Origin: Psilocybe cubensis
Lineage: Eukaryota
DNA: 64,000 bases
Assembly (NCBI GenBank): GCA_017499595.2
Contig: CM039000.1
Coordinates: forward strand, 1,550,001 to 1,614,000
Reading direction: 5' to 3'
Below, piece after piece: positions 1 through 64,000 of the stretch (positions within the stretch are counted from its first letter, which is position 1; each line of letters begins with the position of its first letter). The translations under genes and the position numbers were made by a program. Below the pieces are notes generated by a model. That model was not told where the DNA came from. It saw nothing but the letters and a program-made list of their open reading frames with translations, and did no database searches.

Positions 1-38
1 AAATTATTACTCACCGCAATGTCTCACCTTATAGCAAC

Positions 39-1337
39 TTGGGATTTTCAAGCGACGGCGAGAGTGTTAGTCAAGATGGGTATGACATTCAAAACCCACC
101 TATTGTCAGCATTGTAGGGGTGAATGCAGGTGAAGAAGATCAACTGGCAGGAGCACAGCAAGTTATACAGGGAATACAAGAGGTGTGTGACCAAAACCTT
201 TCCCTACGACATGATAACAACATTCAAATCTATCAGAACTCATTACTGTTTCAAACTCGATCACAACAAAGAATGGCACGGCGACAGCTAGAAGAAGCGA
301 CTCTGACCACACTTCGCAACATGTTCAATGATTTGCGAGTATCTCGCGGATCATCAGGCATTAACGCACGTGAAAGAGGCATTGGAAATGATGAGATGCA
401 GGCAGAATCTGCCACAACATCTGATTCAATGCCGGGTCTAGAAACCGCGAGCTCGTTTAGCCCCCTATTCAGTCCCATTCTATTCCAATCCACCACTCCC
501 TCAAGACCACCTACAGTTTGAGCCTTCTTGGCTCAAGCCAACACGTTAACTCCAGCCTCCGAAACTGAAGATCCGCCTCCCAATTATCATGCTGAGTACA
601 TCCATGTACACAAAACTATCAAACATTACTTTGACCATCCCTTTCAACGTCCCAAGTATCCCATCACTCGCCCTCGATCACTGATTCTTCACCCCGCCAG
701 GATGTATCGCTCTCTTTCTACTAAACAATATCCTCATAATGTCGAAATTCAGCAACAAGTCAATACACACCTCAACAAGCTTTAGAAGCTTGTCAAAGGG
801 TTATCCAGAGTCCAGTTCGGACAGCAACAAAGCCCCTGGCAGCATTTCCAGGTTCAAGACTATATCACCCCTTTGCAGCTCCGTTATCTGTTTCCTGATT
901 ACGGATCATATGGGGCCATCTATCGTGCTACATCCCTCAGCTCCCCTACGTCACCTAACAAATGGATATGTCATATCCCAAAACTAGTGGCACTTCAATG
1001 AGCTTTAACCACTGCGCTCAAATCCTTATCCGACTTACCGTATGGTTATGGTTACAAGTCCGACGGTTTACGCCAATACATTGAATACCACCAATATGCC
1101 TGAATTTCACTTCAACGACGTAGCATGCACCCCTTACTCACACACATGGAAAGCAAGTTGATTTGTAGCGCTGAGTATTTTCTTTATGATTACAATTTCA
1201 CCTCTGAGCTGCTCATACTTCAATCTATCCTCGCAATTCGGTTTCGTGAACACAATGCCCTACGACTCCTTAACCAAGTGGTGCTATCACGACTTGTTCC
1301 TTTCAACCTCTGCTTGGCATTATTTCCTACTCATTAG
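39..1337 (+). pseudogene. Remnant of the upstream Gypsy-1 ORF (probably the C-terminal or linker part of gag-pro; begins before the window)
   Basis: ORFs 39-521, 528-785 and 1125-1337 share one frame and are joined by single TGA/TAG stops explainable as C>T changes. No gag or protease motif is visible inside the window. Confidence 0.5.
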
Positions 1338-2303
1338 GCTCTACAAAGGCAAGTATTATGATCGATTTAACACTTCCTTACTCATAAAAGAACTTAGATT
1401 TCATCTTGTGAGAAATGATGAGAGTGCAGAGCATGTTCTGATCTCAGTCTTCCAACTTCAAAACAACAAATTTTATTTATCTGTATCAATCCCTGTCTAC
1501 TTCCCTGTTCTCCACTCGACCTCGCACATACACAGGCACTATAGTTTACTTTTATTTGTTTGTACCTTGTTCTTTGAACCATCATTTTTCATGCGCACCA
1601 TTCTGCCCAAATTCAAATCAAGATCGGAAAAGAAATTTAATAAAGGTAACACATTTCAACTTCAAATAAAATCGGAAATTCAAGTTATTCAAAAATCAAA
1701 GTCTTATATCGAGAACTTGAAAAATTTCATGTTTTTGCACCAAGCTAAAAATAGACTGAACTTAAACTTAATCACGTTTTCCGCGCATAACAATGCACGG
1801 ACCAACTTTGCACCTTTTGTTAACAATCAAAATCAAATTTGCTACATATTCTGCACCTTAAAACTACCTATAGAGATATACAAAAACCCATCCTGCATAT
1901 TACTGGAAGACAAAATACTCTGGGAGAAACCGTACAAACCCGACAACAACGACGAATTCATTCTGTATCCTAATACTCAGCAACCAAGCAGCAATCACGC
2001 GAGGTACGTGTTCACTGTGTATAAGCGAGTTGATAAGAAAATCCACCCTGTATCCACCAGCTTCCCTGAAGATTGCCGAGTTATCTGACAAGTCCCGAAG
2101 GATCCGTTACTCACACTAACGCCACTACCCACGCACCCGCCGACATTTACTCCAACTCAAAAAATTTCTACCGAACGCATGTCCAAATTGAAGATTAATT
2201 TGGGTCAATTCCTATGGCCTGAAGAAGTCAAGCTATTCCAGCATGTTATGGTACTTAATGAGGATGGAATTGCATTTGAAGACATTGAACATGGAACTTT
2301 GAA

Positions 2304-2517
2304 CACCGCTGGCGCTCATACATATTTTCAAAGAAAATAAGACCCAGTAATTATGTTTCCTACATTTTTTTGACGTATTTTATTGGAATATAGGCTTCGG
2401 GCTTCCCTAATTGGGTAACCCCGGACTCTATATACAAGAAAAATACGTCGAAAACCAACAGGAAACATAATTACCGATACATATTTTTCTATCAAATATG
2501 TATCAGCGCCAGCAGTG
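2304..2517. mobile_element. 214-bp fold-back MITE, CACTA/CMC-like, with 3-bp TSD GAA
   Basis: Termini CACCGCTGGCGCTCATACATATTT and (reverse complement) CACTGCTGGCGCTGATACATATTT. GAA at 2301-2303 and 2518-2520. Excision restores GGA ACT TTG AAG GAA TCA. Confidence 0.88.
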
Positions 2518-3037
2518 GAAGGAATCATATTTTTCCCTATATATTATTCCAACTATTGCGCACTCTCCATGGGAAGAGCGAAACATTCCAATTCTGCCCA
2601 GCTTGCGTGACAAGGTCATAGAAGTCATCAAGTTAAAAATGGATGCCAGAGTTTACGAACAAAGTCAGTCATCTTATTGCTCACGCTGGTTTGTGGTACT
2701 CAAAAAGAATGGCAAGCTTTGAATTATACACGATTTGCAGCCTCTTAATTGGGTAGCAATCCGCGACGCAGGGACACTGCCTATAGTAGACAATTTTGTG
2801 GACAGCTTTGCTGGACGACAATGCTATACAGTGTTTGACTTGTTTTGGGGCTTTGATGCTTGCAAAATTCATCCACGAAGTTGAGATTTGACTGCTTTCA
2901 TGACTCCGTTGGGACTCCTACAAATCACCTCTTTACCTACCGGATTTACAAACTCCCCAATCAAATTCCAGAAGTGCATGGTCATTGTATTACAACCGGA
3001 GATACCACATGTAGCCAATATTTTTATAGATGATTTA

Positions 3038-4526
3038 CAGTGGGCAAAAAAACCATTCAAGTGTTGGTCATGTATGAAAAGATTAATTTATAACTTTGAA
3101 ATTAAAAATGTTAAAAATATGAGATTATTCACGGATATACTATATGGTGTTAGCTAAAAAATGACACACTGATCATGTGATTTGTCCAAGAATTGACCAA
3201 ACAGGAGCATATACAGTTTGCTAAGTCATTTGAACAGTTTTTTTGCTAAACACTTGAGTATCAATAAATCATATCTACTAGTACTTTGTATGTCCACCCT
3301 TGGCCTTAATCACTGCTGCATACCTTCTAGGCATGCTAGCAATCAAATTCTGCACCACTTCCTTGGGTATTCTATTCCATTCCTTCTTAACCCTCTCCCA
3401 AAGTTCATGGATACCCTTTGGTGGGACTTCATGTTCATTAAGTCTTCTTTTGAGGTATTCCCATAGATGTTTAATGGGGTTGAGATCTGGAGATTGTGCA
3501 GGCCATATGAGGACCCTAAAATTCTGCTCTTCAAACCATTTCTTGGCCAATTTTGAGGTGTGCTTGGGGTCATTGTCTTGCTGAAAGTGGATATCTTCTA
3601 CCTGTTGACCATACCACTCCAAGGATTTTAGGAGCTCATCACCTAGGATCTCAGTGTATAACTGAGCATCCATCTTCCCATCAATTCTAGTGGCAAATCC
3701 AATTCCTTCCCATCCCATACAACCCCACATCATCAAGTTTCCTCCTCCAAACTTCACAGTTTGCTTGATCCTCCTCCAAGTGCCTTTTTGCAAACTCCAA
3801 TCTAGCCCTCCTATGCTTTTTTGATAACAAAGGCTTCTTTTGTTTTGCCACTGAGACCATGCCAGTTGATTTGAGTGCATTCCTAACTGTTTGAGGACTG
3901 ATATTCTGGCCATTAATAGTAGCCAGAGACTTGGCAGCTTGCACAGCATCCTTGATTTGTCCAGTTCGAATTCCACGCTTGGTATAGGTGATATTGGCAC
4001 CAGTCAGCTTCTTTGGGCGTCCTCCATGGGAAACCACTGCCTCAGGACAGTAGTCTTGGTGAATCTTGGTGATACAACCAGCACTAGCTCCAGTCTGGGC
4101 CTTGATAGAGGCATAGGAGTGACCAGAAGTAAAAAGAGAGACAATAGTAGCAATAGTTGCTTTAGAGAGGGGTTTCATGCTTGATTGGGGGGATAAAGAG
4201 GTTGGTTGTAGCTATTATATACCTATTCAACATGTAGTCACATGATTTTATTGATAGTTGTTTGGTATATCAACAAAGTCATGTGATAATACATAGTTTA
4301 TAGCATTTAAATTACTAGCAAAAAAACTGTTCGAATGACTTAGCAAATTGTGTATACTGCTGTTTGGTCAATTCTTGGACAAATCACATGATCATTGTGT
4401 CATCCTTTAGCTAACACCATATAGTATATCTGTGAATAATCTCATATTTTTAACATTTTTAATTTCAAAGTTATAAATTAATCTTTTCATACGTAACCAA
4501 CACTCAAACGGTTTTTTTGCCCACTG
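3038..4526 (-). mobile_element. Tc1/mariner DNA transposon copy 1 (1,489 bp, 211-bp TIRs, TA TSD), internally deleted
   Basis: TA|CAGTGGGCAAAAAAA...TTTTTTTGCCCACTG|TA. TIRs at 3038-3248 and 4316-4526. Transposase remnants GRPKKL, KFGGGNLMMWGC, QQDNDPKH, WPAQSPDLNPI, GGHTKY. Confidence 0.97.
3278..4178 (-). pseudogene. Tc1 (DD34E-type) transposase, frameshifted by internal deletion
   Basis: The N-terminal HTH region (3687-4178) and catalytic C-terminus (3278-4000) are in different frames. The segment with the first catalytic Asp (SDE motif) is missing and the catalytic Glu reads Lys (NPIKHLW). Confidence 0.92.
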
Positions 4527-6933
4527 TACCAATCAAAGGTCCAAAATCTCAATACTTGAATGCAGATGGAGAACCGGAAACTATACCTGAGAATTCTGGA
4601 ATTTGAAAATTCATCTGGGAACATGCACAAGATGTACACCGAGTAATGCATCGGATTAAAGAATCTGGTGCCACATTTGCAGCAAACAAATCACAAATAT
4701 GTCTTCCAGAAGTACTCATTGTGGGATAGACATGTAACGCGCAAAGGAGATCTCCCGACAAAGCAAAAATTAATAAAATTATGGAATGGCCTCCGCTTAC
4801 TACAGGACAGGAAGTACAAAGATTTTTGGGATTAGCAGGCACAATGCATATATGGATACCTAATTATTCTGCTTTGGTAAAACCCTTATCAGAATTGTAT
4901 CACAAAGATAAAAAATTTATCTGGGATGAAAGGCGTCAAAATGCATTTGATACCATTAAGAATAAAATCACAAATGCTCCGACACTTATGCCAATTGACT
5001 ACAGCTCAGAACAACCTGTCACTTTAGCCGTAAATTCTAGCAAATATGCAGTAGGAATGATTTTATATCAGATTGACGAAGATGGAAGAAAACGACCCGC
5101 TCGATTTGGGTCCATACCAATGAGTGAAAGGGAATCAAGATACTCACAACCAAAGCTGGAATTATTTGGACTATATTGGGCTCTGCGACACTAGAGAATT
5201 TACTTAATAGATGTCAAAAACTTAAAGGTGGAGGTAGATGCAAAATATATCAAGGGAATGTTAAACGACCCAGACTTACAACCCAATGCAGCTATAAATA
5301 GATGGATCTAGGGAATATTGCTCTTTATCTTTGAATTGGTATATGTACCTGCGCAGAATCACAAAAGGCCTGATGCATTATCCCGGAGACCCCTAGCAGC
5401 AGGAAAAATAGCAGAATCAGATGATGATAGCTGGCTAGATGCAATCACGCTCAATACAGAAAAATTTGGAAATTCCAACGGAATAACAGACATCAAACAG
5501 GTTTTGGCTTCTAGAACCGCACAACATACTCTTTTAGAAGATATTAAACATTTTCTACAAACATTAGAAACACCTATATTTACGGATAGTCAGAAGAAAA
5601 GAAGATTTTTAAGCAAAGCAACTCAATTTTTTATTCAGAATAAACGGATGTACAAGCGCAATGATACTCAACCTCCACTATTAGTAATTTAGCGACCTGA
5701 ATCCAAAATTGCTATACTCCGTCGAGCACATGAGGAATTAGGACATAAAGAGGTTACATCTGTATATGAACTATTTTGACATCGTTTCTACTGGCCACAC
5801 ATGCGAGCAAATGTATACCATCATGTATGCACCTATCATGAATGCCAAGTACAGAGTTTGAAAAGAACAGAAATTCCACTTATCATATCTACTCCAACAA
5901 AATTATTCTCAAGAATATATATTGATATAATGCACATGCCAACCTCATATGATAAGAAAGTCTGTATTGTTGCAGCCCGAGATGACCTATTAAGAGTATG
6001 CAAAGCTCAAGCACTAGAAAACAAAACAGCCAAAGAATTAAAACTCTTCTTTTGGGAACAGATATATTGTCAATATGGAGCACCTGAACATGTAATTACG
6101 GATAATGGAGGAGAAATAAAAGGCGCATTTGCAATATTACTCAAATGTCTAAAGATTCCACAAATACGCATTACTCCTTACAACCATCATGCTAATGGGG
6201 TAGTAGAACACGGACACTTTGTATTACGAGAAGCTATCATAAAATCATGCCAAACCACTGGAACACCTATCACTCACTGGCCTGAGAAGTTGTCAGAAGC
6301 CTTATTTGCTGATAGGGTTACGATTAGTCGTGTGACAGGATTTTCCCCATATCAACTTCTGCATGGAACCAACCCCTTACTTCCCTTAGACTTGGCCAAA
6401 GCTACTTTTATGGTTGAAGGATTCCGTCCCCGCATGTCAACCAGTCGTTTACTAGCTATGCGAATGCAGCAACTCAGCAAATACCCAAAAGATATAGAAT
6501 GGGCCTCAAATATTTTGAAGAAAGCTCGCTTTGCTTCTAAAGAACAATTTGAAAAACGGTTTATACACCGACTATCCAGAGATGAATATAAAATTGGAGA
6601 GTTAGTATTGGTTCGGAATACAGCCATTGAAATGAGCCATAATTGCAAACATAAAGTACGATACTTAGGGCTATTTATTATCAAACGGCGTCATGAAAAC
6701 GGGTACTATATTGTTAGCGAATTAGATGGAGCGGAGTATAAGGCCAAGGTGGCACCTGCACGGCTCTTACCCTACATCACCAGGGATCATCAATTTATGA
6801 AAGAGAACCCTACCTATTGTAATGATCATGAATCTGATACATCAGGCACCAATACTTCTGAATCTGAAAGTGACGAATCTAGTGATTTCTAATGTTAAGC
6901 GACTCTAACTAAAATAGGAACACATGAAATTTA

Positions 6934-7940
6934 GTGGTTCAATACTACTCAAACGCTGCCTTACCCCGTCATTCACCAATGTTCAGAGCAAAGACCCTCA
7001 CATCCCCCACTATAGGGCATCCCCTCTTTATTGCGGCAGACGGTCAACCCACCTATGTGAAATATGATGGGCAGCACACTATTCATTCTAAAGACTACCC
7101 TCCACCCAGCGCTGCTGTAGCTAGCAAGTCTAGCATCACAATTATTACCACCACCGACTCTGATAGTGAAGACTTGGCGCATATGCCTTGCACCCCTACT
7201 CCCCGCACAGAAGTATGGGAAAGGTTATGCAAGGACACTATGGATCACTACCAGAATCAACGCCCCCGTTTTCCTGCATCTTACCCGCTTGTTCATCTTG
7301 AACATCATGCCAATGTGGAAGGTGTTTACCGCGAATTTGATCCAGGATGCTTTACTACAAAGGAGTTTTGCGAACTATGGCACAGACAACCTGCCCTAAT
7401 TTATGTTCGCGCATATTTTCGAGACCATCTCCTGTTCCCAAGACACAATTCAAGGGTGCAAAATGGCGATATAACCTTCATCCAAGTCTTACACTTACCA
7501 AACCTATTCAGCATGGAGACATTGTTATGGTAGAATACGAGGAAGAAACTGAGGAAGTTCGCTACATTGCCACCCTTCGTGTCGCAATTACGCACAAATT
7601 TTTCTTCATTCAGCTCAATGCCTACACCATCAATCAACGCCGCTTCCAGGCTTTCCATTTCATCTTCCCTTCCCTAATTGTGCGCATTCCTAGCAGGCTT
7701 TGCAAAGTGCCCATTCCAAAGGAGTTGGTAGAACATTACTGCCCTTTCATTTATAAAACAGTACCTGTTTATAACGCGCCACCTACCCTCACTCTATGGG
7801 GATCTATCATCTCAAGCGTTTAGACATATTTTTCCTGTGCAGTAGCAAATGTTTCAGAAGAACAGGAGACGGTGGAGATAGTAGTAATTTCCATTATCGA
7901 ACGAGAATATAAAGGACCGGAGGAGGCCCTTATTGTATGA
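6934..7940 (+). pseudogene. Extra ORF downstream of Gypsy-1 integrase (unknown product, one frameshift and one stop)
   Basis: ORF 6934-7533 (first ATG at 6979) overlaps ORF 7347-7823, whose frame continues past one TAG to 7940. Same strand as pol. No recognisable domain. Confidence 0.45.
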
Positions 7941-8557
7941 TATTAGAAGAGTAATATGTGGTTGAATGAAAAATTGTTAGTCGCTGCAAGGAATTTGCAA
8001 CCAAGGTCAATTGCATTTACGTTCTCTGCAGATGTAAGGCATGCAAAATGTTTTGAATAAAAACATAATATTCCTTGCATCAACCAACAATAACAAAACA
8101 GGCAAAACTCATAGAACACCTTAAGTCAACATCGTTGGGAGAGATACATTATCTGCAAGAGATAAGATTATATATGGTCACATGACAAATTGCACTCAAA
8201 TCAGATAAGATTGATGGTCCACAAGCATGATCAGTACCCAGCACAGCCATGGGAGCAGCAATCAGACAGTGCATAGCCTCATATTTAAAAATAGATAATC
8301 AGCACAGCCTATTTGATGTGTTGTCAAGGCAACATTCTTGAACATTCCATTAACTAATAACAATGACACATATTAGTAATCTCCTGCTCGGCGCTTAGTG
8401 AACACAATAGAAATGCTTATAAACCACCATCCGGCGCTTACTCGCTCTGCCAAAAGTAGCCAGAACAATAGAAATGGATTGGTAATGAGGTTTATAGTTT
8501 AGTCAGCCTATCCCTATATAGAAATTGCTATTGTGATTATGTAAGCATAGGAAAAGG

Positions 8558-8568
8558 TATATAAAGGC
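8558..8568 (+). promoter_or_regulatory. Putative LTR TATA box
   Basis: GGTATATAAAGG in the non-coding 3' region of Gypsy-1, upstream of a pyrimidine-rich stretch. Confidence 0.45.
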
Positions 8569-8797
8569 TCAGAAAATTTTGGACAGTAGCTAAGTTCCCC
8601 TTTTCAATAGCACCCCTAAACTTGCTCAAACCCTGTAATTGGTTATTTCTTGCAATATACTTATACTACCTAAAACTCTGCTTGTCTGTTATAAAGAGTA
8701 TTGAATCACATTAAATTCAGTAGTCCTTTCTAAAGCAATCAGCTTGTTTTAAACCTTCAGTCAGTTCAGTCTAAACCACCTGTCCAGCCATTCAAAT

Positions 8798-8986
8798 CCA
8801 TCCGTCAGTTCCATCCGTCAGTTCTATCCGTCAGTTCCGTCCATCAGTTCCGTCCGTCAGTTCCGTCTGTCAGTTCCGTCTGTCAGTTCCATCCGTCAGT
8901 TCCATCTGTCAGTTCCATCCGTCAGTTCCATCCGTTAGTTCTGTCCGTTAAGTTCCGTCTATCAGTTCCGTCCGTCAGCTCCGTCC
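8798..8986 (+). repeat. Tandem repeat, 13-bp unit CCGTCCGTCAGTT, ~14.5 copies, in the Gypsy-1 3' LTR region
   Basis: Directly visible head-to-tail units. Variants are almost all CG>CA/TG/TA. Confidence 0.97.
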
Positions 8987-9259
8987 AACAGTCTAACCAC
9001 CCGTCAAATTTACCACTCTAAAACTAAGCTTTAGGTGCGTAACCCAAAACACATAAATTACTAACAAATATTCTTTTCAGATTGACTTCTTTAAAACTCA
9101 TTTCCAATATCCCTATACTTACCTGCCTCTAATTGCACTTGAGGAAACTTGTGGAAAATACACCAAATTGATTAAAACCTTGAATCCATCAAACAACTGG
9201 AATAACCCAATATTTGACTATCCGGTAAAACCCAGGTGAACTTAAAATTCACGTTGACA

Positions 9260-12200
9260 ACGTGCAGACTGCTTAAGACCATAGAGCGACTTTTTGAGCT
9301 TCAAAACCATGTTAGGACCACCTTGGTGAAATCCTTCAGGTTGTAGCATGTAAATCTCCTCGTCTAGGTCACCTTTAGTGAAAGCAGCTGTAATATCAAC
9401 AGAGCGCAACTTCAAGTCTCCAATCGCGGCCAGAGTCACAATCAAGCGGAAAGTAGCAGGGCAAAAAGTAGGAGCAAAGACCTCATGGTAATCAATGCCA
9501 GGGCGCTGACTGTAGCCCTTGGCAACAATACAAGCCTTGTAGCACTCTATACTGCCATCTGCATTTCGCTTGATTTTAAAGACCCAACCACAGCCAATTG
9601 TCTTTTGACCCGGAGGAAGCTCAACTCGCTCCCAAGTTTGGTTGTGCTGCAACAGATTGAATTCTGTGTTAGCAGCCTCTTCCCACATGTGCGCATTAGG
9701 TGCTTTCATTGCCTGTTTGAATGTGCGCGGATCTGCGCTTGAAACAAGCCCAGCAAACTCTACCTCTTCAAATCCAGGATCATTGGCTTCAGGTGGTTCA
9801 GGATCATGTAAAATCTTCCACCATTCACCAGGCTGCTTAGGAACACGAGTAGTGCATCTCAATGTTGCAGAATCAACTGGAGCACGCTGGCAGCGTGCAG
9901 GCTTAGGAGGAAGTGCAGGAACAGCCTCAGGCTGTGGTGGTTCAGCTGGCTGTTCAGGAGGCGCAATAGGCACTTTTGGCTCAATGACAGGACTTGGAGT
10001 AGAGTCATCCTCATCATCATCAAAATTGAAGCCATTAGAGTTCCCCCCTGAATTGGGAGGTGGTGCACTTGCAGAAGGTCAAACTTTGGCATAGGGCCAG
10101 TGGACACCCCAGGAAAGCACCTTTTGTTGAAATCAGCTCTCTCAGAGATAATGAACCTTTTGGTGACTGGGTTGTAAAACTCCCAGCCCTTGTACCCAGT
10201 AGGATACCCAACAAAGATACACTTCTCCATATGAGGCTGCAACGATTTGCGCTTATCTCCCTGAACATAAACATATGCAAGACAACCCCAAACCCTCAAA
10301 TGACTAACATCAGGTTTGCGCTTGTTCCAGTGTTCATACGGAGTCTTGTCTGGTAGAGGATCTGTAAGAATACGATTCCATACATGCATGTATGCTGCAA
10401 CACAGCAACCCCAAAACAAAGGTAGAACACGAGCCTCATTGAGCATGGAAGTAACATGTTCTGCCATGGTGCGATTTGCATGCTCTGCAACTCTGTTCTG
10501 TTGTGGGCGATTTTGCATTGTATGACGACGCTCAATGCCACACTGGTCAGTGAATTTGATGAAAGCATTCAACATGTATTCACCAGCTTTGTCATCCTGC
10601 AGCGCTTCGATCTTAAAGCCTAATTTGTTCTCAGCCCATGCTTTATACATTTGAAACACACTGAATGCATTGCTTTTGCACTTAAGAAGCACAGCAGCTC
10701 TACTTTTTGTATGGTCATTGATAAAGGTTATCCAGTAGCAATAGCCTTTAGGAGTAGGGGGCGAGATAGAACCTTTCAGATCTGAGAAGATAAGCGCAAG
10801 CAGAACATCTGACATGCTGGGTGAAGAAAGAAATGAGTTGGAATGCATCTTGCCTGCAAGGCAAGGTTCACAAATGGGGTCAGGCTGTTGCTGTGAATTC
10901 AGCTTGAGTCCGGTAACCATACCCTCTCTAATCATCTTCTGGATGTCAGTGTAGCTACGATGAGCAAACCGACAATGCCAGAGACTGATATCAAGGGGTA
11001 GAGTAGAATTGGAGGAAATGAAGGCAGACTCCAAAATAGGAACTGTATAACCGTTCAATAAAGCGCAGTTTGATGTACTAACATCTACAGAGAAGAGACA
11101 AGCTCCTTTGCGATGAAACTGCATCAGATTAGCATCAATAGTGATTTTAAAGCCTTTGTGCTTTGTGAGATATAGAACAGACAGTAGATTGTTTTGGAGA
11201 TCTGGTACATGTAAAACTCTAGTCAACTCGACACCTCTTGACTTTATTCCATTTACAACCGGTTCAAAAAACACAGTGCCCACCACTGCAGAATAAATAA
11301 CTCATTCATCTGCTAATCGGATTGGAATGCAAAGGGGGGTGTAATTTCTAACCCAATTGCAATGGGGCGTTATATGAGAAGTTGCCCCTGTGTCTGCAAT
11401 CCAATTGTCATTAGTTTGAGGTGAAATGGAAGAGGGAACATTGGTATTAAGAGCACTTGCATTTCCAGCAAATTCCATATCCTTGGACTCTTTTTCCTCA
11501 CTGGATGCCTCTGAGGCCTTGTGCACTCTGTTGCCTTTGCGAGCCACTTTGACACGCTCCTTCGCATCCTTTTGCGCAGCAATGAACTTGTGACATTTGT
11601 CCATTGCATGGTTGGTCATATCACAAAATGCGCACTTGGGCTTAGATGCAGAAGGGGCTGGAGCGGTCTGGAACGCGGTGGCGAGTGCAGGCAACTCTGA
11701 AGCGCGGCGACATTGCTGTATGTCCTCTGTGACAAAAGCTTGATGAATTGTAGTCTTGTCCAACTTGTCCAAAAGGAGAAGTGAGGATGCAAATGAACTG
11801 TACTCTTCTGGGAGTGCCCTGACCAGAGCAAGCAAAGCAAGCTCTTCATCAAGCTTAGCCAGATCAAACCTCTTAGGGCAAAGCTGCTGAATTAGCAACA
11901 TGGCTTGCTCAACTCTATTGATCAGGGTTTAAAGGTTTTCACCTTCCTCCTTTCAGATGGAGAACAGATCATCATATGCATTAAAGTGGTTGCCAGGGCG
12001 CTTTTGCTGATGTACAGCAGCAAGGGCATCCCACATCTTGATAGGATCATCCTTGATGGCTTCCACATGAACCCTCTAATCATTCTCCAAACTCAGATAG
12101 ATCAAACCACATGCTTTGTCTCTCTGCTCAAAGTAGGTTTCAAGCAAAGCTTCCTCCTGAGCAGTGGGCTTGTCTGAGAGCATTGGCTGTGCTCTAGCAC

Positions 12201-12575
12201 CGCTGACAATGCGCCATATCCCTTTAGACTGGAGATAGGCGGTCATTTGGCCTGCCCAGGTGTTGTAGTTGGTTGAGTTCAATAGAGTGATTTGGGGATC
12301 AGAAGTCATTATTGCAAATTGTGAAGGAACGCATAAGCGGATGGATACAAGTGTTGGTAGCGATGTGTAGGAATGTGTAATGATGTGTGGAAACAAACTA
12401 GGCGTTACTCGGAGCTCGGGGTGCGATGCGAACGCAAGTTGAAAAGACGAAGTTAAACTAGCCTAATTTAAAAGGGTTACTTTTAACTAGAAATAACTTG
12501 GGGATTAGGCGACGGGGGCCCACTCAACCAAGGTTAACAAGTCGTGTAAGGCGTGCTCGTTCAACCCTACTAGCA
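9260..12575 (-). mobile_element. Degenerate Ty1/Copia retrotransposon (Copia-1), cut in RT by Gypsy-1 and in its leader by the next element
   Basis: gag (LNSTNYNTWAGQMTAYLQSKGIW), Zn knuckle (CAFCDMTNHAMDKC), protease (WIADTGATSH), integrase (LWHCRFAH, CEPCLAGK, LRVWGCLAYV) and RT (YKACIVAKGYSQRPGIDY, LKKSLYGLKQSAR) in Copia order. No LTR in the window. Confidence 0.93.
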
Positions 12576-15019
12576 CACTAGTAGCTTCAATTTTATATCA
12601 TTATATCTAGACAACTGTCTACAGGCAAACTGAACTGTTACCCAGTAATTCATATTATTGTTTATCTAGGGATTTCATTACTATTGGGCATTTCATTCCT
12701 AGACAAAAATATGATATCAAACCAATTGATTTCATTACTTGTTGGCTTGATTTCATTTCAATTGAAGGCTGTTTTATTCCACTATTATCAACAATTTCAT
12801 TGCAATTTCATTTCTATCTTGAAGTATTTCATTAATATTTAGAATTGATTTCATTAGCTATAGAGGTGATGAATTAGGATGTGCACCCTACCCCTCCTCC
12901 TACCCCTTGTATAAATGTCTTCCTAATCAGATAAATTCAGGCCCAACCAGGGCTGGGTGGGTGCCCATTATACCAATTTTTAGAGTCCAAAATCTTGGTT
13001 CAATTCCAAGATTTAAGGGTACTACCCCCATCCTCTCCAGAATTTGTATATTTTATTATGGGATAGAATTGCCATTCCCAGCACATATAGGTATGTAAAT
13101 CTGCTCTATATAGTACCACAGACGCAATACATATCTTTGAAGCATTCAGGATGAAGGGGAATACCTTGGTTATGAGGCTAATAAAAAGGTATTGGATGTG
13201 CACCATAATATAACCATATCACCGCTTATACTTCACCAAAATGCATATATTTTACATTCACAGATAGCTACTAAGGTCCTCTACATATTATATTCATACT
13301 GCTAAATGACCAGAACACTTAACAAGATGGTACAAGAAGAATAAGCAATATTGTCCAAAAATCGCAAAAAGGCGAAATATGATGGGCAAGATAACACCCA
13401 AAAAATACAAAAATAAAACGGTTGTGTAGCCCCAAATGACACTTATCTGTGGTATATAGAATTATGGAAACCCAATGAGTATGAGCTGAGATATGTCAAA
13501 ATGTATCTCGGAGAAAGGCCAAAGAGGTGACCACAAATAAAGCATAAATAAAGGCCAATATCCATCCGGGTCTCTGATGGGTTCTTCAACACCTTTCTTT
13601 CCATATCTCAACAACCACTTGTCCAATGCACAGCATCCTTGATGTTCTGGAAAGCTAAAATTTGGGGCTATACTATCCTATTTTTATATTCTCTGATCAT
13701 AATCTTTTATATATGGTAAATGCAAAAATACTATGCATTTTGGTGAAGAATGGTATTCCTTCTGCAGCATCTCATTTAATGGACGGATCTCTTTAGTTGC
13801 TGAGAATGATATTTAGGAGGCATCAATAGGTATCTGTAGACGTCAAGAATGTGATTTATGACAAAGTATTTGTAGAGATATGGCCTGATCAATAATCTAC
13901 AATACCTCTCCTCATACCCCCCCTTAAATCAGTATGTTCCCTTGTTGCAGAGGGATTTCAAGGGTACATTTTGGACTCTATGTACTGTTAGTAGTAGATC
14001 TACATGTTTTTTAATGGTCTGAGAGCCCATCCTATAGTATAATAAAATACAAAAGTTCTGGAGGGAGTGGGGGGTAGTACCCTTAAATCTTGGAATTGCA
14101 CCAAGATTTTGAACTCTAAAAATTGGTATAATGGGCACCCACCCAGCCCTAGTTGTGCCTGAATTTATCTGATCAGGAAGGCATTTATACAAGGGGTAGG
14201 AGGAGGGGTAGGGTGCACATCCTAGTTCAATAGGTTCTACTACTCCAATTGAGCTGAAACTTGGCATGTACTTCGTTTAACATAAATAATAAATAATGGC
14301 ATAGTCAAAAGGGTGCATGCCAGCCCCTGGAGGGTGCTATTCAAGGTGCGCTTTTTGACCAAAACATTGTACGCTTAATTGCACAATAACAAGTAAAGAT
14401 ATTGCAATTCTGATTTCATATTCGGATTGGGACACTTTAAAACTATATGTCTACCAAAAAACACCAAGGGAAACGGTCTAGAAATACCCCCAAAAGTGCC
14501 CAATCCATTGCCAGCAATGCACAAAAGTAGTATAGGATGAGTGTTATTTATAGAGCCAGGACCCAAGAGAAGGGGCAGGGACAGGGCTCTGATGTGATGG
14601 CTATCAGCCCTAATTCTAATATATTTAGTCCAAGTTCCTGGGCCAAAAATAGCATGCACTAATCAATCTGGTACAGGATTATCAAGCCTAGATAATCATA
14701 AGATTAGATATGAAATCATAATGAAATCACCTCTATAGCTAATGAAATCAATTCTAAATATTAATGAAATACTTCAAGATAGAAATGAAATTGCAATGAA
14801 ATTGTTGATAATAGTGGAATGAAACAGCCTTCAATTGAAATGAAATCAAGCCAACAAGTAATGAAATCAATTGGTTTGATATCATATTTTTGTCTAGGAA
14901 TGAAATGCCCAATAGTAATGAAATCCCTAGATAAACAATAATATGAATTACTGGGTAACAGTTCAGTTTGCCTGTAGACAGTTGTCTAGATATAATGATA
15001 TATATTGAAGCTACCAGTC
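12576..15019. mobile_element. Non-autonomous DNA element with ~295-bp inverted repeats rich in ATGAAAT motifs, CACTA-like left end
   Basis: 12576-12870 is the near-perfect reverse complement of 14726-15019. Left terminus CACTAGTAGC. No matching TSD and no ORF. Confidence 0.65.
12871..14375. mobile_element. Nested non-coding fold-back element with long inverted repeats; left arm truncated
   Basis: 12871-13060 matches the reverse complement of ~14035-14228. Further nested inverted motifs: CTTCACCAAAATGCAT at ~13231/13734 and TAGCCCCAAAT at ~13428/13660. Right boundary approximate. Confidence 0.6.
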
Positions 15020-15525
15020 CTCAATCAACCTCTGGCTGGTGCAAAATTATTTGTCCTATGGCCAAATGTTTCTTGGCTGGGCAATCCTTCAGTTCACTTG
15101 CCATTGCAACTCTCTTAAGTATTGAAAGAAGTTTCTGGATGTCTGTGAGTACAGTAGTAAAAATATATGGAAAAACTTACCACTAGGTAGGCAAATGGGA
15201 CATGAGCACTGAATGGGAGACAATAAGGTGAGCGTAAAAACATGCAAACTGTGGCTACGCTCATAATTATTCTTTAATCATTCATTGAGGGGCCATTGGG
15301 GGCTATCAAACAGATGTAAAGGGTTTGGGACAGGGCAGAGTTGAACAAGAGTATTGGTTTTTTTTGTCTTTTGCCAAGCATTCAATATTTCAAATTAACG
15401 GGATATAGAGAAATGGTTGCATAGGAGTACATAGGCCGGCCAGGTAAACAACCAATTTTTTTTGCCGAATGATTGAATGATACATAGCTATTTGCATTTA
15501 CTATCTACTTGGTGTTCTTATAAAA

Positions 15526-17356
15526 TTAAAAAACGGTAGACCATAAACCTTCTGTACTATGACCAGCTGCCACAGCAGAAGCAAATTCCAGAGTATCTTT
15601 CACCTTCTTCCATATCTTAAAATGGTCTGAATACGTGGAAGAGACATAGGGTATCCCACCATAAACAGACTTGAATTTGATTTTTGTCTTGGAATTTCCA
15701 GGCAGATCATTCATGTGTTTGAAACAGTGGTCCATATCACAGGCATACTTCAGGGGGAAACCGGATTTTGATGGGCCGTGAATCCTGAAAGAGGGGGTGA
15801 ACGGTGAGAGTCATGCAAGTGAGACAAATCAATGACTTACAGTGAGGCATGGGTAGTATCAGGTTGTGATTGCGGAGCATTGATACTATGGCAATTGAAT
15901 GCCGCCCTGGTTAAATAAGTAATGTAGTAAAAAAGTAAATATTGAGGTTAAGTGTACTAAATGGCATGGTTCTGCGTAGATGGTAATGCTGGTGTGGTAT
16001 CTTGACCTAAGATATCTGTGGCATTTTTAGATGTGGTATCTAGTTTACTGTCACACAAAGTACTAATTTTAAGAGCATAAGTTTTGACCAGAGTGCACAA
16101 AACCCTACTCACAGGTCAAGGATATCCTGGAATGCGGGTTGTTGATGCATATAAGCAAACAGACGGACTGGCGTAGGATCCCCTGTTGCATCCAGGACAC
16201 GTAATTTTTGAGGATATGGTTCAGCTGCTGAGGAGGATCACTTATTATTGGTATCCCGCAGGCGCCGTGCAGTAGGTGAGGTATTGTATTTCTCAAAATC
16301 AAGACATTGCTTAACACATACATGCCTCAAGAGGACTGTGTTGGTGGTTTTGTCGACTGTTACGGATTTTTGAGTTATGGACTATTCTCCTGTAGATAAA
16401 TTGTAAGCCCTGAATGTTTCACATTTGGTGAACTGGGGGTCTTCAGGAAAGGCTTTGCAAAGGGAAGGAACCAAGTCTAAGGCTGGTTGAAAATAGGGAT
16501 GCGTTGCACAGTCTGCTTTGAAGAGTTCAGGACATTCATCATCCTATAAAGTTTGAGAATTAATGACGTAGGAATTAAAATATGAAAGACATACTGAGAA
16601 CCACCACAATATTCTGACCTTCTGGTTCTCTAGGTTGCGGAGCTGTGCCTTGCTAGGACTATTGCCAACGGGGGATAAGGTAAACATCTCAGGAAAAGAT
16701 GTGAGTTTTTCTTGATACAGGAGGTCAACCATCCTTCCGTACAATTGAGGTGTTGGATTTTGAGAAGCTTGGGATGAGGAAGCTTGAGGGGGATCATTCT
16801 GAGGGGGTGCATGCAGTGGACTCTGAGCAGGTGCATGTAATGGTGCATTATGTTTGTTGTTTAAGATGTCGGCTGAGATAGCGTGGGCAGAGACAGTGCA
16901 CCTTGTTCCAGGGGTGCTAGACTGGTGATTAATGCAACAGGTTTTGCACATCAAAAAGGTACATATTTGATTGCAAATTCCATTCAAACAGAGCCCTTCA
17001 CAGGTAGCCCATTTACCTTGATGTGATGGGGTAGAAAAGGGAGAGGTGGAATAAAATGGCGCACCAGGTGCTGGAGGCACTGAAACATTGACATTGGAGG
17101 GGTTTTTGGGATGGAATACCCACTGGAAAAATTTGCATTTGCCTTGAGTATGGATGCAGGTATATCAATCTAGACACATCTGGAAGTAGTAACCTAGGTT
17201 TTCGGGTTTACCTCCTGTGCACTTGATAGGGTGGGAGATAGGTTAAGCATGGCAGCAAGGACAGGTTGCACCACCAGGCAAAACAATTGCAAAATCCTTT
17301 ATAGATGCTGGTAACTCGGGAGTGTTGGGAGTGTCAAAGAGGTAGAAGGTTTCCAT
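15526..17356 (-). pseudogene. Intron-containing Cys-rich pseudogene with an N-terminal GRF-like zinc finger; probable DNA-transposon accessory gene
   Basis: ATG at 17356 gives METFYLF..CPCCHA*PISHPIKCTGGKPENLGYYFQMC..CKFFQW, in frame with ORF 16544-17080 (CEGLCLNGICNQICTFLMCKTCC..C..H). Last exon FPLKYACDMDHCF..STYSDHFKIW..AGHSTEGLWS. Two in-frame stops. Confidence 0.6.
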
Positions 17357-17909
17357 GTTGAGATTGTGGTTAAAGGAAGAGAAACAAAATGAAGCAATTT
17401 TTTTAATATATATTTATCTTTATTGATGTTTTTGTGGTGAGAATTACTTGCGTAGATCCACCACTAGAGTGATGGTAGTGATATTTATAAAAGATTTTTG
17501 AGATGTTTGGGTAGAAATCTGTTAATTCATCATGTACATTGATACAACAGTGCAGTGAGATATGTTATCTAAGGTGAATGGAATCACCGTGTCTTGGAAG
17601 CGTGTGGTGAATTGCTACAACATGTATTTGTGAGACATCTACCTTGGTAATTTGCACAAAGGGGAGATAAGCCACTACTATGCTGGGGGAAAGGTGTTGC
17701 CTGCCAGAATCTCAGTGGTTGCGCCAACATAATCGTGGTCAGCCCTGAGGTGGCGGAATAAACATGTCAGTAGCTATCACTGGAGTGATGGTGTATGCCT
17801 GCTTTGCGCCATAACCACAGTAGCGGGCCTGACATCTGTTGGACCTCCAACCCGGTGGTGAGATCCATCTGATGTTGTCAACCACCGCGGGGGTGGCTCA
17901 AGGTTGGAT

Positions 17910-18028
17910 CCACCGCGGTGGTGGAATATGGCTGCCTGATCCTGCCACCACGGTAGTGGAATATGGCTGCCTGATCCTGCCACTGCAGTGGTGGAACATG
18001 GCTGCCTGATCCTGCTACTGCGGTGGTG
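17910..18028. repeat. 35-bp tandem repeat (3.4 copies) with palindromic core CCACCGCGGTGG
   Basis: Units start at 17910, 17945, 17980 and 18015 (ccaccgcggtggtggaatatggctgcctgatcctg). Confidence 0.92.
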
Positions 18029-18143
18029 TCTTAAATCAGGCAAATCTGACTACCACAGTGGTCACGTGGGTCACGTGCTATCCGGCGGACAGATTTATCC
18101 GGCGGATATATAATTTATAATAATGGTGTTGCACAATCCCTGA

Positions 18144-19240
18144 TAGCGTGACAGGCAGGGATAATCACACGTCACGCAAGGTTTTGTCACAAAACCTGAT
18201 ACATGCCTATATTTCTTCATTCTAGACAGTTACCTTCTTATAATTCAGAACTAATGAAGTCCAACACACATATAACATACATTTGAGTCTTAAAAGTAAG
18301 GCTTGAATGCAAATAGTACATAAAATAAGCCATTTATCAAAAATCACATGATGATAACAAAAGAGAACTTGCATGCTGCAGATTTGAGAAATATGGTTTG
18401 GAATTTGAGATGAAAATAGACATGTTGACTTTAAAAAACCGGGCATTTATCATCTTGAATCATGAAAATCAGTACAGAATTCATGTAGATATGCTCTCTT
18501 GTCTAAACATGGTCAATGCTGAATAACACAGCCAAAAATAGACGTGGCTGAGAGTAGCTTCCGCTTCCAGCCATCCAAAGGCCAAAATTTGTTAAAGGTG
18601 TAAAATGGTCATTTCTTCACCAAATCTCATGATTTTAACTGCGCTAGAATGCTGTTTTAAAAGGCATTTCAGTTCAACAATATATAATGTAATCAATAAC
18701 ATCTATGATATATATAATGGTAGTAATATTGATCCATAACCAGTATTTGGCTATCAACTCATTACAGCCTCAAAACTGCAAGTAGTTTTACAGACATAAA
18801 GTAATATAATTTCTATATGCCACAACTCTATCAGAGCAGATTTTTTATATTGTGCCTCTAAGTATGTTAAAGTGCCTATTTTACATGTATATCTCAGAAA
18901 CCAGGAAGAATTTCAAAATTCGGCTCTGATAGGTCGATTCCAAATTCAATTCTAATGAAAAAACTCTACAAATCATACCTATATGTGTATTTCTTGAGGA
19001 GATAATGCATAAATATCTTTGAGGTCTAAATTTGGCAGGCAAAACACCTTGATTAAGCATTTAAAACATGTTGACAACTTTTTACAGCTAATTAATACCA
19101 TAGGTCCAGAGATAAACTATCTTCTACCTCTATTGACATAAAAAATAGCGAAACCTTGATTTGTGCAAAGCACAAACTCGATGTCTCAAGAAATTGCCTG
19201 GTCACAGGTGTGACCCCGCCTGTCACTTGGTGTCACACTA
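18144..19240. mobile_element. Possible AT-rich non-autonomous DNA transposon remnant (hAT-like TAG termini)
   Basis: TAGCGTGACA at 18144 versus reverse-complement TAGTGTGACA ending at 19240. Inverted GTGACAGGC motifs at both ends. No TSD found. Confidence 0.3.
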
Positions 19241-22200
19241 ACCGGGGATTGGACATCCCCAATAATAATCCATTCAATCTGCATCAATCACATAGAACGG
19301 GTGGGAACGAGCCGTGTGGTCGTAATGACCTGCATGATTATAAGAAGGGCCGCAGGAAAGACATCCCAGAGGCTCATGGACTTGCTGCTGCAGCTAGGCA
19401 AGCCCGTCGTAGTATGAGTCTAGATAACACCAATACGTTAGGTTTAGGGACTCACCTTAATGCCGATGTGCACAGTGCATATCTGGCTTTGGCAGAAACT
19501 AGGGAATTGGTAGTATCCCTAATGGATAGATTAGTTAATCTAAAGAAAACCATGGAAACTCGTAATACCCAAATGGGTAGAAACAGTGAGGAGTGTGAGG
19601 ATGAACAATCTCACGATAAAGGTAAAGGGATTGATCCCAGGAACTGGGGAAACGTCGGAATACCCGAGAATGAATTGAATCCCGAGATACAAAAGGAAAT
19701 TGAGCGTGTGATACGTGATTCCCACGCCCAAGCGCAAAGTAACTTAGCAAATAATTGCGGTGATTTGGTGAACATTAGTACCGACACGGAATATGAACGT
19801 ATTTAAGAGATGGAAAGGCAATTAAACAATTTGAAAAGAGCATATGCAGCTTGCATTCAGTCAGTAGAAGCTCAGGAACAAACTAAGAGAAGAGGAATTT
19901 CACACACTCCAATGTCTCAAGAAGTAGAGGATCTAATTGCCCAAGCCGTCCGTCAACGTGTACAAATCAAACGTGCGAAAGCAATTAAGCCTAGTAATCA
20001 GCTGTCTTCGGACAGCCTGATTGGTCAATTACTCACTAACATGAGGGACAAAGAGGCAGTAAACAATCATGATAATAGGCAGGTGCTGGGACCTCTGGTT
20101 ACTGAAGGACAGACCAATACAACAGCAAAGTTCAAACCTTTGCCACCAACAGCACCGGACAAGTATCATGGAGACGCTGACTTTATGAAATTTTAAAAGT
20201 ATATAACGCAGTGTGAGAGGTTTTGCAAGAAAGCAGCTTTACCTCCTCAGGATCAAGTGGTTAAGTGTGCAGACTACTTGGCTGGTAAAGCATATAAGTT
20301 TTATTCAACAATGGTTGCTATAAACATGGATGCGTGGGACAGGCAATGCTTCTTTACTGAGCTCTACAATTATTGTTTCCCTCCTGACTTCAGGTTGAAA
20401 TAAAGAAAGAAGTTGGAGAACTTCTCTCAAGGAAACTTGACTGTGGCTGAATATGCGGCTGAATTAATGATATTGTTCCGGATAATTGGAAAGTCTACTC
20501 CTGAGCAGTGTGTAGATCGACTATGGAATGGTCTTAAGCCGGAATTATAGTCAGCCTTATGGAGAAAAGGCTTGGACTATGAACAAAACACCTGGGACAA
20601 GGTCATTCAGGTGGCTACTTGTCATGAAGTTGCTTATCAAATTGAGAGCAACCAGAAGCATGCACCGAAGAATAATAAATTTAATAACAACAATCACTCA
20701 AATTCAGACAAACAAAGCTTCGGCGAGCAAAGCAGGCTCAATCCACATGAATATAAGCATGAAACACGTAAAGACACACCTAATTATCGTCATAGGACTG
20801 AAGCTAATCGGGACAATACGTCAGCCAAGAAGACTGACGAGTCTAGACATTGTCCGAACAGTTATAGCTCACAAATTAAGTGTTACCGCTGTGGGGAAGC
20901 TGGACATATTGGGCGACACTGCAAATCGTTGCAGAGTGTCCAGTCAAATAACGGGAAAGATAAACCGCCCGGAACTAAAAGTTTCAGTGTTGAAGTCATG
21001 ACCGAGAATGAAGCAGCCTTGTTAGCATTGGCAGCCACCACGGAACAAGGCTTAGACTCACATTTTATGGAAGTAGAAATGGCTATGTGTCATCTCGCTG
21101 ATGATTCATAAACAGAGAGTGCTGAGTCGGCAGATCCATCGTATGAGGATGCGGCGCGAACTTGGTATAATCCCTCAGAGGGTGAATGTCAAGACGGGCG
21201 CTTAGGCGACCCTTTGTGCAAGTTGGTTAAGCATCAATTGGAAATAATGCGTCCTTACCCTGGCAATCCTTGCTGGGAGAACCGTGTAGCAGATTGTTTC
21301 ATTGTATATTGCATGGGTGGAGGAAGCCAGATCACTGTGATAGATACAGTAACTCATGAGGATGAAGTCTTGGATAAGGAACAGGTCTGCCGTACCAATT
21401 TCTTGATAGGGCGTTGGTACGCTATCAAGTGTACACAAAAAGCTCAAGTAAAGAAAGTAAGACCTTTACCAAGATGGCATCGTAAGACACCTGTTTCCTG
21501 AGTATGGCAACACAATGCCAAATGGAAGCTGTCTACTGGATATGCATTCAGTGGTTATTTAAGCATGAAACTGTCAGTGAGAGATAGATTAGGAAGGAGG
21601 TTTGATGTTTACCTCAATGACGACGCAAATGCGTTTGAGATATTTGACTAGGAATTGGGTCTTCATTTCCCTATACAAGTCCAGTTAATAACAGAGCCAC
21701 GACTCAATATTAGGAAGTGGTACTTCAAACAACTCACCAAATATATGAAGACTTGAGTTGCGGAAGCATTCCACGATCAGTACAATTTTGGAATCAAGTT
21801 ATTGTTTGATAATAATGACGACTCGGATTTAACAAGTGAATACCACGACGACAAGATACTGAGTGATAGGGATGTCAATTTTGCGGATGAAAGCAAGTGT
21901 GAGACTTGCTGGGATGATTATGACTGTACCAGCACCATAAAAACAATTGACGTCGAGTTAAATGCACAACAGCTGGAGACGAGTCGTGTTAGCGCTGTGC
22001 AGCGGACCACAGCTAAAACAAATGACCCGTCGCGTGTAGTGCCGGACCCCGTCATTGTTGTAGTCATTATTAATGGGCAGCTGGCACGAGCGCTTATTGA
22101 CATTGGATCACTGTGTGACTTCATGTTGTCAACATTAGCCAACCAATTGAAGCTGAAGTGACGAGAACTTGCATCTCCTTTGGTGGTACAGTTGGCAGTA

Positions 22201-23385
22201 TTGGGTTCACAATCTAGGGTAAACTATGAAGTGAGTGCGGAGTTTTCTTATCAGGAAATTAAAGAAACACATACATTTGATATTATCAATTTATTGAGCT
22301 ATGATTTGATACTGGGGACACCATTTATGTACCAGCATAAGGCAATGGCTGGGTTTAACCCATCCCAAGTGATAATTGGAAGTGTGAGAGTGTTACCAAT
22401 AAATGGGTCAGCAGTGCGCACCTTGCAATCAAGAGCAGCTCAGCTCAGGGAAGAAAACCTCAAGGATGTGAGAGAATTTTTGAAGCAGAAAGCCGCACCA
22501 CTGTGTAAGACGGCTGCAGAAACTCCTCTACCTCCTCTTAGAGCGATCAACTATAAGATTGACCTTATTGACGAGTCGGTACAATATCCCGGGAGACCTG
22601 CTCGATGCCCTGAGTCATTTATGTCTCAATGGGTTGAGAAAAGAAATGCTTACCTCGATACAGGATGCTGGGAAATAACCAACTCCCGCAATACGGTACC
22701 AATGCTCTTTATTCCGAAGCCTGGGAAGCAGGGTGAGATGCCTAAGTTGAGAACAATGAATGACTTACATGCACGGAATCAGAACACTTGTAAACTCACC
22801 AGCCCGTTGCCTGACATTGATGGAATCCTGCGTCAAGTGGCTAGCAAGCCTTATCGAAGCATGATAGACTTAAAGGATGCATACGAGCAGGTTCGGATTG
22901 AACCTGCTGACGTTTGGAAAACAGCTTTTGCAATGCCAAATGGTAATATGGTATCACATGTTATTCAACAAGGTGACTGTAATGCACCTGCCACATTTCA
23001 ATCTTTGATGAATCACATATTCGCGCCGTATATAGGGAAATTTTTAGATGTATACCTGGATGATATTGTTATCTATTTAGACTCATTAAAAGAACATATT
23101 GAGCATGTGTCAATTGTTATTGACATATTGAAGCGAGAGAAATTCTACCTATCTGCTAATAAGTTGGATTTCCTGTGTCAGAAAGTCAAGATACTTGGTC
23201 GCATTGTGGATAGCAAAGGTATTCAGATGGACCTGCACAAAGTTGACGCTTTGGTGAAATGGAAAGTGCCCACCAATAGAGAGCTATTGAGAGGCTTTTT
23301 AGGTGCGGCTAGTTACCTTGCTGACGATATTGAGAGTGTGCGGATACCTATGGGTATTCTGCATACATTAACCAGCAAAGAGGTA
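19241..23385 (+). mobile_element. Degenerate Ty3/Gypsy retrotransposon (Gypsy-2): gag-protease-RT, truncated at Tc1 copy 2
   Basis: gag (PDKYHGDADF), Zn knuckle (CYRCGEAGHIGRHC), protease (ALIDIGSLCDFM, YDLILGTPF) and RT (SMIDLKDAYEQVRI, QQGDCNAPATFQ, YLDDIVIY, LRGFLG). Many stops. Confidence 0.92.
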
Positions 23386-24874
23386 CAGTGGGCAAAAAAA
23401 CTGTTTGAGTGTTGGTCACGTATGAAAAGATTAATTTATAACTTTGAAATTAAAAATGTTAAAAATATGAGATTATTCACAGATATACTATATGGTGTTA
23501 GCTAAAGGATGACACAATGATCATGTGATTTGTCCAAGAATTGACCAAACAGCAGCATACACAATTTGCTAAGTCATTCGAACAGTTTTTTTGCTAGTAA
23601 TTTAAATGCTATAAACTATGTATTATCACATGACTTTGTTGATATACCAAACAACTATCAATAAAATCATGTGACTACATGTTGAATAGGTATATAATAG
23701 CTACAACCAACCTCTTTATCCCCCCAATCAAGCATGAAACCCCTCTCTAAAGCAACCATTGCTACTATTGTCTCTCTTTTTACTTCTGGTCACTCCTATG
23801 CCTCTATCAAGGCCCAGACTGGAGCTAGTGCTGGTTGTATCACCAAGATTCACCAAGACTACTGTCCTGAGGCAGTGGTTTCCCATGGAGGACGCCCAAA
23901 GAAGCTGACTGGTGCCAATATCACCTATACCAAGCGTGGAATTCGAACTGGACAAATCAAAAATGCTGTGCAAGCTGCCAAGTCTCTGGCTACTATTAAT
24001 GGCCAGAATATCAGTCCTCAAACAGTTAGGAATGCACTCAAATCAACTGGCATGGTCTCAGTGGCAAAACAAAAGAAGCCTTTGTTATCAAAAAAGCATA
24101 GGAGGGCTAGATTGGAGTTTGCAAAAAGGCACTTGGAGGAGGATCAAGCAAACTGTGAAGTTTGGAGGAGGAAACTTGATGATGTGGGGTTGTATGGGAT
24201 GGGAAGGAATTGGATTTGCCACTAGAATTGATGAGAAGATGGATGCTCAGTTATACACTGAGATCCTAGGTGATGAGCTCCTAAAATCCTTGGAGTGGTA
24301 TGGTCAACAGGTAGAAGATATCCACTTTCAGCAAGACAATAACCCCAAGCACACCTCAAAATTGGCCAAGAAATGGTTTGAAGAGCAGAATTTTAGGGTC
24401 CTCATATGGCCTGCACAATCTCCAGATCTCAACCCCATTGAACATCTATGGGAATACCTCAAAAGAAGACTTAATGAACATGAAGTCCCACCAAAGGGTA
24501 TCCATGAACTTTGGGAAAGGGTTGAGAAGAAATAGAATAGAATACCCAAGGAAGTGGTGCAGAATTTGATTGCTAGCATGCCTAGAAGGTGTGCAGCAGT
24601 GATTAAGGCCAAGGGTGGACATACAAAGTACTAGTAGATATGATTTATTGATACTCAAGTGTTTAGCAAAAAAACTGTTCGAATGACTTAGCAAACTGTA
24701 TATGCTCCTGTTTGGTCAATTCTTGGAAAAATCACATGATCAGTGTGCCATCCTTTAGCTAATACCCTCTAGTATACCTGTGAATAATCTCTCATTTTTA
24801 ATATTTTTAATTTCAAAGTTATAAATTAATCTTTTCATACGTGACCAACACTCAAACGGTTTTTTTGCCCACTG
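23386..24874 (+). mobile_element. Tc1/mariner DNA transposon copy 2 (1,489 bp), same deletion derivative as copy 1, opposite orientation
   Basis: TA at 23384-85 and 24875-76. TIRs at 23386-23596 and 24664-24874. Transposase region nearly identical to copy 1. Confidence 0.97.
23734..24634 (+). pseudogene. Tc1 transposase pseudogene (internal deletion, frameshift, premature TAG)
   Basis: Same HLE|RIKQTVKFGGG junction as copy 1. NPIEHLW retained. TGG>TAG at 24533. Confidence 0.92.
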
Positions 24875-24876
24875 TA

Positions 24877-25280
24877 TAAACCCCTCCTGTTGTAGGCTAG
24901 AACCCCCAAGCTGATTATCAACTTGGGTAACTTAGGCAACCTAGACATCTTAGTCTGTTCAATACTTCGTCCAACTTTGCTCCGAACTTTAATTCCGGCT
25001 TTGATTGGACTTAGGCTCTAAGGAACTTAAGTCTGTCTCAACAACTTCTATCCAACTTCGACCAGTACTCGACTGACTTTGTCTTCAATTTAGTCTCTTG
25101 CCTAGTATTATTTTCCTTTTAGATTTTTGTATCCAAATTAGGGCACAAGGTATAGGAAAAACACAGCACATAAGCTAAAGCTAAGCCCTCCAACAACTGA
25201 ATTTGATAGCAACTTTGTTCTCTGACTTTAGCCTCCGACTTCCATCTACAAACTTGCCCTTGACTTCGTTCCGCTTGACA
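24877..25280 (+). repeat. Partial LTR-like sequence (TATA box to ...TTGACA), possibly the 3' LTR of Gypsy-2
   Basis: Begins at TATAAACCCC next to the Tc1 TA. Non-coding, pyrimidine-rich, ends CTTGACA next to Copia RNase H sequence. No second copy in the window. Confidence 0.45.
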
Positions 25281-28200
25281 CAACCCTAATAGCAGTCAAA
25301 ACTGCATATAACTTGAGCGTGCCAAGCTCTATTTGTTTCCGTATGTAATGATAAATATCCATGTGCTTGATCCCTTTTTGTGTCATAGGATTCTGAGCAT
25401 TGAATATTGCACCATGTGAGTCTGCATAAATTGGGACATGGGAAATTGGTTTGACCAGTTCTGCAAATAGATTTTTAATCTATGCGCAATCTTTGGCACA
25501 GTCAGAGAGTGCCATGTATTCACTCATAATAAAAGACGTCAAGACTAACTTCTGTGTCTATAATTTCCACATGACCACAGCATTTGCCAAGCTAAAAAAG
25601 TAGCCTTGTGCAGACCGACACTTAAGGTCGAGCTCTGATTGATCATCTCCATAAGAAGCGTCATAATAAGCATATAGGCCAGCGTGAGACATCCCATTAT
25701 AAACTAAGGCATATTTGTGTGTGCCAACAAGGTACCGCATAATATATTTAGCCTTGTTTATGTGGTCTTCAGATGGATTAGAAGCAAATTTAGCCATCTG
25801 AGTCACTGCATAGGCGATGTTAGGTCTAGCTCCAAGCATTAGGTAAAGCAAGAAACCAATCACTAATTGGTACTGTGAGCAAAGTATTGCTGAACTAGTA
25901 CCTTTGTACGGCATTGGGTGATAGCCCGTGGGTAAGGGAGTTTTAGCGGCTTTAGCATTGCTTATGCCAAATCGGGTTAGAACCTTCTTCAGATAGTTAG
26001 CTTGACTCAATAGGATCTTTTCATCTTTGTAGTCAATTGCCATGCAGAGGAACTTCCGTGATTCTCCCAGGTTCCAGCAATCTCCTACTTCTTTATGAAG
26101 AGATCTCTTTTCTGACGTGGGAGTTTGAAGTTGGGTCCGGTAATCTGGATGTTATCAATATAGGCAAATATTATTGCTAATATGCCATTATGATGACGTG
26201 AGATAAAAATGCCGGCATCCGAGTATAGTCTATTGAATCCAAGCTCTTTTAGACTTCTGTCTAGCTCAAACCACCATGCTTGTGCAGCTTGTTTTAGCCC
26301 GTAAATTGCTTTTTTAAGCCGGAGTACTTTCTTCTCCTGTCCCTTTATGACAAAGCCCTCAGGCTGTTCCATATATACATATCTCCTTGTCTAACGGACC
26401 ATAAAAAAAGGCCGATATGATGTCAAGAGACCAGACTTTCTACCCTTTGAGTGCGGCAAGGGTAAAAATAGTGTAAACACTCTCAAACCTGACAATAGGT
26501 GAGAATAATTCATTGTAGTCTAGGCCTTCTATTTGTAAAAAGCCTTTGGCTACCAGACAAGCCTTCTTTCAACCATCAGTTTTGATGTTGTAAACCCATC
26601 TGTATTTGATGGCCTTTTGGCCGCTATGGAGATTGACAAGCTTATAGACCTCTTTTTTGACAAGGAGCTCTAACTTGTCTTTCATGGCTTGTCTCCATTC
26701 CTTCTGTTGGTCAGCTGGTAATTTCAGCAAATCACGCAGGGTCTAGTTACGGACATCCTTTGTGAGACCATGATCAGTAGCACAGATAATTTTGCAGACC
26801 CGTTTAGAAAGTAAAGTTGCAAAAAGACTTTTGGCTACTCCCCCTTCCGTCCCTGAATTAGGGACACTAGATTTAACTTTACAATTGCTACTAGATAGAG
26901 TAGATGGCACGTAATCAGGGACAGATGCCACTCTGTGTGAAACTGTCTACAACTTTTTATGTCTATCTTTATCAGTCATTGTTCCAGGTTGGTATACATT
27001 GCCTTCCCGCTCTTGTGCTTTTCGAGTTCTATCCAACCCTTCTGGGCAGAGGCTTGACAGGTATATCAGGTATTTTTGGTCTTTGACCTGATGTGGGAGA
27101 TATTACATATCCCGGATCATCATCCTGATCATTGTCATTGTCACGAGGAGAACATGCGCTAGGCCCTGGCATAGAACTTGGAAAACTGGTGGACTATAGG
27201 CTCGGTTGATTGCCTGTTGCTTTTGGTAGAAGTGGTGCTGAATAATCATTGTTATTGGAATCAGTTGCCTCACTTCCATAGCCAATTTCAAAGGAGGGTC
27301 CCTTGGGTTTTGGAAAATTAAAGCATGTGTTGGGTAGAATCTTCGTCTTTGATTCACACTTTGGGAATAAAGTTTCATCAAATAGGGCCTTGTTTGCACA
27401 AAAGACCATGTTATTTGGAGATCTCATAAAAATCATCACCAAATTAGATTTGTAGCCAAGGAATGTCATCAATTTGGACCGCAGTGATAACTTATTTTTG
27501 TGTTGCCCCTTGTGTAAATACATGTAAGCTGCGCATCCCAAAGTTTTAATTTTAGACACATCAGGTAACTCCCCCTTAAGAGCCTGATAAGGTGTCTTCC
27601 ACTCAATGCATTTTACTAGAGTCCTATTGTATAGGAAGACAGCATGGGCACAGCAAAATTGCCACTAGCTATCTGGTAGACAGGCATAATACCTCATTGC
27701 TTCAGACTTTTCCATAATTGTCCTGTTTAGTCTTTCAGCTCAACCATTGCTTTGATGAGCATAGGGAGTTATAAAGCAGGTACGCGTACCAGCATTTTAC
27801 AGCCGCTCCAAGAATTTGGTACTAATGAATTCTCCACTGTTATCAAAGAAGTACTCTTTGATGGAGGTACTGTACTGTTTTTCCACCATATTCTTGAAAG
27901 AATTCACAGCCGTGGTGGCATCACTCTTTTTTTTAAGGAAGTAGAGCCAGACATGTAGTGTGTGATTGTCCAAAAAGGACATGAAGTATTTACACTTCTG
28001 GTAGGAATAAACAGAAAATGTCTTGAGATCGCAATGGATACAATCAAAAGGCTTTTTTGCGCATTTGGAGTTTTCATCATATGACTTGTCAGTCATTTTA
28101 CTCTTTGCGCAGCCTTCACAGACATCTTTATTCTTGGGTACACTTATTTTGGGAAAGTTCTTAGTGGAGTCCCTAAAATGTCTAAGGACATCATCAGAGG

Positions 28201-29245
28201 GATGACCAAGGCGTTGATGCCAAAGATCATTTGACTCTTGAAGAGTCAAAGATAATATGCTAATGTCTTCTCTGGAGACAATGCGCGTATGCACCCAATA
28301 CATTGAATATCAGTTTGATTCACTTGAATCTGCCCTGGCTTGCAGGCCATATGATTTCTCAGGCAAATCAAAGAACTGAAGGACTTTAGCTGTTCCTTCT
28401 ATGGTTATGCCAGACAACAGAAGTTGTCCCATCGACATTAATTGGATATGTAATTGTTCTATGTATAGAATAGGATGGAGTCAGCGGACTTCATGTCCCA
28501 GATCCTTGGAGTGTAAGACTACTTCTACAAAGACTGTTCCAAAACCCGTGATAGGAACCATAGTGGTGGCAGTTTGTGAAATAGGACAATATTTTCAGCA
28601 AAGTTTTGATAACTTGCAAAATCAGACTTCTTGCCAGTAAAGTGCACACTAGCACCACTATCCATTAACTAAGCTGTTATAGCTTCTTTCCCCTTTTTGG
28701 GTTTTTCAGTTCCTTTTCCTTTGCAATCTGGACAATACTGGAAATGAGATAGATATTTTTGGTATACATCATGTACAAATAAGTAGTAAATATCTACAGG
28801 GAACTCCTTCTTTTCCAGCCGGTCGACTGTTGAGTTGTTATCATTTCTAGATGGGATAGTCTCTATAGGAATCTTAGTGTTATTTTTAGTCCAGTTGCTA
28901 GATTTGGAACTTACTTGCCTGTCAACGTAATGGTCATCATAGTAACCATTGTAGAGATCCTCATTGTTTTCTCCATAATCCACATGTTCCTCAATAAGAA
29001 TATCAAGAGACCGTTCTCTTTGATTATTAAAATTGGGAATATCACCCCATTGTTTTGGTTCCGGTCCAAATAGCTCATTATTGAGCTTTTCGATCTCCGG
29101 AGATGTGATCTCACCATTGACAACCATGTGGTCATCAATGGTTTCAGAGTTAACGGGTAGAGTCTTCAACCTCTCTGCAAGGAAGACATCCAAAGGGATT
29201 TGTAAGCTGCTTGTGGCAACACTTTCCATGATTTGGAGCATCTGA

Positions 29246-29413
29246 CTAGTGGGCTTTACTCCAATTCATATAATATATATAATATATATAATATATATAT
29301 ATATATATTATATATATAAGCAAGACTGCGTGCGGCAGCAAGAGCCGGGTATGACACCATGCGTGTGTCCGGATTTCTCCAGAGCCCAGCCGGACCAAAG
29401 GTACGGGAGGAGA
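29246..29413 (-). mobile_element. Short insertion in Copia-2, candidate non-autonomous Helitron-like element containing a (TA)n tract
   Basis: Minus strand reads A|TCTCCTCCCG...AAAGCCCACTAG|T with no TSD. CpG-rich compared with the CpG-poor Copia flanks. Confidence 0.4.
29269..29318. repeat. Imperfect (TA)n microsatellite
   Basis: About 50 nt made only of A and T, mostly alternating. Confidence 0.95.
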
Positions 29414-30775
29414 TACTTCCTCTACTGTTGATCTCAATGATTCTAGACATGGTTGGGGCTAGAATAGACAGTATAAGAATTGTTGATGTCAATGCCATAA
29501 AGACATCATCCATTAAGGCTGTATTGCCTTGTGCATGCTGCTTGCCTTTGCCTTGTGGGACACACTTACAAATTTTCTTCTCCTGATTATTACCCTAAGA
29601 CTGTCCCTAATTAGGGGTCTTTGAAGGATAATAGTGGGGATGTTCCCCTTTTGGTTGGATTGCAGTATTGTGTTCAGCCGACTGTTGCGGTCCCTTGGAA
29701 GAGCCAGCCTTTGGTGCAGGCTTAGGGTCATATGTCGTACCCTTTTTAGGCTTTTGCCTATCATCCAAATTACCAAACTGCGCTCCCCAACAATTACGGA
29801 TGTCAGCGGAGATATCCTCCAGCTTCATTGCGTTAATCTTGGTTTTATCTCCATAATCATTGATTAAACTTTGATATATGGAGGGCGGTTGGTTAGGCAA
29901 TACCGCAAGGGGTAAATGTGAGAATAAAATGAGACATGCCATGGTCTCGGATACTAGATCCATTGTTTTGACTTGTTTGACATGCTTGTAGATGACTCTG
30001 AAACGGGCCAGCTGAGGAATAGGATTTGAAAGATCAAATTTGAAGGTGGTCAGATGTTTAAAATCCTCCATCACTTCAACAAATTGAACTTTATCATATT
30101 TCTCTTTCAGATCATCTCATGCTCCCTTTGTGGTCTTTCTCTTGACAGTTTCCCAAATAAATAGGATCAAATAATTTGCAATGATACCTAGTGCCTTGGA
30201 ATTCTGCTCCTTAAAGTCTTTCATTGCTTTATTGAACAACAAAGATCTTTGCAACCAGTGTTGGAATTGAATTTTCCACAGCTCAACTTGAGCTGCGGTA
30301 ACAGTTGTTGCCGGAGCAACGGGTGCTGGGAAAGTTGGCTCTGCCTCAATTGGAGAGGGGGCCACAACATTACCAGAAATCAACCCATCAACGCCAACAA
30401 GGAGGAAAATTGGAAGCATTTTGTCAGCCTATTTACGATAGTTGGAACCATTGAATTTGGGAAACTTGGAAATGGAAACGGAAGCTTTAGAAGACATTCT
30501 TAGTGCGCTTAAAAGTTGAGCCTGTGACAAAAATAAGTCAGCTAGGCTTTTCTCACATCCTAAACTTTAAAATAGAAAGGAAACAGTTGGCTGGTCAGGC
30601 CAGATCAATCTCAAGATCGGATCTACAATCCAATCAAGATTAAGATCTTTTGCATACTCATTTAGATTGCCAAACATAGAGGTGTTATCTATTGAGCAGC
30701 ATGGGGGGCAAGTATTGTCCCTAGGCTAGGCCATCAACAGCAAGGCTAAAGAGCCTGCATTGTGATGGCTATAGA

Positions 30776-30785
30776 GCCCATAACC
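30776..30785 (-). promoter_or_regulatory. Copia-2 primer-binding site GGTTATGGGC
   Basis: Immediately follows the LTR end CAACA on the minus strand. Matches the copia-type PBS complementary to an internal part of initiator tRNA-Met. Confidence 0.8.
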
Positions 30786-31124
30786 TGTTGAGCAGCAAGA
30801 TGTGCCCGGTACTACTCTACACAGACAATATACACTAGTGGCAGGGACTTGACTTAATACTTACCCTTTGGGTCCTATTACTTGAGCTGTAGCTACTCAA
30901 GTGGGTTGTGAAAATTTCTTGTTATTAGAGGGCAATAGTGTCACCCTTATATACACCTAAAGTGCGTTACATGTGACTAGTAGCAGTAACTACTGTACAG
31001 TACTTAGTCATCTATCTCATTATAAACTATTATTTGTAATCTACTCATATGACTTAGTACATGACTTGATAGTAACATGATCAAACGTGAGTATATTAAC
31101 TAAATTAATAATAGTCATTCAACA
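30786..31124 (-). repeat. Copia-2 5' LTR (339 bp, TGTTGA...TCAACA)
   Basis: Inverted termini TGTTGA/TCAACA, adjacent PBS, and TATATAA on the minus strand at ~30947-30953. Confidence 0.82.
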
Positions 31125-32304
31125 ACTAGAATCTTCAGAAAAATAGGGAGATGATGGTAATAAATTAATAAGTAGGGGTGGGCCACTATCACTACTACCT
31201 AAAAAATCAGTCAAATGTACAGTACACCCAATAACAGGTGTAAGATCTCACTTATAGAAGATGATTCCCAACTCAACCAGAAAAGGGGAGACCCTTGCTG
31301 ATTTAGAACTTCATAATGTCTTCGACAGTTCAACTTCCCTCTAATATCAAATAAGTCAGTAAGTGTTGTTTTTCCAGCCTTATTATGACTCTGAAGAACC
31401 TGGGTAATTACAGATAGAAATGGGGAGCCTTCTTTAAACACATCTCTTCGACCAGTGATGTCAACAATTCAACTATGCCTGGAAAATAAGTTAGTAATTG
31501 TGTAAACATTTTCAAGAGTCGTGGTTTTGATCAATCTAAACAGACAGTCCTATATTCTGGAATATTTTGACAAATGATCTCACTACTTTTGCGACTTGGT
31601 AAGTGGCTAGATTGCAAGATGTCAACGCAAGACATTTAATAGTATGGTAGGAATTCAACATGTTCTTGTTATCTTTACCATTTCTGGGGAGTAAGCACAT
31701 CATTGAAATTTTTCGGATGGAGAGAAAGGTGGTTTGGTTTCAATACAGGTGTCCAAACTTGAACATAGATTCCTTGCACCAATCCTTAATTACAGATTAT
31801 TTTATTTAAATGTAACATGGGCATGATGAAGATTTACATGATTGGGGAGCTTGCTCCCCTTTGTACTGGTGGGGACCCAAAATGCTTAAGCACACGTGAT
31901 CCACCAGTGTTTTGATCGTCACCCCGTGCGAAAATGGCACCCCGTGCGAACTTACCAGCAAGACCTGCCGACGTTTGTGATGCGGCAAGATTCTACCTAG
32001 AGCATGCCAGGTACTGGCATAGCAAATTAATCGTTCTTCTATATGTTCGCTTGAATGGTATCTACTATGCAGTGGGCCTGATTTAGCTGCCAAGCTAGTG
32101 TGTGCCGCCGCAGGCGGCGCTTCCCGAGTTCGAACTCTCAGTCTCATTTTCCGTGTGCCTTGCGTGTGCCGCGACGAAACTCCCGTTACTCTCCAGTCAC
32201 GGAAGTTACTTACGTCACACACAGCCACGTTGAATTCTACGACATAAGTCGTGGGAATATTGGTGGAAACTTGAACCCCTGTTTTCAACACTCTCCAGAC
32301 ATCC

Positions 32305-34641
<2,337 letters not shown>

Positions 34642-34865
34642 ATTTAAGTATGACATTGTACATATCAGCATTAGCTTTTCAGAGATGTATATTTCTTGTA
34701 AGGGTGTGGGCATGTGGAGAGGCCAGATCAAAGCCAAATTAAAATTAAAGGCAGATTTTGAAGGAGGACTGATTAACTAAGCAAGATCACGTTAACACTT
34801 TATAGGCACGACACGACCGCTCCCATTACCCGTTCCGCTCCCGCTGGACTTATTAACCTTTTGTC

Positions 34866-35602
34866 ATGGGCGCCTCACAGTCAAAATCAGACACTCCTGA
34901 CGAGAAGGTATTCCAAAGCGAAACACCTATCTCTGTAAGCAGCTCAAGTTATCATTAAGACAAAATCCTTAAACTGTTTTCCAATATCATACTTAGTTTT
35001 CCCCAGATGTCGTGAACCAGCTGGCTGACCGTTTGGATGCACCCGAAACGACCCCGGAGCGTCAGTCCATTCTCGACGCCCACATTCGCGCCCGCATTCG
35101 AGATGAACTTGAGCATCTGAAGCGAGATGAGGCTGCTGTGCGACAGGAGATCGAGCAGGCTTTAGAGAAAGAGAACCTTGATCGGGAGACGTCCATGGCT
35201 GGCGAGGCATCGTCACCAGAGGGCGAATCAGAGTCCACAACAGGCAGCATTAAGAACAGTGCTGCTCTGTTTGGCGACCTGGAAGAGGTGAAGGCGAAAA
35301 TCGATAAATACCAGGCGAACAAAAAATCCACAGAGTACCCAGAAGTCGAGGCGAATGGTGCTGCCGTTGCAGATTGCTATAGGTATGCGAATAAATGTTC
35401 ATTAATTTATTCGTCATTTGTTGATATGTATGGTGAATGCGTCAGGAAAAACAAGGATAAACCTCTGATCTGCGTGTCTGAAGTAACCAAATTCAAAGCT
35501 GCAGTAGATCGCTTAGAGCAGGCAAGTCGTTTGCACTGCAATTTATTTCTATGACGGACACTGACACCGTATTACTAGCAATATTTCCAGTCATTACAGT
35601 AG
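34866..35602 (+). CDS. MIC19: MICOS subunit Mic19-like (DUF1690-type) protein
   Basis: MGASQSK myristoylation-type N-terminus, coiled coil, and C-terminal CYR.NKDKPLIC (CX9C) followed by EVTKFK. Three introns. Confidence 0.75.
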
Positions 35603-35799
35603 TTAGATGATTTTGCAATGATATGTTGATACCTGTAACGCATCGTATGCTTCAACCTCACTTCTTCAATTTTTGGGTAGCAAGCATTGGGCAAGTTTGC
35701 ATTAATTAAATAATACATACATATACAAAAGAATGGTATGTCGTGGTGTTATAAACGAGCTGGCAGGTAGAAACAATTGGGAGGGCAAAGCAGGTGTTT

Positions 35800-38730
<2,931 letters not shown>

Positions 38731-38936
38731 AGTATAGTTGCGGTACAAGTCCTTGTGACAGTGGAGAGTGACATGACAGTGGTTGTTGCAGCACGTGATG
38801 TCGGTGTTCTAATAAGTACTGAATTGTTTTGATAAGAATGCCGTGTATTTTGCAGAGACTTCATTGACAGACGAAACCGCTTTGATCACCGTCTTCCATC
38901 GATTGAAAACCGGAATATAACATCCACATACTTAAC

Positions 38937-41900
38937 ATGGATCCACAATTGGACGCCATGAACGACCAAAAGCCAGTGTGCGTACATCGTTCACAACGCC
39001 GCCCACCCCACTCACCTCTTCCAACAGCACAAAGACACCTGTCGTCCGCGGCGCCCGGGCATGCACAGTATGTCGTACAGCAAAGGTACCCCTGCGTTCT
39101 GTCTGTCTCCCTCAAGCTGCTCACCCTTTTCAGATGAAATGCGTCGGCGCAGAGGACGGCCAGAAGCAGTGTCAGCGTTGCAAGCGGGCTAACGTCGAGT
39201 CAGTACCAGATACCCCCCTCCCACCCTGCACTTCTCGCTCACTCCGTTGCTCAGATGTGTCTTTGAAAAGCACAGGCGCGGAAGGAAACCGGGCTCAAAG
39301 TAATCATTCTTCTTTTTCTTCCTTGTCCCTGCTTGCCAATGCCCTCCGTCTCTAGACTTTCCGAGGCGTCCAAGATGCTCAGGCGTCTCGAGAAGGGCCT
39401 CAACTCAGCCAAGATGAAGTCGCAGTCGTCTGATTCAACATCTCCTTATCACACTGACGATCTGCATCCCCCGCCGAATCAGGACACCGCTTATTCGCCC
39501 ATTCGCCCATCCGATCCTCCGTACAGCTCCACGAGTACCCACTTCCCCAAAAACGAGCTGTCCACTCCTAGTATACCCCCGTACCAACCCTTGGACGCGT
39601 ATCCCCCTCCGAATAACGGCTCTAGGCCTATGGACATAGACGATGAGGACGAAGACCCGGACAGGGCCGAAGAGGCTTTCTTTCCAGCCAAACTCATACG
39701 ACAAGAGAACCGCAATTCATTCTTTGGGATAATCCTCAATCCCAAACCCGAAGAGGCCCCCGCCGCCGCGCCCCAGCGCAGTAACTCCTTCACTCCGCCT
39801 CAGAACACCACACCTTCCCCTTCAGGCCTCAGTGATCCGATCACAGCTGGCATCATCACTGACATTGAGGCAAAAACTCTTTTCGACGCCATTTTCCTGC
39901 GTTTGAACCCATTTATCAATCTCTTTGATCCTATTCTTCACACTGTTGAATATGTACGGTCAAAATGCCCCTTCTTATTCACCACCCTCATCATGGCGGG
40001 CTGTAAATTTTTCAAAGCCGAAAAATTCAAAGAGTGTCAAAAGCTCGCAAATGAATACACAATTCGCGCCTTTGCAGAGTCTTGGAAACGTGTCGAGGTT
40101 GTACAGGCGTTTGCATGCCTCACTTACTGGAAAGACCCCGATGACAGCGTCAGTCCGTTATTTCATTCCACTTCTGCTTACTAACTGATCTTGCCATCGT
40201 CATCAGAGAACATGGACGTACATTGGTTATGTATGTGGTGTTCCTTTCCTTTAGGTCCCTTTGATTAATCGCATATTTTACGTTATTAGGCTTGCCGCAT
40301 GGCTGTCGAGTTGGGCCTCAATCGTTATACACCCAATCCTCCCCCAGGCGAAACAGAGTTTCAGAAGCTTGAAAGGCGTAACCGTCAACGCACCTATCTC
40401 GTTCTTTTCGTTCACGATCGCAGTCTAAGCATGCAAACTGGCCGAATTTGGATGCTTCCAGAAGACGACCTAATCAGAAATTGCCAGAACTGGCACTCTG
40501 AAGCCGGCCCTTCAATACGTCCTGAGGATGCCGTCATCACTGCTTTCGTTTCCTTGCGTCGAATCGCTGTAAGCTTCTTCCAATTGAATGTTGCCGTTTC
40601 GTGACGCTTTTTTTACTCAGGCCGAAACCACGGATATTTTCAATTCGTCCAAAAGTTCGCATTCAGATATTAATCACGACATGGTCTTAAAAACTTGCAA
40701 CGCTCGGCTTAACCAGTGGGATGAACATTGGCGATCGGAAATGCAAAAAGGTACATATATACAACATATCCTTTTCCTTGTCGGTTCTGATGTTATATTA
40801 GTGGGCGGTGAAAAGTTCCACCACTCCTTCCTTAGTTTCTTCCGGCTTCATGTTAGACTTTTTCTGAACAGTTTCGGGTTACAGCCTTCTATGGTCCATG
40901 TATGCTATTGACCTTTTTCTTTTTTTGCCCACGTTGCTGACTTTTCTATTGATCAGGGAAGCAATGTCACTCCGAACGTACAGGCTCTCAATGCCTGTTT
41001 GACCAGTGCCAAACAATCTTTGGAGATTGCATCACAAGACTTCCACAGCATTCATGTATTGGTCGGTATTCCGTTATCGTGCATTGAATACCGGTATTCA
41101 CACTCTGTTTGTCATGTCATCAGAGATACGGCCAAGACTCTATCACCGTTATGACAGCATATTCGGCCGTCTTCCTTCTCAAGGTCCGTCCGTTACCTTT
41201 GACTATACTACCCAGAGTCGTTTGAATGCCAACGCTGGTTGGATTCACAGCTTTTACGCACTAATTTGATCAACATCGACTCAGACAATCTCAACGTGGC
41301 TGAGATCCACAAACTGATTTCTCAGACGGCCGACTCATATCAGGATGCATCGTTGTCGTCGCCGGTGTCTATTTCCGCATCGTACCATGCCCGATTCCTA
41401 CGCAGCTTAGTCGCCAATGATATTTTTAAAACCCGGCACGTACAACCTTCGCATAGTATGCCGATTGATCCCCGGCTTCAAAGTAAGAACCCCTTTTTTC
41501 ATTTACAAGCTCGGTCAATTCCAGATTACATTCACTAACTTTGCTTTTTTTAAATTACAAGGTTCTATGTCGATGCAGACCTCCCCTGCCAAAATGTATT
41601 CTCCTCAGAGTGGGCGGGTGCAAGATCAGCCCGCAGTCACTCATGTGGTACATACACACCCCAACTTTCATTTTCCAGCGTCCCCTCATCTTCCCGCACA
41701 TCCTACTCCTACCGTCGTGCAGCAGGAGCACAATGACTATGCACAACACCCACAGGCACAAGTTCCAGGGCGCAGCCCAATGACGCAGAGCCCTCCCGGG
41801 GGTGTCGTGAACCCGATCCACTACCCTAATTCCGGTCCCGTATCGAATGGCGGAAACGTGGGCGGCAACGGCAACTTGAGCGGTGGTAATCATAATCTGA

Positions 41901-42274
41901 ACGGTAACGGCAATGGGATCGGGAATGGGATGAGTGGCATGAATAACGGATACGCGCCGGCCGTACCTCCCCATTCTTCCGACCTTGACGCGCATTACTG
42001 GAAGAATATGTTTATAGAGCTAGGATTTGGGGATACTGTTGACCCAAATAGTATGCCTGTGGGTGTCACGATGGTAAGAGGGGTGCCTCAGTACATGGAC
42101 CAGCAGCAACAGCAACAGCAGCAACATCATCATCATGCCCAGCAGCAGCATCAACATCACCAACAAGAACATGAGCAGCAGCATCACCAACAAAACCTGA
42201 TGCCACACCAACAATCCCATCATATGCAGGCACAAATGCAATATCACATTCACCAGCCACAGTACGGACATTAA
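38937..42274 (+). CDS. priB: Zn(II)2Cys6 transcription factor, priB-like, with fungal TF middle domain and Q/H-rich tail
   Basis: Spliced TPVVRGARACTVCRTAKMKCVGAEDGQKQCQRCKRANVECVFEKHRRGRKPGSKLSEASKMLRRLEKGL resembles Lentinula PriB as I recall it. Middle-homology region MAVELGLNR..RNRQRTYLVLFVHDRSLS. Confidence 0.85.
42101..42200 (+). repeat. CAG/CAA/CAT-rich coding repeat (poly-Gln/His)
   Basis: Encodes QQQQQQQQHHHHAQQQHQHHQQEHEQQHHQQ. Confidence 0.9.
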
Positions 42275-42701
42275 AATTGCCACGGCTTTTTCACACATCT
42301 ATCTTGTGCTTGAGGGAATTTAGCTCCCTGTCTTGTGTGTTTTTCTCTTTGTCTTGTATACTCACTCTTGCCTCCCTTCCAGGGGTGTACTTTTAACAAA
42401 CCATGAATCTGAATCTGGCTGATTGTACTATTCTCTTGTAATGCTTTTAACGTAGACTTTCTAGGAATACCTGTTGTGTTTGTCCCATCTCTTTTCTTCC
42501 TATGTCAATCTTGTCAACCTGTTGTCCTCGTTCCTACGTCCTACCTTTTCCTTACTATCACATTTTAGTCAATTTTGCTTTTTTTTGCTGGGCGAATTTT
42601 TCAAAAGTTGAAAGCAAATACAAAATATTTATTAGCACAACCCAAAAAAGCAAATAGCAGATTGAAAGTAAAATACACGACGATAAGAACACAAAACAGT
42701 G

Positions 42702-44125
42702 TCATGGTTCTTCGCCAATAGGAAACACGATCAAGATTCTGCCTACAGCGATGACCAAACGGGGGATGTTACCAGCTGCCAAAAAGTCAAAGTCGCGAAC
42801 AAAGTGCGGTTTCGGACGGAGGGTAAACACGGTCGGCGGCGCGTGCACGTAGCTGTAATTATGGACATGTACAATGGCGCCTTTTGTAGGAGACTGCGAG
42901 GAGATGGCAAAGTAATCTGGGTGAGTTGGACACCAGCTGTTCGGGTGGACAGTCAAGGCTAGAAACAATCAAGCGAGGAAATGGGCTTACCGGAATATAC
43001 GGCCGCCTTCAGAGAAACTGGGGCCTGTAATATGGGGGAGACCGCCCCTAAGTTTCGAGATATCCCAAATGGCGAATTTTTGGCCAAACACGCCTCCAAC
43101 ACTAGACAAATGTTATTTTTTTACAAAAAAAATAAATGGAAGACGAAGGGACATACACATCCATAGAATCTACTCTCCAATCGACACACGCGGACCACTT
43201 GCCCTGCGCGTCCCTGTTGCCGCCCATAATCTCCCCGGCGAGCTTGACAGGCTCGACGAGCTCAATGACGCTGGAGTGGCGGAGTTCTGCGGCGGAGGCC
43301 TCTTCCTCTGGGTCGGAGCGCCAGTCGACGAGGAAGATGCTGCCGCGGGCGTCGGCGACGATGAACTCTTTGCTCGTCGCGGGGTGGTTGCGGATGGTGG
43401 TGAGCGGGTGCGGGAAGGGGATGACGTATGCGGTGGGCTGGGGCCGGGAGGACATGGGTGGGGACATGGAGATGTCGAGTTCGAGGGCGGGGGAAGGTGT
43501 GCGTGAGCCCTGCGTGGGGTCAACGACGGGGTGTAGGTCCCACACCATGAGCATTTTGTCGTCTGTGTATGATGTTTAGTGGAATATATCGGATGAATGG
43601 GAGTGGATGAACTGACCGGATACAGTCGCGACGTATCGAGAGCTGTCCTCGTCCCAGCCACCGCAGAACACCATGTCGTTGACGCGGCCATGGTGCCCAC
43701 TGAGCCCGCCGCCAAAGGGGAATATGTACTCGGAGCTCGTGGAGGATTTCGTGAGCAGATGCAGGCCAAAGTCAGAGGTGGCAGCGACGAGCCTGGAGGG
43801 GGGTTCAATGGGGTATGTGCGACGCGCAAAAGAGACTCACTCGAGGGTCCATTTCTCGGTCGATGTTGGCGAGGTGGTTTTGGATGACCATGCGAGGGTG
43901 GTTATACGCGATCCGACGTGAAAACACGCGATGCGGCGGCAGGCCGTGTCAGACTAGGAGCAATGAGAGATTGAATTCATCGAACAGAACGAGAACACAT
44001 ACAACTAGGATAACCTCGACCGAGTGTTCCCCGCCAATAGCGATGAGATCCGTCGCGTCTGGGTTGCGACACGGTCTGAGAGCATAAATGTCTGTAGGAT
44101 GTAGAAACTCGAGGTCGATCGGCAT
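42702..44125 (-). CDS. WD40/beta-propeller protein (possibly Nup37-like)
   Basis: ATG at 44125 (MPIDLEFLHPTDIY). WD-like strands GHHGRVNDMVF..VATVSDDKMLMVWDL and IFLVDW. Four plausible GT-AG introns. Orthology not certain. Confidence 0.7.
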
Positions 44126-44412
44126 CGTCGTACGTAGTCAAAAGCCAAGCGTGACTTGGACTTGTTTGCTTTCCATCCACTTTCATGACGGCCGGGCAAC
44201 GCAAAGGCCCCAACCCGTGGCTGCTCGTCGGACTCTCGCTCGCGTCGTTCGCCACGTTCTTTGTCGTCGTCAAGCGCAGGGAACAGACTAACCCGGCGTC
44301 GCTCCAGCCCCGACAGGCCGACCACCCACTCGTGCCTCCCCGTCACAAAGCCTGATTTGATATTTTTTTATTTTAATTTTTCTTTGTTTTTCTCTCTGCT
44401 TCTTTCATCGAT

Positions 44413-45270
44413 ATGGCGCCTACCACCGATACCCCTGTGTTTGACGACAAAAAGGTCACTGTCATCTTTGTCCTCGGAGGGCCTGGTGCAGGTACGTGGC
44501 CCATCCTACAGTTTAACCCATCTAATCTTTTTGCACAGGCAAAGGAACTCAATGCGCCAAACTCGTCGAGGATTTCAACTTTTGCCATCTTTCAGGTTCG
44601 TCACCCAATCTCTCTTACAGGAAACGTACTCAACGAATCCTCTGATCAGCCGGCGACTTGCTGCGTGCAGAGCAGAACCGCGAGGGGTCGCAGTACGGCA
44701 AGCTCATCCAAACGTACATCCGCGAGGGCACGATCGTGCCGATGGAGATCACGATCAAGCTGCTGGAGAACGCGATGGGTGACGCGCTGGGCTCCAAGAC
44801 GGGCGAGGGGTGGGGCGAGGGCAGGGGCCGGTTCTTGATCGACGGGTTCCCGCGCAAGATGGACCAGGCGGTCAAGTTTGACGAGTCGGTGTGCCTGTCT
44901 TCGTTGGTGATCTTTTACTCTACGACGGAAGAGGTTTTGCTCGAACGTCTGACGGAGCGCGGCAAGACGAGCGGGCGTGAGGATGACAATATCGAGAGCA
45001 TCAAGAAACGCTTCCGTGGGTGATTACTTTCATTTTCCTCTGCTCTTCTCATCCGTTGTCTAGGCACGTACCAAAACGATACTATGCCGGTAATCGAATA
45101 CTACAGCGCGCAAGGCAAAGTGGCCGAGGTACGGCAATCTAATGAACGAAATACAAATCTCATAAATGTACATACAGATCGACAGCTCTCCATCTATCGA
45201 AGAGGTGTTTAAGAAATCGACGGGGGTGATCAAGGAAGTATTTGCCGGGAAATATCAGAAAGCTACATAG
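44413..45270 (+). CDS. URA6: UMP-CMP kinase (URA6/uck1)
   Basis: VIFVLGGPGAGKGTQC, HLSAGDLLRAEQ, FLIDGFPRKMDQA, RGKTSGREDDNIESIKKRF. Confidence 0.96.
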
Positions 45271-45287
45271 TTAGTAGATACAAGAAA

Positions 45288-46487
45288 TCAGACAGGGCCA
45301 TAGACGGAAAACGTGTGTGGGGTTTGATCGATGATGCATGCAGCGCGTTCGCCAGGGGATATGCGGTGAACGGCGCCATCTGCGCAGACGAGATGGGCGT
45401 CTTCGTCTTGAGGGTCCTGTTGAAAGTGTTGAGTAATAAGAAGCGAGAGAGAGAGACAAAAATACAGACTGGGAACCACTCCCACCCGCCTGCCCTGAAA
45501 TACTCGATGACGACGGGACCGTCTCCGTTGACTTGGATCTCGCCAGTTGTTGTCTCATAAGTAAAGTTGACGTGTGTGCCGTTCTGATAGGCGGCGCCGA
45601 GGACTTGCCATACTTTTTCGACATACGTTTTCCTTGCGTCGTCGGAATCGTCATTGATCTGGGGATCGCGGAGGGGACGAAGGACGATAATGTCGCAGGT
45701 GGAGGGAGGGGGAGCTATGATGCGGGCGAGAGGGGATATCCTGAAATGGGGCTCGAGACGATCTACGTTGACGGTGGAGAGGAAATAGGCAAAGGGGCCA
45801 TCGAGCTCGAGGTCTGGGCTGGCATCGGGGTGGGGGATGAAGGCGGAGGACTTTGGGTCGTATATCTGTACGCGATCGCCGGGAACGGGGAGGATGCGTG
45901 CGCGTGCGCGATACCACTTTGTGCTGTTCTGCTCTGCGGCGATCTTGAATCTGGGAAAGATGAGATGGGGGGGTAGATTAGATGGATGATAGATACCTTT
46001 CGATACCGGGGTGAGAGCGCCTGAGAGACTCTGAGTGGTGGAGAATATTTGCATGGAGAGCGGTGGATACGACGACAGAGGCGAGAGAGGAGGTTGCAGC
46101 TATAGAGGCGGAGGCGAGCGAGATATGGACAGGGGCAGCGTTGGCGAGAAAGGCGCGGACAGACTGGAGCTTGTACTCGATCTTGTCTAGACCTGCGGGG
46201 GGAAAGAGAGAGGCGTAGAGGGCATTGGCGGTGCCGCAGGGGACGAGGACAAAGGAGATGTTTCTGTGAGGGAGAGCGTTGATGATCTCGTGGAGGGTGC
46301 CGTCGCCGGAAAGGAGGACGATGGTGAGGGGCGCATCTGGGAGATGGTGGATAAAGTTCTCTGCGTCGCCTTGGGCGGTGGTGGTGAAGACATGGTTGAT
46401 GGCGGGGAGGAGAGGGCGGAGATGGTGGTCGAAAAAGAAAGAGGCTTGCCTGTGACCTGAGGCCGGGTTGATGATGGCAACGAGCAT
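45288..46487 (-). CDS. Diacylglycerol/sphingosine kinase catalytic-domain family protein
   Basis: IINPASG, SGDGTLHEIIN, VPCGTANAL and C-terminal VCADG. Two introns. Confidence 0.88.
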
Positions 46488-48581
46488 GTTCAACTACGAC
46501 GACTATCTGTCTGCGTTTTTCTCAAGTCTCTTTCGGTTCTTCGCCTATGTTTTCCTGCAGATCGTATGTTTTATTTATTTCCATCTTCTGCACAGACCTC
46601 TCAGAGAACAACAGATTCCGACCCGGCTAGCCCAGCCCCTGCTGCCTGCGAGCTATCTGCTTTATCTTCTCTCCGCCTTTCCTCCCCAGCCGCAGCCCCC
46701 CACCAACTGGCATGAAAAGAACGCCCAGCCTATTCCACAGAGTCCCCAGCCAAGCGCCCTGGCCGTTCTCCTCTTTTCCCTCCCCACCCCCAGTCGCCTC
46801 CTCTTCTTGCTCAATTTCGCCATAAACACCCTCCTCCTCGCTGCCTCTGCCGACCTCGCCATCTCCCCCTTCTTTGACACTGCCCCAGACGTCGCATTCA
46901 CCCGCGTCGGTGCAGTCTATCCCGACAGTGTCAAGCTCCTCGTCCGCCACCCCTACCCTAACGACTCTCTTGCGGTCCTCTACCGCGAGCAGTCCAACTC
47001 GTCTCTGCCCTGGAAGCCTGGTCCTACCCTCAACCTCACAGAGCACTCTGACTGGGCTCAGACCGTCCGTCTCGCTGGTCTCTGGCCAAGCACCTCCTAC
47101 GAATGTCCGTCTCTCTCTTCTCTCTGCCGTATCTTATCTGATCCCCCCGTCCATAGACGTCATCGCCGACTCTAACCGCACCGCCCTCGACCGCCCCATC
47201 CCTTTCCGCACCTTCCCTGACCCCCGTCTCCACGCCCCCAGCTTCTTCCGCTTCCTCGCCACCTCTTGCATCACCCCCAACTTTCCCTACGCCGGCCCCT
47301 TTCACAGGCGCACCATCCCTGGCTTTGACCATCTCGCAGACTACCTCTATGCCGTCAACCACACCCAATCTCCCATCGAATTTCTACTCTTTCTCGGTGA
47401 CTTTATCTACGCCGATGTCCCTACCTACATTGGTGACGACCAGGAGGCCTATCGTCGTCTCTACCGCCGCAACTATGCCAGCCCAAGTTTCAGAAAGGTC
47501 TATGAACAACTTCGTCAGTCCCTCCCATTTTCTTTTCCTTTCCATCCACTAAACTCCCTCCAGCTATAATATTCGCTTACGACGACCACGAGGCAAGCTT
47601 GTTCCCTTGTAAAAATGCCCTTACTGACATATCCCAGTTCATCAACAACTATGGCGGCAACTCGCTCGACCTACCGCCCTTTGCCAACGCCTCTAATGCC
47701 TACCACATTTACGCCGGTTCCACAAACTACGACGCCCACGAAAACTACTACGACTTCCAGCACGGAGACATCGCCTTTTTCGTCATGGACACCAGACGCT
47801 ACCGCTCTCCTCCCAACACCACCGTCGAACCCAAAACAATGCTCGGGCCCACCCAGCTCGCCGCGCTCCATGCCTGGCTGCACCGCGTCAACACCACCCA
47901 CCCCGCCCCCTTCAAATTCATCGTCTCCTCTGTCCCCTTCACCTCCCTCTGGACCCACGACGCCCAGATCGACTCCTGGGCAGGCTACGCAGACGAAAAG
48001 GCCGCCCTGCTCGCCGCCTTCCACTCCGTCCCCAACCTCATCGTCATCAGCGGCGACCGCCACGAGTTTGGCGCCGTCGAGTTTGCGGTACGAGACGGCG
48101 ACCCTGGCTATGTCGTCAGAGAGTTCTCCACCAGCCCATTGAGCATGTTTTATATTCCTTTTGTACACACCATGAGGGAACGGAGTGAGGCGTTCTTTAC
48201 GCGTAACGTCACTGAAGGCGTCGAGGAAGTGCCGTATGAAAAGAGGATCGCGTACATCCCTACTGGGAACGTCAAGTGGTGCGTATCTGTCCTTTCGCCC
48301 TTTTTTCTAATAACACGCACCACAGGTCCGCGTTTGAAGTCGACACAAGAGACATTGACAAGCCAACTCTACGTCTAGAGACAGTCATCGACGGCAAACC
48401 AGCGTACCAGTGCGTTTAATGGCCCTTTTTCTCGTTCAACGCTGACATTTTCTTCAGCCTCGAAATTGTTGGCACCCCCGTCTACCCACCCGCCGCATTA
48501 TCAGGTCTCAGTTCCCTCGTCACAACAAACGTCAAAGGGATCTTCGACAGAATCGGACTCAGACCCTCCAAATGGTTCTAA
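46486..48581 (+). CDS. PhoD-like alkaline phosphatase family protein with N-terminal membrane anchor
   Basis: LFLGDFIYAD, YDDHE, FFVMDTRRYRS, MLGPTQL, DSWAGY, SGDRHEF, EFSTSPL. Hydrophobic N-terminus. Confidence 0.9.
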
Positions 48582-48655
48582 TTCACGCATTTTTGTATGT
48601 ACGGACACCCCAAGTAGATAATATACATGTTATATAGATTGCATACACAATATTA

Positions 48656-52626
<3,971 letters not shown>

Positions 52627-52774
52627 CGGCGACGGAGTATGGTAGATGGTGAAGGAAGTCGATAAAACGGAATTAGACGCTAGGTCGGGGTTATACAAGA
52701 CACCGGTGTTCCGGAGACCCTGCCAAGAAATCATCGACATCCCACCAATCCTGTGTTTCTTAATCTTGTACAAC

Positions 52775-55597
52775 ATGTCATCTCCACCTCTGAAAGATCT
52801 TGTAGAAGAATGGATAGCGTTGGATCCGGTATGCAACTCTAGCATTATAAAAACCATTCTATGCGTACTCAATGCTCTGGAAGAATCCTGAGACTCGGAA
52901 AGAAATCCAGGATCTATGGGACAGTCGCAACGTAGATGAACTGGAGAAACGTTTGAGGTACTTGAAGTGATAATCTATTCCGAACTGTATCAACATCTAC
53001 TACGAACAGGACACGTATTGAGTTTGGTACTGCTGGTATGTACTTACTGTACTTCCAGTTCCCTAAGCTTATGTTCCATCAAAGGATTGAGAGGCAGAAT
53101 GGAAGCTGGCTGGTCTCGCATGAACGGTTCGCCTGTCAACGATTCAGTGCACTGAAGAACAGACGTTTAATTATATTCAAGATCTCATTATTCTCCAAAC
53201 ATCCCAGGTTCTTTTCTTAAACATTCTATAATCTTCGTCCTACTGATCTAATTGCAAAGGGACTTTCTGATTATGTATTGGAACATGTTAAAGACGCACA
53301 CAATCGCGGCTTAGTCGTTGGTTACGACCATAGACATCACTCTGAACACTGGGCCCAACTTACGGCTGGAATATTTATCTCCAAAGGCATTAAAGTCTAC
53401 CTTCTCCGTGGGTTCAATCATACACCGATGTAAGTGAGACCTGGTCTGATTTGACTCGCTGACTGACCGCTTTCAGGGTACCTTTCAGCGTTAAACAACT
53501 GGGAGCTGCATGTGGTGTTATGATTACAGGTACTTTTTTTCTATACTATGAAAGTTTAAAGTTACGAGACCCATTCCAGCTAGTCACAACCCCAAAGTAA
53601 GAACATATAATAATTTCCTGAACAATCTTAACGCCATAAGCAGCAAGATAACGGATACAAGGTCTACTGGGAAAATGCCGTTCAGGTGAATGGTCTCAGA
53701 AGTACTCTTTTGCCGAAAGCTGATCCATCCTAGATTATCGGTCCTCACGATGACGGTATATCGAAAGCTATCACGTCGCATAGTCATCAAGGAGCACCAG
53801 CAAGCCAATTGGACATATTTCAATCTAACCTTCTTGTCGACATGACGAAACAACTTCAGACCGAATATTTTGAATATCTGGGAAGCCTACTGACTAACCG
53901 GTGCGCTGAAAGCTGTATTCTTTTTGCTCACTCGCTGATAAATCCTCAGAGAGCTCAATTCTGACTCTGGTAATAAGTTTGTAAACACCTCCATGCATGG
54001 CGTCGGTGATTATTTTGTGAAGGAGGGATTTTCAATTTTCGGATTCCCCTCGTACACGCCGGTAATTGAGCAACAGCAACCTGATCCTGAATTTCCTACT
54101 GTGAAGTTTCCAAATCCAGAAGAAAAAGGTAAACGTTTCCATTTCATAACTCTCATTTTACTTACAACTGCTTTACAGGAGCATTGGTAAATATAAACTA
54201 TATCCTTACTTGTTTAACTAGGTTAAATGCCGATAGGACCTTGCTCTGGCGACTGCGGAAAGGGAAGGGATTAACTATGTCTTAGCACAGGATCCTGATG
54301 CAGACAGGTTTACAGCTGCTGAAAGGAGGTGGGAAAACTTCGAAACTTTCCTTTTGACCGAATGAACCTGATAAACGACGGCCAGAGCAACTGGTGGATG
54401 GACCCTCTTCACTGGTGACCAATTAGGCAGTCTGTTTGCAAGCCGAGTATTTGAAACATACAAAGCTTCTGGGAAGCCAATTGAGAAATTAGCAATGGTT
54501 GCTTCTACTGTCAGTTCAAAAATGATTCAGTCGATGGCCGATGTGGAGGGGTTCAAATTTGAGGAGTGTCTTACAGGTATGTCGACATGTGGCTACCGGG
54601 TGCGCTATGCTAACATTGCATTGTCAGGATTCAAGTTCATTGGCAACACGGCGCTCCGCTTAGTGGATCAAGGTTTCGATGTACCATTTGGATACGAAGA
54701 AGCCATTGGATATATGTTTGGCTCGCAAGTCAGAGATAAAGACGGTGTCGCCGCTACGGTGCGTTCCTAAAATATTTATGCGGCACTTCATTTTTCGACG
54801 ACCCACAACAGATGCTTTTCGGAGAGCTTATCGCTGCACTTCGACGTCAAGGGGAAACCGTGGAAGGACATTTAGAGAAACTTTATAAAAGGTTTTAAAT
54901 TTCCTTAGATTATAGTACACATCCCACTGAGTTGAAGCCATACACTATCAGATACGGCTACTTCCAGGTATTTTATCTTTCGTGAACCCTTATGAACTAT
55001 GCATTTACGTCGAATATAGACGAGCAACAGTTACTTCACTTGCACAGACCCCAAGATCACCGACAAGATTTTTGCTCGGTTGCGCAAGTATAATGTAAAC
55101 CCGGTATGTGCTTTTCTGAGCATGATATTCCAGACACTAACTAAACTTTATAGTCGCTATCAGGGGCAGTGTACCCGAAAACCCTTGCTGGCCTTGACAT
55201 CAATAGGGTGATCGACCTGACCACTGGTTACGACAGTGGAAACCCTCCAACTTACAAGCCATCTCTTCCTCTGTCTTCTGGGCATATGATCCAGATCAGG
55301 GCAGGCAACCAGGATACTAGCTTGGTATTAACACTTAGGCATGATATGGTTCCTTGCTCTTTTTTCATGAAAATATACTGACAAAATATTTGTTAGGACA
55401 AGCGGGACTGAACCTAAGGTCTGTCTTTCATTGTAATCGTAGAAAAGAGGTAAATCTGACGGCAACATCAGATCAAATATTATCTAGAGGGGAGTGGCAA
55501 TGATGCTTCACTTGTTCGACAAGTTCTGCCCAAAGCGATCGCTGAAATTTCTAGCCAATGGTTCCAGGCCGACAAATACAATATTTCTCATGCTTGA
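52775..55597 (+). CDS. PGM2/PRM15-type phosphoglucomutase/phosphopentomutase (about 19 exons)
   Basis: Spliced motifs EFGTAGLRG, VVGYDHR, MITASHNP..DNGYKVYW, FPNPEEKGAL, AQDPDADR, LTGFKFIGN, FGYEEAIGY, DKDG, RTSGTEPKIKYY. Confidence 0.92.
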
Positions 55598-55667
55598 GAC
55601 CAATTCCGTTTACTTCTCTAATTATACAATATTATTAGTGTAAATGATATTAATCAGGTCAACTCTT

Positions 55668-57353
55668 TCAATTTGCCACCAAGGATTCCGGGCTTGCCTG
55701 AGCCGTATCGTTATATAGCAACATTTCATCTGCGAATGTGATGTTTTCTATTGCAAACATCTCGATTTTGTGTTCAGGATGGTCATTCTTCCCTTGATTA
55801 AGCCATATCCATTTGTAACCTTTGTGGTAAGCAACAGCGGATCCCCAGCGTATGTTCCATCCTTCTTCAGGATTTGACCACCCGGGCCATTCGTAATATC
55901 GCGCAGATCCATGTAAACAGTTACTATAGTGTGCATTCAACCGTCGAGACAGAGAGTCTGCATTTTTAAAATCACACTTACAAGTGGAGTATCTTGGGGA
56001 GAACAACATGCCCCTAAAAGGAATGGCACAATTAGTTTATATGAGGCTTCAGCGGTCATTGAATATTTACCTCTTGGGGCGTGCCTTTGACATGAGATTG
56101 ACGAGATAATTCTTCTTCTTCTGTTATTGCATCGTCTCCAAGACCAGCCGAATACGTGTCCAATAAGCAAGTCGTGACCTCGTAGTCGTAGGACAAAGGC
56201 TCGAAGAGGTCAGGACGAAAATCTACTATAGCCCACCAGTATCCCTGATCTCCTAAATGCACATTATTGTAGCGCCCATCCTCGCCACTTGGCTCGCCAT
56301 ATTTAGCTTTAAAAGCTTCAGGAGACAGTGCCGGAAAATCGTCGAGTGCACGATAAGCACTGGAGTCCATCAACCGCAACGCCCTTAACTTGTCCAAGTT
56401 AAGCAGCATGATACAAGAACAGATTTTGGATGCGTCATTCCAATCTGGGGCGACTTGATCTGGATGACTGCCCATGACGAACGCTGTTTCAGGTTTTAGT
56501 GTAGTGAAAACATCCCAAAGTAACGATGGATCGCTTATAAAAATAGCGTCAGTGTCAACAAATATGCCCTTCTTCACTGTTGGTGGAAGAATTTCCTGTA
56601 TGAACAATTTCATCAGCCCAGCTAAACGAAAGAGTTGTAGTCAATGAAAAGTGTCCTTTAAAAACAAGACACGTACGTAGACCAGCTGGATGATCCGTAG
56701 CCAGTGTACCCTCCCGATGGATGCGGTCAAGCATGCTCTGCCAAGATGGTTTGTAGAACCAAACCCGAATGCGGTGAAGAGGATATTGAACCAATTCAAG
56801 TCGAGACCTGATTATTTTTTCTGCAGAATCATCGCAGATGATGTGAATGTCAGATGGTCTAGTGTTGTAAAGAATGATGGACTATGGATAGGATGCGCAA
56901 AATCAGAACATGTTATGAGATTGCCAATCCCTTCAGACGAATCACCTTGATTAAAATTGCGCCTTCAAACGCCGAGTCTTCTGACCACATAATAAGTGTA
57001 AAAACAACTGGCTCAGCCACGTTGGTGAAAGGCGTTGTTGTAAGGTTATGGCTCTCTGCAGCAATGAAGTCGAGGGCCGACGTTGGGACCATGCTATCGA
57101 GAAATTCCGCCGAGGGAATGTATTCTCTTAGGGAGACAAGAAAGATTATGGAAGTAAAGATAACCGCCAAAAACAACGATCTACGTCGTTGATTATTGAG
57201 GCAGAGAGCTTCGAAGAGGATGGCGAAGAAACCAGGCCTAGGTGTGCTGCCAGATATTCCATAAAATATAGATTGTAACGGCGGTACAGGGAATTTCACA
57301 TACCTGGCGTCATTGAGCTCATCATATGAGTCGTAAGACTCAACGTTCGACAT
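55668..57353 (-). CDS. Glycosyltransferase family 8-like type II membrane protein
   Basis: N-terminal TM helix, LIKSIVIF..HLHIIC, LMKLFIQEILP, DTD (DxD) motif, and HLGDQG. Confidence 0.8.
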
Positions 57354-58148
57354 AGAGAAATGACCCACCAAACTGGAACACAAATCAAAATGAGCGATTT
57401 GGGATCACGAACAGAATTTATATGCAGTGCGCCGAACCCGTCAGCCACCACCACCGTGATCAAGGGGTGGTCATGTATTTGACTTCCAAAGTTGGATTTG
57501 TAACGACCATAGGCCCATCCTTCACTCTAATAATGGAGTTCAACAACAGATAATCAAGAAATTGGACCAGTCAAAGAATATAAATACTAGATTTTGGAGC
57601 AGCGATAGGCATTGAACACGAAGATGCAGCTTTAACAACCGACAAAACCGAGACGGATGAATGAGTATGATCACTCCGCACCGCAAATTTGCAACCTCGG
57701 TAACCGTAAGGAGCTATGAGCGCCTTTAAACATCACTATCCTTGGAATATTGGCTAACTGAACACCCCAAAACCACTTCTTGTCTTTGGGATCGACAATG
57801 TCTTTGATCACTGGAAAACAATGCGGGCGGAAGATTGGAGCCTGGCCTTACGCCACAGTTCAGCGAAAGTCAATAGAAGTTTTTTTCTTTCGAAAATACT
57901 CTTGGTCAATGCATACGTCGCCCCTATTCGTTGAAAGTACAGATGATCGTTCATTCCTGTTACAAAACACCTGCGCTGTCAACGCGGAAATTACACAGAA
58001 AGAATATTTGTAGGAAGTAAATACGTAATGGAGACTACACCAGTTTACTTGGTAAATTTTTGATGTGGCCCGTTTCAAGCACGACGGTATGCGGCAGCGT
58101 TGAGAAATGCACTTAGATAATCAGGAGGGCGTCTATTTGAGTTAGCCC

Positions 58149-61034
<2,886 letters not shown>

Positions 61035-61537
61035 TGGGTTTGGTTTTGTCGTCCGCTTCAAGGTTGCAACTGAAACTGTGAACAATGATGATGGCGGGCC
61101 GTGACCTGATGTTAGCCGGAATGTCCACTGAGTCTTGGTTTTGCAGAGAAAAAATGCTGTAATTACATTCAATGATATCTGGAGTACACCTATAGAAGGT
61201 AGGCCTCCAAAAGTCTGTTTAGGAGTCAAGGTACACGTAGAACGAATTAATAAAAAAATCGTAGCAATGCAAGAATTCCAGACCTAATAGTCTATACTAA
61301 AGGTTTGCTATCATGATGTCCATTTGACCTGGTAGCAGTATCCACAAAGACTCAACTACATACAACTACTTACCGACCCTATACTTGCGGTAGAGCATGA
61401 AACTGTTGAAACCGAAAGAAATAAAATAAAGAAAGGTGTGAGAAAAGATCGTTGGGCGCCTGAGCAGGCGGGGCAAGAAAACACATGTGGTCGACTACAT
61501 CATATAAACCCTGAATATACTGAAGGCCGAGGTGAAA

Positions 61538-62493
61538 TCAAACAAAGCCCCTCCCGCCTCGTTTAGCGTCAATTTTCTTGAATCTCTCGTCTTCGTTCCT
61601 CTGTAAATTCTGTGAACAAAAGAGGTTCCGGTCATGGTAAAGTAGCGTACCTTTTTGATCACACAGATGGTTGCAAGTAAGAGACAAAGCACAATTGCCA
61701 TGAATCCATACGCCTAGATAGAATGTAAATTTCGAAACAAATTTGAAGTTAGTTTGAATTCACCGTCCTGGAATGAAGATATGCAAAAGCCGTTAATTTA
61801 TATAAGAGCGAAGACAGAGCATCATCACTCACGTAAACACATTATTCAAAGTAACATCAGCAAAACCAGTTACGGGAGTAACACAGAAGTTTGAGGTGAC
61901 ATTGGGATTCAAGCCATTGACAACGTCTTGTGATGTGCAGAAGGAACCACCTATTTCCGCAAAATCGGTACCATTAAAATATCCACAGCACTTGAACTAG
62001 CAAAAATAATGATAAGATCAACCAGTGTCAAGGAGATGAGAGGAAAGACAGCACCTTGTCTTGAAGGAACAGACGGTCATCCCGCGAGGCCGCCTTCCAG
62101 AGGACATAGAAGTTGGCACGCTCCCTCAAAGTGTATATCCACACAAATGAACCGATAATCAAGACACCGATAGCATCTACGAGCAGTGTCCAGTTGAGAA
62201 TAACGAGTCCGAGGGTGACATGGTTTCTTTGAATAATGGCGCCTACTGATATCGCGAAAGTGATCAAAAATGCGACACCCAAAATTGTGCCCGCTAACAG
62301 AGAGAGGGGTATAAGCAGACAGTGTTGTTATCCAAGGAAAGCTCGCACCAGTGAGATCAGCGGATGACAAGACCATATTCATGAGGACATTGGGAGCACG
62401 CCAGACAATGGACAGGGCAACAGAGAGAGCACCGGCGACTAAAAGACAAAAATCAAGGGCGACCCAAACACCCATCAATGTTCTGGAGACCAT
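61538..62493 (-). CDS. Fungal tetraspanin (Pls1 family)
   Basis: Four hydrophobic helices, LQDKFKCCGY in the large loop, and C-terminal ERFKKIDAKRGGRGFV. Confidence 0.88.
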
Positions 62494-62981
62494 GTTTACT
62501 GTAAAGCAAAAGTCAGCGAATCTACAGAGAAATTGGTGTGGAATATGACGCACGACTTGAAAGCAGGGGAAAAGAAGGTAACTCTTTCAAAGAGACTTTT
62601 CAAGGAATCCGAGAGAAGAAAAGTGAAGACGTTCAACGCCTCCTCGCGCTTGCGCAAAGAACAGGCCAAAGAAAAGAAAGGAAAGGTGGAGACAAAGAGA
62701 AAGACGGCGAGTGGCCTTTCAAGTGATTACAACGATCAATAGACACTTGTCACAATGGTCTAGGTAGGGTCGTTATGGCTACATTGTGATAGTCACGGTC
62801 ACAAAACGACCGCCTCCCAATCTAACATGACCAAGCAGCTGAGGTAATCAGCGCGATCGAGTCAACTGGTGCACAGCCGTTCGGTGCTAAACTTGAACCT
62901 TTATTAACTCAGCGCCGCACTGCCTGCATACTTTTCAACTTTTACTCAAACCACCACCACCACATACCATCTCATATAACC

Positions 62982-63710
62982 ATGGACGATTGGGATACCA
63001 AAGTTGTCATTGGCTCCAAGCGCAACGTCGCAAAGGTCACCAAGAAGGATTCCGACCTCAATGGTATGACGTGTGCCCAGTTCCTATTTGTCCTTATTCA
63101 TGCTGACATGTTTTTTGCTTTCTAGCCGTAAGGACCATTCAATGCTCTACACTCACCACCTATTCTCATTATTCTGGTTATAGGCTCGCAGGACAGGTTC
63201 GGTTGTCGCCACCGATAAAAAAATATCTGCTGGCGGAAACAAGGCCCACCAAGGTACTGTTATTGCACTATGCTTTTGTCTTCGCATCTTATCACTTGTT
63301 ATCGATATACAGGCACCGACCATCAGCGTATAGCCAAACTTGACAGAGAGAACGAAGTCGCCCCTCCAGCTAAAGTTGCACCCTCAGTTGGACGAGTGAG
63401 TGTGCATTTTGTTGGCAATTGATGACTTGCGAACTTGATGCAACTTTAGGCAATTCAAGACGCCCGCCTTGAGCTCAAGCTTTCGCAAAAGGACGTCGCT
63501 CAGAAAGTTAACGAGAAACCTTCAGTTATCCAGGATTACGAATCAAGTAAAGCTATTCCTAATCCTCAGATTCTTGGTAAACTTGAGCGGGTTCTCGGCG
63601 TCAAACTTCGGGGTTAGTGGTTCATGTTTTCTTGACTAGTGTTTATCGGTACTCATAACGCTCCAGGCTCCGACATTGGGAAAAAGCTGTCAGAGCTCAA
63701 GAAATCATAG
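62982..63710 (+). CDS. MBF1: Multiprotein bridging factor 1
   Basis: [26 protein letters not shown], and [44 protein letters not shown]. Confidence 0.96.
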
Positions 63711-64000
63711 ACAGCTTATTGTGCACTAACCTAGATGTCGGCTAGCACTTACACGTTATAATATGTACATTCGGTGGATTCTTAGAGCATCACGGAAATG
63801 ATTTCCTTTAGAGAATTTGCACATCCCCTCTTCGCTGCGTGAATAATATGGCATCGAACTTGAAAGCTGGTAAATAATGTATCGACGTCATTCTCCGAAG
63901 AACAAATACTAAACTACACATAAGTATCGCGTACCTGCGCGGAAGATAATAAGTACAGCGATCCAATGGTTGTAATGTTAATAATTAGATACATATTGGC

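Follow-up and report, generated by a model that had tools for sequence, protein, structure and literature searches.

In Psilocybe cubensis, a DAGK-type lipid kinase on the minus strand and a PhoD-like phosphatase on the plus strand diverge from a single CATG at positions 46485-46488 of the window (the whole stretch of 64,000 nucleotides analysed here; ...acgagCATGttcaac...), which holds both start codons: the two have two bases in common and the spacer between the genes has a length of minus two. We regard it as likely that the pair is real, that selection or constraint has maintained these two protein-coding genes head to head with start codons overlapping by two bases, that each promoter is placed in an exon of the partner gene, and that the arrangement has a single origin. 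The claim of the first-pass annotation that both genes begin in one CATG is borne out by the sequence, by the N-termini of orthologues and by splicing supported by RNA (Table 1).

Table 1. Features of the kinase-PhoD head-to-head pair, in window coordinates.
Feature	Position	Strand	Details
Kinase exon 3, including stop codon	45288..45416	-	RNA-contig splice joints
Kinase intron 2	45417-45469	-	53 nt; RNA-contig joint (cut +1)
Kinase exon 2	45470..45950	-	RNA-contig splice joints
Kinase intron 1	45951-45996	-	46 nt, GT..AG on minus strand
Kinase exon 1	45997..46487	-	opens MLVAIINPASG; no other Met; joint 45950/45997 in RNA contigs
Two upstream in-frame PhoD ATGs (46471, 46474)	46471..46476	+	antisense of kinase Ile-Ile codons
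Shared CATG	46485..46488	both	kinase ATG 46487-46485 minus; PhoD ATG 46486-46488 plus; offset +1
PhoD exon 1	46486..46563	+	MFNYDDYLSAFFSSLFRFFAYVFLQI; encodes conserved N-terminal hydrophobic segment
In-frame TAG	46494..46496	-	third codon upstream of kinase ATG; closes kinase frame
GenBank PhoD start ATG	46547..46549	+	other frame; needs 32-nt intron 46564-46595
PhoD intron 1	46564..46614	+	51 nt, GT..AG; removed in X1 and X2 RNA contigs
PhoD exon 2	46615..47104	+	IPTRLAQ...
PhoD exon	47157-47513	+	RNA-contig splice joints
PhoD exon	47564-47592	+	RNA-contig splice joints
PhoD intron	47593-47637	+	GC..AG
PhoD exon	47638-48278	+	RNA-contig splice joints
PhoD exon	48326-48409	+	RNA-contig splice joints
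PhoD last exon, including stop	48458-48581	+	RNA-contig splice joints

The minus-strand gene is predicted to encode a soluble lipid kinase of 366 residues in which the start Met is the sole Met. Its place in the DAGK_cat family is given by profile, by an N-terminal NPxxG loop and by a GDGT motif: residues 2-96 match Pfam PF00781 with an E-value of 4.2e-17 (62.3 bits against a gathering cut-off of 23.6), the full-length protein scores 60 bits against the same profile, and across 24 aligned relatives N7, P8 and G11 are near-invariant and G61, D62, G63 and T64 invariant. GenBank names the protein a sphingosine kinase, and its best solved relative is human SphK1, a weak match (E 4e-7, residues 3-199); scores against the NCBIfam lipid-kinase models all fall far under their cut-offs, and a Pfam search with the C-terminal ORF found no match. 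Around the start, the minus frame reads TAG(46496-46494)-L-N-M-LVAIINPASG, in agreement with the stop codon noted earlier three codons upstream, and all 12 orthologues fetched have their initial Met 5-15 residues ahead of the NP motif. Such comparison of sequences supports the ATG at 46487-46485 as the start codon of the kinase.

On the plus strand, the spliced product is 600 residues long and, after the Met at 46486, has its next Met within the catalytic domain; as the kinase has no second Met at all, neither frame offers a usable downstream start, just as the first-pass annotation had it. Relationship to PhoD rests on a match to Pfam PF09423 by the window ORF 47506-48378 (E 2.5e-23, 83.2 bits, cut-off 27), on a score of 122 bits for the GenBank protein against that profile and on a match to Bacillus subtilis PhoD (2yeq) at E 2.8e-8; Pfam searches with the pieces 46486-47175 and 46826-47569 gave no match. 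The 600-residue product is a PhoD-like metallophosphatase whose N-terminal segments are hydrophobic and probably span the membrane. Seven of the nine orthologues fetched open with M, 10-18 residues and the motif S-S-L-F-R...Y-x-F-L-Q/R-I/V, which the window encodes from the ATG at 46486; the two models that lack it are those in GenBank for P. cubensis and P. cyanescens. Homology and RNA-supported splicing together support ATG 46486 as the start codon of the PhoD gene.

Evidence for expression comes from two runs of one study (X1 and X2), whose contigs, taken as RNA-derived from their spliced joints, are unstranded and come without transcript ends or usable depth. A 4752-nt contig of X1 (record 1) and a 2539-nt contig of X2 (record 3) each contain spliced kinase and PhoD and are unbroken over 45997-46563. 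X1 has lost all eight introns of the pair, and at least seven of the eight splice joints, including those of both kinase introns, are present in X2. Both runs skip 46564-46614, matching the first PhoD intron proposed earlier to begin at 46564, and its removal with that of about six further introns leaves an uninterrupted 600-residue ORF from 46486. Intron polarity in the contigs (CT..AC in the kinase; GT..AG, with one GC..AG, in PhoD) places the genes on opposite strands with transcription diverging. Both genes are thus expressed and spliced in two RNA runs, and mutually exclusive expression, as originally suggested, is not what the very same runs display, even if exclusivity might yet operate at the level of the cell. 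The companion suggestion of overlapping antisense transcripts fares better in part: unbroken spliced contigs over the CATG in two runs are consistent with it, but these contigs carry no strand. A contig that bridges the CATG and covers two genes is neither a single transcript nor a measured overlap, and the bridging could in principle come from low-level DNA or from read-through reads that link two transcript ends. Among related loci, one RNA-like contig (L001) without kinase introns or PhoD intron 2 spans both genes over a 17-nt gap.

Loss of an intergenic segment during assembly would create the same appearance, and a collapse of this kind had been named at the outset as grounds for rejecting the pair. 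Two DNA contigs from a second study, one of 52,415 nt with 33 substitutions relative to the window (X3) and one of 2,284 nt (X4), are colinear over the junction whilst carrying SNPs of their own, so no spacer has been collapsed; the junction is identical in the RNA contigs and common to nine independent environmental loci. The chance that the layout is an assembly artefact is accordingly negligible.

The first-pass annotation had proposed comparing the spacing of the two ATGs in other Agaricales. A divergent PhoD gene lies directly upstream of the kinase in 21 of 80 environmental (metagenome) fungal loci, and in all 21 of these related loci the start codons are -2 to 28 nt apart. Nine of them (L003, L004, L005, L006, L009, L052, L053, L059 and L066, amounting to about six distinct sequences) have the shared CATG at offset +1, and the recurrence of the same offset makes the shared CATG more than chance; in the remaining 12, 8-28 nt separate the start codons. 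L052 and L053 have a second Met in the PhoD frame 12 nt further in, use of which would give a 10-nt spacer. Of the 46 loci whose sequence extends over 1500 nt upstream of the kinase, 33 had no PhoD neighbour. In a kinase tree, built quickly from some 150 residues and with several open forks, the 12 pair loci that were placed all group in a single clade (SH-aLRT 96) together with named dark-spored agaric genera, and all ten tested loci without a PhoD neighbour fall outside it. Since the tight pair is kept across related loci, the head-to-head layout is old and evolutionarily maintained. The pair was probably assembled once, in the ancestor of the dark-spored agaric clade (Psilocybe, Galerina, Gymnopilus, Hebeloma, Pholiota, Crepidotus and relatives), and retained ever since with its start codons -2 to 28 nt apart.

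Where PhoD translation begins determines the size of the overlap. With no stop from 46456 on, the plus frame has just three Mets there, at 46471, 46474 and 46486, so a start at 46474 or 46471 has to be weighed; the former has the stronger context, with A at -3 and G at +4, and a matching pair of Mets is present in the Hebeloma-like loci L005, L006, L009 and L059. Nevertheless, these codons are the antisense of Ile-Ile in the kinase and are missing from loci whose kinase reads Val-Ile (L004, L052), so they are not conserved by the PhoD protein, and it is a start at 46486 that puts 12 residues before S-S-L-F-R, compared with 11 in each of Crassisporium, Flammula and P. cf. subviscida. We think initiation upstream unlikely and, if it occurred, it would enlarge the overlap rather than remove it, as had been anticipated, to a computed 14-17 nt in place of 2. 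The deposited GenBank model (P0001, 586 residues, opening MFSCRSPLREQQ...) would instead leave the coding sequences non-overlapping, with a start at ATG 46547 and a 32-nt intron. This start is already contradicted: the RNA contigs of two runs have only the 51-nt intron, with no 46564-46595 joint listed; with that RNA-supported intron, ATG 46547 opens an ORF of just 10 residues; and the model lacks the N-terminal segment found in seven of nine orthologues. It is scarcely credible that the deposited model is correct and, even so, the start codons would be just 59 nt apart. Four of 14 PhoD models from named relatives likewise lack the first exon, with its hydrophobic segment. A further upstream exon was considered for either gene and ruled out, as no extra splice joint is listed and orthologue N-termini begin at the matching position.

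With both ATGs in use, the placing of each promoter and 5' leader inside the coding region of the partner, proposed earlier, holds as a consequence of geometry. As there is no intergenic DNA, each core promoter should lie within the first exon of the partner and each 5' leader should be antisense to its first codons, and for mRNAs that have leaders an overlap at their 5' ends is forced. A eukaryotic scanning ribosome requires a capped leader, and the leader here would therefore be antisense coding sequence. Where transcription starts, how far the two mRNAs overlap, co-regulation and lock-in are all inferred. Synonymous sites in kinase codons 1-25 bear no extra constraint relative to later codons or to lineages without the neighbour, and no embedded promoter element was detected there: third-position entropy is 0.98 with the neighbour and 1.30 without, but the same difference of about 0.3 recurs in codons 26-60 and 61-100, and one of 0.15 in codons 101-140, so codons 1-25 hold no local signal.

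How much the mRNAs overlap depends on the leaders. Should both start sites lie some 10-40 nt from the CATG, the overlap would be a few tens of bases with little interference, a tentative reading to which we give appreciable weight, though it is less probable than its opposite. In five of seven gapped lineages the CATG of PhoD, read on the kinase strand, supplies an ATG that lies 17-26 nt upstream of the kinase start and is out of frame with it, so that a longer kinase leader would include an upstream ATG that inhibits translation; within the window itself, a PhoD leader of more than 63 nt would gain a 12-codon upstream ORF at 46422, and a kinase leader of more than 96 nt an ATG at 46584. Depth excludes a contig that keeps PhoD intron 1 in X1 and X2 (the bin 46487-46603 has the contig depth x 77/117), and an RNA-like contig from a related locus (L002) starts 12 nt upstream of the kinase start codon. 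The end of a contig is, however, not the end of a transcript, and gaps in contig cover prove nothing; continuity over the CATG needs the two leaders to sum to roughly 28 nt, given k = 31, which we take to be the value for these contigs; and L001, which retains PhoD intron 1 with its other introns gone, would fit a kinase leader of more than 140 nt there.

A more elaborate proposal is that antisense overlap makes expression of kinase and phosphatase mutually exclusive, as a regulatory switch, with both enzymes acting on one lipid phosphate. Over the whole clade, a lipid kinase is conserved as the partner of a PhoD-type phosphatase with a hydrophobic N-terminus, and in a human pair head-to-head overlap can, according to its description, give transcriptional interference (PMC11890862). 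Yet each of the two RNA runs contains spliced mRNA of both genes, neither the kinase nor the PhoD-like protein has a known substrate, and outside the clade the genes are not neighbours (the 33 of 46 loci above), so the enzymes do not need linkage. In Ganoderma lucidum, moreover, divergent 5'-overlapping transcript pairs are reported to outnumber every other class (614, 37.7%), and correlation was positive in 11 of the 13 examined (PMC5515960). Mutually exclusive expression, a kinase/phosphatase switch and a shared substrate find no support here, and the switch as a whole is very unlikely. Since the same samples contain expressed, spliced forms of both genes, the pair probably behaves like a bidirectional promoter embedded in coding sequence and not as an either/or device. 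Retention would follow from lock-in, in that any rearrangement separating the pair would strip both genes of their promoters; this is the most economical reason for keeping the pair, and neutral lock-in accounts for its conservation equally well as a regulatory switch does. Also improbable is an interlocked transcription unit of single origin in dark-spored agarics, with core promoters in the first coding exon of the partner (one in the ATP-loop codons of the kinase), in which the unavoidable antisense overlap of the 5' ends would tie the output of the kinase to that of a membrane-anchored PhoD phosphoesterase working on the same lipid-phosphate pool: a eukaryotic counterpart of bacterial divergent pairs that share start codons, kept by function and not by lock-in alone.

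Set beside known systems, the pair is no new kind of system: head-to-head overlapping pairs are known in Agaricomycetes, and this one is a conserved variant at the extreme of that range. The cis-natural antisense pairs of Ganoderma lucidum (PMC5515960) share with it both the Agaricomycetes and the 5'-overlapping divergent geometry predicted here, which is common there; those pairs are sense and antisense transcripts defined by RNA-seq, and the passages that describe them contain neither coding sequences that share start codons nor conservation across species. The human pair, as described, also consists of divergent protein-coding genes and shows the 5' transcript overlap expected here, with promoters serving a shared open region. 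Overlap there arises through particular long isoforms and untranslated exons, whereas in P. cubensis the start codons themselves overlap, a non-overlapping isoform would be impossible and the state is fixed across the clade; RNA duplexes and R-loops were shown for the human pair.

Classical bidirectional promoters occupy a stretch of intergenic DNA as long as 1 kb. Head-to-head pairs of that kind are also divergent and evolutionarily conserved, with shared regulation probable, but the spacer here is minus two. Keyword searches of one literature library listed nothing that treats the pair itself or start codons shared between divergent nuclear genes of fungi. What is new is the same head-to-head pair at 21 of 80 environmental fungal loci. 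For annotation, the layout matters because gene finders forbid overlapping coding sequences and are thereby forced into wrong models, as in the GenBank model of the P. cubensis PhoD gene, where a 32-nt intron was invented and the first hydrophobic segment lost. For biology, the pair offers a natural, conserved case of eukaryotic promoters and capped leaders working inside coding sequence on both strands, and may be of use for studying the choice of start sites, interference between head-on transcription and the evolutionary inseparability of such pairs.

The first-pass annotation had two divergent genes starting in one CATG, and in the window sequence that geometry is exact to the base: C-A-T-G is read at 46485-46488, with an in-frame TAG, as claimed, as the third codon upstream of the kinase ATG. 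On the minus strand, residues 2-96 of the kinase ORF match Pfam DAGK_cat (E 4.2e-17) and the product is a 99% match to a GenBank P. cubensis protein named 'Sphingosine kinase 1'. The plus-strand gene carries its PhoD domain further downstream (Pfam, E 2.5e-23), and its product shows 100% identity over 74% of the query to the PhoD-like P. cubensis protein JR316_0003293. The nearest solved relatives are human SphK1 for the kinase, at only E 4e-7, and B. subtilis PhoD for its partner (E 2.8e-8), and NCBIfam models score far under their cut-offs. The earlier speculation that both enzymes share a substrate finds no support.

Features of the divergent pair and its flanks (window positions)
Feature	Position	Strand	Remark
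Kinase start	ATG 46487-46485	minus	opens MLVAIINPASG
PhoD start	ATG 46486-46488	plus	opens MFNYDDYLSAFFSSLFRFFAYVFLQI; frame open from 46456
PhoD micro-exon	47564-47592	plus	29 nt
PhoD intron	47593-47637	plus	45 nt, GC..AG (GCAAGC...CCCAG)
Nucleotide-kinase-like ORF (putative, named by eye)	~44646-45023	plus	from ORF list
AAA-ATPase-like ORF (putative, named by eye)	~49226-49813	minus	from ORF list

For the kinase, no alternative start is available, given the upstream stop, a spliced product (45288-46487, minus; 366 aa) in which the initiator is the sole Met, and RNA contigs that contain no extra splice joint. All 12 fetched kinase orthologues place the initiator 5-15 residues ahead of the NP of the first strand-loop, and N7, P8 and G11 are nearly invariant among 24 aligned relatives. 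For PhoD there is a competing model: JR316_0003293 (586 aa) takes ATG 46547, which lies in a different frame, as its start and uses a 32-nt intron (46564-46595). RNA contigs of two runs skip 46564-46614 instead (51 nt, GT..AG; the sole joint listed there), starting where the annotation placed the first intron; with RNA-supported splicing ATG 46547 yields only 10 aa, and the GenBank start and intron are rejected. Applying all RNA-supported joints gives an uninterrupted 600-aa ORF from 46486 to the stop at 48579-48581, and this corrected product regains a conserved N-terminal hydrophobic segment. Seven of nine fetched PhoD orthologues begin with Met, 10-18 residues and S-S-L-F-R...Y-x-F-L-Q/R-I/V, then I-P-T-R-L-A, and splicing exon 1 (46486-46563) to 46615 gives exactly that segment in the window; only the GenBank models of P. 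cubensis and P. cyanescens depart from the pattern. Exon 1 is missing from 4 of 14 named models from genera of the clade described below (P. cubensis, P. cyanescens, Hebeloma cylindrosporum and Agrocybe pediades), the outcome expected of a gene finder that does not allow coding sequences to overlap. The only other in-frame Mets, at 46471 and 46474, would deepen the overlap, as the annotation recognised; they look like by-products, being antisense to the kinase Ile-Ile codons and absent where relatives' kinases have Val-Ile. After the micro-exon, the joint in the RNA contigs (47590/47636) is ambiguous by 2 bases, and splice-like ends result only from the GC..AG cut.

None of the indexed runs is recorded as RNA, yet contigs from two runs of one study (X1 and X2) derive from spliced RNA, since introns have been removed: all eight introns of both genes in X1, and seven of eight splice joints among the pieces shown for X2, with ends of CT..AC in the kinase and GT..AG or GC..AG in PhoD. 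One contig per run (4752 nt; 2539 nt) spans 45997-46563 unbroken through the CATG; these contigs are strandless, and one covering both genes does not equal a single transcript. Both genes are therefore expressed in the same samples, and reads cover the junction continuously; overlapping 5' ends would give such a pattern, which carries no measure of the overlap. Colinearity across the junction in DNA contigs of a second study, X3 (52,415 nt, 33 substitutions) and X4 (2,284 nt), both with introns kept, excludes a collapsed intergenic spacer. The X1 contig also runs ~850 nt beyond 45200 and ~800 nt beyond 48697, thereby merging with convergent neighbours on both flanks; overlapping 3' ends seem common in this region.

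Scanning metagenome contigs with a kinase alignment yielded 80 fungal loci, and tblastn with nine PhoD proteins as queries placed a divergent PhoD immediately upstream of the kinase in 20 of them, a short copy of L046 (L047) making 21. A script located both start codons in all 21, and the spacing check proposed for relatives returned -2 to 28 nt throughout. The PhoD ATG lies one base beyond the kinase ATG, in a shared CATG, in nine loci (L003, L004, L005, L006, L009, L052, L053, L059 and L066; ~6 distinct sequences); in L004 this Met is the only one of the PhoD open frame shown, and in L052/L053 a second follows 12 nt further on. The other 12 are separated by 8 nt (L008, L010), 15 nt (L046-L049, L069), 17 nt (L001), 23 nt (L062), 24 nt (L007) or 28 nt (L054, L071, where an in-frame upstream kinase Met falls on the CATG). 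Where >1500 nt of sequence precedes the kinase motif (46 loci), the neighbour is present in 13 and absent in 33. L003 (230-330) has the shared CATG, yet compared with L006 its kinase lacks 16 codons directly after Met-Ser, including the NPxxG loop; deletion, misassembly or an alternative form may account for this.

A quick maximum-likelihood tree built from the N-terminal halves of the kinases groups the 12 neighbour-bearing loci sampled into one clade (SH-aLRT 96) with P. cubensis, P. cyanescens, Galerina, Gymnopilus, Hebeloma, Pholiota, Flammula, Crassisporium, Panaeolus, Hypholoma and Crepidotus, and puts all 10 sampled loci that lack the neighbour outside it. Within the clade three subclades share the CATG and two have a short gap, with open forks between them, and either state could be ancestral. 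Contig records of named proteins agree with the linkage, as a hint only, in Galerina, both Pholiota species, Panaeolus, Hebeloma, Crepidotus, Flammula and Crassisporium. In the Lyophyllaceae (Tricholomella, Tephrocybe), kinase and PhoD share a contig, their locus tags differing by 16 and 5 (P0093/P0140, P0041/P0162). A loose linkage of the two genes may predate their becoming direct neighbours in the dark-spored clade.

Such spacing leaves no room for a promoter or leader between the starts. Each gene's capped leader would then run antisense to the opening codons of its partner, and its core promoter would lie inside the partner's first exon. Upstream ATGs in the window set soft limits on leader length: a PhoD leader >63 nt would take in a 12-codon upstream ORF (ATG 46422), and a kinase leader >96 nt an ATG at 46584. 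Depth figures of X1/X2 leave no room for a contig keeping PhoD intron 1, a weak hint that the kinase leader extends only a little way, if at all, into this intron. Five of the seven gap lineages have an out-of-frame ATG, created by the PhoD CATG, 17-26 nt ahead of the kinase ATG, a feature that argues for short kinase leaders or dampened translation. Against short leaders stands the RNA-like L001, where both kinase introns and PhoD intron 2 are gone and a 46-nt GC..AG first PhoD intron is kept; an antisense kinase leader >140 nt would produce this, as would poor splicing of the GC intron. That intron starts GCAAGT in L001 (630-745, minus), L054, L062 and L071. We estimate leaders between tens of bases and roughly 100 nt long, and an mRNA overlap of perhaps 30-160 nt. 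A test for extra synonymous constraint in kinase codons 1-25 detected none. In several relatives (junctions of L005, L006, L054, L062, L007 and L046) the PhoD N-terminus is a Tyr/His run (MYHHHH, MYYYY, MYYHY), which on the kinase strand reads as GTR repeats (GGTGGTGGTA...) just ahead of the kinase ATG; the run is absent from PhoD orthologues outside the clade, and the repeats could serve the kinase as a leader or promoter element embedded in PhoD codons.

Bidirectional promoters are well documented, as are gene pairs that overlap head to head; a keyword literature search found no report of the kinase/PhoD pair, nor of divergent nuclear genes in fungi that share start codons. Co-regulation of the two genes is plausible. 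A Ganoderma study ranks divergent overlapping pairs as the most frequent antisense class, with positive correlation in 11 of the 13 examined (PMC5515960), and a report on a human head-to-head coding pair describes duplex formation that stabilises both mRNAs, its loss leading to interference (PMC11890862). Neutral lock-in accounts for the conservation equally well, since promoters inside the partner gene would allow no viable break between the genes; outside the clade, kinase and PhoD exist without each other as neighbours. Comparison with relatives supports the start-codon overlap, and the layout is fixed across a fungal clade.
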